Source: a bacterium | GTDB lineage: Bacteria > SAR324 > JACQKK01 | Direction of reading: 5' to 3' | Assembly (NCBI GenBank): GCA_965240465.1 | Contig: OZ251219.1 | Coordinates: 672,001-736,000 of the forward strand | DNA: 64,000 nt | Part shown: positions 1 to 64,000 of the stretch, piece by piece | Layout of the letters: every line of letters starts with the position of its first letter | Position numbering within the stretch: the stretch's first letter is position 1 | The notes under the pieces: generated by a model | Database searches by the model: none | The model's input: the letters and a program-made list of their open reading frames with translations, nothing else | Told to the model about the DNA's origin: nothing | Translations under genes and position numbers: made by a program

Positions 1-133
1 CTAAATTTACTCCATTCAGCATTAACTCAATGCAAAGCAAAATCACGATCGCATTACGACGCAAAATCACTCCAAAAGCTCCCAAACAGAACAAAGCTGC
101 ACTCAAGACCAAGGCTCCATCCAACATGCTCAT
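1..133 (-). CDS. nuoK: NADH-quinone oxidoreductase subunit K (runs off window start)
   Basis: Manual translation [44 protein letters not shown] has the NuoK RRN and IELMLN motifs; ATGA overlap with the nuoJ stop. Confidence 0.9.
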
Positions 134-675
134 CCGCTATCCTCCTGACTTTCTCCCTCAGGAGGAGGAACTTGGCGTCGCTTGGCAATCACTACAGCCC
201 CAATCACCGCTACCAGCAAAATAATGGAAATAGCTTCAAAGGGTAGTAAGTAATCCACCAAGAGGGTGTCTCCAATCGCCCGTACCGAACCCTCTTCTAC
301 TAGCTTTTCAATCGGATATTCTCCCAGGATCCCCAGATTCTCCTCGGCTTTGAGTAACAAAATTGATAACTGGATAAACAAACCCCCGCAAGCTAAACCA
401 GCTACGATGGTTCTTAAGGGCCAGCGTAATCCAAAGGCGGAATCTTCTTTTAGGTTCAGTAACATGATCACAAATAAAAACAAGACCACGATCGCCCCAG
501 CATAAATTAGTATTTGCACCGCAGCAATGAATTCCTGACCCAGCAGAATGAAGATTCCCGCTACCGCCAACAGACATGCCACCAGCGATAAAGCACAGTA
601 AACTGGATTACGCCCTAGTACTACCCCAAAAGCTCCTAGCAAGCTAAAGAAAGCTAGTAGATAAAATATTGTCAT
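130..675 (-). CDS. nuoJ: NADH-quinone oxidoreductase subunit J
   Basis: Hydrophobic; [28 protein letters not shown] and YLLPFE motifs. Confidence 0.95.
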
Positions 676-697
676 AAGTTCACGGTGGGCTTAAGCT

Positions 698-2323
698 CTA
701 CTGGATGTTTTTCAAAGAAGAGAGGTCAAAAGGTTTTCCTTGGGGTCCGATGTGATCCCAGCTAAGTCCGTTCCAGGGTCCTTTCAGACGACTTAGGGCT
801 GCTAGTACTTCTTTGCCATCAGCCAGAGGGGGGCTATTTTTCAGTTGTTGTAGCAAGGAGCTAAGTACGAAGATAGCGTCGGAGCAATTTTCAGGAGGTT
901 TGATGGCAGGCTGGATTCTTTGGATGCGTCCTAGTTTATTGATATAGGTTCCATATTTTTCGGCGTGGGTGTAGATTGGGAAGACCACATCGGCAGTTTT
1001 GCTCCAGACGTTTTCAGTGTGTCCGAGGTGGATACGCAGTTTAGCTTGGGCGAGGGTATCGTGGAGTACTTGGTGTTGGAGGAAAGGTGAGCCCAGTATC
1101 CAGATCACGGAGGCTTTTTTAGCTGCATCCAGGATTTTATTACCATTGGGATCGGGCACTAGTCCCAGCAGGGAGGCCCCGGTGGTATTGGGAGATTTAT
1201 CGGTAGTGAGCAGGGTGTAGATGAAGGGGTCTGGATGATTTTTAGGAGGAGCAATGGCGGTTTTGCCTGGGCAGAAGGGGAAGAACACTACCGACTGGTT
1301 AAAGCCTTGTTGCATGAGAGTGCGTAGCATAAAGAGTTCTTCATTGGTAGCTGCGGAATCGCTGATAGCTAGTATTTCAGTGGGTGGAGGTTGCAATTCC
1401 TTAATGCGTTCCAGCAAGGCGGTGATAAGAGCAGACAGTTCGGCTGGCTGTTGCTTTCCTGCTACCATAGCCAGGGGTGTTGTGAGGCGGTTGCGACTAT
1501 TAGGTAGCTGATGATGACTTAAACGCCCTTCGTCACACATCCACCAGCGGTTCACCTCGTGATTTTCTCGTGGTTTGATGCGGTAGATGTGGTTATCGTG
1601 GTGGTCAAGGTTTATGTTGCAACCAGTGGAGCAACCGTTGCAGACGGAGGGGGTGTTCTTTAGTTTCCAGGCTCGTTTTTTGAAACGCCAGTCTTTTTCC
1701 ATGATGCACCCTACGGGGCAGATATCGGCTAGATTGCCTTGGAATTTATGGGTGATTTTTTGGTCTGAGAAGGTATCAAAAGTGAGTTCGTGACTGCGGA
1801 AGAACATGCTGAAGTCGTGGCTGCCGGTTATTTCTTTGCTAAAGCGTTCGCAAAGTGAGCAGTGAATACAGCGATTACGTTCCAGTTCTAGGAAGGTTCC
1901 TATTTCACGCCGACCGTAGGTACGTTTTTCGTATTCCATTTCTGAGTTACCACTGCCGTAGCGAAAGGCGAAGTCTTGCAGATCGCATTCACCAGCTTGA
2001 TCGCAGATGGAGCAATCCAGCGGGTGATTCATCAAGATGTATTCGTTGACCAGTTTTTGTCCTGCGATTGCCTTGGGCGATTCGGTGAGTACTCTCATGC
2101 CAGGGGCCGCGGGCATGGCACAGGAAGCCTGCAATTTAGGGCTAGGGTGTCCATCACCTAAGTCGGTAATTTCTACTAGGCACTGACGGCATTGGGCGGT
2201 TATGCTCAAGCCAGGGTGGTAGCAGTAATGAGGGATTTCAATTTTGTTACGCAGTACCGCAGGGAGGATGTTTTCCCCTTCGGCAAAGGTTATTTCCTTA
2301 TCGTTGATGAACAAAGTGGGCAT
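698..2323 (-). CDS. nuoG: NADH-quinone oxidoreductase subunit G (short form, 541 aa)
   Basis: IPHYCYHP, CRQCLVE, HPLDCSICDQAGECDLQD and RCIHCSLC Fe-S motifs; nuo context. Confidence 0.93.
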   Translation of the reverse strand: MPTLFINDKEITFAEGENILPAVLRNKIEIPHYCYHPGLSITAQCRQCLVEITDLGDGHPSPKLQASCAMPAAPGMRVLTESPKAIAGQKLVNEYILMNHPLDCSICDQAGECDLQDFAFRYGSGNSEMEYEKRTYGRREIGTFLELERNRCIHCSLCERFSKEITGSHDFSMFFRSHELTFDTFSDQKITHKFQGNLADICPVGCIMEKDWRFKKRAWKLKNTPSVCNGCSTGCNINLDHHDNHIYRIKPRENHEVNRWWMCDEGRLSHHQLPNSRNRLTTPLAMVAGKQQPAELSALITALLERIKELQPPPTEILAISDSAATNEELFMLRTLMQQGFNQSVVFFPFCPGKTAIAPPKNHPDPFIYTLLTTDKSPNTTGASLLGLVPDPNGNKILDAAKKASVIWILGSPFLQHQVLHDTLAQAKLRIHLGHTENVWSKTADVVFPIYTHAEKYGTYINKLGRIQRIQPAIKPPENCSDAIFVLSSLLQQLKNSPPLADGKEVLAALSRLKGPWNGLSWDHIGPQGKPFDLSSLKNIQ

Positions 2324-2436
2324 GGTTTTACGATTTTACCTGATTTTTATGTTTTTGGAATGCAAATGATTAAGCCAGCTTATTAAGTCAAGCGATGAGT
2401 GGAGCTATGAGTGAAGATAGCAGGAAGAATTAAGCA

Positions 2437-3702
2437 TTAGATCAACCGATGAGAAAAGTAGTGGCGGAATTCGGCTGGGAATTTTTGTATAAAGGCTTGC
2501 ATGGGAGCACCGGCGGCTTCTCCGAAGGCACAGATGGTTGTACCGATCATATTACCAGCGATGCGATTCATGCGTTGTAGGAGGTCTTCATTACCGGCTT
2601 TGTCTAGGAATTGTCGCATCATTTGTCGTATCCAGAGGGTTCCTTCTCGGCAGGGGGTGCATTGGCCGCAGGATTCGTGGTTAAAGAATCGGATGGTGCG
2701 TTCAGCTAGTTGTACCACGTCGGTTTTTTCATCAAAGACCATTAGAGCTCCAGAGCCTCTCATGGTTTGGGCTTTAGCGAGGCTATCGAAGTCGTAGGGG
2801 ATGTTTATTTCATCGGCTTTTAGTACACTGGCAGAAGCTCCTCCTGGGATAACGGCCTTTAGCAGGCGATTTTGGTGCAAGCCGCCGCCAAAATGCTGGA
2901 TGATATGTGGGAGTTGGTGTCCCATTTCCAGTTCATAGACGCCGGGTTTGTTCACATGTCCGCTGAGGCACACCAGTTGAGTGCCGCTATTTTTGGGAGT
3001 GCCGTATTGAGCGAATTTACTAGCTCCTTCTGCGAGGATTAGGGGGATATTAGCCAGGGTTTCCACATTATTGACGGTGGTAGGGCAGCCATCAAAGCCA
3101 GACTGAGCGGGAAATGGAGGCCTAAAGCGGGGTTGACCGCGTTTTCCTTCCAGTGAGTCCAGCAGGGCGGTTTCTTCTCCACAGATATATGCCCCAGCCC
3201 CAGGGTGGATGGTCAGTTCTAATGGCTGGAGGCTCAAGGATAATAGTCCCGCTTGGCGTGCTTCATCAACTGCCTTTTGCATTATTTGAATGGCAGCTAC
3301 CGATTCGCCCCGAATATAAATATATCCGTGCTGGCAACCGATGGCATAACAACCCAGCATCATTCCTTCTAGGAATAAGTGGGGGTCTTGGAGCATCAAC
3401 AAATGGTCTTTGAAGGTGCCGGGTTCACTTTCATCGGCATTGGCTACTAGGTAGTTGGGCTTATCTTTAGCCAGTGGAGGCATAAAACTCCACTTAGCAC
3501 CAGTAGGAAACCCCGCTCCGCCCCGCCCTCGCAAGCCAGATTCCTTGACAATTTCTATCAGCCGAGCTGGAGAGCAATCATTTAACACCTGTCGCCAAGC
3601 CCTATAGCCTCCTGCTTTAAGATATGCTCGCAAGCTACCGTCATAGTCTCTCCTGCGAATGTTGCGTAACAACCATAGGGTTTCTTTTGAGGTCTCTATC
3701 AT
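2437..3702 (-). CDS. nuoF: NADH-quinone oxidoreductase subunit F
   Basis: GLRGRGGAGFPTG, NADESEPG, GAGAYICGEET, ESCGQCTPCREG; start moved to ATG at 3702 just after nuoE. Confidence 0.97.
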   Translation of the reverse strand: MIETSKETLWLLRNIRRRDYDGSLRAYLKAGGYRAWRQVLNDCSPARLIEIVKESGLRGRGGAGFPTGAKWSFMPPLAKDKPNYLVANADESEPGTFKDHLLMLQDPHLFLEGMMLGCYAIGCQHGYIYIRGESVAAIQIMQKAVDEARQAGLLSLSLQPLELTIHPGAGAYICGEETALLDSLEGKRGQPRFRPPFPAQSGFDGCPTTVNNVETLANIPLILAEGASKFAQYGTPKNSGTQLVCLSGHVNKPGVYELEMGHQLPHIIQHFGGGLHQNRLLKAVIPGGASASVLKADEINIPYDFDSLAKAQTMRGSGALMVFDEKTDVVQLAERTIRFFNHESCGQCTPCREGTLWIRQMMRQFLDKAGNEDLLQRMNRIAGNMIGTTICAFGEAAGAPMQAFIQKFPAEFRHYFSHRLI

Positions 3703-3703
3703 A

Positions 3704-4234
3704 CTAACTATTGAACCTTGTATTTGCCAAAGGCAATATCTGAATGGCATCCTCATTACCGCTATAGACCGCATCAATCCATTCGTCCACTACTTCTAGT
3801 TTTAGCGGGCCATATAATTGCAAGTTAACCATCATCAAAGGGGCTTTATCGCAGGCTGCCAAGCATTGGGCTTCCTCCAAGCTGAATAGATTATCAGCAG
3901 TGATCCCTCCAGCGTGAATTTTTAGGTACTCCTCCAGATGTTTCATTAGATCCAAGCCTCCACATAGCCCACAAGGCAGGCAGCTACATACCATCAGGTG
4001 ATATTGACCAACTGGATGACGCTTAAACATGTTGTAAAAGGTCACCACCCCCCGTACATGATTCAAACTAGTTTCACACAATTCAGCCACACAGACATCC
4101 CAGCCCGGCGGCAACCAGCCGCCATTATCTCTTTGAGCTAGGTGCAGAATAGGCAACAAAGCGTGAACTTTTTTAGGATAACGGGCAAAAAGTTCGTTCA
4201 CTTCTGCCATCGTTTGCTTGCTAAATTTAGCCAT
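3704..4234 (-). CDS. nuoE: NADH-quinone oxidoreductase subunit E
   Basis: VVTFYNMF, CxxxxC and CLAACDKAP 2Fe-2S motifs. Confidence 0.95.
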   Translation of the reverse strand: MAKFSKQTMAEVNELFARYPKKVHALLPILHLAQRDNGGWLPPGWDVCVAELCETSLNHVRGVVTFYNMFKRHPVGQYHLMVCSCLPCGLCGGLDLMKHLEEYLKIHAGGITADNLFSLEEAQCLAACDKAPLMMVNLQLYGPLKLEVVDEWIDAVYSGNEDAIQILPLANTRFNS

Positions 4235-4303
4235 CTTTTTAGATCAACAAGCCATCAGAAACATGCTCCCTACTAGAACATATACCGATCATGGGATGTT
4301 CCG

Positions 4304-7300
4304 TCAAAGGTTAATTCTGAAGGATTCACGCCAAAGCACCCGATAAATGCGGAGACGCTTTTTTCCAGATAGGAGTTTTTTGGTAGTTTTTGCTAAGGCG
4401 ATCCTCTGCCCTCCAGTCAACAAACTAATTAGCCCCTTGGTACTTTGCAAAGGAATGACCATCCCAGGACGCAATTGCATTAAATCTTTCACCAAAAGGT
4501 GAGCTTGCCCGATCTCACAAACAGTCGGCAAACGGACTTCCAACAAAGGATTGGAAGAGGTCTCCCCACTTATTATGCCACCGATTCCTCCGCCACCGAT
4601 TCCTCCGCCACCGATTCCTCCGCCACCGATTCCTCCGCCACCGATTCCTCCGCCACCGATTCCTCTACCATTTTCGCCTATTCCTCTGCCCTTATCTCCG
4701 CCTATTTTGTCATCAATTGGCTTGTCTCTTTCCACTTTTCTGGGAAGCATCAATTCAAAGGGTGAGGGGGTAGGTTGAGGTTTTTTGGCAGTTTTTGCAG
4801 CAAGTTTTGGGGCAAGTTTTGGGGCAAGTTTTGCGATGGGTTTCGCAATGGGCTTTAATTTGTATGGTACCGCAGATGACACTGGGGGTGGTTTGGCAGG
4901 TTTTTCTAACGAAAGTGGATCTTTGTGTTGGGGATGCACCAGGGGCCAGCTGGCAGGCTGATATGTTTTTTCCTTTTTAGTTACAGAAACAGGAGTAGTT
5001 TTGGTAGCGGGTGGGGTTGGGGTTTTGGAGGGTATTGTTGGTATGGCTTTGGCAGGTATTTTTGGTGGTATTTTTCTGTCGGGAGGAGTTTTTTCTAATG
5101 GTGTTGTTTTGGTTGGAGGAGGCAGTTTTTGTGGTGTGGTCAGGATGAGCGGTTCAGCGAGATTGGGGTCGGGCGGTGTTTTTGGTTTTTGAGTGTCTTT
5201 GTCTTGGAAGGTTTCCAATATATCAGCTGCTTTAGCGATGGCTTGTTCTAGGCTCAGAATATCTTCTTCACTGAGGAAGGGGTCGGCTTCTAGGAGATGT
5301 TCTTGGTAGTCGGTAGGTGTTTGATCTTTTTTGGGAAGGATATTTTGAGGAGGAGGTTCATCCCAGAATCCATTTGTTTTTGTTGCTGATTCAGGGAGGG
5401 TGAAAGCCTTGGTTGTTGCTGGGTCAGGTTTTTTTTCTGCCTCGGGGGGCAATTTTGTTTCAAGTGGAATTTGGAATGGTTCAATCTCAGGAGGCAATTC
5501 TGGATCGGGGAGCGATTTTTCCTCGGGAGGCAATTTTTCCTCAGAGGGCAATTTTGTTTCAAGCGGAATTTGGAATGGTTCAATCTCAGGAGGCAATTCT
5601 GCTTGGGTCAGTGTCAGGGGGGTGTCGGGTTGTTTTTCTTGAACGGGGATTTTTTGGGGTTCTTTGAGCTCTTTGAGCTCTTGGAGGGGTGGGGGGAGTT
5701 GGAGGGTTTTTTTGTCAATTGGTGGTGTTATTGTTGGTGAGGTTAGCACTGGTTTGATCACCTCTGGGGGTTCAATTTTAGGTGGATCTGTTTTTGGAAG
5801 TTTTATTTCTGGGGTTGGTTGTGCAGGGAGTACAGTTGCCTCTGGGATTGCCTCTGGGATTGCCTTTGGGATTGCCTTTGGGATTGCCTTTGGGGTTATT
5901 TTTGATAAATGTTCTTTTAGAGGGAAAGGTTTTCCGATTTTAGCGGGGGGTTCTGTTTGGTCTTGTTTGTAGATGGTACTGAGGATCTTAGTGGATTCTA
6001 CTAGGGTTTTTTCGGCTTGAGCTTTTATTTGAGGATCGGAATCTTTTTGTATCAGGGGTGTAGCTGGCAGTGGCTCGGCTGGGGGGGGTCCAAAGCCATT
6101 GGAAGTATTTGCTGTTATTTCAGTTTCAGCGACAATTTCTTCTGGTTTTTGTTTTTCTAGAGTGGGGAATTTTTCTTCCTCAGTGGCTGCGGGCAGTTTT
6201 TTTAGGGTGAGGGGTTTTTGGATTGTCGCTGGGGTTTTTTCTTTGGCAGGGATTTTTTCTTCTTTGGACAGAGTGGCTGCGGGCAGTTTTTTTAGGGTGA
6301 GGGGTTTTTGGATTGTCGCTGGGGTTTTTTCTTTGGCAGGGATTTTTTCTTCTTTGGACAGAGTGGCTACGGGCAGTTTTTTTAGGGTGAGGGGTTTTTG
6401 GATTGTCGCTGGGGTTTTTTCTTTGGCAGGGATTTTTTCTTCTTTGGACAGAGTGGCTACGGGCAGTTTTTTTAGGGTGAGGGGTTTTTGGATTGTCGCT
6501 GGGGTTTTTTCTTTGGCAGGGATTTTTTCTTCTTTGGACAGAGTGGCTACGGGCAGTTTTTTTAGGGTGAGGGGTTTTTGGATTGTCGCTGGGGTTTTTT
6601 CTTTGGCAGGGATTTTTTCTTCTTTGGCAGGAGTTTTTTCTTCTTTGGACAGAGTGGCTGCGGGCAGTTTTCCTAGGGTGAGGGGTTTTTGGATTGTCGC
6701 GGTTTTTTTTGTTTGATCTTGTTGGCTGAGAACACTAAGTATTTCAGTGGATTTTTCTAGTATTTGTTCGGCTTCGGTGATGGCTTGGGATTTGTTTTTG
6801 GGGTCGGAATCTTTCTCTGTAGGGTGTGTGGTGGATAATGGCTCAGCTGGCGGTGGTTGAGAGGTTTGCGGGGTTGGTCGGAGGGTCTCAAAGGCATCAT
6901 TTATTTTGGTGGGTTCAGGAGGAGGTTTATTCCAGAAGCCATTGGTGGTATCCTCAGGTTTTTCTATTTTTGCTGGTTCTGAGTCTTTACTGGCTTTTAC
7001 TTCGGGGAGCGGGATTGATGGCGGGATTGATGGCGGGATTTCTTTAGACAGGCTAGTCACAGGTGGGATGCGATCGGGGGTAGTGTCTGGCTTGGGAGTA
7101 GTGTATGGCTTGGGAGTAGTGTATGGCTTGGGAGTAGGATCGGCAGGGTGGTGATCAGTAGGGGTAGTTTTTTCGGGTATGGTTAGGAAGGTATCTGGGA
7201 AGTCCTCGGACCATTTATCGGCGGCGGGCAAGCGAGTCTGTAGCTCTTCCATGTCCTTCATTAGCTCTGCTACAGAGGGGAGCGAGGCTGATTTTCTTTT

Positions 7301-7309
7301 AAGTTTCAT
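4304..7309 (-). CDS. Pro/Thr/Lys-rich low-complexity protein with C-terminal FliM/FliN (SPOA)-like domain
   Basis: 1001-aa ORF; last ~80 aa (LLEVRLPTVCEIGQAHLLVKDLMQLRPGMVIPL) resemble the SPOA fold. Confidence 0.55.
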   Translation of the reverse strand: MKLKRKSASLPSVAELMKDMEELQTRLPAADKWSEDFPDTFLTIPEKTTPTDHHPADPTPKPYTTPKPYTTPKPDTTPDRIPPVTSLSKEIPPSIPPSIPLPEVKASKDSEPAKIEKPEDTTNGFWNKPPPEPTKINDAFETLRPTPQTSQPPPAEPLSTTHPTEKDSDPKNKSQAITEAEQILEKSTEILSVLSQQDQTKKTATIQKPLTLGKLPAATLSKEEKTPAKEEKIPAKEKTPATIQKPLTLKKLPVATLSKEEKIPAKEKTPATIQKPLTLKKLPVATLSKEEKIPAKEKTPATIQKPLTLKKLPVATLSKEEKIPAKEKTPATIQKPLTLKKLPAATLSKEEKIPAKEKTPATIQKPLTLKKLPAATEEEKFPTLEKQKPEEIVAETEITANTSNGFGPPPAEPLPATPLIQKDSDPQIKAQAEKTLVESTKILSTIYKQDQTEPPAKIGKPFPLKEHLSKITPKAIPKAIPKAIPEAIPEATVLPAQPTPEIKLPKTDPPKIEPPEVIKPVLTSPTITPPIDKKTLQLPPPLQELKELKEPQKIPVQEKQPDTPLTLTQAELPPEIEPFQIPLETKLPSEEKLPPEEKSLPDPELPPEIEPFQIPLETKLPPEAEKKPDPATTKAFTLPESATKTNGFWDEPPPQNILPKKDQTPTDYQEHLLEADPFLSEEDILSLEQAIAKAADILETFQDKDTQKPKTPPDPNLAEPLILTTPQKLPPPTKTTPLEKTPPDRKIPPKIPAKAIPTIPSKTPTPPATKTTPVSVTKKEKTYQPASWPLVHPQHKDPLSLEKPAKPPPVSSAVPYKLKPIAKPIAKLAPKLAPKLAAKTAKKPQPTPSPFELMLPRKVERDKPIDDKIGGDKGRGIGENGRGIGGGGIGGGGIGGGGIGGGGIGGGGIGGIISGETSSNPLLEVRLPTVCEIGQAHLLVKDLMQLRPGMVIPLQSTKGLISLLTGGQRIALAKTTKKLLSGKKRLRIYRVLWRESFRINL
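4577..4665. repeat. 15-bp in-frame tandem repeat (GGGGI)
   Basis: CCACCGATTCCTCCG x5-6. Confidence 0.9.
6183..6700. repeat. 90-bp in-frame tandem repeat (30 aa), ~5.5 copies
   Basis: Near-identical units encoding EEKIPAKEKTPATIQKPLTLKKLPVATLSK. Confidence 0.95.
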
Positions 7310-7402
7310 GAGGTTTGGTGGGGTAGGATTAATTTCGGCAGGGAGCTACCGATAAGAACTCTGGTGCCTTATACTCCAGACATTCAAAAAGTATGCAGTT
7401 TC

Positions 7403-8767
7403 TTAATGAGAGGGGGTAGAATGCGGTTCTATTTGTCGGCTGAGATTGCTGAATTTGGTATATTGCGGCCTGAAGCTAAGCTGGATCCCGTGTTCTGAGG
7501 TGGTGATGGGGCCATTTCTATGCTTGGCGATGTGTAATTCTGCCACTCCTTTGAAGTCGGTGTTGGGATTGTAGACCTCATCACGGTAGATGAACATCAC
7601 CAGATCTGCATCTTGCTCGATGGCACCCGATTCTCGTAGATCGGATAATCGGGGGCGTTTATTGACTCGGGTTTCCAGCATGCGATTTAGTTGGGCACAG
7701 GCGATAACGGGTATTTCTAGGTCTTTGGCTAGTGCCTTGAGGCTACGGGAAACGTAGGCGATTTCTTGTTCGCGGTTATCATGTTTGAGATGGCTTTGCA
7801 TGAGTTGGAGGTAGTCCACCACTACTAAGGCGAGGCTATGTTCGGTTTTGATACGGCGGGCGATTGCCCGAGCATTTAGAGGGCTCATTTCGGGGGTATC
7901 GTCAATAAAGATGGGTAGATTAGCTAGTTGGCTGGTGACTTTAATAATTCTGTCCCATTCGGGTTGGTTCATTTTGCCGGCTTCCATTTTTTTGCTTTCA
8001 ATGCAGGCATTTGAGCATAGCAATCGGCGTCCTAGTTGTTCTTTGGACATTTCTAGGCTAAACATCAGCACTCTTTTTTGGGTATGCTGAGCGACATGTT
8101 GGGCGATGGAAAGGGCTAGCGAGGTCTTTCCCATGGAGGGTCGGGATGCCAACACGATCAGCTCTGAGGGTTGTAGTCCATTGGTTAATTTGTCTAGTTC
8201 TACAAAGCCCGAAGGTAATCCCAGCAGCTGTCCCTTGAGGGATTGAGCTTTCTCTAACTGGGTGAAATTGATTTCTAGGATGCTTTTTAGATCATAAAAA
8301 CTGCGGCGTACGGATCTATTGGCTAGCTCTAAGAAAATATCCTCGGCTTCATGGATTAGCTTGCCGACATCTTCGGTATTTTGGCGTCCTTGGTTGGCGA
8401 TGTTAACCGCGGATTCAATCAGCTGTCGTAGCTGATATTTTTCTCGGACAATGTTTGCATACACCAACACATTGGCAGTTACTGGTACCGATTCATTAAG
8501 TTCCGCCAGATAGAGCGGGCCTCCTATTTCGTCTAGGGTTCCGCGGCTACGCAGGTGGCTAACCAGAGTGATGTCGTCAATGGGTTCTTGACGCTCGGTC
8601 ATGGCTTCCATGGCTTGGAATATTACTCGGTGGGTGGGCGAAAAGAAGCTTTCTGCCTGTAGTACATCGGTAACCTGAAAGAAGCACTCATTGTTTTGGA
8701 GTACAGCCCCTAGTACTCCTTGCTCGGCTTCTTTGTCGTGTGGGGGCAGTTGTGCGGTATCAGCCAT
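7403..8767 (-). CDS. dnaB: Replicative DNA helicase
   Basis: PPHDKEAEQGVLG, RPSMGKT, VVDYLQLM, LSDLRESGAIEQDAD; start at MADTAQ. Confidence 0.98.
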   Translation of the reverse strand: MADTAQLPPHDKEAEQGVLGAVLQNNECFFQVTDVLQAESFFSPTHRVIFQAMEAMTERQEPIDDITLVSHLRSRGTLDEIGGPLYLAELNESVPVTANVLVYANIVREKYQLRQLIESAVNIANQGRQNTEDVGKLIHEAEDIFLELANRSVRRSFYDLKSILEINFTQLEKAQSLKGQLLGLPSGFVELDKLTNGLQPSELIVLASRPSMGKTSLALSIAQHVAQHTQKRVLMFSLEMSKEQLGRRLLCSNACIESKKMEAGKMNQPEWDRIIKVTSQLANLPIFIDDTPEMSPLNARAIARRIKTEHSLALVVVDYLQLMQSHLKHDNREQEIAYVSRSLKALAKDLEIPVIACAQLNRMLETRVNKRPRLSDLRESGAIEQDADLVMFIYRDEVYNPNTDFKGVAELHIAKHRNGPITTSEHGIQLSFRPQYTKFSNLSRQIEPHSTPSH

Positions 8768-8854
8768 GTTTTTTTGCAAGCTAGGAAAAATGTATAGCAA
8801 CCAACCTTAAATCAGGATGGATATGGTATCCCAATCAGCTGAGTTCTCCAAGAG

Positions 8855-9274
8855 TTAATCAAGCTTTGGGGGGTGGGGGGGTAGCGAGTTGTATTGAATT
8901 TGACAACCTAGTCGTTCTACAAATTCACGGAAGTCCACTGGTGGTGATGATTGTTGATAGAGCAGCTTAAGGGCGGTGGTGATGATTGGGGGGGGGTAGT
9001 TCACGATGTTGAAGGCAGAAGCCTCGGGTCCGAGGGATTTTTTAAGGATTTTTTGATAAGGCAGGGTAATTTTGGGATGTAGTTGGTGGAGTTGCCATAG
9101 TTTTCGGGCAATTTGGTCGTAGGCGGGATCACTTATGAGGGGTTGTTGCAGGCGGTTATAGAGGAAGTTATGGAGCAGGTATTGGTAGGCTAGTCGCCTT
9201 AGTTGTGGCTGGATGGCAGTTGTGGGGGGGGTGGGGGTGGGGGTGGAGTTTGGAGGATTGGGCGGGGTAGGCAT
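8855..9274 (-). CDS. Small protein resembling the N-terminal domain Ia of NAD-dependent DNA ligase
   Basis: HNFLYNRLQQPLISDPAYDQI resembles the LigA Ia motif H..YY..D.P.ISDAEYD. Confidence 0.6.
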   Translation of the reverse strand: MPTPPNPPNSTPTPTPPTTAIQPQLRRLAYQYLLHNFLYNRLQQPLISDPAYDQIARKLWQLHQLHPKITLPYQKILKKSLGPEASAFNIVNYPPPIITTALKLLYQQSSPPVDFREFVERLGCQIQYNSLPPHPPKLD

Positions 9275-9324
9275 AGCGGTTGTTCTGGGGAAATTTTTAG
9301 CAGGGATTAGGCAGGAGGGATTGT

Positions 9325-9420
9325 TTTAGTTGCAGTGTTTTAGTTGCAGTGTTTTAGTTGCAGTGTTTTAGTTGAAGTATCTAGTTGCAGTGTTTTAGTT
9401 GAAGTATCTAGTTGCAGTGC
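9325..9420. repeat. Intergenic ~13-bp tandem repeat
   Basis: TTTTAGTTGCAGTG-like units. Confidence 0.85.
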
Positions 9421-9421
9421 C

Positions 9422-10219
9422 TTATTTATTTGCCTCAGTAATTTGTACGATTACCTTGACTAGGGCAGGCATGTTTTGTTGGGAGGGTTGGGCGGTTACT
9501 TTTAGTCCGTGGAGGTTGGCGATTTCAGAGGTAATGCTTCCTAGGCAGGCGGTGCGGGGTTGATGGGTTTGGAGGGCGTGTCTGGCAGCTGAGGAGAGGG
9601 CATCAATGAAGTTGCTCACGGCTTGAGGACTGGTAAAGGTGAGCCAGTTAATTTGGCCTTTCATGATGGCGGGTTCGGCTTTGGCGAGTCCGGATTTGGG
9701 TGGGATGGTTTGGTAGACGGGGATGATTTTCACTTTATGGCCGGATTTTTTCAATCCATTTTCTAGTACGGAGCGGGCTTTTAGGGAGCGAGGGATCCAG
9801 ATGGTTGTTTTTTTGGGTAGTACCTTAAGTAATTGGAGGAGCAGGTTTTCTTGTTTGGATACATCGGGGACGAGGCTGGGTTTGAGTTGGCAGGCGTGCA
9901 TTTGGGCGGCGGTGCTGGCACCGATGGCAGCTAGGGAGGAGAGTTTGAGTTTTTTTAAGGGTTGTGCTTGTTCATTTAGGTGCTGGACTAGTCTTTTAAC
10001 GGCGGTGGTGCTGGTAAAGACGATCCAGTGAGATGGTTTTAGTTGTTGGTAGAATTTGTGGCAGTCATCCCATGAAGGTGGAGGCTCAAAAAGCAGCATG
10101 GGACATTCTAGTACTTCTGCCCCTTGTGCTTGGAGTAATGAACTGAGATCTTCAGCTGTTTCAGCTGGTCTGGTATTGAGGATGTTCTGCCCTTGTAGCG
10201 GTTTTTTAGTAGTGTTCAT
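9422..10219 (-). CDS. hemD: Uroporphyrinogen-III synthase
   Basis: ILNTRP, WIVFTS, AAIGAST, VYQT, TFTSPQAV; directly downstream of hemA. Confidence 0.9.
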   Translation of the reverse strand: MNTTKKPLQGQNILNTRPAETAEDLSSLLQAQGAEVLECPMLLFEPPPSWDDCHKFYQQLKPSHWIVFTSTTAVKRLVQHLNEQAQPLKKLKLSSLAAIGASTAAQMHACQLKPSLVPDVSKQENLLLQLLKVLPKKTTIWIPRSLKARSVLENGLKKSGHKVKIIPVYQTIPPKSGLAKAEPAIMKGQINWLTFTSPQAVSNFIDALSSAARHALQTHQPRTACLGSITSEIANLHGLKVTAQPSQQNMPALVKVIVQITEANK

Positions 10220-11616
10220 GGCAGGTTTTGGTGCTTGGGCGGGCGAGCATGGGTTAATGAGTTCTCGGGGTTGAGATTTTCTTTTAGGTCAAATAGTTCT
10301 GCTAGTACTCGGGCTTGGGTGGTGATGATAGGCAGGGGCGGGTTATTGCACTCGGGTATCGGTGGAGCAGAGAGTAGGGCTTGTTCGGCGGCGATACTTT
10401 TAAGTCTTACAGAAGGGATATGGAGCAAGCGATTGATAAGGCGATGCATGGTTTGGTTTAGGTATGGTTCTAGTTGTTGTGCGAGGAGGGGGTTTTTATA
10501 TTTGAGAGCGGTGAGGGTTTGTTGACATTCGGTATTTCCCCAGCGGGTGATTTTTTGTCGTAGGGAGCGTATCAGTGGTACTGCTAGTAGTTCCTGTTGT
10601 TTTTGGAGCCACCGATTGAGTTCTGTTTCTACTAGGGATAGGGCTTGTTGGATTTGTTGTCCTCGGTCTTGGCGATTTTCCTCGGCTAGATGTTGCAGGT
10701 CGTTGAGGTCGTAGCGGTAGGCATTGGCAAGGGAGTTGATGGTGGGATCAATATCGGGTGGCATGGCGATGTCAATGAAGAAGATTGGTGAGCCTTTGCG
10801 TTTTTTCAGGGCTTGGGCGGCCATTGTTCGGGTAATTAGAGGTTGGGTAGCGCCGCTGGAGCCTAGGACGATATCGGCGGTGGAAAGGAGGGTATCTAGT
10901 TCAGCAAAGCAAGCGGGCTGAGCTTGTACTTGTTCGGCAAGGGCTTGGGCGTGAGCAATGGTACGGCTAGCGACCTTTAAGTTACATAAGCCGTCTTTTT
11001 TTAGTTCTTGAGCTGCCAGCTGGGACATTTCACCTGCCCCCAGTAAGAGCATACATTTATCTGACAATCCAGAAAAAATCTTGCGTGCCAATTGCACCGC
11101 GATATGACTGATGGATAAAGGATTGATAGCTACCTCGGTTTCGGTATGCACTCGTTTGGCAGTCCGAAAAGCATGTTGCAACAAGGGTTGTAGCAAGGCT
11201 CCTAAGGACTCGGCTTCCAAAGCTTGCCGATAAGCCTGCTTCACCTGACCCAAAATCTGAGGCTCTCCCACCAGCATGGAATCCAAACTAGTAACCACCA
11301 ATAGCAAATGACGAACCGCGGAACTACCACTCAGCTGCAAACACTTTTCTTCCCAATCCTTATCAGAATCAAAATCCCGCGGCAGTCTAAAATGCTCCCC
11401 CAGCCAAGCAATTAGCCGAACTCTCGTCTGCTCAGCATCCCGACCACTCACTAGATAACACTCCACCCGATTACAAGTAGTTAACCAAAATACTTCCTCT
11501 CCAATATCCAGCATCTCCCTAAGTAAACTCACTCGCTCAGATTCAGGAACATAAAGAGCCTCTCTTAACTCAGGACTACTAACGCGAAAATTGAAACTCA
11601 GCAAATGTAGATACAT
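10216..11616 (-). CDS. hemA: Glutamyl-tRNA reductase
   Basis: TCNRVE, SLDSMLVGEPQILGQVK, GAGEM, DIAMPPDI. Confidence 0.96.
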   Translation of the reverse strand: MYLHLLSFNFRVSSPELREALYVPESERVSLLREMLDIGEEVFWLTTCNRVECYLVSGRDAEQTRVRLIAWLGEHFRLPRDFDSDKDWEEKCLQLSGSSAVRHLLLVVTSLDSMLVGEPQILGQVKQAYRQALEAESLGALLQPLLQHAFRTAKRVHTETEVAINPLSISHIAVQLARKIFSGLSDKCMLLLGAGEMSQLAAQELKKDGLCNLKVASRTIAHAQALAEQVQAQPACFAELDTLLSTADIVLGSSGATQPLITRTMAAQALKKRKGSPIFFIDIAMPPDIDPTINSLANAYRYDLNDLQHLAEENRQDRGQQIQQALSLVETELNRWLQKQQELLAVPLIRSLRQKITRWGNTECQQTLTALKYKNPLLAQQLEPYLNQTMHRLINRLLHIPSVRLKSIAAEQALLSAPPIPECNNPPLPIITTQARVLAELFDLKENLNPENSLTHARPPKHQNLP

Positions 11617-11933
11617 TCGGTACCCTTTTCTTCAAGCCCTAAAAAATTGCTACCGATACTCAATGCTAGTAACAAAAAACCCAAATAGCTAAAATTGCCA
11701 GCGACATTTCTTAGCTAATCGCCTCATCATAACCTCAGCGAAAAAAAAATCAAAGATGCATTGAAAACATGAGTACCACCCAGAAAGTACCATCCAAGAC
11801 AATATCCCAGAGCATTGCTCCCGCAGAGTTTTAAGCTTATAATCGCAGCTGTGCCTTATCGGCATTATTTACTTATCTTAAACATTGTGCCAAATAACAA
11901 GCTGATATAAACAAGTACAAATAATGACCAGAT

Positions 11934-12884
11934 ATGCCCGCTATCACCAAAAAATCTCCCATGGAATCTCCTAGGAAATCTCCCATGGAATCTCCTAGGA
12001 AATCTCCCATGGAATCTCCTAGGAAATCTCCCATGGAATCTCCTAGGAAATCTCCCATGGAATCTCCTAGGAAATCTCCCATGGAATCTCCTAGGAAATC
12101 TCCCATGGAATCTCCTAGGAAATCTCCCATGGAATCTCCTAAGAAATCTATAACCTCAGGCTGGGTAATTACTCCCAATCGGCTTACCTGGATGCGAGTA
12201 GCTTTAGTGCCTCCCTTGTTGGTGGTTTTGTATCAAGACCAACCTTTTTATAACTGGGTTGCCTTGGCGTTGTTCTTGTTGGCGGTATCCACCGATATTG
12301 CCGATGGCATTGTAGCTCGTAGCCGACAGCAAGTATCTCAGCAGGGAAAATTGATGGACCCTCTAGCTGATAAGATCTTGGCAATGAGCTTGATGGTTAG
12401 TTTGGTGGGTTTGCAACGGGTAGGAGCTTTGCCAGTTATTCTGATATTAGGGCGGGATTTTGGAATTTCCATGTTGCGTCAGCGGTCTGCTTTAAGGGGC
12501 TGGGCGATGGCAGCCAGCAAGTTTGGAAAGCTTAAGACCGTCATTCAAGGAATTGCCATTGGAGTATTATTGGTAAGCCACAATCCTTGGGAAATATCCA
12601 CCGAGTTATTAGGAGTGGTTTTACTCTGGTTAAGTGTGGGGGTATCTTTGACTAGCGGATGGGGATATTGGACTTCTTTTCAGCGTTTTAAGAAATCTCT
12701 TGATGCCAAGACAGCTGAGGCTGCCAAGACAGCTGAGGCTACCAAGACAGCTAAAGCTACCAAGACAGCTGAAGCTGCCAAGACAGCTGAGGCTACCAAG
12801 ACAGCTAAAGCTACCAAGACAGCTGAAGCTGCCAAGACATCCGAAGCTGCCAAACGGGTAGGTAGGATTTCGCCCTTGGCTTAG
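11934..12884 (+). CDS. pgsA: CDP-diacylglycerol--glycerol-3-phosphate 3-phosphatidyltransferase family, with repeat extensions at both ends
   Basis: PNRLT..R and DIADGIVAR...GKLMDPLADK CDP-alcohol phosphotransferase motifs; start uncertain. Confidence 0.85.
   Translation: MPAITKKSPMESPRKSPMESPRKSPMESPRKSPMESPRKSPMESPRKSPMESPRKSPMESPRKSPMESPKKSITSGWVITPNRLTWMRVALVPPLLVVLYQDQPFYNWVALALFLLAVSTDIADGIVARSRQQVSQQGKLMDPLADKILAMSLMVSLVGLQRVGALPVILILGRDFGISMLRQRSALRGWAMAASKFGKLKTVIQGIAIGVLLVSHNPWEISTELLGVVLLWLSVGVSLTSGWGYWTSFQRFKKSLDAKTAEAAKTAEATKTAKATKTAEAAKTAEATKTAKATKTAEAAKTSEAAKRVGRISPLA
11952..12145. repeat. 24-bp tandem repeat x8 (SPMESPRK)
   Basis: AAATCTCCCATGGAATCTCCTAGG repeated. Confidence 0.95.
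12705..12852. repeat. 18-bp in-frame repeat (KTAEAA/KTAKAT) at pgsA C-terminus
   Basis: CCAAGACAGCTGAGGCT-like units x8. Confidence 0.9.
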
Positions 12885-12909
12885 CAAAGAGCAGGGGGTG
12901 GGTAGGACA

Positions 12910-15900
12910 TCAGGGTACGGATTCCAGTTGTAATCTTTGTTGATAGGCTTGGGCAGATTTTTGGTGTTTGCCGAGGTGGTAGTACAAGCTACCGATGATG
13001 TCTAGTACTTGGGCGATTTTAGTTTGTGGTTCTTTTAGTTGTCGCAAGAGGTTTTCCAGTAGGAGGTAGGCATCCAGTTGTTGTTCGGGTGTGGTTTGCG
13101 ATAGTTGGGGGCAGATTTGTTGGAGGAGGGCTAAGTTTTTTTGATTGGGGGGGGGATTTTTGGAGAATGTTTTCCAAGCTTCCAGCGGTTGATTTTTTTG
13201 CAGATATATTTGTACGAGCAGGTTTGAGAGCCAATTAGGTATGGCAGTTTTGGCTGGCCAGTGTAGGAGTGCCAGTTTTCCCAAGTTGAAGGCTAGTTCT
13301 GGCTGTGGCGGGGATGTTTGCAAGTAGCAGCGTGCCAGCAGGGCTTGCAGGCGAGTAAGGGACGGGAGTGAGGAGGGGGTATTTAGGTGTTCTAGCCAAG
13401 TCAGTTGGGAGGTAAGGAGTTTTATCAGGGTACGGGAGGGATTTTTTTCCAGTTGGATTAGGTGTTCGCAGGCTAGGGTCAGGGAGGGGGGGTCTTGGGT
13501 TTGTCGGGCAATGGCGAGCCACTGCTGGGCTGCTTCTTGTTGGGAGGGGGTGGGGTGGGTGGGGGTATTTTGGTTGGGTTCAGGGGGATTGTCAGGGGGA
13601 TTGTCAGGGGGGTTGTCAGGGGGTTTGTGGAGGTGTAGTTGGCTTTGATTAAATACCCGATGAACTTCCAGCAGCTGTTTTTTTAGGTTTGGGGGGTCGG
13701 CTGGGGAGGTATGCTGAAGAGCTTGGGGGATATGCAGATCTTGGGGGGGGGGGTTATGCTGAAGGGCTTGTTGAGCTAGTTTTCGGGCGAGAGCCCAGTT
13801 TTGGTATTTGGCAGCTTGGGAGGCGGTTTTGGCTAGGAGTTCAAATTCCAGATTTTTTAGGTTGAGGTCTTTAAGTTGCGGGTCTGGCGAGGTAGTTTTT
13901 TTCAGTTCGGTGGTTATGGCAGCAGGGCAGGTTTGGATGGCTCGTAGCAAGCAGCCGAGCAGTGCAGGTTCACAGCTATTGCTTAGGCTGTAAGAAAGCG
14001 GGCAGATTTTTTGATATAGCTGATACAACTGCAATAGGGAGGAGTATTGTTTAAATTCATCCAGCAACAGGGCTAGTTCTGCTAGATTGGCTTGCTGACT
14101 TTCCCATAAGAGTTGAAGGTCTTTTTTAGGCAACTCAGAGGAATTTAAGACGGTCATTCCTTTTAGGAGCAAGGAACAGGCTTTTTCCCAGCTGGCAGGT
14201 CCCATTTTTTGGAGCAGGTTTTTTGTCAGGGGCTGGCGTAACCCACTGGGTAGCTGCCAGAAGCCAGCGGATAGTCGTTGTAACCAGCCCTCAGATTCTA
14301 GCTTTTCCAAAGCCAGCTGCCATTTTGACGCACAGCAATGCCCTAGTAATTCGCTAGGCAAGGCAGCTGGACACAGGCTAAACAGAGTTAACAATTCTAT
14401 CTCCACGGCACTCCACTTGGATACATGGGTACTCACCAGCCAATCCAACAACGCTTTTGAGGCTTCTGCCAAATGAAAAGATGAGTGAGAAGCGGAAGCC
14501 GAGGTTACCGCAACAGAGGTTACCGCAACAGAGGTTACCGCAACGGAAGTTACCGTGGCAGAGGTTACCGCAGTCGCCTTATATTTATCCCAGCAAGAAC
14601 TCACTATCTCTGGCGAAGGCCAAGGCGAAAGTCGCGATAATAAACGACCCAATAATAAATGCTGTCCGCACAAAGCGAGCAACTGCTGAGCATCAGGACG
14701 AGCTCTAACCTCTCGCATCCAGCTGGGACCGAATACTTGCTCCAATTCTTCTTCCTCCAAGGGAGCTAACTCCAGAACCTCAGCTGCCTTGAGGGAATCC
14801 GAGCTTTGATTGCCTACCAGCAAGGTACAACTTTTACCCTCCAGCTCTGCCAAGCGAACTGCCAAACCAAGCCAGCTTGGCTTATGCTCCACATGCTCCA
14901 GCACCAATAAGTGGGAGGTATTCCTCCAAGCTGAGGCAATCAGGCTCTGGTACTTATCAGCTGGTACTTCGGGTAGAGCCAACATCTTTCCTAGCAATTG
15001 CCACGGAGCAGTACTATCAGCTGGGTTGTTGTCATTTGGGTTGTTGTCATTGCGGCTCGGGATAACTGCGGGAGACCAAAATTCTAGTTCTTCCAAGCTA
15101 GGGGAAAGGAAATCTCCATCAAGGTGGATCACCTTGTCGTAACGGGACTTAACATGCTTTAGGGCTGCATGTACTAGGGTACTTTTTCCTCCGCTGGGGG
15201 AGGATCTTAATTGCAAAAAAGCTGGAGCTTCTGCCCTGAGGTGACTCAGTAATGTTAGCAAGCTCTGATGCCGATCGGCGCAGCGATTCGTCGGTGAGGG
15301 ATTCGTTGGCGAGGGATTCATCGGTGAGGGATTTGTTGGCGAGGGATTCATCGGTGAGGGATTTGTTGGCGAGGAAGGTGCTAAATTAACTAAGGTATCC
15401 AGGGGGGGTGATTGCCAGAATTTTTGTTTTCGCGGGATAGATTGCTCGGACAGAGTTGGCTGAGACAGGGTTGGCTGAGACAGGGTTGGCTGAGACAGAG
15501 TTGGCTGAGACCAAGATTGCTGAAAGCGTAAATAAGCCCATTGTCCCTGATGTCCTCCCCAGAGAGCAACATGCTGGATGGCAGCCAGATGGCTAGCTTC
15601 GGGGGAATTTCCTTGGGCAAGCTGCAAAGATAATCGCTGGAAATAGCGTTGTTGCACTGGGGCAGATAGCTGTCCTCTGAGTCGGATCAGGGCGGGAATA
15701 CCGCTATTGAGTAGGGTACAATCCACGGTGTGACTATGAGAGGGATTGAGCCAGCTGGATGAATCCTGCAATAAGAGCAATTTTAAGCCCGCCTTAGCCG
15801 CAGAACTCCACCGACCGTACATGGAACGGTTGTCTAGGATTTCCAATTTTGCCGAGGGACTTTCCAAGTACCAGCCGTATTCATCGGCATAGCAGCTGAG

Positions 15901-16782
15901 CCAGAGCAGATCAGGAGGCTCAGCCAGCAAGCGACTTAATTTAGCGGCTGATAGTGGTTCTAGTACTCGGTGATCAAAGCGTCCTTGTGGGTTGGGGGGG
16001 CTGGGGGGGCTGGGGGGGGGCAAGTTAAGAATATCTGGTGGGAGTGTCCTTTGCATGCGTTGCAAGCGATTAACCATGGCTGCCTGAGTAGATTGGTGAG
16101 GAGGTTGGGCGGTAGCAGTGACCAAGCGGAGGGGGTGGGGTAGGGTGGGGGTCGGGAGGCCTAGGTCTAGCGAGGCTGGGATAGCGGGAGCGGAGAGGGG
16201 TATTTGGGGGACATCAGGGCGGGCAGTATTTTCTGGGTACTGATTCCTTGGGCACTGCTCTTGGGAGTACCTTTTGGGATGCTCTTGGGAGTACCTTTTG
16301 GGATGCTCTTGGGAGTACCTTTTGGGATGCTCTTGGGGATACCTTTGCGGGTACCTTCGGGGATACCTTTGCGGGTACCTTCGGGGATGCTCTTGGGAGT
16401 ACTTGTGTTCTCCCAAGCGAATTATTCCGCGAGATAATGCCAGCCACATACGCCCGTCATGGAGAAGTTCCCAAGGATAATCGGCCCATTGGGGTTCGGT
16501 TTGGAGTAACAGGGGGCCGGGATTTTTTTTATCTAGCCAGAGGGAGGCACTGATCCAAGCGAATAGGGCTTCACCCAGTTCTCTAAAGGCTCTGGCTTCT
16601 GGTGCTTGAGTGGGCGACCACGTGCCAGCCAGCGAGTGTTCATGCCAGCGAGTTAGCTGTTCTTGCAGCGAACTAGGCGGCTGAGAAAGAGGATAATGGT
16701 CTTTTTGTAGGGGCAATTCCACTTGCTGAGAAAGCAATCGCACCCAGTCATAAGAGGAGTAAATTAAGCTAGGGCCTTCCAT
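12910..16782 (-). CDS. Large protein: degenerate CHAT-like domain, P-loop NTPase and helical/TPR-like C-terminus
   Basis: LLLQTEPQWADYPWELLHDG...RGIIRL (CHAT N-terminal motif), SPSGGKSTLV (Walker A-like), LLVLEHVE (Walker B-like), C-terminal IGSLYYHLGKHQKSAQAYQ (TPR-like). Confidence 0.6.
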   Translation of the reverse strand: MEGPSLIYSSYDWVRLLSQQVELPLQKDHYPLSQPPSSLQEQLTRWHEHSLAGTWSPTQAPEARAFRELGEALFAWISASLWLDKKNPGPLLLQTEPQWADYPWELLHDGRMWLALSRGIIRLGEHKYSQEHPRRYPQRYPRRYPQRYPQEHPKRYSQEHPKRYSQEHPKRYSQEQCPRNQYPENTARPDVPQIPLSAPAIPASLDLGLPTPTLPHPLRLVTATAQPPHQSTQAAMVNRLQRMQRTLPPDILNLPPPSPPSPPNPQGRFDHRVLEPLSAAKLSRLLAEPPDLLWLSCYADEYGWYLESPSAKLEILDNRSMYGRWSSAAKAGLKLLLLQDSSSWLNPSHSHTVDCTLLNSGIPALIRLRGQLSAPVQQRYFQRLSLQLAQGNSPEASHLAAIQHVALWGGHQGQWAYLRFQQSWSQPTLSQPTLSQPTLSQPTLSEQSIPRKQKFWQSPPLDTLVNLAPSSPTNPSPMNPSPTNPSPMNPSPTNPSPTNRCADRHQSLLTLLSHLRAEAPAFLQLRSSPSGGKSTLVHAALKHVKSRYDKVIHLDGDFLSPSLEELEFWSPAVIPSRNDNNPNDNNPADSTAPWQLLGKMLALPEVPADKYQSLIASAWRNTSHLLVLEHVEHKPSWLGLAVRLAELEGKSCTLLVGNQSSDSLKAAEVLELAPLEEEELEQVFGPSWMREVRARPDAQQLLALCGQHLLLGRLLSRLSPWPSPEIVSSCWDKYKATAVTSATVTSVAVTSVAVTSVAVTSASASHSSFHLAEASKALLDWLVSTHVSKWSAVEIELLTLFSLCPAALPSELLGHCCASKWQLALEKLESEGWLQRLSAGFWQLPSGLRQPLTKNLLQKMGPASWEKACSLLLKGMTVLNSSELPKKDLQLLWESQQANLAELALLLDEFKQYSSLLQLYQLYQKICPLSYSLSNSCEPALLGCLLRAIQTCPAAITTELKKTTSPDPQLKDLNLKNLEFELLAKTASQAAKYQNWALARKLAQQALQHNPPPQDLHIPQALQHTSPADPPNLKKQLLEVHRVFNQSQLHLHKPPDNPPDNPPDNPPEPNQNTPTHPTPSQQEAAQQWLAIARQTQDPPSLTLACEHLIQLEKNPSRTLIKLLTSQLTWLEHLNTPSSLPSLTRLQALLARCYLQTSPPQPELAFNLGKLALLHWPAKTAIPNWLSNLLVQIYLQKNQPLEAWKTFSKNPPPNQKNLALLQQICPQLSQTTPEQQLDAYLLLENLLRQLKEPQTKIAQVLDIIGSLYYHLGKHQKSAQAYQQRLQLESVP

Positions 16783-16829
16783 GGTGTTCTTGCGGTGGAT
16801 GATACTGCGTGTGCTATATTGGCTGTACC

Positions 16830-17996
16830 ATGACCGTTAATCAAACTACACCCTTAAAATTTGAATTATGTTCTACCGATGGTCAAGCTCGGCGGGGGAA
16901 ATTGATTTCTGCTTGGGGGGAGGTAGAGACTCCAGTGTTTATGCCAGTTGCCAGTCAGGGAGCCATCAAGACTTTGCCGATCTGGCAGGGGCAGAAATTA
17001 GGAGTGGGGGCTTTGTTGAGTAATAGTTATCATTTGCATTTGCAGCCTGGGGAGGATTTAGTACATGCGGCTGGAGGGATCCATCGTTGGATGGGCTGGC
17101 AGGGGCTGGTGATAACTGATAGTGGTGGTTATCAGGTATTTTCATTACCCAAGCGAAAAATTACTGAGGAGGGGGTATCCTTTATCACGCAGCGGGGCGA
17201 GCTGAGGCTGACCCCAGAAAAAGCGATGGAGATCCAGCAAAAGCTGGGGGCTGATATTGTCATGGTGCTGGATGAATGCTTAGCTTATCCTGCTTCTTAT
17301 AAAATGGCGCGACAAGCCATGGAACGCACTGTACGCTGGGCTGAGCGTTGTCAGACGGCTCATCATCGGGCGGATCATCGTCAGGCGGATCATCATCAGG
17401 GACAGGCTTTGTTTGCGATTGTGCAGGGGGGGACTCATGCGGATCTTCGCCAGGGCTGTGTAGAGCAACTAGCAGCTCTGAATCTAGCGGGAATGGCAAT
17501 CGGAGGCTTGAGTGTAGGAGAGGGCATAGAGGTCATGACCACGGTACTGGGCTTTACGGTAGAACATATGCCTGCTGATCGTCCTCGTTATTTAATGGGC
17601 GTGGGGTTGCCTGAGGACATCTTGACCGCGGTGGAAATGGGGATAGACATGTGTGATTGCGTGATCCCTACTAAATATGCTCGTTCTGGGGTATTATTCA
17701 CTCGGGTGGGACGCCTGCGAATTACGGGTGGTAGCTATCGCAAGGACGGCTTCCCGATTGACTCAGACTGCGATTGTTTAACTTGTCGGCATCATTCGCG
17801 GGCATATTTGCATCACTTATTTCGCAATCGGGACCCTTTATCGCAAACGCTGGCTACCATTCATAATCTGCATTTTTATCTCGGGCTGATGTCGCAGGCA
17901 CGACAAGCGATTACCGAAAAACGCTTCTCGGCTTTCAAACGAGAAACGCTGGCTCTTTATCAGAGAGAGGGAAAGAAAAATCAACGGGTCAGCTAA
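16830..17996 (+). CDS. tgt: tRNA-guanine(34) transglycosylase
   Basis: ETPVFMPV, TDSGGYQVFSL, RYLMGVG, DCVIPT, CDCLTC Zn site. Confidence 0.97.
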   Translation: MTVNQTTPLKFELCSTDGQARRGKLISAWGEVETPVFMPVASQGAIKTLPIWQGQKLGVGALLSNSYHLHLQPGEDLVHAAGGIHRWMGWQGLVITDSGGYQVFSLPKRKITEEGVSFITQRGELRLTPEKAMEIQQKLGADIVMVLDECLAYPASYKMARQAMERTVRWAERCQTAHHRADHRQADHHQGQALFAIVQGGTHADLRQGCVEQLAALNLAGMAIGGLSVGEGIEVMTTVLGFTVEHMPADRPRYLMGVGLPEDILTAVEMGIDMCDCVIPTKYARSGVLFTRVGRLRITGGSYRKDGFPIDSDCDCLTCRHHSRAYLHHLFRNRDPLSQTLATIHNLHFYLGLMSQARQAITEKRFSAFKRETLALYQREGKKNQRVS

Positions 17997-18068
17997 ACCC
18001 GATCGCTAAACCCGATCGCCAAACCCGACCGCTAAACTCGATCGCCAAACCCGACCGCTAAACTCGAT
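17990..18068. repeat. Intergenic 13-bp tandem repeat between convergent tgt and rplT
   Basis: GCTAAACCCGATC-like x6. Confidence 0.85.
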
Positions 18069-18123
18069 CTTGGCAACTGGAATTAGCTCTCCGCCCCTCG
18101 CCCCCCCCTCCTCAGTTGCTTTG

Positions 18124-18519
18124 CTATTCTTTGGGAGAACTTACAGGCGACTTGACGAGATTTTCGGTCACCTTAGCTTTAAGGCTGGAACAAATATTCT
18201 CAAACACTTGGGGCTGTTGAACGGCAATGTTTGCCAGCACCTTGCGATTTAGTCCCATATCGGACTGCCGAGCCGCACAGATAAACTGGCTATAACTCAA
18301 CCCCAACTGACGACAAGCAGCATTGATACGCACAATCCATAAACGCCGAAAATCGCGTTTCTTTATCCGTCGGTCACGATAGGCGTAGCTATGGGCTCTA
18401 TCAACGGCATTGCGTACGGTACGCCACAAACGCCTCCGTCCGCCACAATAACCTTTGGCGGCTTTGAAATAATTACTTTTTCGCTTGCGGGCAGCCACGG
18501 CCCTCTTGATCTTCGCCAT
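18124..18519 (-). CDS. rplT: 50S ribosomal protein L20
   Basis: AKGYCGGR, YAYRDRR.KKRDFRRLWIVRINAA. Confidence 0.98.
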   Translation of the reverse strand: MAKIKRAVAARKRKSNYFKAAKGYCGGRRRLWRTVRNAVDRAHSYAYRDRRIKKRDFRRLWIVRINAACRQLGLSYSQFICAARQSDMGLNRKVLANIAVQQPQVFENICSSLKAKVTENLVKSPVSSPKE

Positions 18520-18583
18520 TGGCAACTAATAACTGAAATAAAACAAAAAATTAAGCTAAAACAATCAACCTAACAAAAAATAC

Positions 18584-18784
18584 CTAGCGATAAGGAAGCA
18601 GGCATTTCAGCAATGGTCTATCGGCCGCGGAAACGTATCCACTATGACGCAGGCGACGCTTAGCGGTCGTGTTTTTACGCCGCATAAAATGCCGCATACC
18701 CGCCTTCTTGCGTTTGAGCTTACCCTTAGCGGTAAAAGAAAAACGCTTGGCAGCGGAACGATTGGTCTTCATTTTGTACGCCAT
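18584..18784 (-). CDS. rpmI: 50S ribosomal protein L35
   Basis: KMKTNRSAAKRF..TAKGK; start moved to ATG at 18784. Confidence 0.97.
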   Translation of the reverse strand: MAYKMKTNRSAAKRFSFTAKGKLKRKKAGMRHFMRRKNTTAKRRLRHSGYVSAADRPLLKCLLPYR

Positions 18785-18961
18785 ATCTACCCGTATGCTG
18801 TCTGTGTGCCGTCTATCTGCCAGTGACGATGAAAATCTAACTGACCCCAACTCCCCGACCATACTCAAATAAAATCGCTTATGCAAGCCTTAAAAATACT
18901 CTAAAAACATTGCAACCCAAAAAACTTGATCATTAACTCAAAAAACTCAATATGCTCATAA

Positions 18962-19093
18962 GACGCTTCTTATAAAATAACAAACCTCAGCACCGAACTT
19001 CCCATAATCATCCAAGTTAATGGCCAGTTACTCTGTAAGCAACCCCGCTTAATTACAAAATACGCCTTCGTTCAGGGTGCGGGGACGCCCTAG
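18962..19093 (+). pseudogene. Relic 3' end of a GLUG-lipoprotein paralogue
   Basis: In-frame SYKITNLSTELPIIIQVNGQLLCKQP...FVQGAGTP* matches the module C-terminus SY...QV.G.LLC.Q.P...FVQC..TP*; in-frame TAA immediately upstream; followed by the same TAGGCTA+poly-C tail. Confidence 0.75.
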
Positions 19094-19275
19094 GCTACCC
19101 CCCCCCCTAGGAAGATTGCCTAAAGAAATGTGCCTCTAGCTACCTCCGAGGACTATTACAGCGGCGGGTGCTTTTTCAAGCCGAGGCATGCCTTAGGATT
19201 AGCCTTTCAGGCAGTTAATCTACAGGGAAAGTGTGCTAAGATGATTACACCTTAAACAGACACTCCGAAAAAAAC

Positions 19276-19304
19276 TTGACACAATGTGAATTGTAGTATA
19301 TAAG
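19276..19304 (+). promoter_or_regulatory. Sigma70-type promoter for lipoprotein gene 1
   Basis: TTGACA-17 nt-TATAAG. Confidence 0.7.
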
Positions 19305-19384
19305 TATGACCTAGACCCCATCATTTGTAGATCACCATTACCTGCAGATCACGGTTTTTATCCAATCAGATTAAAAGGGCACCC

Positions 19385-22300
19385 ATGAGAAAATTATTTC
19401 TACAACACTGGCGACTATTAGCCGGTTTAATTATTACCATAATCCTAGCCAGCTGTGGTGGTGGTGGTGGTGGCAGTGGTGGTAGCGGATCTATTGATAC
19501 CGATGGCGATGGCATCGCCGATTTTGAGGCAGATGGCACCACCAAGAAAGACCTATGCTCCCCTAGTGAAGATGAGAAATTCGTCAGTACCCCCATAACT
19601 GACTACGATCGCGACGGTTGCGAGGATGCTGGCGAAGACGAAGATGATGATAATGATGGGATCAACGATTTTAATGATAGTGGTATCAAACTAGACAAAT
19701 GCTCTACCAGTCCCACCGGCTTCACCAGCTCCACCGCCACCGACGCTGATGGTGATGGTTGCCAAGATTCTGGCACAGGTGGTGCGGTTGGCGAAGATAT
19801 GGATGGCGGTGCTGGCACCGACACAGACAATGATGGCCAACCAGACGACGATGATGATGATGATGACAATGATACCATTCTAGATGGCAATGACTTGGAT
19901 GATAACGGCAACGGTCTGATAGAGATTTCCACTGCCGAGGAGCTGGGCAATATCCGCTACGATCTGGACGGCAGTCATTATGATGAAGAAGAAGATGACC
20001 TAGGAGATAAGGTAGGATCTGATGCAGGTTGTCCCACTACCGTAGGTTGCATCGGCTATGAACTAGTTGATAACATTGACTTAGGAGCCCCCGTTGCCAC
20101 TGCTACCAGTAACTGGGAGCCCATTGATGGAGAATTTACCGCCACCTTAGAAGGCAATAATTACACCATCAGTAACTTAACCATTAACAGTGGCACCCAA
20201 TACACAAGCTTCTTTACGGTCTTGGGGAACCGCGGCACAGTCCGAAACTTGTCCTTTGTAGCAGGTTCAGTTACTAGTAGCTACACTCTTGCTCCCACCA
20301 ACAATTTCAGCCATGTGGGGGTTCTGGTAGGCAGTAGTTCAGGAAAAATATCCAAGGTTTCTGCGAATCTACTGATTTTTGTCAGCCCGAGTAATAATGA
20401 CTATGTGGGTGGTTTGGTGGGCTTTAATGATGGGATCATCCAAGATAGCTATGTCACTGGCACCGTTAATGGCGGTGATGGTAGTAATGGCTCTGTGGGC
20501 GGCTTAGTAGGCTCAAATTCTCTTAGTGGTACCATCCAAGATAGCTATGCCACTGGCACCGTTAATGGCGGTGATGGTAATGAAGTCTCTGTGGGCGGTT
20601 TGGTGGGCTTTAACAATGGGATCATCCAAAATAGCTCTGCCGCTGGCACCGTTAATGGCGGTGATGGTAATGAAGTCTCTGTGGGCGGCTTAGTAGGCTT
20701 AAATTCTCTTGGTGGTATCATCCAAGATAGCTATGCCACTGGCTCTGTTAATGGCGGTGCTGGTAATGAAATCTCTGTGGGCGGCTTGGCGGGTACATCT
20801 AGTGGCACCATCGGAAATAGCTTTGCCACTGGCAATGCCACTGGCAATGTCGGAAATGCTAGCTTCGTGGGCGGCTTGGTGGGATATATCCTTGAAAAAA
20901 ACACCATCGGAAATAGCTTTGCCACTGGTAATGCTACTGGCGGTGCTGGTAATAATGACTGGGTGGGTGGCTTGGTGGGAAATGTTGATGCTGGAACCAT
21001 CCAGAACAGTTATTCCATAGGTGTTGCTGATGGCGGTGCCGGAGATTTTGACTTTGTGGGCGGCTTGGTGGGATATATTGCGTCTGGAACCATCCAGAAC
21101 AATTATTCCCTAAGTGTTGTTAATGGTGGTGATGGAGACGATAGGGTGGGCAGCTTAATTGGCAATACAAGAGATGATACAATCACAATTACTGGTAACT
21201 ATTACAATAGTGATAGTGAATTGAATGGCGAAAAAATAAAATCATTTACAGGCCCTGAGGCCACCGGTAAAACTAGCACTCAACTAAAAGAATTGAATGC
21301 CAATACCACCGCTAGTGATTTTGGCACGGACGGTTGGAGCACCAACAACTGGAATTTTGGCTCAAACAAACAATATCCCAGTCTGAGATCATACCAGGAT
21401 AATCCCCCCGGCGTCCAAACTGAAGGCGATTTGCTCTGTAGGCAAGATATCAACTTCGTTCAGTGTAGTGACACCGATGGCGACAATGATGGAGTGAAGG
21501 ATGGTGATGCAGATGGAAACCCTCTGGACCTATGTCCCCGTAGCCCTTCTGGCTTCACCAGCTCCTCCACCACCGACGCTGATGGCGATGGTTGCCAAGA
21601 TGGAGCAGGAAACGAAGACAAAGATGGTGGCACTGGTGAAGACACGGATAATGATGGCAAATATGGCAATGACCCCAATGATAGCACCATTAGGCTTGAT
21701 AAGTGCGAAGACGGCGACAAAGGCTGGACTAGCACCACCACCACCGATATTGATGGCGATGGTTGCCAAGACTCTGGCGAAGATAACGATGATGACAACG
21801 ATAACATAATCGACACTGATGACCAATGCCCTCTTGTCGCTGCTACTACTGATGCTAATAACGATGGTTGTACAGACATCGCAGACATCGCCGATAAAGA
21901 TAACGATGGCATAGACGACGCCACTGATGTAGATGACGACGGCGACGGTCTGATAGAGATTTCCACTGCTGAGGAGCTAAACAACATCCGCTACGATCTG
22001 GACGGCAGTCATTATGATGAAGAAGAAGATGACCTAGGAGATAAGGTAGGATCTGATGCAGGTTGTCCCACTACCGTAGGTTGCATCGGCTATGAACTAG
22101 TTGATAACATTGACTTAGGAGCCCCCGTTGCCACTGCTACCAGTAACTGGGAGCCCATTGATGGAGAATTTGCCGCCACCTTAGAAGGCAATAACAACAC
22201 CATCAGTAACCTGATCCTCTCCACCACTACTCAACACACCGGCTTCTTTACAAGATTGGGCTCTACTAGCACAGTTAGAAACTTGTCCTTTGTAACAAGT

Positions 22301-25300
22301 TCAGTTACTAGTAGCTATGCTTCTACCACCAAATATGGCAGCGTGGGGGTTCTGGCAGGCATGAGTCATGGAACAATATCCGGTGTTTCGGTTACTGGGA
22401 TCTCGGTTACTGGTGTCCCTGGTAATGGGTATTTTGGCGGCTTGGTAGGTTGGAGTGATTCGGGCAAAATCCAAAATAGCTATGCCACTGGCTATGCTTA
22501 CGGTACTATTGGTGATAACTCTGTGGGCGGCTTGGTGGGTAGAAATGATGCCCTCATACAAAATAGCTACGCCGCTGTGAAGGTCATTGGTGCTGGTGGC
22601 ACTGACCGGGTGGGCGGCTTGGTGGGTGATTCTAGTAGTGATGCCTACATTCAGAATAGCTATGCCACTGGCGATGCTTCTGGCGATGCGGGTAGAGACT
22701 TGGTGGGTGGCTTGGTGGGTTATATCGCGTCTGGAACAACCATCCAGAATAGCTATGCCACTGGCTCTGCCAATGGTGGTGATGATGATGGAGATAATGT
22801 GGGCGGCTTGGTGGGTTATATTATGTCTGGAGCCATCCAGAACAGTTATTCCATAGGTGTTGCTGATGGCGGCGCCGGAGATGCTAACTCTGTGGGTGGC
22901 TTGGTAGGTTATCTTGATGTGGGGACAGTCCAAAATAGCTATGCCACTGGTTCTGCTAATGGCAGTGCGGGTAATGGTGACTCTGTGGGCGGTTTGGTGG
23001 GGTATGTTGCAGGTGGGACCTCCCAGGACGTGGCAACTCTCCAGAACAGTTATTCCCTAAGTGTTGTTAACGGTGGTGATGGAGACGATAGGGTGGGCCG
23101 CTTGGTTGGTGCTAAAGGAGCTGGTACAATTGGAATTACCAGCAACTATTATGATAGTGCTACTAGCAAACTGGTTTTCAGTACCGCAGACACCATATTA
23201 GCCCTTGTAGACACCGAGGCTAAGGGCAAAACCAACGCTGAGATAAGAGCCTTGACTGCTACCACCACCGAAGATGACTTTACAGGTGATAATAATGGCT
23301 GGAGTGAGAACAACTGGCAGTTCACAGCTGGTTTATACCCCAGTTTGAAGTCTTACAAAACAACCACTAACAATAACGTAGTCTCCCAAGTTGCGGGTGT
23401 TTTGCTCTGTGGACAATCTGGCAACTTCTTTCAGTGTAGTGACACCGATGGCGACAATGATGGAGTGAAGGATGGTGATGCAGATGGAAACGCTCTGGAC
23501 CTATGTCCTCGTAGCCCTTCCAGCTTCACCAGCTCCTCCACCACCGACGCTGATGGCGATGGTTGCCAAGATGGAGTAGGAAACGAAGACAAAGATGGTG
23601 GCACTGGTGAAGACACGGATAATGATGGCAAATATGGTAATGACCCCAATGATAGCACCATTAGGCTTGATAAGTGCGAAGACGGCGACAAAGGCTGGAC
23701 TAGCACCACCACCACCGATATTGATGGCGATGGTTGCCAAGACTCTGGCGAAGATAACGATGATGACGACGATAACATAATTGACACTGATGACCTATGC
23801 CCTCTTGTCGCTGCTACTACTGATGCTGATAACGATGGTTGCCAAGATAGTGGCACTGGTGGCGGTGGCGGCGGCGGTGGTGGCACGGGCGGCGGTGGCA
23901 CTGGCGGCGGCGGTACCGATGTGGATGCTGACGGCGACGGTCTGATAGAGATTTCCACTGCTGAGGAGCTGAACAATATCCGCTACGATCTGGACGGCAG
24001 TCATTATGATGATGAAGAAGATGATGGCACCGGTAATATAGGCTCCAATGCAGGCTGTCCCAGTACAGGTTGCATAGGCTATGAACTAGTTGGTAACATT
24101 GACTTAGGAGCCCTCGTTGACCCTGCTACCAGTAACTGGGACCCCATTGAGGGAGAATTTACCGCCACCTTAGAAGGCGGTTACAAAACCATCAGTAACC
24201 TAGTCATTAAAAGTGATGCTGAATACACGGGCTTCTTTACAAGCTTGGGTATCGACGGCATAGTCCAAAACTTGTCCTTTGCAACAGGTTCAGTTACTGG
24301 TAGCTACACCGGATATGGCGATGTGGGGCTTCTGGCAGGCACTAGTGATGGAACAATATCAGGTGTTTCGGTTACTGGGATCTCGGTTTCTAGCAGCACG
24401 GGTACTAGTGGCTCTGTGGGCGGTTTGGTAGGGAATAGCTATGATGGTACTATAGAAAATAGCTATGTCACTGGAAATATCACTGGTAGTGATGGTGAAG
24501 ACTATGTGGGCGGCTTAGTGGGATATCTTGATGTCGATGGTACCATCAAAGATAGCTATGCCACTGGTGTTACCGATGGCGGTAATGGTAGAAACTATGT
24601 GGGCGGCTTGGCAGGTTATGGTGCTGGCATCATAGAAAATAGCTATGCCACTGGAAATGTCATTGGTGGTGATGGTGATGGAAACTTTGTGGGCGGCTTG
24701 GTAGGTGATAATAGAGCCACCATCCGAAATAGCTATGCCACTGGTGCTACCGATGGCGGTAATGGTAGAGACAATGTGGGCGGCTTGGCAGGTTATAGTG
24801 CTGGCATCATAGAAAATAGCTACGCCACTGGAAATATCACTGGTAGTGATGGTGGAGACAATGTGGGCGGCTTGGTGGGTTATATTACGTCTGGAACCAT
24901 CCAGAACAGTTATTCCCTAAGTGTTGTTAATGGTGGTGATGGAAACGATAATGTGGGCCGCTTGGTTGGTTTTAAGGGAACTGGTACAATTGGAATTACC
25001 AGCAACTATTATGATAGTGCTACTAGCAAACTGATTTTCAGTACCGCAGACACCATATTAGCCCTTGTAGACACCGAGGCTAAGGGCAAAACCAACGCTG
25101 AGATAAGAGCCTTGACTGCTACCACCACCGAAGATGACTTTACAGGTGATAATAATGGCTGGAGTGAGAACAACTGGCAGTTCACAGCTGGTTTATACCC
25201 CAGTTTGAAGTCTTACAAAACAACCACTAACAATAACGTAGTCTCCCAAGTTGCGGGTGTTTTGCTCTGTGGACAATCTGGCAACTTCTTTCAGTGTAGT

Positions 25301-27268
25301 GACACCGATGGCGACAATGATGGAGTGAATGATGGTGATGCAGATGGAAACGCTCTGGATCTATGTCCCCGTAGCCCTTCCGGCTTCACCAGCTCCTCCA
25401 CCACCGACGCTGATGGCGATGGTTGCCAAGATGGAGCAGGAAACGAAGACAAAGATGGTGGCACTGGTGAAGACACGGATAATGATGGCAAATATGGCAA
25501 TGACCCCAATGATAGCACCATTAAGCTTGATAAGTGCGAAGACGGCGACAAAGGCTGGACTAGCACCGCCACCACCGATATTGATGGCGATGGTTGCCAA
25601 GACTCTGGCGAAGATAACGATGATGACGACGATAACATAATTGACACTGATGACCTATGCCCTCTTGTCGCTGCTACTACTGATGCTAATAACGATGGTT
25701 GTACAGACATCGCCGATAAAGATAACGATGGCATAGACGACGCCACTGATGTAGATGACGACGGCGACGGTCTGATAGAGATTTCCACTGCTGAGGAGCT
25801 AAACAACATCCGCCATAATTTAAGAGGCATGTACTATGATGATGAAGAAGATGATGGCACCGGTAATATAGGCTCCAATGCAGGCTGTCCCAGTGCAGGT
25901 TGCATAGGCTATGAACTAGTCAATAACATTGACCTAGGAGCCCTCGTTGACCCTGCTACCAGTAACTGGACCCCCATTGAGGACTATTTTTCCGCTACCT
26001 TTGAAGGCAATAACAACACCATCAGTAACCTGATCATTTCCACCACTAATACCCGAAACACCGGCTTCTTTGAATCCTTGAGGGATACTGCCACAGTTAA
26101 AAAATTGTTCTTTGTAGGAGGTTCAGTTACTGGTAGCTATGATGACGGCGCGGTGGGAGTTCTGATAGGCAATAATAGAGGAAAAATATCCGAGGTTTTT
26201 GCTACTGGAATATCGGTTTCTGCTGGTGATGGTAGAGACAATGTGGGCGGCTTGGTAGGTTATAGTACTGGCACCATCCAAAATAGCTCCGCCACTGTAA
26301 ACACCAGTGGCGGAGCGGGTGATGGTGACAATGTGGGTGGCTTGGTAGGTTATAATGGCGGCACCATCCAAGATAGCTCTGCAGCTGGAAATACCTATGG
26401 CAATGCTGGTAGAGACAATGTGGGCGGCTTGGTAGGTTATAATAACGGCACCATCCAAGATAGCTCTGCCATTACTGGCTCTGCTACTGGAGGAACTGAG
26501 GGAATCTTGGTTTCTGCTAGTAGTAGTAACTATGACAGTGTAGGTGGCTTGGTTGGTGATAACGATGGCGGTACCATCCAAAATAGCTCCGCCACCGTTT
26601 CTGTCGTTGGCGGTGCTGATAACTTTGATAAGGTGGGTGGCTTGGTGGGTAATAGTCGTAGCAGCGGCATCATCCGAAATAGCTATGCCACTGGCTCTGC
26701 TGATGGCAATGCTGGTTATAGCGACTATGTGGGTGGCTTGGTAGGTTATCTTGATGGGGGGACAGTCCAAAATAGCTATGCCATTGGTTCTGTTAATGGC
26801 GGTACTGGCAGGGACTATGTAGGTGGCTTGTTAGGATATATTGTGTTTGGAACCCTAAAAAACAGTTATTCCCTAAATACTGTTGATGGGGGAGAGGGAG
26901 AAGATGATATTGGCCGCTTGTTTGGTTATAAAGGAGATGGTTTGTCTGGTACGATTGCGATTACCGGCAACTATTACGATAGTGCTACTAGCAAACTGGT
27001 TTTCAGTACCGCAGACACCATATTAGCCCTTGTAGACACCGAGGCTAAGGGCAAAACCAACGCTGAGATAAGAGCCTTGACTGCTACCACCACCGAAGAT
27101 GACTTTGCAGGTGATAACAATGGCTGGAGTACTAACAACTGGAAATTCACTGACGGCAAATACCCCAGCCTGAAGTCCTACAAGGTGGATGTCAACGATG
27201 CCCAAATCGCAGGCACTCTACTCTGTGGGCAATCACCCGTGGCTGACTTCGTTCAGTGTATACCCTAG
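19385..27268 (+). CDS. Surface lipoprotein 1 (2627 aa): TSP3-like Ca-binding repeats and 4 GLUG-repeat modules
   Basis: Lipobox ILASC; DxDxDGCxD repeats; many VGGLVG...NSYATG repeats; four LIEISTAEEL...GYEL...YPSL.SY...LLC modules. Confidence 0.88.
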   Translation: MRKLFLQHWRLLAGLIITIILASCGGGGGGSGGSGSIDTDGDGIADFEADGTTKKDLCSPSEDEKFVSTPITDYDRDGCEDAGEDEDDDNDGINDFNDSGIKLDKCSTSPTGFTSSTATDADGDGCQDSGTGGAVGEDMDGGAGTDTDNDGQPDDDDDDDDNDTILDGNDLDDNGNGLIEISTAEELGNIRYDLDGSHYDEEEDDLGDKVGSDAGCPTTVGCIGYELVDNIDLGAPVATATSNWEPIDGEFTATLEGNNYTISNLTINSGTQYTSFFTVLGNRGTVRNLSFVAGSVTSSYTLAPTNNFSHVGVLVGSSSGKISKVSANLLIFVSPSNNDYVGGLVGFNDGIIQDSYVTGTVNGGDGSNGSVGGLVGSNSLSGTIQDSYATGTVNGGDGNEVSVGGLVGFNNGIIQNSSAAGTVNGGDGNEVSVGGLVGLNSLGGIIQDSYATGSVNGGAGNEISVGGLAGTSSGTIGNSFATGNATGNVGNASFVGGLVGYILEKNTIGNSFATGNATGGAGNNDWVGGLVGNVDAGTIQNSYSIGVADGGAGDFDFVGGLVGYIASGTIQNNYSLSVVNGGDGDDRVGSLIGNTRDDTITITGNYYNSDSELNGEKIKSFTGPEATGKTSTQLKELNANTTASDFGTDGWSTNNWNFGSNKQYPSLRSYQDNPPGVQTEGDLLCRQDINFVQCSDTDGDNDGVKDGDADGNPLDLCPRSPSGFTSSSTTDADGDGCQDGAGNEDKDGGTGEDTDNDGKYGNDPNDSTIRLDKCEDGDKGWTSTTTTDIDGDGCQDSGEDNDDDNDNIIDTDDQCPLVAATTDANNDGCTDIADIADKDNDGIDDATDVDDDGDGLIEISTAEELNNIRYDLDGSHYDEEEDDLGDKVGSDAGCPTTVGCIGYELVDNIDLGAPVATATSNWEPIDGEFAATLEGNNNTISNLILSTTTQHTGFFTRLGSTSTVRNLSFVTSSVTSSYASTTKYGSVGVLAGMSHGTISGVSVTGISVTGVPGNGYFGGLVGWSDSGKIQNSYATGYAYGTIGDNSVGGLVGRNDALIQNSYAAVKVIGAGGTDRVGGLVGDSSSDAYIQNSYATGDASGDAGRDLVGGLVGYIASGTTIQNSYATGSANGGDDDGDNVGGLVGYIMSGAIQNSYSIGVADGGAGDANSVGGLVGYLDVGTVQNSYATGSANGSAGNGDSVGGLVGYVAGGTSQDVATLQNSYSLSVVNGGDGDDRVGRLVGAKGAGTIGITSNYYDSATSKLVFSTADTILALVDTEAKGKTNAEIRALTATTTEDDFTGDNNGWSENNWQFTAGLYPSLKSYKTTTNNNVVSQVAGVLLCGQSGNFFQCSDTDGDNDGVKDGDADGNALDLCPRSPSSFTSSSTTDADGDGCQDGVGNEDKDGGTGEDTDNDGKYGNDPNDSTIRLDKCEDGDKGWTSTTTTDIDGDGCQDSGEDNDDDDDNIIDTDDLCPLVAATTDADNDGCQDSGTGGGGGGGGGTGGGGTGGGGTDVDADGDGLIEISTAEELNNIRYDLDGSHYDDEEDDGTGNIGSNAGCPSTGCIGYELVGNIDLGALVDPATSNWDPIEGEFTATLEGGYKTISNLVIKSDAEYTGFFTSLGIDGIVQNLSFATGSVTGSYTGYGDVGLLAGTSDGTISGVSVTGISVSSSTGTSGSVGGLVGNSYDGTIENSYVTGNITGSDGEDYVGGLVGYLDVDGTIKDSYATGVTDGGNGRNYVGGLAGYGAGIIENSYATGNVIGGDGDGNFVGGLVGDNRATIRNSYATGATDGGNGRDNVGGLAGYSAGIIENSYATGNITGSDGGDNVGGLVGYITSGTIQNSYSLSVVNGGDGNDNVGRLVGFKGTGTIGITSNYYDSATSKLIFSTADTILALVDTEAKGKTNAEIRALTATTTEDDFTGDNNGWSENNWQFTAGLYPSLKSYKTTTNNNVVSQVAGVLLCGQSGNFFQCSDTDGDNDGVNDGDADGNALDLCPRSPSGFTSSSTTDADGDGCQDGAGNEDKDGGTGEDTDNDGKYGNDPNDSTIKLDKCEDGDKGWTSTATTDIDGDGCQDSGEDNDDDDDNIIDTDDLCPLVAATTDANNDGCTDIADKDNDGIDDATDVDDDGDGLIEISTAEELNNIRHNLRGMYYDDEEDDGTGNIGSNAGCPSAGCIGYELVNNIDLGALVDPATSNWTPIEDYFSATFEGNNNTISNLIISTTNTRNTGFFESLRDTATVKKLFFVGGSVTGSYDDGAVGVLIGNNRGKISEVFATGISVSAGDGRDNVGGLVGYSTGTIQNSSATVNTSGGAGDGDNVGGLVGYNGGTIQDSSAAGNTYGNAGRDNVGGLVGYNNGTIQDSSAITGSATGGTEGILVSASSSNYDSVGGLVGDNDGGTIQNSSATVSVVGGADNFDKVGGLVGNSRSSGIIRNSYATGSADGNAGYSDYVGGLVGYLDGGTVQNSYAIGSVNGGTGRDYVGGLLGYIVFGTLKNSYSLNTVDGGEGEDDIGRLFGYKGDGLSGTIAITGNYYDSATSKLVFSTADTILALVDTEAKGKTNAEIRALTATTTEDDFAGDNNGWSTNNWKFTDGKYPSLKSYKVDVNDAQIAGTLLCGQSPVADFVQCIP

Positions 27269-27290
27269 GCAGACGCCCCCGCAAAAAAAC

Positions 27291-27320
27291 TTGACACTAG
27301 TAGGTAAATTGGAGTATAAG
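27291..27320 (+). promoter_or_regulatory. Sigma70-type promoter for lipoprotein gene 2
   Basis: TTGACA-18 nt-TATAAG; GGAGG RBS at ~27362. Confidence 0.65.
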
Positions 27321-27373
27321 AACAGTACCACCCTGAGGCTACGTTTTTTATGACGATCTTGGGAGGAAAGCCC

Positions 27374-30300
27374 ATGAAAAAATTATCGCTGTTCTCAGCC
27401 AGTTGTATTCTCGCTATGTTCTTAGCTAGCTGTGGCATTGGCAGTATTGGTGATGCTGTCGGTGGCAGATATGCAGATACTGATACCGATGCCGATGGCG
27501 TTCCTGATAGACTAGATTCATGCCTCAACAGTATTGATGGAGCCTTCATCAGCAATAGTGAAGATGACTACGATGACGACGGCTGCCAAGACTCTGACGA
27601 AGACCTTGATGATGATAATGACAAAATCCCCGATGTGACAGACGCTTGTAAGAAAGGCGACACTGGCTGGACTAGCACCAACACCACCGACCATGATGGC
27701 GATGGGTGCCAAGATGACTCTGAAGACCCCGATGATGACAATGATGGCTTAGCCGATGCCGACGACTTCTGTGCCAAGGGTGAAAAAAACTGGAACAGAA
27801 ACAGCATCACCGACAAAGATGGCGATGGTTGCCAAGACTCAGGCGAAGATCTTGATGATGATGACGATGGGGTATCGGACAAGCTTGACCAATGCCCTGA
27901 CAACCCTTACGACTTTATCAGTAACAGTGCTAGCGACTACGACGGTGACGGCTGTGAAGACTCCGAAGACCCTGATGACGACAATGATGAAATTAATGAT
28001 TTTGATGGAGCAAATGTACTAGATAAATGCCCTAGGAGCATCGATAAAAACTTTGTCAGCAGTCCTGCCAATGACCGCGACAGTGATGGTTGCCAAGACT
28101 CAGGCGAAGATCTTGATGATGACGATGATGGCATATTAGACACCGTTGATATGGATGATGACAATGATGGAGTTGACGATGTGGACGCAAACCAAGAAAC
28201 TCTAGACCAATGTCCCAGCAGCCGCCCCAGCTTCACCAGCTCCCTTAACACCGACTTTGATGGCGATGGATGTGAAGACTCAGGCGAAGATCTTGATGAT
28301 GATAACGATGGGGTACCGGACAAGCTTGACCAATGCCCTGGAACATCTTTAAATTTCGCCAACGCTAGCGACTATGATAAAGATGGTTGCCGAGACCAAG
28401 ATGAAGATGATGATGACGATGACGATGGTAATCTTGATACTGACTATGACGGTGATGGAATAGGTGATAATGCAGATTCGGATGATGACAACGATACGAT
28501 TAATGATAAACTGGACGCATGCCAAAAAAGTGTTGATACAAGCTTCATTAGTGACAGCACCAATGACCTAGATAGAGATGGCTGCAAAGATAGTAGCGAA
28601 GATAGGGACCAAGGTAGAGGCACTGATTTAGACAATGATGGCATTGACGATGACGTTGATACAGATGATGACAATGACAATATTTTAGATGACGATGATG
28701 TGGATGATGATGGTGATGGTTTGATAGAGATAACCACTGCTGCCGAGCTGGACAATATCCGCTATGATTTGTATGGCACTCGCTATGATGATGAAGCAGA
28801 TGACACAGGAGACAATGCAGGCTCTAATGCAGGCTCTAATGCGGGCTGTCCCATCACAACAGGTTGCATCGGATATGAATTAACAACTGACATTACCTTC
28901 CCTGATCCCAGCAACTGGAATCCCGTTTTTGGAAGCTTTAAAGCTATCTTAGATGGCAATGATCACACCATCTATAACCTAACCATGGATAATTACGAGT
29001 TCCACATGGGCTTATTTAAAATCTTGGGTGCTAACGGCGTAGTCCGAAACTTGTCTTTTGTAAGAGGTTCAATTACTAGTAGATACATTTTAGACGATTA
29101 TTCATATATTGGGGTTCTGGTAGGCGTGAATTCTGGAACAATATCCGATGTTTCTGTGGAAGGGATATCAATGTCTGTCACCAATACTGGAAAAGGTTCC
29201 GTGGGCGGCTTGGTAGGTTACAATAATGGCGGTACCGTCCAAAATAGCTCTGCCGCTGGAAATGTAGATGGTGGTAGCGGTGGTGGAGATATTGTGGGCG
29301 GCTTGGTAGGTTACAATGATCGCGGTATCATCCAAGATAGCCATGCCACTGGAAATATCACTGGTCATGATGGTAATGCTGATAGGGTAGGCGGCTTGGT
29401 AGGTCACAATTATAAAGGCACCATAAAAAATAGTTATGCCACTGGAAATATCACTGGTGATGGTGGTAATGATGATAGGGTAGGCGGCTTGGTAGGTGAG
29501 AATAGGAATGGTCTCATCGAAAATAGTTATGCTACTGGATATACTTCTGGCGGTGATGGCGCACAAGATAGGGTGGGCGGCTTGGTAGGTCACAACCTCG
29601 GTATCATCCAAAATAGTTATGCCACTGGAAATGCTTCTGGCAATAATGGTTATAAAGATACTGTGGGCGGCTTGACAGGTTACAATCAAGATATCATCCA
29701 AAATAGCCATGCCACCGGCAATTCTTCTGGCGGTAATGGTGATAGAGACTATGTGGGTGGCTTATCGGGTTATAATGATGGCGGCGTCATCCGAAATAGC
29801 TATGCCACTGGCGATTCTTTCGGCGGTAATGGTGGAGACCTTGTAGGTGGTTTAACTAGTGGTAATAAGAATTCCTCCATCGAAGATAGCTATGCTACTG
29901 GCAATGTTTATGGCGATGCTGGAAATGACTTGTCGGGTGGCTTGGTGGGATATTTTTCTGATGGAACCATCAAGAGAAGTTATTCCTTAGGTATTGTTGA
30001 TGGTGGTGATGGCAACGATAATGTGGGCCGCTTGGTTGGTTTTAAGGGAACTGGTACAATTAAAATTACCGGCAACTATTATGATAGTGCTATTAGCAAA
30101 CTGGTTTTCAGTACCGCAGACACCATATTAGCCCTTGTAAACACCGAGGCTAAGGGCAAAACCAACGCTGAGATGAGAGCCTTGACTGCTACCACCACCG
30201 AAGATGACTTTACAGGTGATAATAATGGCTGGAGTGAGAAGAACTGGCAGTTCACGGCTGGTTTATACCCCAGTTTGAGGTCTTACAAAACAACCACTAG

Positions 30301-32485
30301 CAATGGTGTTTTGCTCTGTGGACAGCCTAGCAACTTCGTTCAGTGTAGTGACACCGATGGCGACAATGATGGAGTGAATGATGGTGATGCAGATGGAAAC
30401 CCTCTGGATCTATGTCCCCGTAGCCCTTCTGGCTTCACCAGCTCCTCCACCACCGACGCTGATGGCGATGGTTGCCAAGATGGAGCAGGAAACGAAGACA
30501 AAGATGGTGGCACTGGTGAAGACACGGATAATGATGGCAAATATGGCAATGACCCCAATGATAGCACCATTAAGCTTGATAAGTGCGAAGACGGCGACAA
30601 AGGCTGGACTAGCACCGCCACCACCGATATTGATGGCGATGGTTGCCAAGACTCTGGCGAAGATAACGATGATGACGACGATAACATAATCGACACTGAT
30701 GACCTATGCCCTCTTGTCGCTGCTACTACTGATGTTAATAACGATGGTTGTACAGACATCGCCGATAAAGATAACGATGGCATAGACGACGCCACTGATG
30801 TAGATGACGACGGCGACGGTCTGATAGAGATTTCCACTGCTGAGGAGCTAAACAACATCCGCCATAATTTAAGAGGCAGGTACTATAGTGATGGCACCGG
30901 TAATATAGACTCTAATACAGGCTGTCCCAGTACAGGTTGCATAGGCTATGAACTAGTCGATAACATTGACCTAGGAGCCCTGGTTGACCCTGCTACCAGT
31001 AACTGGACCCCCGTTGAGGGCTATTTTTCCGCTACCTTTGAAGGCAATAACAACACCATCAGTAACCTGATCATTTCCACCACTAATACCCGAAACACCG
31101 GCTTCTTTGAATCCTTGAGGGATACTGCCACAGTTAAAAAATTGTTCTTTGTAGGAGGTTCAGTTACTGGTAGCTATGATGACGGCGCGGTGGGAGTTCT
31201 GGTAGGCAATAATAGAGGAAAAATATCCGAGGTTTTTGCTACTGGAATATCGGTTTCTGCTGGTGATGGTGAAGACAATGTGGGCGGCTTGGTAGGTTAT
31301 AGTAGTGGCACCATCAAAAATAGCTCTGCAACTGGAAATACCGATGGCAATGCTGGTATTGACAATGTGGGTGGCTTGGTAGGTTATCTTGATGGGGGGA
31401 CAGTCCAAGATAGCTCTGCCACTGTGAATACCAGTGGCGGTACTGGTAGAGACAATGTGGGTGGCTTGATAGGTTACAATGGCGGCACCGTCAAAAATAG
31501 CTCTGCAACTGGAAATACCGATGCCAATGGCAATGCTGGTATTGACAATGTGGGTGGCTTGGTAGGTTATAATAACAGCACCGTCCAAGATAGCTCTGCC
31601 ACTGTAAATACCAGTGGTGGTGATGATAATGACTCTGTGGGCGGATTGGTAGGTTATAATAGCGTCACTGGCACCGTCCAAGATAGCTCTGCCATTGGCT
31701 CTGCCACTGGTTCTGTTAATGGTGGTGCTGGTAATAGTGACTCTGTGGGCGGCTTGGTAGGTTTTAATGGCAGCATCATCCGAAATAGCTCCGCCACTGT
31801 TTCTGCCGTTGGCGGTGATGGTGACCATGATAAGGTAGGTGGCTTGGTGGGTTATAATCGTAGTAGCGGCATCATCCGAAATAGCTATGCTACTGGCTCT
31901 GCTGATGGCAATGCTGGTAATAGTGACTCTGTGGGTGGCTTGGTAGGTTATCTTGATGGGGGGACAGTCCAAAATAGCTACGCCACTGGTTCTGTTAATG
32001 GTGGTGCTGGTAATAGTGACTCTGTGGGCGGCTTGTTAGGATATATTGTGTTTGGAACCCTAAAAAACAGTTATTCCCTAAGTACTGTTGATGGGGGAGA
32101 TGGGGAAGATAATATTGGCCGCTTGTTTGGTTATAAAGGAGGTGGTTCGTCTGGTACGATTGCGATTACCGGCAACTATTACGATAGTGCTACTAGCAAA
32201 CTGGTTTTCAGTACCGCAGACACCATATTAGCCCTTGTAAACACCGAGGCTAAGGGCAAAACCAACGCTGAGATGAGAGCCTTGACTGCTACCATCACCG
32301 AAGATGACTTTGCAGGTGATAATAATGGCTGGAGTACTAACAACTGGAAATTCACTGCTGACAAATACCCCAGCCTGAAGTCCTACAAGGTGGATGCCAA
32401 CGATGCCCAAATCGCAGGCACTCTACTCTGCGGGCAATTACCCGTGGCTGACTTCGTTCAGTGTCCCCCCCCCACTACGCCTTAG
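27374..32485 (+). CDS. Surface lipoprotein 2: TSP3-like repeats and 2 GLUG modules
   Basis: Start MKKLSLF after GGAGG; lipobox FLASC; DxDxDGC and VGGLVG repeats. Confidence 0.88.
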   Translation: MKKLSLFSASCILAMFLASCGIGSIGDAVGGRYADTDTDADGVPDRLDSCLNSIDGAFISNSEDDYDDDGCQDSDEDLDDDNDKIPDVTDACKKGDTGWTSTNTTDHDGDGCQDDSEDPDDDNDGLADADDFCAKGEKNWNRNSITDKDGDGCQDSGEDLDDDDDGVSDKLDQCPDNPYDFISNSASDYDGDGCEDSEDPDDDNDEINDFDGANVLDKCPRSIDKNFVSSPANDRDSDGCQDSGEDLDDDDDGILDTVDMDDDNDGVDDVDANQETLDQCPSSRPSFTSSLNTDFDGDGCEDSGEDLDDDNDGVPDKLDQCPGTSLNFANASDYDKDGCRDQDEDDDDDDDGNLDTDYDGDGIGDNADSDDDNDTINDKLDACQKSVDTSFISDSTNDLDRDGCKDSSEDRDQGRGTDLDNDGIDDDVDTDDDNDNILDDDDVDDDGDGLIEITTAAELDNIRYDLYGTRYDDEADDTGDNAGSNAGSNAGCPITTGCIGYELTTDITFPDPSNWNPVFGSFKAILDGNDHTIYNLTMDNYEFHMGLFKILGANGVVRNLSFVRGSITSRYILDDYSYIGVLVGVNSGTISDVSVEGISMSVTNTGKGSVGGLVGYNNGGTVQNSSAAGNVDGGSGGGDIVGGLVGYNDRGIIQDSHATGNITGHDGNADRVGGLVGHNYKGTIKNSYATGNITGDGGNDDRVGGLVGENRNGLIENSYATGYTSGGDGAQDRVGGLVGHNLGIIQNSYATGNASGNNGYKDTVGGLTGYNQDIIQNSHATGNSSGGNGDRDYVGGLSGYNDGGVIRNSYATGDSFGGNGGDLVGGLTSGNKNSSIEDSYATGNVYGDAGNDLSGGLVGYFSDGTIKRSYSLGIVDGGDGNDNVGRLVGFKGTGTIKITGNYYDSAISKLVFSTADTILALVNTEAKGKTNAEMRALTATTTEDDFTGDNNGWSEKNWQFTAGLYPSLRSYKTTTSNGVLLCGQPSNFVQCSDTDGDNDGVNDGDADGNPLDLCPRSPSGFTSSSTTDADGDGCQDGAGNEDKDGGTGEDTDNDGKYGNDPNDSTIKLDKCEDGDKGWTSTATTDIDGDGCQDSGEDNDDDDDNIIDTDDLCPLVAATTDVNNDGCTDIADKDNDGIDDATDVDDDGDGLIEISTAEELNNIRHNLRGRYYSDGTGNIDSNTGCPSTGCIGYELVDNIDLGALVDPATSNWTPVEGYFSATFEGNNNTISNLIISTTNTRNTGFFESLRDTATVKKLFFVGGSVTGSYDDGAVGVLVGNNRGKISEVFATGISVSAGDGEDNVGGLVGYSSGTIKNSSATGNTDGNAGIDNVGGLVGYLDGGTVQDSSATVNTSGGTGRDNVGGLIGYNGGTVKNSSATGNTDANGNAGIDNVGGLVGYNNSTVQDSSATVNTSGGDDNDSVGGLVGYNSVTGTVQDSSAIGSATGSVNGGAGNSDSVGGLVGFNGSIIRNSSATVSAVGGDGDHDKVGGLVGYNRSSGIIRNSYATGSADGNAGNSDSVGGLVGYLDGGTVQNSYATGSVNGGAGNSDSVGGLLGYIVFGTLKNSYSLSTVDGGDGEDNIGRLFGYKGGGSSGTIAITGNYYDSATSKLVFSTADTILALVNTEAKGKTNAEMRALTATITEDDFAGDNNGWSTNNWKFTADKYPSLKSYKVDANDAQIAGTLLCGQLPVADFVQCPPPTTP

Positions 32486-32504
32486 GCTAGACCCCCCCCT
32501 CCCC

Positions 32505-32615
32505 GACTGCTTGAAAAATAGAGCAAACCATTCTTCTGGGAGTGAGTACTACTCACTCCCTTTTTCTTTTTGGGGACTGCGTTTTGCTCTTTTAAGCACT
32601 TGATAAACTTATCGC
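32505..32615 (+). terminator. Repeated intergenic element copy 1 (intrinsic terminator)
   Basis: GGGAGTGAGTA-C-TACTCACTCCC (32538-32560) plus T-tract; outer arms AGAGCAAA/TTTGCTCT. Confidence 0.85.
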
Positions 32616-32659
32616 CAATGAAGTTCTGGCTGACTGTGTTCAGTGTGTAACCATTAAAC

Positions 32660-32688
32660 TTGACAGTAGCTAATTTGTGGTGCATAAT
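32660..32688 (+). promoter_or_regulatory. Sigma70-type promoter for lipoprotein gene 3
   Basis: TTGACA-17 nt-CATAAT. Confidence 0.7.
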
Positions 32689-32799
32689 AGGCGGTCTGGA
32701 TTGTCTAGTGCTCTAAGGTACATCACCCTAAGGCACATCAATTTGTGGCGGTTTATGTTAGATCATATCAGTCAAAATTAACGAATAGTAGGAAACTCA

Positions 32800-35700
32800 A
32801 TGAAAAAATTATCATTACTCTCAAGCATTTTTGTTATCACTCTGTTCTTAGCCAGCTGTGGCGGTAGTGAAGATAAGAAAGATGGCGGTAGCGAAGATAA
32901 GAAAGGTGTTGTAGACCCTGTTACCGTTACTGATGCCGATGGCGATGGCATAGTCGACGATGATGACGATTGCGACAGTAGCCGCGAAGGATTCAAAAGT
33001 AATGACAACACTGACTACGATGGCGACGGCTGCGAAGATGACAGCACCGAAGACACCGATGACGACAATGATGAGGTAGACGACGGTGATGACGAGTGCC
33101 AAACAAGCATAAACTCCAACTTTGTCAGCGTTAGCACCAGCCCTGGCACTATCAACGACTACGATGGCGACGGCTGCGAAGATGACAGCACCGAAGACAC
33201 CGATGACGACAATGATAAGGTAGACGACGGTGATGACGAGTGCCAAACAAGCATAAACTCCAACTTTGTCAGCGTTAGCACCAGCCCTGGCACTATCAAC
33301 GACTACGATGGCGACGGCTGCGAAGATGACAGCACCGAAGACACCGATGACGACAATGATGAAGTAGACGACGGTGATGACGAGTGCCAAACAAGCATAA
33401 ACTCCAACTTTGTCAGCGTTAGCACCAGCCCTGGCACTATCAACGACTACGATGGCGACGGCTGCGAAGATGACAGCACCGAAGACACCGATGACGACAA
33501 TGATGAGGTAGACGACGATGATGACGAGTGCCAAATAAGCATAAACTCCAACTTTGTCAGCGTTAGCACCAGCCCTGGCACTATCAACGACTACGATGGC
33601 GACGGCTGCGAAGATGACAGCACCGAAGACACCGATGACGACAATGATGAGGTAGACGACGATGATGACAGGTGCCAAACAAGCATAAACTCCAACTTTG
33701 TCAGCGTTAGCACCAGCCCTGGCACTATCAACGACTACGATGGCGACGGCTGCGAAGATGCTGGCGAAGACAAAGATGACGACGACGACGGTCTGATAGA
33801 AATTGCCACTGCCAAGCAGCTGAACAAAATCCGCTATCGGCTGGATGGCACTCTCTACGACGAAGAAGAACTTGATGGCAGCGGTTATGAAGGTTCTAAT
33901 ACTGGCTGTCCCACCGCAGGTTGCAATGGCTATGAACTAATCAATGACATTTATTTAGCAGACCCGGTTGGTACTGCTACTGGCAACTTTGAACCCGTTG
34001 GATTCTTAAGCAGTCCTTTCACGGCTATCTTTGAAGGCAATGGCAACACCATCAGCAACCTAATTATTAGCAATGGCACTAGATACGTCGGTTTCTTTGG
34101 AATCTTGGGTGCTGATAGCGAAGTCCGAAACTTGTCCTTTGCAAAAAGTGCAACGGGTGCAGGTTCAGTTACCAGTGTCAACATTGCCTCTTCTAATACT
34201 GACTCTGGTAGAGTGGGAACCCTGGCAGGGAAGAATGAAGGAACGATATCCAATGTTTCCACTGATATCTCTGTTTCCGTTGATCTCGATACCCTCGTTA
34301 CTGGTTCCAAGCAGGTAGGTGGCTTGGTAGGTGAGAGTAATGGTATCATACAAAACAGTCGAGCCACTGGAAATGTCAGCGGCGGTAATGGTAATGACGA
34401 TGTAGGTGGCTTGGTAGGTTATGCTGCTTTTGGTGCTAGTATCCGAAACAGTTATACTACCAACTCTGTCAGCGGCAGTAGTGGTGGTGACAACGTAGGT
34501 GGCTTAGTGGGAAATGCTTCTTACGTTATTAATAACAGTTACACGATCGGTTCTGTCAACGGTGATGGTGGTGATGACAAAGTAGGTGGCTTAGTGGGAA
34601 TTGGATTGGTATCAATAACGAACAGCTACTCCATAGCCACTGTTGATGGGGGTGACGGAACCGATATTGTCGGTCGCTTAGCTACCCCTTCTTTGTCTAC
34701 TTTCAGTGTTAATAACAGCTATTATGATGGGGATAGCAACCTGACGGGAGAGACCGTCCAAACCTTTGGGATCGGCAAAACCAAAGCCCAACTAAAAGTC
34801 ATCACCCCGGATATCCCCACTACTGATAGTGCTTGCAATGCGGTTGGTGGAACTTTTTCTTCTAATATATGTGATGACGGCAATCTAGATAGCTGGAGTA
34901 CCTATGACTTTAATTTCACTGACGGCAAATACCCCAGCCTGAAGTCTTATGAGACTACCACTGATACCAGCACCAACCCCCCTACAGTCACCCAAGTTAC
35001 GGGCAGTCTACTCTGTGGGCAATTACCCGAAGCTGACTTCGTTCAGTGTGGCTCTGCCCCCCCCACGCCTCCTGTTACTTCTACCGATGCCGATACTGAT
35101 GGCATAGCCGACGACATTGATGTGGATGATGACAACAACGGTCTGATAGAACTCACCGCTACTACCCTAACCAACATCCGCTACCAACTGGACGGCACTA
35201 CCTATAAAATAAATGCCAGCGATACAGGCTCTACCATGGGTTGTTCTACTGTTGATCCCATAGGTTGCAATGGCTATGAAATAACCAATGACATTGATCT
35301 TGTTGGCAACTTTGAACCCGTTGCAGGGAATTTCACCGCTATATTTGACGGCAATAATAATACCATCAATGACCTAACCATTGACAATAGCACTCAGTAC
35401 ACTGGCTTCTTCACTACGGTGGCTTCTGCTGGTGAAGTAAGAAGTATAAACTTTGTTGGTGGCTCAATCACCAGTAGCTTTGGCAATTATGGCTATGTGG
35501 GAGTTCTGGCAGGCAAGAATGAGGGAACAGTATCCGATATTTCTGCCAATCTTTCGGTTTCTTCTGTTGGTGCGGGCCCAAATAACAATACAGGTGGCTT
35601 GATAGGCGAAAATAGTGGTATCCTGCAGGACAGCCAATCTTCTGGCAATATCAGCGGCGGTACCGGTGACAGTGATAAGGTGGGTGGCTTGGTAGGTTCC

Positions 35701-36423
35701 AATAATGGTGGCACCATCCAAAACAGCCGAGCCACTGGCAATGCCAGCGGCGGTACTGGTAACGGTGATAGTGTGGGTGGCTTGGTAGGTGCAAATAAAT
35801 CCAGTAGTAGCATTCGAAACAGTTATGCGATCGGTTCTGCCAAGGGTAATGCTGGTAATGGTGATAGTGTGGGTGGCTTGGTAGGTACCAACACTGGTGG
35901 TAGCATCCAGAACAGTTATGCGATCGGTTCTGCCAACGGTGGTGATGGTGATGACTATGTGGGTGGCTTAGTGGGACTTATTATTCAAGGAACCATCCAA
36001 AACAATTATGCCTTAGGCGATGTGGATGGGGGCAATGGAGCAACCAGTGATAGTGTGGGTCGCTTAATTGGTGGGGAGCAGCTTAGTACGATTTCAGGTA
36101 ACTATTTTGATGAGAATAGTGGATTAATTGGTAAGGAAGAAGAAACCTTTGTAGCTTCCAAAGCTCTGGGCAAAACCAGCGACCAGCTGAAAGCCATCAA
36201 CAATGTTGCCCCCACTACTGATACTACTTGCACTAGTGCTGGGGGAACTTGGGATGGCACTGCATGCACCAATGGGCATCTGGACTTTAATACCAACAAC
36301 TGGGATTTCACTGCTGACAAATACCCCAGCCTGAAGTCCTACAAAGAAGATGCTAGCGATACCCAAATCGCAGGCACTCTACTCTGTAACCAACCCACCG
36401 ACTTCGTTCAGTGTACGCCTTAG
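32800..36423 (+). CDS. Surface lipoprotein 3: 48-aa acidic repeats and 2 GLUG modules
   Basis: Lipobox FLASC; DYDGDGCED repeats; VGGLVG repeats. Confidence 0.88.
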   Translation: MKKLSLLSSIFVITLFLASCGGSEDKKDGGSEDKKGVVDPVTVTDADGDGIVDDDDDCDSSREGFKSNDNTDYDGDGCEDDSTEDTDDDNDEVDDGDDECQTSINSNFVSVSTSPGTINDYDGDGCEDDSTEDTDDDNDKVDDGDDECQTSINSNFVSVSTSPGTINDYDGDGCEDDSTEDTDDDNDEVDDGDDECQTSINSNFVSVSTSPGTINDYDGDGCEDDSTEDTDDDNDEVDDDDDECQISINSNFVSVSTSPGTINDYDGDGCEDDSTEDTDDDNDEVDDDDDRCQTSINSNFVSVSTSPGTINDYDGDGCEDAGEDKDDDDDGLIEIATAKQLNKIRYRLDGTLYDEEELDGSGYEGSNTGCPTAGCNGYELINDIYLADPVGTATGNFEPVGFLSSPFTAIFEGNGNTISNLIISNGTRYVGFFGILGADSEVRNLSFAKSATGAGSVTSVNIASSNTDSGRVGTLAGKNEGTISNVSTDISVSVDLDTLVTGSKQVGGLVGESNGIIQNSRATGNVSGGNGNDDVGGLVGYAAFGASIRNSYTTNSVSGSSGGDNVGGLVGNASYVINNSYTIGSVNGDGGDDKVGGLVGIGLVSITNSYSIATVDGGDGTDIVGRLATPSLSTFSVNNSYYDGDSNLTGETVQTFGIGKTKAQLKVITPDIPTTDSACNAVGGTFSSNICDDGNLDSWSTYDFNFTDGKYPSLKSYETTTDTSTNPPTVTQVTGSLLCGQLPEADFVQCGSAPPTPPVTSTDADTDGIADDIDVDDDNNGLIELTATTLTNIRYQLDGTTYKINASDTGSTMGCSTVDPIGCNGYEITNDIDLVGNFEPVAGNFTAIFDGNNNTINDLTIDNSTQYTGFFTTVASAGEVRSINFVGGSITSSFGNYGYVGVLAGKNEGTVSDISANLSVSSVGAGPNNNTGGLIGENSGILQDSQSSGNISGGTGDSDKVGGLVGSNNGGTIQNSRATGNASGGTGNGDSVGGLVGANKSSSSIRNSYAIGSAKGNAGNGDSVGGLVGTNTGGSIQNSYAIGSANGGDGDDYVGGLVGLIIQGTIQNNYALGDVDGGNGATSDSVGRLIGGEQLSTISGNYFDENSGLIGKEEETFVASKALGKTSDQLKAINNVAPTTDTTCTSAGGTWDGTACTNGHLDFNTNNWDFTADKYPSLKSYKEDASDTQIAGTLLCNQPTDFVQCTP
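33013..33760. repeat. 144-bp in-frame tandem repeat, 5 full copies plus a partial
   Basis: GACTACGATGGCGACGGC recurs at 33013, 33157, 33301, 33445, 33589 and 33733. Confidence 0.95.
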
Positions 36424-36437
36424 GCTAGCCCTCCCCC

Positions 36438-36523
36438 GACTGCTTGAAAAATAGAGCAGACCATTTTTCTGGGAGTGAGTACTACTCACTCCCTTTTTCT
36501 TTTTGGGGACTGCGTTTTGCTCT
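36438..36523 (+). terminator. Repeated intergenic element copy 2 (3'-truncated)
   Basis: Same hairpin at 36471-36493 plus T-tract. Confidence 0.85.
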
Positions 36524-36537
36524 CTTATAAAGAGATA

Positions 36538-36566
36538 TTGACACTAATTAAATTTGGTTATAGAAT
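36538..36566 (+). promoter_or_regulatory. Sigma70-type promoter for lipoprotein gene 4
   Basis: TTGACA-17 nt-TAGAAT. Confidence 0.75.
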
Positions 36567-36619
36567 GATCCGCATCAGCTCGTGGTAATTCTATCAACTA
36601 AATTAAGGGGGGAATACTC

Positions 36620-38428
36620 ATGAAAAAATTAACATCACTCTCAAGTATTTTAATGCTCACTCTGTTCTTAGCCAGCTGTGGCAGTAGCAAAGAGAAGAAA
36701 GATGTAGATACCGATGGCGATGGAATCAACGATTTCAAGACAGATGGCATCACCGAGAAAGACAAATGCCGAACAAGCCGAAACCCCGATTTTGTTAGCA
36801 GTCCCACCAACGACTACGATGGCGACGGTTGCGAAGACAGCACGGAAGACACCGATGACGACAATGATGGGATCAACGATGTTGATGCAAGCAACAACAC
36901 GCTAGATAAATGCCAACTAAGCGAAGACACCACCTTTAGAAGCACTGCCACCAACGACCGCGATCGCGACGGTTGCGAAGATGCTGGCGAAGACAAAGAT
37001 GACGACAATGATGGGATCAACGATGTTGATGCAGGCAACAACTTGCTAGATGAATGCCCCGAAGGCATAATTGGCATCGGAAATGACCTAGATAACGATG
37101 GCTGTAAAAACTCCAAAGACACCGATGATGACGGCGATAGAGTGCTTGACACTGTTGATGCCTGTCCCAGAGGCATAATTGGCACCAACGATCCCGATGC
37201 TGACAGCGACGGCTGTAAAGATTCAGTGGATGTTGATGATAACGGTAACGGTCTAATAGAAATTGCCACTGTTGAGGAGCTAAAGAACATCCGCTACCAA
37301 CTGGACGGCACTAGCTATAAAACAAGTAACACCGATGCAGGCTCTAATGCGGGTTGTTCTACTGCTGATCCCCTAGGTTGCAATGGCTATGAACTAATCG
37401 GGGACATTGATTTAGCAGACCTGATTAGTCCTGCTGTCAGCAACTTTGAGCCCATTGGACCATTAGGCAGTCCTTTTACGGCTATCTTTGAAGGTAATAA
37501 CTATACCATCGGCAACCTAATCATTAGCAATGACGCCAGATGCGTCGGTTTCTTTGGAGTCTTGGGTGCTGATAGCGAAGTCCGAAACTTGTCCTTTGCA
37601 AAAAGTGCAAAAAGTGCAACTGGCACAGGTTCAGTTATCAGTAGCAACGTCACCACTGGTAGTGTTAACTTTGGCAGAGTGGGAACCCTGGTAGGCGAAA
37701 ATAAAGGAACAATATCCAATGTTTCCACTGCTATCCCTGTTTCCGTTGATGTTTCCGTTACTGGTACCAAGCTGGTAGGCGGCTTGGTAGGTGAGAATAG
37801 TGCTGGTACCATACAAAACAGCCGAGCTACTGGAAATGTCACAGGCGGTAGTGGTGATGACAGAGTAGGTGGCTTGGTAGGTCAAGGTAAGGTCAAAAAC
37901 AGTTATGCTACCAACTTTGTCAACGGCGGTAGTGGTAATGACAGAGTAGGTGGCTTAGTGGGATTATCTTTTGGCATTAATAACAGTTATGCGACTGGTT
38001 CTGTCAACGGTGGTGAGGGTGATGACGAAGTAGGTGGCTTGGCGGGAGCTGGAGCAGCTATAACGAACAGCTACTCCATAGCCACTGTTGATGGGGGTGA
38101 GGGAGCCGATAAAATCAGTCACTTAGCTACCAGTATTGTGCAGGGTGCGAATACTGTTACTAGCAGCTATTATGATGATGATAATAGCAAACTGACGGGA
38201 GAAATCGTCCAAACCTTTGGGACTGGCAAAACCAGCCCCGAATTAAAAAAATTGACTGATACCAATACGAGCTGGAGTACTAACGACTGGAAATTCACTG
38301 CTGACAAATACCCCAGCCTGAAGTCCTACAAAGAAGATGCTAGCAATACCCAAATCGCAGGCACTCTACTCTGCGGGCAATTACCCGTGGCTGACTTCGT
38401 TCAGTGTCCCCCCCCCACTACGCCTTAG
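36620..38428 (+). CDS. Surface lipoprotein 4: TSP3-like repeats and 1 GLUG module
   Basis: Lipobox FLASC; same module architecture as the other paralogues. Confidence 0.88.
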   Translation: MKKLTSLSSILMLTLFLASCGSSKEKKDVDTDGDGINDFKTDGITEKDKCRTSRNPDFVSSPTNDYDGDGCEDSTEDTDDDNDGINDVDASNNTLDKCQLSEDTTFRSTATNDRDRDGCEDAGEDKDDDNDGINDVDAGNNLLDECPEGIIGIGNDLDNDGCKNSKDTDDDGDRVLDTVDACPRGIIGTNDPDADSDGCKDSVDVDDNGNGLIEIATVEELKNIRYQLDGTSYKTSNTDAGSNAGCSTADPLGCNGYELIGDIDLADLISPAVSNFEPIGPLGSPFTAIFEGNNYTIGNLIISNDARCVGFFGVLGADSEVRNLSFAKSAKSATGTGSVISSNVTTGSVNFGRVGTLVGENKGTISNVSTAIPVSVDVSVTGTKLVGGLVGENSAGTIQNSRATGNVTGGSGDDRVGGLVGQGKVKNSYATNFVNGGSGNDRVGGLVGLSFGINNSYATGSVNGGEGDDEVGGLAGAGAAITNSYSIATVDGGEGADKISHLATSIVQGANTVTSSYYDDDNSKLTGEIVQTFGTGKTSPELKKLTDTNTSWSTNDWKFTADKYPSLKSYKEDASNTQIAGTLLCGQLPVADFVQCPPPTTP

Positions 38429-38450
38429 GCTAGACCCCCCCCCCCTCCCC

Positions 38451-38561
38451 GACTGCTTGAAAAATAGAGCAAACCATTCTTCTGGGAGTGAGTTATACTC
38501 ACTCCCTTTCTTTTTTTGGGGACTGCATTTTGCTCTTTTAAGCACTTGATAAACTTATCGC
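38451..38561 (+). terminator. Repeated intergenic element copy 3
   Basis: GGGAGTGAGT-TAT-ACTCACTCCC (38484-38506) plus T-tract. Confidence 0.85.
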
Positions 38562-38605
38562 CAATGAAGTTCTGGCTGACTGTGTTCAGTGTGTAACCAT
38601 TAAAC

Positions 38606-38634
38606 TTGACAGTAGCTAATTTGTGGTGCATAAT
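38606..38634 (+). promoter_or_regulatory. Sigma70-type promoter for lipoprotein gene 5 (identical to that of gene 3)
   Basis: TTGACA-17 nt-CATAAT. Confidence 0.7.
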
Positions 38635-38745
38635 AGGCGGTCTGGATTGTCTAGTGCTCTAAGGTACATCACCCTAAGGCACATCAATTTGTGGCGGTTT
38701 ATGTTAGATCATATCAGTCAAAATTAACGAATAGTAGGAAACTCA

Positions 38746-41700
38746 ATGAAAAAATTATCATTACTCTCAAGCATTTTTGTTATCACTCTGTTCTTAGCCA
38801 GCTGTGGCGGTAGTGAAGATAAGAAAGATGGCGGTAGCGAAGATAAGAAAGGTGTTGTAGACCCTGTTACCGTTACTGATGCCGATGGCGATGGCGTAGT
38901 CGACGATGATGACGATTGCGACAGTAGCCGCGAAGGATTCAAAAGTAATGACAACACTGACTACGATGGCGACGGCTGCGAAGATGACAGCACCGAAGAC
39001 ACCGATGACGACAATGATGAAGTAGACGACGGTGATGACGAGTGCCAAACAAGCATAAACTCCAACTTTGTCAGCGTTAGCACCAGCCCTGGCACTATCA
39101 ACGACTACGATGGCGACGGCTGCGAAGATGACAGCACCGAAGACACCGATGACGACAATGATGAGGTAGACGACGATGATGACGAGTGCCAAACAAGCAT
39201 AAACTCCAACTTTGTCAGCAGTGCCACCAATGACCGCGATAATGACGGTTGCGAAGATGCTGGCGAAGACAAAGATGACGACGACGACGGTCTAATAGAA
39301 CTCACCGCTACTACCCTAACCAACATCCGCTACCAACTGGACGGCACTACCTATAAAATAAATGCCAGCGATACAGGCTCTACCATGGGTTGTTCTACTG
39401 TTGATCCCATAGGTTGCAATGGCTATGAAATAACCAATGACATTGATCTTGTTGGCAACTTTGAACCCGTTGCAGGGAATTTCACCGCTATATTTGACGG
39501 CAATAATAATACCATCAATGACCTAACCATTGACAATAGCACTCAGTACACTGGCTTCTTCACTACGGTGGCTTCTGCTGGTGAAGTAAGAAGTATAAAC
39601 TTTGTTGGTGGCTCAATCACCAGTAGCTTTGGCAATTATGGCTATGTGGGAGTTCTGGCAGGCAAGAATGAGGGAACAGTATCCGATATTTCTGCCAATC
39701 TTTCGGTTTCTTCTGTTGGTGCGGGCCCAAATAACAATACAGGTGGCTTGATAGGCGAAAATAGTGGTATCCTGCAGGACAGCCAATCTTCTGGCAATAT
39801 CAGCGGCGGTACCGGTGACAGTGATAATGTGGGTGGCTTGGTAGGTTCCAATAATGGTGGCACCATCCAAAACAGCCGAGCCACTGGCAATGCCAGCGGC
39901 GGTACTGGTAACGGTGATAGTGTGGGTGGCTTGGTAGGTGCAAATAAATCCAGTAGTAGCATTCGAAACAGTTATGCGATCGGTTCTGCCAAGGGTAATG
40001 CTGGTAATGGTGATAGTGTGGGTGGCTTGGTAGGTACCAACACTGGTGGTAGCATCCAGAACAGTTATGCGATCGGTTCTGCCAACGGTGGTGATGGTGA
40101 TGACTATGTGGGTGGCTTAGTGGGACTTATTATTCAAGGAACCATCCTGAACAGTTATGCCTTAGGCGATGTGGATGGGGGCAATGGAGCAACCAGTGAT
40201 AGTGTGGGTCGCTTAATTGGTGGGGAGCAGCTTAGTACGATTTCAGGTAACTATTTTGATGAGAATAGTGGATTAATTGGTAAGGAAGAAAAAACCTTTG
40301 TAGCTTCCAAAGCTCTGGGCAAAACCAGCGACCAGCTGAAAGCCATCAACAATGTTGCCCCCACTACTGATACTACTTGCACTAGTGCTGGGGGAACTTG
40401 GGATGGCACTGCATGCACCGATGGGCATCTGAACCTTAGTACCAACAACTGGGATTTCACTGCTGACAAATACCCCAGCCTGAAATCCTACAAGGTGAAT
40501 GCCAGCGATGTCCAAGTTGAGGGTGTTTTACTCTGTAACCAATCCACCGACTTCGTTCAATGTCCTATGCCTGAGGCCGATGCCGATGGCGATGGCGTAA
40601 CCGACGACATTGACGTGGATGATGACAACGACGGTCTAATAGAACTCACCACTACTACCCTAACCAACATCCGCTACCAACTGGACGGCACTACCTATAA
40701 AATAAATGCCAGCGATACAGGCTCTACCATGGGTTGTTCTACTGTTGATCCCATAGGTTGCAATGGCTATGAAATAACCAATGACATTGATCTTGTTGGC
40801 AACTTTGAACCCGTTGCAGGGGATTTCACCGCTATATTTGACGGCAATAATAATACCATCACTAACCTAACCATTAGCAATAGCTCCTCGCCCACGGGCT
40901 TTTTTGCGGTTCTGGGTACTAATAGCACAGTCAAAAACTTATCCTTTACCAGTGGTTCAATTGCTGGCAGCGGTGGTGATGACTACGTGGGTGTCCTGGC
41001 AGGCACTAATGATGGAACAATATTCAATGTTTCCGCTGATATCTCGGTTTCTGCTGGCGATGGTAGCGACACAGTGGGCGGCTTGGTAGGTAAGAATAGT
41101 AGTATTGGCACCATCGTAAACAGCTCTGCCACTGGCACTGCTGATGGCGATGCTGGTCATGATCGGATAGGTGGCTTGGTAGGGGTTAATGAAGGAACAA
41201 TCCAAAATAGCTCTGCCACTGGCACTGCTAATGGCGGTGGCGATAGTGATTATGGGATAGGTAGCTTGGTAGGGAATAATGAGGGAACAATCCAAAATAG
41301 CTATGCCACTGGCACTGCTAATGGCGGTGATGGTGCTGATGGTGGAATAGGTGGCTTGGTAGGGGATAATAGTAGTACTGGCACCATCAGAAATAGCTAT
41401 GCCACCGGCATTGCTAATGGCAATGATAGTGATGATGCTGGGACAGGTGGCTTGGTAGGGGTTAATGAAGGAACAATCCAAAATAGCTATGCCACTGGCA
41501 ATGCTAATGGCGGTGCGGGTACTGACTATGTAGGCGGTTTGGTAGGGGGGAATGTTAGTAATGGCACCATCAGAAATAGCTATTCCTTAGGTGCTGTTGA
41601 TGGGGGGGGGAATGCTAGTTCCGGTGGTGTTGGTAGATTGGTTGGCTATAAAGATATAGGAGTAATTATTACCGGCAACTATTATAATGATACTAGTAGC

Positions 41701-41964
41701 GTATCTAATGGAGCCGAACTAACCCTTGGTAACACCGAGGCCAAAGGCAAAACCCTTGCTCAACTAAAAGACTTGGATGCCGATGATACCGAAACTGACT
41801 TTGGTGCGAGCAATCGCTGGAATGAATTCAACTGGAATTTCACTGACACCAAATACCCCAGCCTGAAGTCCTACAAGGTGGATGCCAACGATGCCCAAAT
41901 CGCAGGCGATCTACTCTGTGGGCAATTACCCGTAGCTGACTTCGTTCAGTGTACCAGTCCCTAG
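38746..41964 (+). CDS. Surface lipoprotein 5: acidic repeats and 2 GLUG modules
   Basis: N-terminus near-identical to gene 3; lipobox FLASC. Confidence 0.88.
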   Translation: MKKLSLLSSIFVITLFLASCGGSEDKKDGGSEDKKGVVDPVTVTDADGDGVVDDDDDCDSSREGFKSNDNTDYDGDGCEDDSTEDTDDDNDEVDDGDDECQTSINSNFVSVSTSPGTINDYDGDGCEDDSTEDTDDDNDEVDDDDDECQTSINSNFVSSATNDRDNDGCEDAGEDKDDDDDGLIELTATTLTNIRYQLDGTTYKINASDTGSTMGCSTVDPIGCNGYEITNDIDLVGNFEPVAGNFTAIFDGNNNTINDLTIDNSTQYTGFFTTVASAGEVRSINFVGGSITSSFGNYGYVGVLAGKNEGTVSDISANLSVSSVGAGPNNNTGGLIGENSGILQDSQSSGNISGGTGDSDNVGGLVGSNNGGTIQNSRATGNASGGTGNGDSVGGLVGANKSSSSIRNSYAIGSAKGNAGNGDSVGGLVGTNTGGSIQNSYAIGSANGGDGDDYVGGLVGLIIQGTILNSYALGDVDGGNGATSDSVGRLIGGEQLSTISGNYFDENSGLIGKEEKTFVASKALGKTSDQLKAINNVAPTTDTTCTSAGGTWDGTACTDGHLNLSTNNWDFTADKYPSLKSYKVNASDVQVEGVLLCNQSTDFVQCPMPEADADGDGVTDDIDVDDDNDGLIELTTTTLTNIRYQLDGTTYKINASDTGSTMGCSTVDPIGCNGYEITNDIDLVGNFEPVAGDFTAIFDGNNNTITNLTISNSSSPTGFFAVLGTNSTVKNLSFTSGSIAGSGGDDYVGVLAGTNDGTIFNVSADISVSAGDGSDTVGGLVGKNSSIGTIVNSSATGTADGDAGHDRIGGLVGVNEGTIQNSSATGTANGGGDSDYGIGSLVGNNEGTIQNSYATGTANGGDGADGGIGGLVGDNSSTGTIRNSYATGIANGNDSDDAGTGGLVGVNEGTIQNSYATGNANGGAGTDYVGGLVGGNVSNGTIRNSYSLGAVDGGGNASSGGVGRLVGYKDIGVIITGNYYNDTSSVSNGAELTLGNTEAKGKTLAQLKDLDADDTETDFGASNRWNEFNWNFTDTKYPSLKSYKVDANDAQIAGDLLCGQLPVADFVQCTSP

Positions 41965-42008
41965 GCTAGACCCCCCCCCCTCAATCCCCCAGACTGCCTT
42001 ATAGGAAC

Positions 42009-42037
42009 TTGACAACGCCCCCTCTGCCTGCCATGAT
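42009..42037 (+). promoter_or_regulatory. Sigma70-type promoter for lipoprotein gene 6
   Basis: TTGACA-17 nt-CATGAT; GGAGG RBS before ATG 42105. Confidence 0.55.
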
Positions 42038-42104
42038 AAAAACTGACGATTTCTCAAAGCTGGGGAATGCCCTAGCCTTTTACACCAATATCGGAGGATT
42101 TCTG

Positions 42105-43931
42105 ATGAAAAAATTATCACTACTATCAGCCAGTTGTATTCTGGCTTTATTTTTAGCTAGCTGCGGGGGGGGTAGTAGCGGTGGTGGTGGTGGTGGTGGA
42201 TCTGTTGCCGACGCCGACGGCGACGGTCTAATAGAAATTGCCACTGCTGAGGAACTGAACAACATTCGCCATAATTTGGCAGGCACTAGTTATAATGATG
42301 GCACGAATGCTCCATCTAGTACGGGCTGTCCTAGATCTGGTTGTAATGGCTACGAACTAGCTGACGACATTGATCTTTCCTCCATTACCAACTTTGTTCC
42401 CATTGGACAATTAGGCAGTCCTTTCACGGCTATCTTTGAAGGTAATGATTACACCATCAGTAACCTAAACATTGCCACCGACAATACCACCTACTACACG
42501 GGATTCTTTGCGATCTCTAGAGGCAAAGTGCAAAACTTGTCCTTTGCAACAGGTTCAGTTGCCAGTAGCAATAATGGTGGTAGTAGGAGTAATCTCAACT
42601 GTGTAGGGGTTCTGGCAGGCAGAAATAATGGAATAATATCGGGTGTTTCTTCGGGGCCATCGGTTTCTGCTGGCACAGGTGACTATGACTGTGTAGGTGG
42701 CTTGGTAGGTAGCAATAATGGCACTATTCAAAATAGCTCTGTCACTAGCTCTGTCACTAGCTCTGTCACTGGCTCTGCTGATGGCGGTGGTGGTAACTAT
42801 GACTATGTGGGTGGCTTGGTAGGTTATAATGGAGGTAGCATCCAAAATAGCCGTGCCACTGCCACTGCCAATGGCGGTGGTGGTAACTATGACAATGTGG
42901 GTGGCTTGGTAGGTTATAATGGAGGTAGCATTGGTAATAGCTCTGCCACTGGCTCTGCTGATGGCGATGATGGTGACACTGACTCTGTGGGTGGCTTGGT
43001 AGGTTATAATACTGGCACCATCCGAGATAGTCATGCCACTGGCTCTGCTGATGGCGATGATGGTGAATATGACTCTGTGGGTGGCTTGGTGGGTAGTAAC
43101 TACGGCACCATCGGTAATAGCTCTGCCACTGGCATTGCCAGTGGCGGTGCTGGTAATGACAATGTGGGTGGCTTGGTAGGTGGTAATACTAGCACGATCC
43201 AGAACAGCTATGCCACTGGCATTGCCAGTGGCGGTGCTGGTAATGACTTTGTGGGTGGCTTGGTGGGTTATGATTTTAATGGCACCATCGGTAATAGTTA
43301 TGCCACTGGCAATGCCAATAGCGATGCTGGTAATGACTATGTGGGTGGCTTGGTGGGTTATGATTTTAATGGCACCATCGGTAATAGCTATGCCACTGGC
43401 AAAGCCAATGGCGGTGATGGTGATGACGCTGTGGGTGGCTTAGTGGGGAGTATTAATAATGATGAAAATGCTTTAACCATCGGTAATAGTTATGCCTTAG
43501 GCAATGTGGTTGGGGGCGAGGGAACCGATGAAGTGGGTCGCTTGATTGGAAAAAAAGGGACTGGGACTGGGACAATTACAATTACCAGCAACTATTATGA
43601 TAGTGATAGTGTCTTAGATGGCGAAAATCCCCTATCCCTTCCAGATACCGAAGCTCTGGGCAAAACCAGCGACCAGCTGAAAGCCAACAACAATGTTGCC
43701 CCCGATAGTGGTACTGCTTGCACTAGTGCTGGGGGAACTTGGGATAGCGGTGCATGCACCGATGGGCATCTGAACCTTAGTGCCAACAACTGGGATTTCA
43801 CTGACGGCAAATACCCCAGCTTAAAGTCCTACAAGGTGGATGCCAACGATACCCAAATCGCAGGCGATCTACTCTGTGGGCAATTACCCGTGGCTGACTT
43901 CGTTCAGTGTCCCCCCCCCACTACGCCTTAG
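42105..43931 (+). CDS. Surface lipoprotein 6: 1 GLUG module
   Basis: Start MKKLSLL after GGAGG; lipobox FLASC; VGGLVG repeats. Confidence 0.88.
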   Translation: MKKLSLLSASCILALFLASCGGGSSGGGGGGGSVADADGDGLIEIATAEELNNIRHNLAGTSYNDGTNAPSSTGCPRSGCNGYELADDIDLSSITNFVPIGQLGSPFTAIFEGNDYTISNLNIATDNTTYYTGFFAISRGKVQNLSFATGSVASSNNGGSRSNLNCVGVLAGRNNGIISGVSSGPSVSAGTGDYDCVGGLVGSNNGTIQNSSVTSSVTSSVTGSADGGGGNYDYVGGLVGYNGGSIQNSRATATANGGGGNYDNVGGLVGYNGGSIGNSSATGSADGDDGDTDSVGGLVGYNTGTIRDSHATGSADGDDGEYDSVGGLVGSNYGTIGNSSATGIASGGAGNDNVGGLVGGNTSTIQNSYATGIASGGAGNDFVGGLVGYDFNGTIGNSYATGNANSDAGNDYVGGLVGYDFNGTIGNSYATGKANGGDGDDAVGGLVGSINNDENALTIGNSYALGNVVGGEGTDEVGRLIGKKGTGTGTITITSNYYDSDSVLDGENPLSLPDTEALGKTSDQLKANNNVAPDSGTACTSAGGTWDSGACTDGHLNLSANNWDFTDGKYPSLKSYKVDANDTQIAGDLLCGQLPVADFVQCPPPTTP

Positions 43932-43977
43932 GCTAGCCCCCCCCCCCCGACTGCACCCTAGGCTACACCCTCGGCAA

Positions 43978-44094
43978 ACTGCTTGAAAAAAGCAACCGAG
44001 CATTTTTCTGGGAGTGAGTAGTACTCACTCCCTTTTTCTTTTTGGTAGGGGGGACAACCAATCTCTTTTAAGCACTTGACAAACTGATCGCGAT
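43978..44094 (+). terminator. Repeated intergenic element copy 4 (terminator; its 3' end supplies a -35 box)
   Basis: Hairpin 44010-44032 plus T-tract; ends TTTTAAGCACTTGACAAACTGATCGCGAT. Confidence 0.85.
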
Positions 44095-44104
44095 ACCCTA
44101 CACT
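44076..44104 (+). promoter_or_regulatory. Sigma70 promoter preceding the candidate ncRNA
   Basis: TTGACA (44076-81)-17 nt-TACACT (44099-104); no credible ORF downstream. Confidence 0.75.
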
Positions 44105-44193
44105 CACATTATCAAAACATTTTTAGTGATCCAAACTGCAGTTATGCCAAACCTAGGCTGGTAAGGATAGGTTCGCTAAGGGTTTTAGATAAC

Positions 44194-44783
44194 GAATGAA
44201 AGGGGATTGGTGGGTAGTGACCGCCTGAGGTTCCGTCATACCGAAGGGTGGATCATGTGTGTCCTTTGTGCCTTTTGGCATATGTTTTGGCACACGCAAA
44301 TGACGAGGAAGATGAGGAGGTAGATTGCACCGAAATCTCTTCTCCCCTCCGCAAATGAGTAGAACTTAGGCAAGTCCTAGATTCCTGCCATTAAGGGATT
44401 AAAACGCGGATTAAGCAATCGCAGAAACACTGGCGGGAGTTTAATAGCTCCGAAGGTCGTGAAACGCCGTTTCTGTTTTGGTAAGTACTTTTAGTACTTT
44501 TTCCAAGGTATAATTTCACGCCTAGTACCGAGCTGGGACTGAGCAATTTTAATTAATTGCCAGTTTGCATTGCTAGTTTGCATTGCTAGTTTGCATTGCC
44601 AGAGCGAAAGCGAACGCAAGTCTCGGTTCACTTAGTGGCATCCTTTCGGTAGCCACTAGCGAAGCTGAGGTCGTCATTGCAAACCGTAAGACTTCGCGGG
44701 AGGACCGTGCCATCATCTCAGGGTGAGGATTTTTGAGAATAATGGAGCAAGCGATGACATTCCTCACCAAGCCTCTTTCATTC
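44194..44783 (+). ncRNA. Candidate large structured ncRNA (~590-nt core; transcript probably from ~44111)
   Basis: 44194-44214 pairs with 44763-44783 (2 G-U, 1 mismatch); dense nested hairpins, GNRA loops, pseudoknot; own promoter and downstream terminator; family not identified. Confidence 0.8.
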
Positions 44784-44872
44784 TACCCCCCCAAAAAAAC
44801 CCACCCACCCCCAAAAAAACCCCTACCCCCCTCACCTTGATTTCTCCATCACCCTGCATCCCCCTCCCCCCC

Positions 44873-44982
44873 GACTGCTTGAAGAAGGCAGCCCTAGCAT
44901 TTGGGAGTGAGTCTCACTCCCTTTCTTTTTGGTGGGGGGACAACACCAATCTCTTTTAAGCACTTGATAAATTGATCGCGAT
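44873..44982 (+). terminator. Repeated intergenic element copy 5 (likely terminator of the ncRNA; abuts convergent uvrB)
   Basis: GGGAGTGAG-T-CTCACTCCC (44903-44921) plus T-tract; direct repeat of copy 4. Confidence 0.85.
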
Positions 44983-44986
44983 GTTT

Positions 44987-46978
44987 TTAGTAGATTCCCA
45001 GATTTTCCTTTTTAATACGAGTGATTTCATCACGGATATCGGCAGCTTGTTCAAATTTCAGGTTTTTGGCGGCTAGTTTCATGGATTTTTCCAGTTGTTT
45101 GACTTCTTTGAGCCAGTTTAGGTTAGATTGATGGTTTTTGGAGATAAGGGTATCAGGGGGAGATTTTTTTGATTTGGCAGGGGTTTTTTCAGCCGAGCTC
45201 AGTTGAGTTTCCAGTATTCTTTGGACGGCTCGGGGAGTGATGTGATGTTTTTTGTTGTAGTTTTGCTGGATGTTTCGGCGGCGATTAGTTTCATTGATAA
45301 CAGATTGCATGGAGGGGGTGATTTTTTCGGCATAGAAGATGATGCGTCCTTTTTCGTGTCTGGCGGCTCGTCCGCAGGTTTGCATAAGGGAGCGTTCAGA
45401 GCGTAGGAAGCCTTCCTTATCGGCATCAAGGATGGCGACTAGGGAGACTTCAGGGAGGTCTAGTCCTTCTCTTAGGAGATTGATGCCTACGAGTACATCA
45501 AAGGCTCCGCTACGGAGGTTGCGTATTATTTCGGCTCTTTCCAGGGCGTTGACTTCTGAGTGCATCCAGCATATTTTGATTCCGAGTTTTTCATAATAGG
45601 TTGCGATGTCTTCAGCCATTCTTTTGGTGAGGGTGATGATGAGTACTCGTTCATTTTTTTGGGAGCATAGTCGTAGTTCGTGTAGGAGGTGGTCTATTTG
45701 TTGGTTAGCTGGTAGCACTTTGATGGGGGGATCGAGCAATCCAGTGGGTCGGATGAGCAGTTCTAGGGGTTTGCTTATTTTGCGTTCATAGGGTCCAGGG
45801 GTAGCAGAGAGGTAGATGGCTTGGACGATTCTTTGTTGATATTCTTCAAAGGTTAGGGGTCGGTTATCCAGGGCACTGGGTAGTCGGAAGCCGTGTGCGA
45901 CGAGGGTTTTTTTTCTAGCTTGGTCGCCTTTGGACATTCCAGCTAGTTGTGGGAAGCTGACGTGGCTTTCATCAACGAATAGCAGGGAGCGAGTGGGAAA
46001 GTAGTCTATCAATGTTTCTGGGGGGCTACCGGGTTTTCTATTATGTAGCCAGCGGCTGTAGTTTTCTATTCCCTTGCAAAAGCCGGTTTCTTCCATCATT
46101 TCTAGATCAAAGTTGGTGCGTTGTTCCAGTCTTTGTGCTTCTAGCAGTTTGTTTTCTTTATGGAGATTGATTAATTGTTCAGCGAGTTCTTCCCTGATAG
46201 AGTTCAAGGCATGCTTCATTTCACTGGGAGGCGATACATAATGAGAAGCAGGGTAGATAGCAATCTTGCTAAGTAGTTCTACCTTATTGCCTCTTACGGT
46301 ATCTATACGGCTGATGGCTTCTATTTCGTCGCCAAAGAACTCTATCCTTATTGCGTGTTCGCTTTCGGCAGGGAACACTTCTACCACATCTCCCCGTACC
46401 CGAAATACTCCCCGATGAAAATCGTAATCATTACGTGTGTATTGAACATCCACCAGCCGTAGTAGCAAGGTATCTCGGGAGAGTTTCTCGCCTACTTGTA
46501 CGTACACCAGCATTTTCCGATAAATCTCGGGCGAACCCAATCCATAAATGCATGACACACTAGCTACGATTACCACATCTTCTCGCTCCAACAGGGATTT
46601 GGTAGCCGAAAGACGCATGCGATCAAGTTCATCATTGATGGAAGCATCTTTTTCAATGTATAAGTCTTGGGCGGGGAGATAGGCTTCGGGTTGGTAGTAG
46701 TCGTAATAGCTGACGAAGTACTCCACTGCATTATCGGGGAAGAATCTCTTAAACTCTTGGTAGAGTTGGGCTGCTAGGATTTTGTTAGGAGCGATTACTA
46801 ATCCTGGACGCTGGAGATTTGCTATGACATTAGCCATAAGAAAGGTTTTACCAGAGCCAGTAACTCCAGCTAGGGTTTGATGCTGAACTCCAGAGGAGAA
46901 TCCAGTACATAGTTTATCAACCACCTCAGCTTGGGGCGGAGTAAGAGAGAACTGCGATTGCAGACGGAATTTATTCAT
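44987..46978 (-). CDS. uvrB: Excinuclease ABC subunit B
   Basis: GVTGSGKTF, FVSYYDYYQPEAY, GINLLREGLDLPEV, C-terminal UVR domain. Confidence 0.98.
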   Translation of the reverse strand: MNKFRLQSQFSLTPPQAEVVDKLCTGFSSGVQHQTLAGVTGSGKTFLMANVIANLQRPGLVIAPNKILAAQLYQEFKRFFPDNAVEYFVSYYDYYQPEAYLPAQDLYIEKDASINDELDRMRLSATKSLLEREDVVIVASVSCIYGLGSPEIYRKMLVYVQVGEKLSRDTLLLRLVDVQYTRNDYDFHRGVFRVRGDVVEVFPAESEHAIRIEFFGDEIEAISRIDTVRGNKVELLSKIAIYPASHYVSPPSEMKHALNSIREELAEQLINLHKENKLLEAQRLEQRTNFDLEMMEETGFCKGIENYSRWLHNRKPGSPPETLIDYFPTRSLLFVDESHVSFPQLAGMSKGDQARKKTLVAHGFRLPSALDNRPLTFEEYQQRIVQAIYLSATPGPYERKISKPLELLIRPTGLLDPPIKVLPANQQIDHLLHELRLCSQKNERVLIITLTKRMAEDIATYYEKLGIKICWMHSEVNALERAEIIRNLRSGAFDVLVGINLLREGLDLPEVSLVAILDADKEGFLRSERSLMQTCGRAARHEKGRIIFYAEKITPSMQSVINETNRRRNIQQNYNKKHHITPRAVQRILETQLSSAEKTPAKSKKSPPDTLISKNHQSNLNWLKEVKQLEKSMKLAAKNLKFEQAADIRDEITRIKKENLGIY

Positions 46979-47183
46979 AGCTGAGCTTGTTCAATTAGCC
47001 TTGTTTAGTGAGTCTTATTTAGTGAGTCTTATTTAGTGAGTTTGGGGTGTATTTGACATAATATGGAGTAGCAGTGCATGCTGTGAACGGATGGGGGGAG
47101 GTTTGGGAGAGGTAGAGGGGTTGTCCTTATGATTGGGATATTCTAGTAGTAGGATAGTGTATTTACGAGGGAGGATAGAAGTT

Positions 47184-47567
47184 ATGAGTAAGAAGTTGTT
47201 TATTGCCCATGCTCAGAGTTTGGAAGAAGATTACCTAGGATTAAAGAGGTTGCTATCCCGCTATTACAGCATAGATGATTTTGCGGTTTGGGATAATAAA
47301 CGCCTGCCTCGATCTCGCTGGGATGACGTACAATCGCGCATCAAGGAGTGTGGAGTTTTTGTGTTGGTGGCGGGAGCGTATGGGGTGAATTCGGGTGTGA
47401 TCAAGGATGAAATTAAGATAGCCAAGGAGGCGGGGTTACCAGTGTTAGTGGTGGAGCGTCATAGCAAGGATCGCTCTGTTACCTTGCATTACATGGCCGA
47501 TGAAGTGGTGGCATGGAATACCAACGAGATCAGTAATGCGGTGCGTAGGTTGTCTCAGAAGCAGTAG
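47184..47567 (+). CDS. TIR-like (DUF1863/ThsB-type) domain protein
   Basis: KLFIAH..., IKECGVFVLVAG...IKDEIKIAKE.GLPVLVV, ADEVVAWNTNEISNAV; start at ATG 47184 after GGAGG. Confidence 0.7.
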   Translation: MSKKLFIAHAQSLEEDYLGLKRLLSRYYSIDDFAVWDNKRLPRSRWDDVQSRIKECGVFVLVAGAYGVNSGVIKDEIKIAKEAGLPVLVVERHSKDRSVTLHYMADEVVAWNTNEISNAVRRLSQKQ

Positions 47568-47584
47568 AGTTTTACTAAGTTTTA

Positions 47585-48232
47585 CTAGACTGTGGATGGA
47601 TTTTTGGGTTGGAGAGGTTTAGAGTGGCGTTCTAGAGGGTGGCGTTTCGCAGAGTGACGCTCCTCAGAGTGACGTTCCTCAGAGTGACATTGCGGGCAGA
47701 GACCGCGGAAGTAGATATCTACTGAGAGTGTTTTGTAGTTAGGCGGGTTATATTCGGTCAGTTGCGAGGGTTTAAGGTGGATGTCCTGTATATTCATGCA
47801 GGTATTGCAGATAAAGTGCTGATGGGGTTTGGTGTCAGCATCATAATGGATGGCTTGATCTCCGAACAATTTTCGTACCAAGCCGTGCTGATGGAAGAAA
47901 TCAAGGATTTTATAGACTGTTGCGAGGGAGATGGCTTGATGTTGTTTTCGTACCCGCAGGTAGATATTTTCAGGGATGGGATGATCGCGGCTAAGTAATA
48001 GTTCTCGGTAGACGGCTTGGCGTTGAGCGGTTATTTTGATGTGGTTTTCTTGGCAGTGTTGCAGAAAGGGGATCAGCTCGGGGTACTTGGTATGAGTTAG
48101 ATCTGTTTGGGGCAGCTTTGTTTGGGGCAGCTTTGTTTGGGCCAGCTTTGTTTGGGCCAGCTTTGTTTGAGCCAGCTTTGTTTGAGCTGGGAGGAGTTTG
48201 GGTTCAGTATTTGAGGGAGGGGTAGGTACCAT
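47585..48232 (-). CDS. Fur/PerR family transcriptional regulator with repeat extensions
   Basis: KITAQRQAV, SLATVYK.L, HQHFICNTC...GLCPQC. Confidence 0.9.
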   Translation of the reverse strand: MVPTPPSNTEPKLLPAQTKLAQTKLAQTKLAQTKLPQTKLPQTDLTHTKYPELIPFLQHCQENHIKITAQRQAVYRELLLSRDHPIPENIYLRVRKQHQAISLATVYKILDFFHQHGLVRKLFGDQAIHYDADTKPHQHFICNTCMNIQDIHLKPSQLTEYNPPNYKTLSVDIYFRGLCPQCHSEERHSEERHSAKRHPLERHSKPLQPKNPSTV

Positions 48233-48367
48233 TTAATTGAGTTGGAGGGAAATATATCTAGAAGCAAGGAGCGATAAAGACGAGAGTAATTTTGGGCTTG
48301 TGTTTATGGTACTTGTTTTTTGGATTTAATCCAGATTCTACAATAGAAACACTGTGAACAATGTTTT

Positions 48368-49747
48368 TCAGGGTTTTAAGCTGGTGTTTTTATTGTAGAA
48401 TATGGCTAATCGGTTGTTATAAGGTTGTAGCACGATGAGATCACTTCTTCCATTGTGGTTGAGATCAGCGGTGAATGGTTTTCGCATGTAGGAGCTGGTT
48501 CCGATCAGGTTGCGGGTATAGGAGTTGCCTTCTTTTTTCAAGATACCCAGGGCTCGTTTTAAGTTTTCAATTACTACTATATCATTTTTATCTCCCCGAT
48601 TGTCAAAGTTTCCCAGGGCTAGAAAGGTAGTATCGCGGGTAGTGCTGATGGGGATGTTTTCGGTTACTCCATCGTTGTTCAGAGTGAGTACATTGATTTG
48701 TCCGACATTGCGATGTCCTACCAGTAGCAAGTTAGAGTTTGCGGGAGAGAGCAGGGTTTGGGTGCGGGAGCCATCAATGGTGTAAGTGCTACTGGTATAG
48801 GTATTGTTACCATTGTGGCGGGATTTTTTAACTAGCAAGATGGTATTGCTAATGGAGGAGGCAGCTACCACATGTTTTTGGTTTGGATCACTGCCTACTA
48901 CCGCCAGCAGGGAATAGATTGAGGCAGTTTGAAAATTGCCTCTGTTATGGAAGGTATCGGCATTGGGATCATATTCCATTAAGTACAGATTTCCATCAGT
49001 GGCTAGCACTGCCAGGGTGTTGTCATCAACTGTAGCCAGTCGGATGGGTTTGATCACGGTGCCGAAGACATCATTGGTGGTGAGCTTTAATTTGGCATCG
49101 GGATCATCTAGATCAAGCTTTCCTAGTGTGCCTGTTCCATTTGGTCGGTTGTAGCTGAGGACCAGATCTTCATCATCGGTAGCAAATTGAAAAGCCCTAA
49201 GGTCTAAGATGATGGAATCGGTAGCCACAAAACGAGTACTGGAACAGCCGATGTCAGGGTCTAGCTGGCAGATAAATAAGCCCGGGTTTTTCTCATCAAG
49301 TAGGGGTACCATTGCCATGTCATTGACGATAAGTACTCTCGCGGCAGCACCGTTGAGGTTATGACTACTTCCAATGCGAGTGAGATGATCGGGGTCTAGT
49401 TTGAGTATGTGTAGCTGGGCTTGCGGTTGATGGTCTTGGTTAATTCTGGTTAGTACTGCTGCGATGTTATAGTTATGCCAGCTAGCGATATCCCATGGTT
49501 GTTTGGCATTGTTCAATTGGTCATGGTTTATGTACTGGGGGTCATCAAAGTAGGTATCGGTGGAGGTTAGGGCTTGGAAGGGTTGGTTTTGGGATTGTTT
49601 AAGGCAGCTGGAGGATAGGATTAGCAGCAGCAGAGTTGGCAGCAGCGGAGTTGGCAGCAGAGCCGAGCGAGGCTTGGTTAGCGATGAGATTGATAGCGAT
49701 GAGATTGATAGCCATGATATTTTAGGGTAGCGGGGGAGTTTGATCAT
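48368..49747 (-). CDS. Putative lipoprotein with FG-GAP/VCBS-like beta-propeller repeats
   Basis: Hydrophobic stretch ending LSSSC; GNFDNRGDKNDIVV and ADLNHNGRSDLIV motifs; start uncertain. Confidence 0.6.
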   Translation of the reverse strand: MIKLPRYPKISWLSISSLSISSLTKPRSALLPTPLLPTLLLLILSSSCLKQSQNQPFQALTSTDTYFDDPQYINHDQLNNAKQPWDIASWHNYNIAAVLTRINQDHQPQAQLHILKLDPDHLTRIGSSHNLNGAAARVLIVNDMAMVPLLDEKNPGLFICQLDPDIGCSSTRFVATDSIILDLRAFQFATDDEDLVLSYNRPNGTGTLGKLDLDDPDAKLKLTTNDVFGTVIKPIRLATVDDNTLAVLATDGNLYLMEYDPNADTFHNRGNFQTASIYSLLAVVGSDPNQKHVVAASSISNTILLVKKSRHNGNNTYTSSTYTIDGSRTQTLLSPANSNLLLVGHRNVGQINVLTLNNDGVTENIPISTTRDTTFLALGNFDNRGDKNDIVVIENLKRALGILKKEGNSYTRNLIGTSSYMRKPFTADLNHNGRSDLIVLQPYNNRLAIFYNKNTSLKP

Positions 49748-49807
49748 TTTCGGCAGGCTATTTTAAGGAGTTGGAGGCGGGTTTTTGGTTTATGGTTTGT
49801 AGTCGGG

Positions 49808-49878
49808 CTGGTCTTAGCTGGGAGGCTGGTCTTAGCTGGGAGGCTGGTCTTAGCTGGGAGGCTGGTTTTAGCTGGGAG
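49808..49878. repeat. 18-bp tandem repeat continuing the 3' end of the ATPase gene
   Basis: GGCTGGTCTTAGCTGGGA x4. Confidence 0.85.
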
Positions 49879-50719
49879 GTAGCTCACGGCGATCTGGGCA
49901 GTTTATGTGTAGAAAGTAGCACATTTCCTGCAGGCGAGAATAAACTCTAGGTCCAACTCGTTCAGCCAAGGTTTCCCGTATTTCTATGGGTTCGGCTTCT
50001 GCTATCGTGCCTGGGGGTTTTATTCTTTCAGAGATGGTTTGTCCGTGGGTGATGGCATAGTTAGTAGTGAAGACGCACATGCTACTGGCATTGTAGCGTT
50101 GAGAGATAACCGTATCCAGGATGTCTTGCTCCCATTTGGTATTACGTCCTTTGCCTAGTTCATCTATCACCAGTATTTTGGCGTCCACTAGGGGTTGGAT
50201 TAGTTCTCCATCTGAGGTGCCGTGGCTGTAGCCTGCTTTTAGATCGCTGAGCAAATGGAAGAAATCTCTAAAGATAACTGGCAGCCCGCGTTGTACAATG
50301 AATTCATGGATGAAAGCTGCTACCAGCCAAGTTTTTCCTACTCCCGAAAGCCCCGTTAACAAGATGCCCTTATGGCGATCATGATATTCTTTCACCAGCA
50401 ATTTTAGGGTACTAAAAGCCTCTTGATTGCCTTCATCTTTAAATTTGGAGTTCAAACAAGCCTCGGCATATTTAGCTGGTACCCGAGCATGATTGTAGTG
50501 TACTACCGCTTTATGCACTAAGGCACACTGACACGGAGTAGCAAATTCCCGTCCCAGCTCATCGGTCTTGAAGTTCCAGTGCTGGGAATTACATTTGGGG
50601 CAGGAGCGGGAACAATCACAGATACTGGCTCTAGCCCAGTTACCATCTGGTTCTACTACCAAGCCATGCCCGTTACATCTTGAGCAATTTGGTTCTGAGT
50701 TGGGATTTTTTTTAGTCAT
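49868..50719 (-). CDS. DnaC/IstB-like AAA+ ATPase with N-terminal Cys motifs
   Basis: CxxC motifs, GLSGVGKT, LVIDELG, TTNY, RVYSRLQEMC. Confidence 0.85.
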   Translation of the reverse strand: MTKKNPNSEPNCSRCNGHGLVVEPDGNWARASICDCSRSCPKCNSQHWNFKTDELGREFATPCQCALVHKAVVHYNHARVPAKYAEACLNSKFKDEGNQEAFSTLKLLVKEYHDRHKGILLTGLSGVGKTWLVAAFIHEFIVQRGLPVIFRDFFHLLSDLKAGYSHGTSDGELIQPLVDAKILVIDELGKGRNTKWEQDILDTVISQRYNASSMCVFTTNYAITHGQTISERIKPPGTIAEAEPIEIRETLAERVGPRVYSRLQEMCYFLHINCPDRRELPPS

Positions 50720-50844
50720 TTAATAAATCTTAGGTACATATAAAAAAACTTCTAAATAAAAGTCTATTATGTTACAGTCAGCCATTGACTACGGGTACTA
50801 TATTGGATAGGATACCCTGAAATGTATTTATTAGCATACCTCTC

Positions 50845-51639
50845 ATGAAGGAATCTTGGTTGTCTTTTTTTCGCACACGAAGCAAAGAAATATCTCCCGA
50901 TGATCGTCGGGAACGCGATAGATCTAGGGGAAGAAATGAAGGCAATAGACGGCCTAAACGCCCTGGTGGTTCTTATTCGGGCCGCCCGCACTCCCCCCGA
51001 AGCGGAAACAGGGATCCCAACCAGGGCTCAGATGAACAAGAATTCCAACAGGAAATCCTCAAACGGATAGGCTTGTTTATTAAGTCGCCAGAGGACAGCC
51101 AAGAACTGGAACCCATGAACTCTTTTCGTCGTCGGCTTGTTCATCAGTTAGCGAATTTGGCAAATTTGGACTCAGAGACCATGGGCGAAGGAAGAGAACG
51201 ATGGGTAAAATGGAACAGAACCACAAACTCCTACATCCCAAAATCCATCCCAGCCCCAACTGATGATAGTCCCCAGTACAACCGAAATCAAGATTCTAAC
51301 TATGATGATAGACCAAGATATAAATCAAATTCAGGTAGACCTCCTAGGGATTCCTCAGGTAGACCCCCTAGGGATTCTTCAGGTAGACCTCCTAGGGATT
51401 CTTCAGGGTACTCCTCAGGGCGTTCATCGGGTTTTTCCCGAGACCCAGGATTAGAAAATAAGGTTCTTTCAATATCCTGTGGCCAAGACGGCATTGAGTT
51501 GGCTCTCAAAAAGGATGGCAGCATCAATGTTTATCAACCCGAAGATGAGCCATACATCATTCATCGGAGACTGGTTACTGAGCCCCAAGTTAAGATCAAG
51601 GAAGGACGCATCCTCCAGCCTTCCGATGCTGACTGGTAA
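50845..51639 (+). CDS. R3H-domain single-stranded nucleic acid-binding protein
   Basis: LEPMNSFRRRLVH...SETMGEGRERWV; internal SSGRPPRD x3 repeat. Confidence 0.8.
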   Translation: MKESWLSFFRTRSKEISPDDRRERDRSRGRNEGNRRPKRPGGSYSGRPHSPRSGNRDPNQGSDEQEFQQEILKRIGLFIKSPEDSQELEPMNSFRRRLVHQLANLANLDSETMGEGRERWVKWNRTTNSYIPKSIPAPTDDSPQYNRNQDSNYDDRPRYKSNSGRPPRDSSGRPPRDSSGRPPRDSSGYSSGRSSGFSRDPGLENKVLSISCGQDGIELALKKDGSINVYQPEDEPYIIHRRLVTEPQVKIKEGRILQPSDADW

Positions 51640-52245
51640 GGAGAGAGCAGATGGAGCAGAAGGAGAGAGCAGAGAGGGAGAGAGCAAGGAGAGTAGAGAG
51701 GGAGGTAGCAAGGAGAGCAGAGAGGGAGCGGAGGGAGGTAGCAAGGAGAGCAGAGAGGGAGCGGAAGGAGGTAGCAAGGAGAGCAGAGAGGGAGCGGAAG
51801 GAGGTAGCAAGGATAGCAGAGAGGGAGCAGAAGAAGGAGCAGAAGAAGGAGCAGAGGGAGGTAGCAAGGATAGCAGAGAGGGAGCGGAAGAAGGAGCAGA
51901 GGGAGGTAGCAAGGAGAGCGAGGAGGTAGCAAGGAGAGGAGAGGGAGCAGATGGAGTGAGTAGGGGAGGGAGCAGAGGGAGGGAGTAAAGAGGAGGGAGT
52001 GAGCGGAAGAAGGAGCAGAGAGAGGGAGTAAAGAGGAGGGAGTGAGCGGAAGAAGGAGCAGATGGAGTGAGTAGGGGAGGGAGCAGAGGGAGGGAGTAAA
52101 GAGGAGGGAGTGAGCGGAAGAAGGAGCAGAGGGAGTGAGTAGGGGAGGGAGTAAAGAGGAGGGAGTGAGCGGAAGAAGGAGCAGAGGGAGTGAGTAGGGG
52201 AGGGAGTAAAGAGGAGGGAGTGAGCGGAAGAAGGAGCAAGGAGGG
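51640..52245. repeat. ~600-bp purine-rich composite tandem repeat between convergent genes
   Basis: Units such as GGAGGTAGCAAGGAGAGCAGAGAG and GAGGAGGGAGTGAGCGGAAGAAGGAGCAG. Confidence 0.9.
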
Positions 52246-52246
52246 A

Positions 52247-53575
52247 TTAGGGGTGGTATTCAAAAGGGAGGATATTTTCACAGTTCATGGCGCGGGTGAG
52301 AAGGGTTTCTTCTTGGAAGCGAGGAGCTACTAATTGGAGGGCTAGGGGGAGTCCGTTTTTTTGTTCTCGGGATATTGGTAGGCTGAGAGAGGGCAAGCCG
52401 AGAAAAGAGAAGGGCAGGGCTGCTATGGAGGTGCCGACGGAGTTGAGGTTTTTGGGTGCGGGTGCGGGTGTAGCGGGAAGAATGGCGATTTCCACTCTAT
52501 CCATGAGGCTGTCAAACAAGGCTTGTATGGATTGTCGGTCGCGGGTAGCGGCGAGGTAATCGGCGGCGGTGATTTTAAGTCCTTCTTCAATGAGGGAGTT
52601 GATGTTAGGGGGGTATGGAAATACGCTATGGTGTTTATTGTATTTGTGGATGGTGGCTACTTCAGCAGCTAGGATGGTGTGATGGAGTCGGGGTAGTTCT
52701 TTTATTGCGGGCGGGAGTTTTCGCTGAACAAACAGACTGCCTTTTTTTCTGAGCAGGTTGCAGAAGTTATCCAGCATGGTGCGGACATCTTGATTGCAGT
52801 TGGGGACTAGTTCATCAAGCCTCCAGATGCGTTGTGGTAGTTGAGGGACGAGGCGGGGTAGTTTATCATCCAGCAGGGCTTTAGGAGTATTTTGGGGACG
52901 GATGGTTTCCCAGAAGAGCCAAGCATCTTCCACGCTACGGGAGAGAGTGCCTAGTTGATCTAGTTGCCAGCTTAGAGGAATGATGCCTTTTGAAGGTAGG
53001 GAAGCATGCCCAGGCTTAAAACCTACCACTCCATTATAGGCAGCGGTGCTGATGATGGAACCAGAGGTTTCAGTTCCCAAGGCGATTTGACAATGGCGAT
53101 CGGCTACTGCTACCGCGGAACCGCTACAGGAGTCGCCGGGGGTATATTCCAGATGCCAAGGGTTTAAGGTAGGGGAAGGGTCAGTGAAGGCAAATGGGGA
53201 AGTAGCTGTTTTACCTAAGATAATTGCTCCGTTTTTACGCATTCGGGAAACTATTTCTGCATCGGTGGAAACCACTCGGGATGGATAGGCATTGCTTCCT
53301 GCCCGAGTAGCCATTCCGGCTACATCAATGACGTCTTGTACTCCCACGGTAATTCCGTGCAGGGGACTACGCTGGGGGTTGGCTTTTTTTTCTTCATCTA
53401 GCTGGCGGGCGGTTTTCAAGGCTTGCTCTTGATGAACTTCCGTCCAAGCTTTGAGTTGTTTATCTTGTACCAGCAGACGCTCTAAGCAGGAACGCACCAG
53501 TTTTTCACAGGATACCTTCTGGGAACGCATACCGTGAGCGGTTTCGGTTAAATTCAATTCACGAAATTCGGGCAT
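52247..53575 (-). CDS. Amidase signature (GatA-like) family protein, degenerate active site
   Basis: PLHGITVGVQD, GAIILGKT, TPGDSCSGSA, LGTETSGSI, GVVGFKP. Confidence 0.85.
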   Translation of the reverse strand: MPEFRELNLTETAHGMRSQKVSCEKLVRSCLERLLVQDKQLKAWTEVHQEQALKTARQLDEEKKANPQRSPLHGITVGVQDVIDVAGMATRAGSNAYPSRVVSTDAEIVSRMRKNGAIILGKTATSPFAFTDPSPTLNPWHLEYTPGDSCSGSAVAVADRHCQIALGTETSGSIISTAAYNGVVGFKPGHASLPSKGIIPLSWQLDQLGTLSRSVEDAWLFWETIRPQNTPKALLDDKLPRLVPQLPQRIWRLDELVPNCNQDVRTMLDNFCNLLRKKGSLFVQRKLPPAIKELPRLHHTILAAEVATIHKYNKHHSVFPYPPNINSLIEEGLKITAADYLAATRDRQSIQALFDSLMDRVEIAILPATPAPAPKNLNSVGTSIAALPFSFLGLPSLSLPISREQKNGLPLALQLVAPRFQEETLLTRAMNCENILPFEYHP

Positions 53576-53772
53576 AAAACTTATCTCTAATGCCAGTGCT
53601 TGCCATGAGCCAAAAGGGTACTCATGCCTTGTTCTAGCAAATCTTTACTCTGCCTGTCATGTTTATCTGCCTTCATGCTTTATTTGCCTTCATGCTTTAT
53701 TTGCCTTCATGCTTTATCTGCGTTCTTATTTTTCAGCAGGAGGTGAGGGGTGGGGGGTGGTGGTGGTGGTGG

Positions 53773-54942
53773 TTAGAGGTTTTGCAGTTCTTCAGCGATT
53801 AGTTCAGCAGCTCGTTGATAGGCACTGGGTTTGCCGAATTTGGAGGTAATGATTTTCAGTTGTTTTTGCATGAGTTTTCTTTGTGGTAGGGGGTGAAGTT
53901 TTTTCAATTGCTGATAGATATTTTCTGCGGTGCATTGTTTTTGTATCAGTTCGGGGATGACCATGCGTCCTGCGGTGATGTTGACGAGTGCGGCATAGGG
54001 GATTAAGAGGAGTTTTTTAAGTATCCAGAAAGTTATGGGGTTGAGGCGGTAGAAGAGTACCATAGGGACATTTGCTAAGGCGGTTTGGAAAGCAGCGGTT
54101 CCAGAGCAGACAGCTGCCAGTTGTGCCCGATGAATGACTGCGAGGAAGCATTTTTCAACTACCAGCAGGTGTTTAGCGATTCCTCTTTTGGCGATGGCTG
54201 CGTGGATGAGTTTTTTGATTTTGGGTTGGTTGAGATTATCTGACAAAGGAATGACGAAGCGAGCCTTAATGCCATTTTTAATGAGTAGCTGGGTGGCATC
54301 CAACAGGGGATGTAGGTGTCGGAGTAGTTCTTCAGCTCGGCTTCCGGGGATGATGGCGATGATTTCTCCTTGCCAGCCCGATAGTCGTTGTTGGAGGAGT
54401 TTTTTTTCTTGGCTACTGGGAACTTGCCCTACCAAAGGATGCCCAAAGAAATAGGCTCTCACCCCTGCTTTTAGATATATGTCCTTCTCAAATGGAAGTA
54501 TTAAAATGATCAGCCGAACTGATTTTTGTACCTGCCGTAGACGTCCAGCTCGGGTTGCCCAAAGCTGCGGCCCAACATAGTAAAAAACTGGAATTCCTAG
54601 CCGCTTAGCTCGCTTAGCCAATCGCAGATTAAAGCCAGAATAATCTATCAGCAACAAGGCATCAGGCTGACGCTCTTTGAGAACCATCCTCAGCCGTCTC
54701 ATGATTAACATCAGACGCGGTAAATGCCTCACCAGCTCCATTAGTCCATACGCCCTCATCGATTCAAGATCCCGCCAGAGGACCATCCCCTGTGCCTGCA
54801 TTTTCTCTCCCCCTATCCCCTCCATCTGCAAATTCGGAAGTCTGGAACGTAAACCACGCAATAACTCGCCCCCATGATTATCGCCAGAGGTTTCCCCAGC
54901 CACAACCCATAATTTCAATGGACGGGAGGAACTCTTTCTCAT
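53773..54942 (-). CDS. lpxB: Lipid-A-disaccharide synthase
   Basis: VAGETSGD, IDYSGFNLRLA, PQLWA.R, ILPFE, GHPL, PGSR, CSGT. Confidence 0.95.
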   Translation of the reverse strand: MRKSSSRPLKLWVVAGETSGDNHGGELLRGLRSRLPNLQMEGIGGEKMQAQGMVLWRDLESMRAYGLMELVRHLPRLMLIMRRLRMVLKERQPDALLLIDYSGFNLRLAKRAKRLGIPVFYYVGPQLWATRAGRLRQVQKSVRLIILILPFEKDIYLKAGVRAYFFGHPLVGQVPSSQEKKLLQQRLSGWQGEIIAIIPGSRAEELLRHLHPLLDATQLLIKNGIKARFVIPLSDNLNQPKIKKLIHAAIAKRGIAKHLLVVEKCFLAVIHRAQLAAVCSGTAAFQTALANVPMVLFYRLNPITFWILKKLLLIPYAALVNITAGRMVIPELIQKQCTAENIYQQLKKLHPLPQRKLMQKQLKIITSKFGKPSAYQRAAELIAEELQNL

Positions 54943-54984
54943 GCTCTGCTATCCTTGTCAATCCTTGCCCTCTAATAATTCTCT

Positions 54985-55215
54985 CCTAGTCACTCCCTAA
55001 CCATCACTCCCTAACCATCACTCCCCTAGTCACTCCCTAACCATCACTCCCTAACCATCACTCCCTAACCATCACTCCCCTAGTCACTCCCTAACCATCA
55101 CTCCCCTAGTCACTCCCTAACCATCACTCCCCTAGTCACTCCCTAACCATCACTCCCCTAGTCACTTCCTAACCATCACTCCCCTAGTCACTTCCTAACC
55201 ATCACTCCCCTAGTC
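54985..55215. repeat. Intergenic tandem array of 14-bp and 12-bp units
   Basis: CACTCCCTAACCAT and CACTCCCCTAGT units interleaved; no unique spacers. Confidence 0.9.
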
Positions 55216-55498
55216 ATTTGTCCCCTAATAAATTGTGCTGTCCGCGTACTTCTGCCTCCACCCTACGCTGCCACTGAATACGCTCCAACTCCTTAGCCTT
55301 AGCCAAATGAGCCTCAGCAGCTGGATGGCGTTTGAGCTGTTGACATGCTTCTGCTAAAAATTTCTGCCAACGAGGTTCATCGCTTTCCAAGTCTGCTCCT
55401 TCTTTAGCCCCTTGGAGTAATTGCTCCCAGTCCTTACTGGCTCGCCATTCCGAGCAATTCTTTTTCAGCTGTTTTAATTTATCTAGTACATTATCCAT
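55214..55498 (-). CDS. Small helical hypothetical protein
   Basis: 94-aa ORF, co-oriented with neighbours. Confidence 0.5.
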   Translation of the reverse strand: MDNVLDKLKQLKKNCSEWRASKDWEQLLQGAKEGADLESDEPRWQKFLAEACQQLKRHPAAEAHLAKAKELERIQWQRRVEAEVRGQHNLLGDK

Positions 55499-55511
55499 TG
55501 CTTATCTCGTT

Positions 55512-56222
55512 TTAGTGGTTTTTTTCTAATTCTTGACCGCGTTCCCGCAGCCAATCTCCCAATATTTGTTGTCCAACTGCCGATAACCGATACTCATCCC
55601 CAGCTACCAAGGGTTGCAGGCGAGGCACTAAATAGGTGTAATAATGAGATCGCCAATCAGCTACCAAATCCAACTTCGCCCGATATAAAACATCACCCAT
55701 TCCCAATTGACGACGCAATTTGAATACCTTAGTTAAATGCCCTGGGGCAATGAAGAGCATTTCCATTTCCACCACATCTTTGGGCATGGGGATTAGGGCT
55801 ATTCCTTGAGTTTCTTCATCGGCTAGGGGTTGCGAGACCTTAGTGGATATGTTTCTCAAGGGGACTCCTGATGTCAGGGGAGTTTTTTGGGAAGAGTCCA
55901 AGCTGTTTTCTTCCGTACCATCCAAGTGAATAAAGGAATGATGGTACCTATACACCACCACCAAGGCATGCTGGGGCAACTTACCGTGGTCATCACTTAT
56001 GACCGCCCGCACCTGAGAAGATCCTAATCCCCAGCTCCAGCTGGCTTCTTGCGGCAAACAAGATGCTAGCACTATCAGCAACAATGACGCCAACTGCCCG
56101 CTTAGCCATTTGCACTGCCTACCCATTTTGCCTATCCATTTGCTCCCGCTCGCACCGCCTACCCATTTGCCTACCCATTTGCTCGGCTGTGCTTCATATA
56201 GATGGACTAGCTTTGGTTTCAT
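55512..56222 (-). CDS. Hypothetical lipoprotein
   Basis: LLLIVLASC lipobox; start uncertain. Confidence 0.55.
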   Translation of the reverse strand: MKPKLVHLYEAQPSKWVGKWVGGASGSKWIGKMGRQCKWLSGQLASLLLIVLASCLPQEASWSWGLGSSQVRAVISDDHGKLPQHALVVVYRYHHSFIHLDGTEENSLDSSQKTPLTSGVPLRNISTKVSQPLADEETQGIALIPMPKDVVEMEMLFIAPGHLTKVFKLRRQLGMGDVLYRAKLDLVADWRSHYYTYLVPRLQPLVAGDEYRLSAVGQQILGDWLRERGQELEKNH

Positions 56223-56258
56223 CTAGTTCATGTTTTGGTTTATGGATTATCTGCTTGG

Positions 56259-56624
56259 CTATTTATGGGGGAAGTGGATTTTAGAAGCAGTGGAAGGGGC
56301 AGATTTTATTTTTGGGTTTGGATCGGCTTCCAGTTGTTGAGGATCTAGTTTATCCACCACGATTTTTCCTTGTTTTAATTCTACTAAGGCGATGAGCGGG
56401 GCTTTACTGAAGGGGGTTTCTACCAAGGGTATACGCCCCTCATTGTGGATGTCTTTGGCTCGGTTGGCGGTAGCGAGTACTTTTTCAAACAGAGTGTGTT
56501 CTCCACCGCTATAGCGGTAATCTTCCAGTATTCCTACGTGGCCTAGATCATCCGAGGGTTCGGGTTCTATAGCTTGTTCGGTATTGCTACGCTGGTTGGT
56601 GGGAGAATCTGATTTTGGTTCCAT
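56259..56624 (-). CDS. rpoZ: RNA polymerase omega subunit
   Basis: FEKVLATANRAKDI...PLV...KAPLIALVELKQGKI resembles the RpoZ consensus. Confidence 0.7.
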   Translation of the reverse strand: MEPKSDSPTNQRSNTEQAIEPEPSDDLGHVGILEDYRYSGGEHTLFEKVLATANRAKDIHNEGRIPLVETPFSKAPLIALVELKQGKIVVDKLDPQQLEADPNPKIKSAPSTASKIHFPHK

Positions 56625-56784
56625 GATTAATGCCTTATTCTATTGCCTTACTTTATTGCCCTATTCTATTGGCTTAGATCAATGCCTTGTTTTAATGTGC
56701 CGATTAGTAGAAAAATTGTTTAACCTACCATTAGAGACCATAAATGCGACTGTAGTCAAATTGAAAACCATCATTAGGGAAGTT

Positions 56785-57744
56785 TTAGGGGATAGATCTT
56801 ATTAGATCCGAGGCTAGATCTTCTAGTTCTGTGCGGCTGTGTTGACGGAGTAGGATTTCAAATTGATGGCGAGCTTCGCGTTTTTTTCCTTGTCGGAGGT
56901 TAAGATGTCCTGAGTGCCAAGCTGCTAATAGCGGATAATCATTGGTTTTCAGTTTTTCGTAGTATTTAGCGACATCATCTTCTCGGTCTTGCCGTTCGGC
57001 TATTTTTGCTAATCCTATCCAGCTGATAGCCTTTTGTAGGGGAAGTACCTTAGGATGCGAGGCTGCCTGTTGAAACGCCTTTTGAGCTTGGTCTAGGTCG
57101 TCCTGATCCCAAGCCAGCTGTGCTAAACGAAGCCATGCTATGGGAGACTGGACATAATTGCCATAACCCTCCAGAAAATTTTCTAGTGCTTGACGCTGAG
57201 GGTCTGTTTCAGACTTTCCAGCGGTCTTTTCCTTCTTTTCCTCATATTTGGTAATATCCAGCTCCAGATTTGCCTTAATTTCATCGTAGGCCTGGGCAGC
57301 CTCTAAGCGTTTTTGCCCTAGTAACCATAGTCCTACGGTGGTGGAGGATCCAATCAGTATCAAGACTCCCAAGCCACCATACACCCAAGCCCGATGAACA
57401 TTGAGATATCTTAGCACATCCAGCATACGCTCTTGGATCTTATCCTGCTTTAGCTCCTTGCGTTCAATCCTTTCAACCTTAGCAGGCCTAGCAGGTTTAC
57501 TAGCAGACCTGATCCGTGCCAATCCTGCCAGCTTGGTCAATCCTGTCAGCTTGGCTAATCCTGCCAGCTTGGTAAATCCTGCCAGCTTGGTCAATCCTGT
57601 CAGCTTGGTAAATCCTGTCAGCTTGGTCAATCCGAGTCGGGTTGATACCTGCCGTGCTAATCCAGCGAGCCGTGCCGACCAAGCAATTTTCCTTGGCTTG
57701 GCTACTCGCTTGGTCTTACCAGTTGATTTTTTGGTATCTGCCAT
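56785..57744 (-). CDS. YfgM-like membrane-anchored TPR protein
   Basis: Basic N-terminus (RKELKQD), single TM helix, TPR-like helices; (LTKLAG)n insertion. Confidence 0.65.
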   Translation of the reverse strand: MADTKKSTGKTKRVAKPRKIAWSARLAGLARQVSTRLGLTKLTGFTKLTGLTKLAGFTKLAGLAKLTGLTKLAGLARIRSASKPARPAKVERIERKELKQDKIQERMLDVLRYLNVHRAWVYGGLGVLILIGSSTTVGLWLLGQKRLEAAQAYDEIKANLELDITKYEEKKEKTAGKSETDPQRQALENFLEGYGNYVQSPIAWLRLAQLAWDQDDLDQAQKAFQQAASHPKVLPLQKAISWIGLAKIAERQDREDDVAKYYEKLKTNDYPLLAAWHSGHLNLRQGKKREARHQFEILLRQHSRTELEDLASDLIRSIP

Positions 57745-57789
57745 TTCTGCTACTGAGTATATTAATGTTTTCTGACTATTCAGTTTTTT

Positions 57790-57922
57790 GGCTGCTTAGT
57801 GTCTCGGCTCTTAGTGTCTTTGCTGCTTAGTGTCTCGGCTGCTTAGTGTCTTTGCTACTTAGTGTCTTTGCTACTTAGTGTCTCGGCTGCTTAGTGTCTC
57901 GGCTGCTTAGTGTCTCGGCTGC
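57790..57922. repeat. Intergenic tandem repeat in the divergent promoter region
   Basis: GCTGCTTAGTGTCTCG-like units x8. Confidence 0.85.
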
Positions 57923-58068
57923 CTTTGTTCTTGCTTTGGCCGCCCAGCAATAAATCATCTCATGTTTCCAGTCAGTTTGGGGATTATTATTATAGACTAT
58001 AAATTCATATCTTTGGTTTTGATAAGGCTCTTTGCTTTCTTGTTGGCCCATCATACATCTTTTAGCTT

Positions 58069-59289
58069 ATGTCCCTCAACAAACATCCCGCTGCTAAGAC
58101 CTTCATTTTTCCTCATCCCTTCTACTTTGAAACTACCTGGATGGGTAATCCTGAGCAAATATCTCAGCTGGAAGTAGCTTATGAAATTTGGGGAGATCCG
58201 TCCCATCCGACCATTTTAATTTGCCATCCCCTAAGCGTCAACACCCACTGCACCGACACCCACTGCACCGACACCCACTGCACCGACACCCACTGCACCG
58301 ACACCCACTTTGCTAACACCCACTGCACCGACAAACCCGATGGCACAGGTCCTTCTAATTCAGGTAGAAACAGAGCTTGGTGGTCGGCTATGGTGGGTCC
58401 TAACAAGCCTATTGATACCAATCGTTTTCAGGTAATTTGTACCAACATGATAGGAGGTTGCGGTGGTAGCAGTGGCCCTGCTTCTATGAATCCCAAGACC
58501 AAAATGCCCTACCGACTACATTTCCCAGTGGTCACCATCGGAGATATCGTACGTTCACAACATCTATTGTTGCAATCATTGGGGATTGAACGCTTGCATG
58601 CGGTTGTTGGCGGTAGCATGGGAGGTTTTCAAGCCTTGGAGTGGGCGATCTCTTATCCTTTGATGGTGGATAACATCATCGTAATCGCCTCGGGACCATA
58701 TTCCACTCAGTTTCAGATCATGACTAATCGGGTACAGATTGAATCTATCCAGCGCGACGGACTATATCAGCAAGGACATTATCGGGCTGGTAATGAACCT
58801 AATTCAGGCTTAATTGTAGCTCGAAAGATTGGTCATACCACCTTTATTGCTCCTCAAGCAATGGAGCAAAAATTTGTTAAATACTACCAGAGTATGCAAA
58901 AACCGGTTGAAGATACCGATTTTCACTCGTTAAGACTCCACGAAGCGGAAAGTTATCTTCGTCATGTTTCCACTGCTTTCAGCCAATATTTTGACGCCAA
59001 TAGTATGATTTATATGTTGCAAACTTGGAGTCATTTTGATTTGAAAGCCAAGTATGGTCCTCTGGCGGGAGCACTTTCTTCCTCTAAAGCCCGCATTTTG
59101 AGCATTTGTGCTAACAGAGATAATCTGTTTCCGCCTTTCTTGTCGCGTGTTATTCAACGGGAAGCCTTAAAAGCTGGCCTCAAGAGCCAGTTGATAGTAC
59201 TCAGAGAACCCTATGGACACGATTTCTTCTTGCTACCAGAGATTATCACTTCTAAGCTGGCACCAATTATTGAGCCCTTCTTAGCTTGA
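58069..59289 (+). CDS. metX: Homoserine O-acetyltransferase family
   Basis: ICHPLS, GGCGGSSGP, GGSMGG nucleophile elbow, FDANS, YGHDFFL. Confidence 0.9.
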   Translation: MSLNKHPAAKTFIFPHPFYFETTWMGNPEQISQLEVAYEIWGDPSHPTILICHPLSVNTHCTDTHCTDTHCTDTHCTDTHFANTHCTDKPDGTGPSNSGRNRAWWSAMVGPNKPIDTNRFQVICTNMIGGCGGSSGPASMNPKTKMPYRLHFPVVTIGDIVRSQHLLLQSLGIERLHAVVGGSMGGFQALEWAISYPLMVDNIIVIASGPYSTQFQIMTNRVQIESIQRDGLYQQGHYRAGNEPNSGLIVARKIGHTTFIAPQAMEQKFVKYYQSMQKPVEDTDFHSLRLHEAESYLRHVSTAFSQYFDANSMIYMLQTWSHFDLKAKYGPLAGALSSSKARILSICANRDNLFPPFLSRVIQREALKAGLKSQLIVLREPYGHDFFLLPEIITSKLAPIIEPFLA

Positions 59290-59295
59290 TGCTTT

Positions 59296-59787
59296 ATGAA
59301 CTCTCGTCCACAGCTAGATGAAAAATTTATGCAGGAGGCCATTCGCCAAGCCCAAAAAGCGGTGATAAGCTGTGGTAGCAACCCTCCTGTCGGCTGTGTG
59401 ATCGTCTACCAGCAGGACATCATCGCCAAGGGGTATACTCACGAAGGCACCCACGCAGAAATTCAGGCTCTCAATCAGCTCGGAGGGGGGGGGGCATCCC
59501 TTACCCAAGCCGAAATTTTTATCACCCTGGAACCATGTTGCTTCCATGGACGCACCCCTCCTTGCACCGAGGCCCTTATCAAAGTTCGGCCCCAGAGGGT
59601 GATCATTGCTCACCGAGATCCTCATCCCCTAGTCAGAGGGCGCGGCATCGCCACTCTTAGACAAGCTCAAATCAAGGTCACCGAAGGAATATTGACCCCC
59701 CAAGTAGCCCTGATAATCAAGCCCTGGTTGGCTCGTTTTCCAGCCCTAGTGCCTCAGAAAACCGTCAGGGCTGATTTAGATCGATAG
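59296..59787 (+). CDS. ribD: RibD-type diaminohydroxyphosphoribosylaminopyrimidine deaminase domain (no reductase domain)
   Basis: NPPVGCVIV, HAEIQAL, TLEPCCFHGRTPPC, DPHPLV.GRG. Confidence 0.8.
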   Translation: MNSRPQLDEKFMQEAIRQAQKAVISCGSNPPVGCVIVYQQDIIAKGYTHEGTHAEIQALNQLGGGGASLTQAEIFITLEPCCFHGRTPPCTEALIKVRPQRVIIAHRDPHPLVRGRGIATLRQAQIKVTEGILTPQVALIIKPWLARFPALVPQKTVRADLDR

Positions 59788-59917
59788 CCTTAGTAGTCTT
59801 TGGTTAATTATACTATCAGCAATGGTAGTTATCTTGCATCCTTAGCGTGTTATGATGAGTACTACTAAGTCATCTTCCTAGGCTACTCTTTTATTCTGAT
59901 TCGCGTTCATAGTATTT

Positions 59918-61177
59918 ATGGTTAAATCCAAACAAAATGTGTTGCGTTGTTCCTTCTGTGGTAAATCGCAAAACGATGTCCGAAAAATCATTGCCGGCCC
60001 GACGGTCTATATCTGCAATGAGTGCGTTGAACTCTGCAACGACATCATGGAAGAAGAATGTAGCCGAGAAAAAAATACATCCCCAAAACGCGTTATCCTC
60101 AAACCACACGAAATTAAGGAAAAACTGGATAACTATGTGATCGGGCAAGAACACTCCAAAAAGGTTCTATCAGTCGCGGTCTACAATCACTATAAGCGAA
60201 TCCGCCTCGCCGGCAACAGCGATGTAGAACTGCAAAAAAGCAACATCCTCCTCATCGGCTCTACCGGCACTGGCAAAACCCTACTCGCCCAAACCATGGC
60301 TCGTCTTTTGAATGTCCCCTTTGCCATGACCGATGCCACCACCCTCACCGAAGCTGGCTACGTGGGCGAAGATGTAGAAAACATCATCCTTAAACTGCTC
60401 CAAAATGCCAACTACGATATAACACGCGCTCAAGAAGGTATAATCTACATAGACGAAATTGATAAAATCGCCCGCAAAAGTGAAAACGTCTCCATCACCA
60501 GAGATGTCTCCGGCGAAGGAGTTCAGCAAGCACTCCTCAAAGTAATGGAAGGAACCATCGCCAACATCCCTCCCCAAGGAGGGCGTAAACACCCTCAACA
60601 AGAATTCCTCCAAGTGGATACTTCCAACATACTCTTCATCTGCAGTGGCGCTTTCGTCGGACTGGAAAAAATCATCTCTCAACGAGTTGATAAAAAAACC
60701 ATCGGCTTTGGCTCTCCCACCAATAAAGGTAAAAAAGACCAAATACTAAAACAAGTGGAAGCAGAAGACCTATTCAAATATGGCCTCATCCCCGAATTCG
60801 TAGGACGAATCCCCGTCATCAGCACCCTAGATGAACTCTCACACCAAGACCTAGTACACATCCTCACCAAACCCAAAAACGCCATCAGTAAGCAATATCG
60901 CAAACTATTTGAACTGGAAGGCATTGAACTAGATATCACTGAGGAAACCCTTCAACTGGTCGCCAGTGAAGCCATCCGACGCCACACCGGAGCACGGGGA
61001 CTTAGGGTTATCTTGGAAAAATCAATGCTGGAAATAATGTATCGCATCCCCTTGCTGGATAAACTTAAAAAAGTCGTCATCGTACCCGATGTCATCCGAC
61101 GTAAGTCAGAACCTCTGCTGGTCTTTGAGGATAAACCTAAACAATCTCCCAAAATGAAACTCAGAGTCAGCAGCTAA
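59918..61177 (+). CDS. clpX: ATP-dependent Clp protease ATP-binding subunit
   Basis: CSFCGK zinc domain, [33 protein letters not shown] loop. Confidence 0.98.
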
Positions 61178-61276
61178 AAATACCTCAAATCCTACCAAAC
61201 GCCCTGCCAAACGCCCTGCCAAACGCCCTGCCAAACGCCCTGCCAACAAAACCCAATTATAAACACCCCACCCACC

Positions 61277-61711
61277 ATGATAGATATAAACAAATGCATC
61301 CAAAACGCCATGAAGGCTCAACAACCCGACCTGCTCGTAGGTTGGCGTTCCCTTAAATCCAAAGCCAGCCACAAACTCACCGCCGCTGGCCGACAGCAAA
61401 AAACCCTCTCCGATGCTGAATGGCTCGCACTCATCCAGCGCGAACTAAAAGAACGTCAAGAAGCCAATGAATACCTCTCACCTACCCATCCCGACCACGC
61501 CATCAATCAGGCTATTATAACTGAACTCCAAACTCGGCTACCCAAACCCCTCAGCGAAGCAGAACTCACAAAACTAGTCGCAGAAACCATCAAATCCTGC
61601 CAAGCTAAATCGCCACAGGATTTCGGGGCAATTATGGGCAAACTAAAGGCTCAGCCAAGGGTGGATATGGATAAGGCGGCTGGCTTGGTTAAAAAGACCC
61701 TCGCTGGGTGA
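61277..61711 (+). CDS. GatB/YqeY domain protein
   Basis: AMKA..., IQRELKERQEA, LPKPLSEAEL, DFGAIMG. Confidence 0.8.
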   Translation: MIDINKCIQNAMKAQQPDLLVGWRSLKSKASHKLTAAGRQQKTLSDAEWLALIQRELKERQEANEYLSPTHPDHAINQAIITELQTRLPKPLSEAELTKLVAETIKSCQAKSPQDFGAIMGKLKAQPRVDMDKAAGLVKKTLAG

Positions 61712-61808
61712 TAAGGGGGGGGATTTTTATTGACTTTTATTAAGTAGTGTGCTATGCAAGTAGTGCGGGGTGTGTTGGGTTTGGTTACTTTAGAAAAGTG
61801 AGGAAGAG

Positions 61809-62834
61809 ATGAGTAAGACGAGCAGTTACAGTAGTGGAACAAAAATTAGAATTAAGGCGACTCACAGAAAATTAGATGAATTAGTAGAGTCCCTAGATGA
61901 TTTTACAATCCAAATACCCATCTTTCAGCGTAATTTTGTATGGAATCTAAAACAATCAGCAAAATTATTGGACAGCATTATTAAGGGTTATCCGATCGGT
62001 TCTCTTATTTTATGGGAGACAAAAGAAGATTTAAGACGAGCGGAAACTGATGGGTTCCCTACAGGAAACATCAAGGATGGACATAATTATAATTATGTTT
62101 TGGATGGTCAGCAAAGAGTTGCCAGCATCTATTTTGTTATAAAGGGTATTAAGCGTAAAGGTAAAGGAGATAATTATTCAACAATAGGGATTTTAGATAA
62201 AGGAAATGAGGAAAAAGACATAGTTATTGTATTAAACAAGGAGCAGATAAAAAGTGGTAATTTCACCAGCATACAAGACTTATTTTCAACCAATTATAAA
62301 GGTAACCTTACGGAGTATCGTGATAGACTTAGGGGTTATACTATACCTGCTGCGGATTTGATTGGTACAGAGATGGATGAAACAGTTCAAATGTTTATCA
62401 GAATAAATACCAGTGGAACAAAACTGGGTATATTTGATGTAATGTGTGCAAAGACTTATGAAAAAGGTAAATTTGATCTACGTAAAAAATGGAATGAACT
62501 AGAAAAAGAACTTAAAAACCGAGGACAAGTAATCTATGATTTATTTCCCGTTAATATCCTTAGAGCCGTATCTCTTACATTTCATAGAGAGTCAACCGAT
62601 AAGGCTATGTTAGATGCTAATAAAAAAGATTTTATTGATAATTGGGACAAAATAAAACAGGCTGTTTTTGACACAGTACAGCTTTTTAGGGGTTATGGTG
62701 TACTTTCAATTGATGATGTTCCTTATGGTCCGTTGCATGTTTTATTCATTTGTATGCATCTCCGAATGAAAATAGAGGAAAGTGAAGGTGTTTCAAAAAA
62801 TAAAAACCTCAACTTTTCAGAAATAAAAAACTAG
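61809..62834 (+). CDS. GmrSD-like DUF262 domain protein, N-terminal frame
   Basis: IPIFQRNFVW, LLDSI.KGYPIGSLILW, VLDGQQR, FIRINTSG; low GC. Confidence 0.85.
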   Translation: MSKTSSYSSGTKIRIKATHRKLDELVESLDDFTIQIPIFQRNFVWNLKQSAKLLDSIIKGYPIGSLILWETKEDLRRAETDGFPTGNIKDGHNYNYVLDGQQRVASIYFVIKGIKRKGKGDNYSTIGILDKGNEEKDIVIVLNKEQIKSGNFTSIQDLFSTNYKGNLTEYRDRLRGYTIPAADLIGTEMDETVQMFIRINTSGTKLGIFDVMCAKTYEKGKFDLRKKWNELEKELKNRGQVIYDLFPVNILRAVSLTFHRESTDKAMLDANKKDFIDNWDKIKQAVFDTVQLFRGYGVLSIDDVPYGPLHVLFICMHLRMKIEESEGVSKNKNLNFSEIKN

Positions 62835-63520
62835 AAGAATTTTTCTGGGGAGCTTCCTTTTCTGAAAGATACAATCAGGCAGTAAATTCTAAGACAAAAT
62901 CGGATAGAGAAGTAATTGATAATATTGTTAAGAACCCCGAGTACGATCTTAAAAAAGCCTTTCAAAGTGATTTTTTTGGTGATCTACTGAAGCCCGCAAA
63001 AATTGAAAGCTTTTCAAAAAATGGTGCTTTTGGAAAAGCTGTCTTGTGTATTCTTGCTGAACTAGTCCCACGTTCTCCTCGGGATGGTAGAAAGGTTGAA
63101 ACAGATAGAGGTAATGTAACAGATAAAAAGAGTCAGAATCTTCATCATTTCTTTCCTAAAAAATATCTTAAAGGAACAAGATTACCCCCGAAACTTGACG
63201 ATAGTATTGGAAACATCATATTTTTAGATAAACAATCAAATACTAAAATAGGAGCAAAAGGACCTAGGAAATATTTAGGTGATTATGTAAAGCATCTTGG
63301 AGAAGATAAATTACAGGAAAGACTAGACACACATTTAATAGATTTAATATATCTAGAAAAAGAAAAAAAAGATGGGTTACTGAATTATGAAGAAACTCAA
63401 GAAGGAATTAAAAAAGCCTATGAAAAATTCCTAAATAATCGTTGTAAGCGTATTTCAGATGAAATAAAAAAACTAATTCCTTCCTTGCTAGACGAAGAAA
63501 ACACCCAACCTACCACCTAA
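62825..63520 (+). CDS. -1 frame continuation of the GmrSD-like protein with HNH-like C-terminal motif
   Basis: Frame open from 62804: KKLEEFFWGASFSERY...NLHHFFPK...SIGNIIFLDKQSNTKIG; no good independent start. Confidence 0.7.
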   Translation, partial: KKLEEFFWGASFSERYNQAVNSKTKSDREVIDNIVKNPEYDLKKAFQSDFFGDLLKPAKIESFSKNGAFGKAVLCILAELVPRSPRDGRKVETDRGNVTDKKSQNLHHFFPKKYLKGTRLPPKLDDSIGNIIFLDKQSNTKIGAKGPRKYLGDYVKHLGEDKLQERLDTHLIDLIYLEKEKKDGLLNYEETQEGIKKAYEKFLNNRCKRISDEIKKLIPSLLDEENTQPTT

Positions 63521-63668
63521 TTAGCCAAGAACCTCTCGCAGTTTTCAGGCGGTTGATTTTCATTTTTCATGTACTGGAAGACGATATGGATTATCTAACT
63601 GCCAGATTGAAAAAAAAAGGGATCTTAAACTAAAAATTTGTTTAATTATGTTTTAGGTAGAATGCTCT

Positions 63669-64000
63669 ATGTCTGAAGAAAAAGATATTAAATTAATTAT
63701 CACTATAAATAATACTGAGCCTATTAGCTTAAAAGATTTATCTGTCGGTTTAAATTCTTTTGCTACTCTGTATAAAGATTTCAATCAGGATAACAAGGAA
63801 TATCAACTGTTAGTACATGAGGTAAGGAAAGGCAGTATGGTAATGGAGTTAATTGCTTCATGCTTTCCTTTGATACCGTTAGCGAACGATTTAATCATAC
63901 AATTTGGCCATAACATGGAAGAACTTAAAATTTATTTTAAAAAAAATAAAACAGTAAGAAATCAACCTCCAAGCATTAATAAACTAATAACTGGTAATTT
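63669..64000 (+). CDS. Hypothetical protein, low GC (runs off window end)
   Basis: Open frame MSEEKDIKLIITINNTEPISLKDL...VHEVRKGSMVMEL to the window edge. Confidence 0.6.
   Translation, partial: MSEEKDIKLIITINNTEPISLKDLSVGLNSFATLYKDFNQDNKEYQLLVHEVRKGSMVMELIASCFPLIPLANDLIIQFGHNMEELKIYFKKNKTVRNQPPSINKLITGN

Follow-up and report, generated by a model that had tools for sequence, protein, structure and literature searches.

What fills the interval between a 640-aa gene ending at position 43931 and a convergent 663-aa gene ending at 44987, in which open reading frames are short and unremarkable, is the question raised by this locus. The two flanking genes encode a GLUG-motif protein and UvrB, respectively, and lie in a 64-kb window (the whole stretch of 64,000 nucleotides analysed here) of a closed single-contig genome of 1,599,138 bp with a completeness of 83.6%. 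The host is a diderm with a reduced genome, and LpxB is encoded in the window; no phycobilisome genes were found. A preliminary description had proposed that the interval holds a large ornate non-coding RNA (ncRNA) with its own promoter, a closing helix and a pseudoknot, this RNA being either a diverged representative of some known class or the first of a new one. We consider, with a probability of about 0.72, that the + strand of the interval encodes a large structured ncRNA of an undescribed family as a gene transcribed on its own, transcription being predicted from the signals that surround it.

These signals (Table 1) delimit a predicted transcript of ~0.8 kb whose start is inferred near 44111. 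The promoter had been recognised in the preliminary description, and both its TTGACA box and the 17-nt spacer are retained in six of the seven copies of the element that the genome contains (c1–c5 and p6), with a −10 box reading TACACT, TATACT or TAGATT; the motif scan itself returned one site against 1.1 expected from shuffled sequences, and is by itself not significant. The remaining copy, p7, lacks the TTGACA-17 promoter and has a 16-nt tandem array just ahead. Alignments of the copies showed that their homology sets in at the −35 box and ends at 44785, 2 nt past the closing helix. Helices predicted in the leader are 82–95% paired and have one compensatory pair apiece, while p7 is without a leader. 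The possibility of a protein-coding gene or small ORF was rejected, since no reading frame is conserved among the copies: stop-to-stop frames of at least 35 aa vary in position and phase, and p7 contains none of that length. The earlier statement that the interval has no credible ORF is thereby borne out.

Table 1. Positions in the window of the RNA gene, its parts and the adjoining signals
Feature	Position	Strand	Basis or remark
ncRNA gene, whole unit	44076-44931	+	promoter, 83-nt leader, 590-nt core, tail, terminator
Left copy of ~120-nt direct repeat	43975-44094	+	repeat search; right copy 44870-44982
Intrinsic terminator of upstream GLUG-motif gene (42009-43931)	44010-44041 (also given as 44010-44032)	+	10-bp stem, 6 G-C pairs, T-run
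Sigma-70-type promoter TTGACA-17-TACACT	44076-44104	+	motif scan and conservation among copies
Conserved 5' leader, ahead of closing helix	44111-44193	+	alignments of copies
Closing helix P1, 5' strand	44194-44219	+	inverted repeat
Hairpin unlisted earlier	stem 44217-44225 / 44247-44256	+	both-side change in 6 of 9 pairs
Variable-length hairpin GTGTGTC...GGCACAC with inner hairpin	44257-44295	+	both-side change in 7 of 7 and 2 of 3 pairs
Conserved joining strand GCAAATGACGA	44296-44306	+	candidate pseudoknot partner of loop 44234-44239
Bulged helix	44307-44343 (44307-44315 / 44336-44343)	+	displays GAGGAGGT and TGCACCG
Peripheral multi-hairpin domain, ~390 nt	44345-44735	+	five long copies only
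13-nt tandem repeat, 3 units	44556-44602	+	inside copy-variable segment
3' pseudoknot (candidate)	44665-44670/44716-44721 crossed by 44673-44680/44751-44758	+	five long copies
Closing helix P1, 3' strand	44758-44783	+	inverted repeat
C/A-rich, G-poor tail	44786-44872	+	common to c1-c3 only
Intrinsic terminator 3' of RNA	44903-44931 (also given as 44903-44921)	+	inside right module copy (44870-44982)

The element is present in the 1.6-Mb genome as seven paralogues, five of them long (c1–c5, c1 being the window copy) and two mini (p6 and p7). Blastn against the own genome matched six places, five of them with identities of 100, 96, 93, 73 and 67% and the sixth only in part; nhmmer with an alignment of five copies retrieved five full loci and two partial ones; and the covariance model R1, which describes the 5' domain, found exactly seven genomic loci at E<=1.1e-13. 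Between the outer ends of the closing helix, the core spans 590 nt in c1 and 580, 552, 583 and 581 nt in the other long copies, and 251 nt in p6 and 221 nt in p7. The long cores are 67–100% identical, c1–c3 being mutually 93–96% alike. Both minis retain the closing helix and all of the 5' core, as well as a short 3' strand that is conserved, and are devoid of ~390 nt of the interior, in place of which they have ~70–100 nt. The absence of the peripheral domain from these natural minis marks the first part of the molecule as the functional core. Contigs from four sequencing runs were compared with the stretch. They showed a source-like sample with collapsed paralogues, contigs of the source sample including a 13-nt deletion variant, and, in a second study, two short low-depth contigs nearly identical to the stretch, one of them identical and the other with a single difference and a gap. 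Among runs recorded as RNA, none was listed as containing 43950–45000.

The stretch 44190–44790 folds on the + strand at −212 kcal/mol, its shuffled counterparts reaching −174.9 ± 6.3 (z = −5.9), and betters all 20 of them; the − strand also folds well (z = −4.9). Both minis fold better than every one of 200 shuffles (z = −6.22 for p6 and −6.53 for p7) and c5 better than every one of 100 (z = −4.76), while c4 betters its shuffles weakly (z = −2.46, with 1 of 100 folding equally well).

Since the element is multicopy, the helices listed earlier could be tested by compensatory change, and the covariation proved to be positive and above controls, drawn wholly from the paralogues of one genome, which amount to ~5 independent sequence types. 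For the shared core, with seven sequences and 30 pairs, standard pairs make up 98.0% of 204 cells and both partners change in 16 pairs, a number attained by none of 500 column shuffles and compared with 0–6 when partners were slid, in an alignment that was fitted to the structure of the R1 model and is thus biased in favour of that structure. In the long form (five sequences, 191 pairs), for which a MAFFT alignment of the five long copies was combined with an RNAalifold structure, pairing extends to 94.9% of 936 cells and both partners change in 21 pairs, the mean of shuffled alignments being 6.6, with none of 500 reaching 21, and slid partners giving 3–7; the measure of further pair types was not significant there, being equalled by 62 of 500 shuffles. 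Each long copy contains 24–36 G-U against 0–6 A-C pairs, counted on a structure predicted from the + strand, in agreement with the G-U bias invoked earlier in favour of that strand. This excess of G-U pairs, together with the promoter and the terminators, indicates the + strand. As judged from the comparison of the copies, it is the RNA fold, rather than coding capacity or DNA ends, that is shown to be under selection.

The number and form of the copies could nevertheless suggest non-autonomous mobile or selfish DNA of the MITE type, in which P1 would correspond to terminal inverted repeats and the minis to internal-deletion derivatives. MITEs are likewise multicopy and non-coding, with inverted repeats near their ends and shortened derivatives, and here the seven copies, long and short, keep both ends, these ends form a 26-nt inverted repeat, the window copy is flanked by 120-nt direct repeats, and fragments of the promoter stretch are scattered over many spacers between GLUG genes. 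However, the conserved sequence extends ~118 nt outside the 5' inverted repeat but 2 nt outside the 3' one, so that, unlike in MITEs, promoter and leader stand outside the 5' repeat, and the flanking direct repeat is an array spacer and no target duplication, none of which was seen. Moreover, internal stems covary with retention of G-U pairs and loops stay fixed, which argues for selection on an RNA and not on DNA ends, and copies that are merely 55–73% alike still fold. Among transposition genes, the two domains searched, RVT_1 and the TnpB-type domain PF07282, are both absent from the closed genome. Hence, we regard a mobile DNA element as an unlikely origin of the family. The absence of these same two domains also led us to discard the idea of a retroelement or a guide RNA.

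Reading the element as a structured RNA, every helix listed in the preliminary description could be located at its position, and the copies allow their individual standing to be assessed. The closing helix P1, which would join both ends of the 590-nt core, consists of a 26-nt inverted repeat with 81% complementarity, giving a helix of 20–26 bp. Its duplex forms in all seven copies with energies from −22.5 to −32.6 kcal/mol, and the proposal of such a helix finds covariation support in three compensatory pairs in c4 and, in c5, in a deletion that affects the two strands alike. Following the 5' strand of P1, the 5' core would begin with a freely covarying hairpin that had escaped the preliminary description, whose stem sequences are unrelated between c1, p6 and p7 and whose 21-nt loop carries the conserved words TGAGGTTC, GTCA and CCG. 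This loop probably forms a pseudoknot with the downstream ATGACG. The pairing TTCCGTCAT/ATGACG had previously been listed among the nested helices; we reread it as probably a 6-bp candidate pseudoknot between nucleotides 44234–44239 of the conserved loop and 44300–44305 of the joining strand. The long copies have CGTCAT/ATGACG as the paired words, the two minis CGTCAC/GTGACG, and c2 and c5 have a one-base insertion at this pairing. In the long form the joining strand has an alternative partner at 44671–44680, 100% paired in the five long copies.

The second part of the 5' core would be the hairpin of variable length, for which the GTGTGTC/GGCACAC stem and its inner hairpin, both noted earlier, are supported by covariation. 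The third would be the bulged helix, exposing GAGGAGGT, which is invariant in the seven copies, together with TGCACCG. Within 44307–44343 the register given in the preliminary description needs revision: the supported one pairs GGAAGA(T)GA with TCTCTTCT and adds GGT/ACC, and the AGATT/AATCT pairing formerly included is mismatched in c4, c5, p6 and p7. One pair of this helix appears as G-C, G-U and A-U across the copies, and the bulged T is absent from the minis.

The invariance of the Shine-Dalgarno-like GAGGAGGT in all seven copies might point to a trans-acting regulatory RNA that titrates an RNA-binding protein or ribosomes through exposed motifs, or that base-pairs with mRNAs, and the existence of several paralogues under one promoter type is reminiscent of multi-gene families of regulatory RNAs. 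On the other hand, GAGGAGGT is partly paired in the supported helix, and a rigid multi-domain fold of 590 nt far exceeds the needs of known sponges and antisense RNAs. An antisense target was looked for and the idea rejected, as the genome contains no recurrent complement of at least 13 nt to the RNA core. We therefore find a trans-acting regulator rather improbable.

The long forms of the structured RNA would add to this core a peripheral domain of ~390 nt composed of hairpins and a second candidate pseudoknot. Among the helices proposed earlier for this domain, AAGTACT/AGTACTT and TAGTGGC/GCCACTA gain support from compensatory changes. By contrast, GCAGAAAC/GTTTCTGT and TCCGC/GCGGA are compatible with all copies but, being invariant, are uninformative on covariation. 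GCAATT/AATTGC is present, yet lies inside a segment (44540–44602) that differs between copies and that includes the 13-nt tandem repeat, with three units in c1, two in c2 and none in c3. The 3' pseudoknot was upheld as regards its pairing, with 70 of 70 cells being standard pairs in the five long copies, but not as the only solution, since a nested alternative is equally good. Within it, CTGAGG/TCTCAG has compensatory support, one pair occurring as U-A, G-C and G-U, while GTCATTGC/GCGATGAC is compatible with changes confined to one side. As several helices have equally compatible alternatives, the tertiary layout described here is a candidate one.

Four of the copies, c1–c4, are located directly 3' of same-strand GLUG-motif genes, at or near the ends of arrays. 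The GLUG motif has at least 150 matches in this genome, in large tandem arrays, and at E<=1e-6 only 2 of the 88 genomes of the phylum have any; close GLUG homologues are also encoded on metagenome contigs, the closest of them, for example, on contigs of 138, 58, 34 and 17.6 kb. The direct repeat that brackets the window copy is a module in which a C-rich stretch and a terminator hairpin precede the sequence where the RNA genes have their −35 box, and it corresponds to the ordinary intergenic spacer of the GLUG arrays, occupying at least 18 intergenic sites in the genome. Consequently, the RNA gene fills a gene-like slot in the array. Promoter-like fragments of the RNA gene persist in GLUG spacers without the RNA, and c1–c3 probably spread together with the GLUG array. 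The context of the other copies is different: c5 has as neighbours defence-like genes, for a NERD/UvrD-like helicase and an OLD/AriA-like ATPase, and the minis are found among housekeeping genes. Counting c1–c3 as one lineage, to which c4 is added, the GLUG linkage comprises two of five independent lineages. No conserved gene for a partner protein was found beside the copies. Position and the common module suggest a historical, perhaps functional, link of the RNA to the arrays of GLUG surface proteins.

This location, with four of the five long copies directly after GLUG genes and at or near array ends, could also be taken as a sign that the RNA is a cis-acting part of its neighbours, namely a GLUG 3' UTR, a riboswitch or other leader, or an insulator of the array. 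Such a role does not suit a unit which, in the window, has a terminator on either side and a convergent gene opposite it: one terminator separates the RNA from the upstream gene, the RNA has its own conserved promoter, and its own terminator is followed by uvrB, convergent on the 3' side. In addition, c5, p6 and p7 occur in unrelated contexts, and we judge a cis-acting element very unlikely.

The distribution of the predicted RNA appears to be narrow. Blastn found it in none of 40 relatives, the R1 model in none of the 63 other genomes of the order, and a second model built from all seven copies, R2, in none of the 87 other genomes of the class, which represent the whole sampled phylum and include the sister species. 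Model searches with lax filters in five genomes, among them that of the 1.7-Mb sister species, gave a best E of 0.36 (13.2 bits). The uvrB gene of the sister species is 76% identical and is separated by ~95 nt from the next gene, leaving no RNA in between; both the RNA and the GLUG genes are lacking from this species. Among named genomes, uvrB matches came from many phyla, with identities of 48–60% only. An exact two-block motif of 23 bases that all seven copies contain had no occurrence in genome, metagenome and viral collections. A looser three-block motif hit eight metagenome loci and one viral locus; these nine were dismissed as chance, since the models match there the motif alone, with 12.9 bits at best. 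Likewise, blastn gave no match in phage and plasmid collections. All these searches depend on fair similarity or exact motifs and many of the genomes are incomplete, so the claim has to be worded as 'not found in those searched' and not as 'absent'. Within these bounds the RNA appears so far confined to one species, according to the sequence collections examined, a distribution that is unusual for an RNA of core cellular function.

Whether the RNA belongs to a known class was examined with Rfam 15, none of whose models reached its gathering score anywhere in the 64-kb window. At E<=10, the region 43700–45200 returned only four sub-threshold models of eukaryotic snoRNAs or miRNAs (E 3–4.3), whose 16–21 bits compare with gathering scores of 42–82 and which we read as chance, and at E<=1 there was no match to c4, c5, p6 or p7. 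Membership in OLE, ROOL, GOLLD, HEARO, raiA, group I/II introns, RNase P RNA or tmRNA was accordingly rejected for want of an Rfam 15 match. Of the two options left by the preliminary description, the divergent-member one thus finds nothing in Rfam 15 to sustain it, and the lack of a match to the locus or to any tested diverged copy makes the new-class reading the supported branch. There are also no tRNA or tmRNA genes in the 64-kb window and no blastn match in 50,697 phage records, so that the absence of a tRNA or phage context, remarked on earlier, holds. A very divergent member of OLE, ROOL, GOLLD, HEARO, group I/II introns, RNase P RNA or tmRNA would share size and ornateness with the RNA described here, the average ROOL being given as 581 nt in one account (PMC5737381). 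Nevertheless, no model matches any tested copy even at the relaxed thresholds, the tRNA or phage surroundings are missing here, and seven copies with minis would be ill-suited to RNase P RNA or tmRNA; we consider this explanation extremely unlikely.

As to what the undescribed RNA might do, it is tentatively possible, by analogy with OLE, ROOL and GOLLD, that it serves as a stable scaffold, either within an RNA-protein particle or in an assembly made of RNA alone. Binding of the partner would then fall to the invariant single-stranded words of the core, and modulation or multimerisation of the scaffold to the long peripheral domain. A more speculative proposal is that of a new ornate class with natural long and minimal isoforms encoded together in one reduced genome, whose core would form a higher-order RNA-only or RNP assembly, possibly of mixed protomers, and whose peripheral domain would be tied to the GLUG cassette arrays, for example by co-regulation or by an action in array recombination.

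Very few bacterial ncRNAs of ~600 nt with complex conserved folds are known. The family would add one more to them, from a phylum that is small and has been little sampled, with 88 genomes at species level. The seven diverged paralogues, including two minimal ones, define core and covariation without other genomes, and this makes the RNA directly usable for structure work. Its one-species range and its place in surface-protein cassette arrays that are missing from the sister species also lead one to ask how an RNA of this kind originates and spreads.

Compared with known systems, the RNA is supported, on grounds of sequence and predicted fold, as being by kind one more of the large ornate RNAs of bacteria, with no relationship to the classes described so far. 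HEARO, the omega-RNA of IscB, is structured and sometimes multicopy per genome, being shorter and attached to a nuclease ORF; the copies described here adjoin no such ORF, in a genome without a TnpB-type domain, and have no Rfam match. GOLLD is a single-copy RNA, and OLE has a length of ~600 nt. GOLLD is longer than our RNA and often linked to tRNAs or prophages, neither of which applies here, and no match between the two was found. OLE is an RNA of extremophilic anaerobes that works with the OLE-associated protein (OAP) and is present in one copy; the host here is a diderm with a reduced genome and carries seven, again without a match. As presented in the published accounts, OLE is highly structured, acts with partner proteins and is dimeric (PMC3413148; PMC12286853), and GOLLD is a large ornate bacterial RNA whose function is given as undetermined (PMC5737381; PMC12286853). 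ROOL is described as a stand-alone bacterial ncRNA of ~580 nt with multistem junctions and pseudoknots, its function likewise undetermined, and both ROOL and GOLLD as often near tRNA genes or within prophages (PMC5737381). ROOL is further reported to form RNA-only multimeric cages, and OLE, ROOL and GOLLD together to build homo-oligomeric RNA assemblies, regarded as unprecedented among the examples studied (PMC12286853). The likeness to ROOL lies in the size of ~580 nt, the stand-alone gene and the ornate fold, with no match in sequence or structure. ROOL is, however, widespread, occurring in three phyla, and the unusual traits of the RNA from this genome are that it is multicopy, has natural minimal forms and belongs so far to one species.

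The upstream gene, which carries GLUG motifs, belongs to one of several huge tandem arrays of such genes, the largest product of which reaches 2627 aa. At least 150 GLUG motif matches occur within the 1.6-Mb genome, none was found in the same-genus genome of 1.7 Mb, and matches are present in only two of the 88 genomes of the phylum set. Such a pattern resembles the expansion of a surface-protein family in a single lineage. Among the homologues of the upstream gene are proteins assigned to one coral and one polychaete genome assembly, which are probably bacterial sequence inside those assemblies.

Every spacer of these arrays contains, past its terminator, a fragment resembling the −35 box and spacer of the RNA gene, then a second fragment similar to the final ∼30 nt of a GLUG gene, and finally a TTGACA-17-CATAAT site preceding the next gene. 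This arrangement suggests that old deletions were followed by the amplification of one unit. Directly 3′ of the conserved GLUG gene end and upstream of each terminator lie C tracts of a length that varies from spacer to spacer, and these tracts may be slippage-prone (phase-variable).

Features of the GLUG arrays, of the RNA copies and of the window
Feature	Location	Strand	Remarks
GLUG-motif gene tandem array	window 19385-43931	+	
Further GLUG-motif gene arrays	genome ~312-351, 692-716, 795-812, 871-908, 1343-1357 kb		
GLUG array spacers, examples	G000:C1:332740-333000 and 704540-704800		
Long homopolymeric C tracts	window 43905-43955 and 44786-44872; also many GLUG gene ends		10-14 C
283-aa ORF	window 49868-50719	-	sub-cutoff similarity to IstB/DnaC-type helper ATPases
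Region of c5, a long copy of the RNA	L010:3197-8261 = G000:C1:1208196-1213260		
Tandem array	L012:4360-4545		~11 copies of 16-nt unit; directly upstream of mini copy p7

Within the RNA itself, a 13-nt deletion observed in source-sample contigs (window 44562-44574) corresponds to one repeat unit of its variable segment, and is repeat-number variation between paralogues or strains. The mini copy p7 lacks the promoter and leader of the family.

Elsewhere in the window, the 283-aa ORF is adjoined by a 459-aa ORF that gave no NCBIfam match; this may represent either a helicase loader or an IS21-like element that has degenerated. The long copy c5 is located between a NERD/UvrD-like helicase gene on one side and a convergent gene for an OLD/AriA-like AAA_15 ATPase on the other, each of which matches anti-phage defence models.
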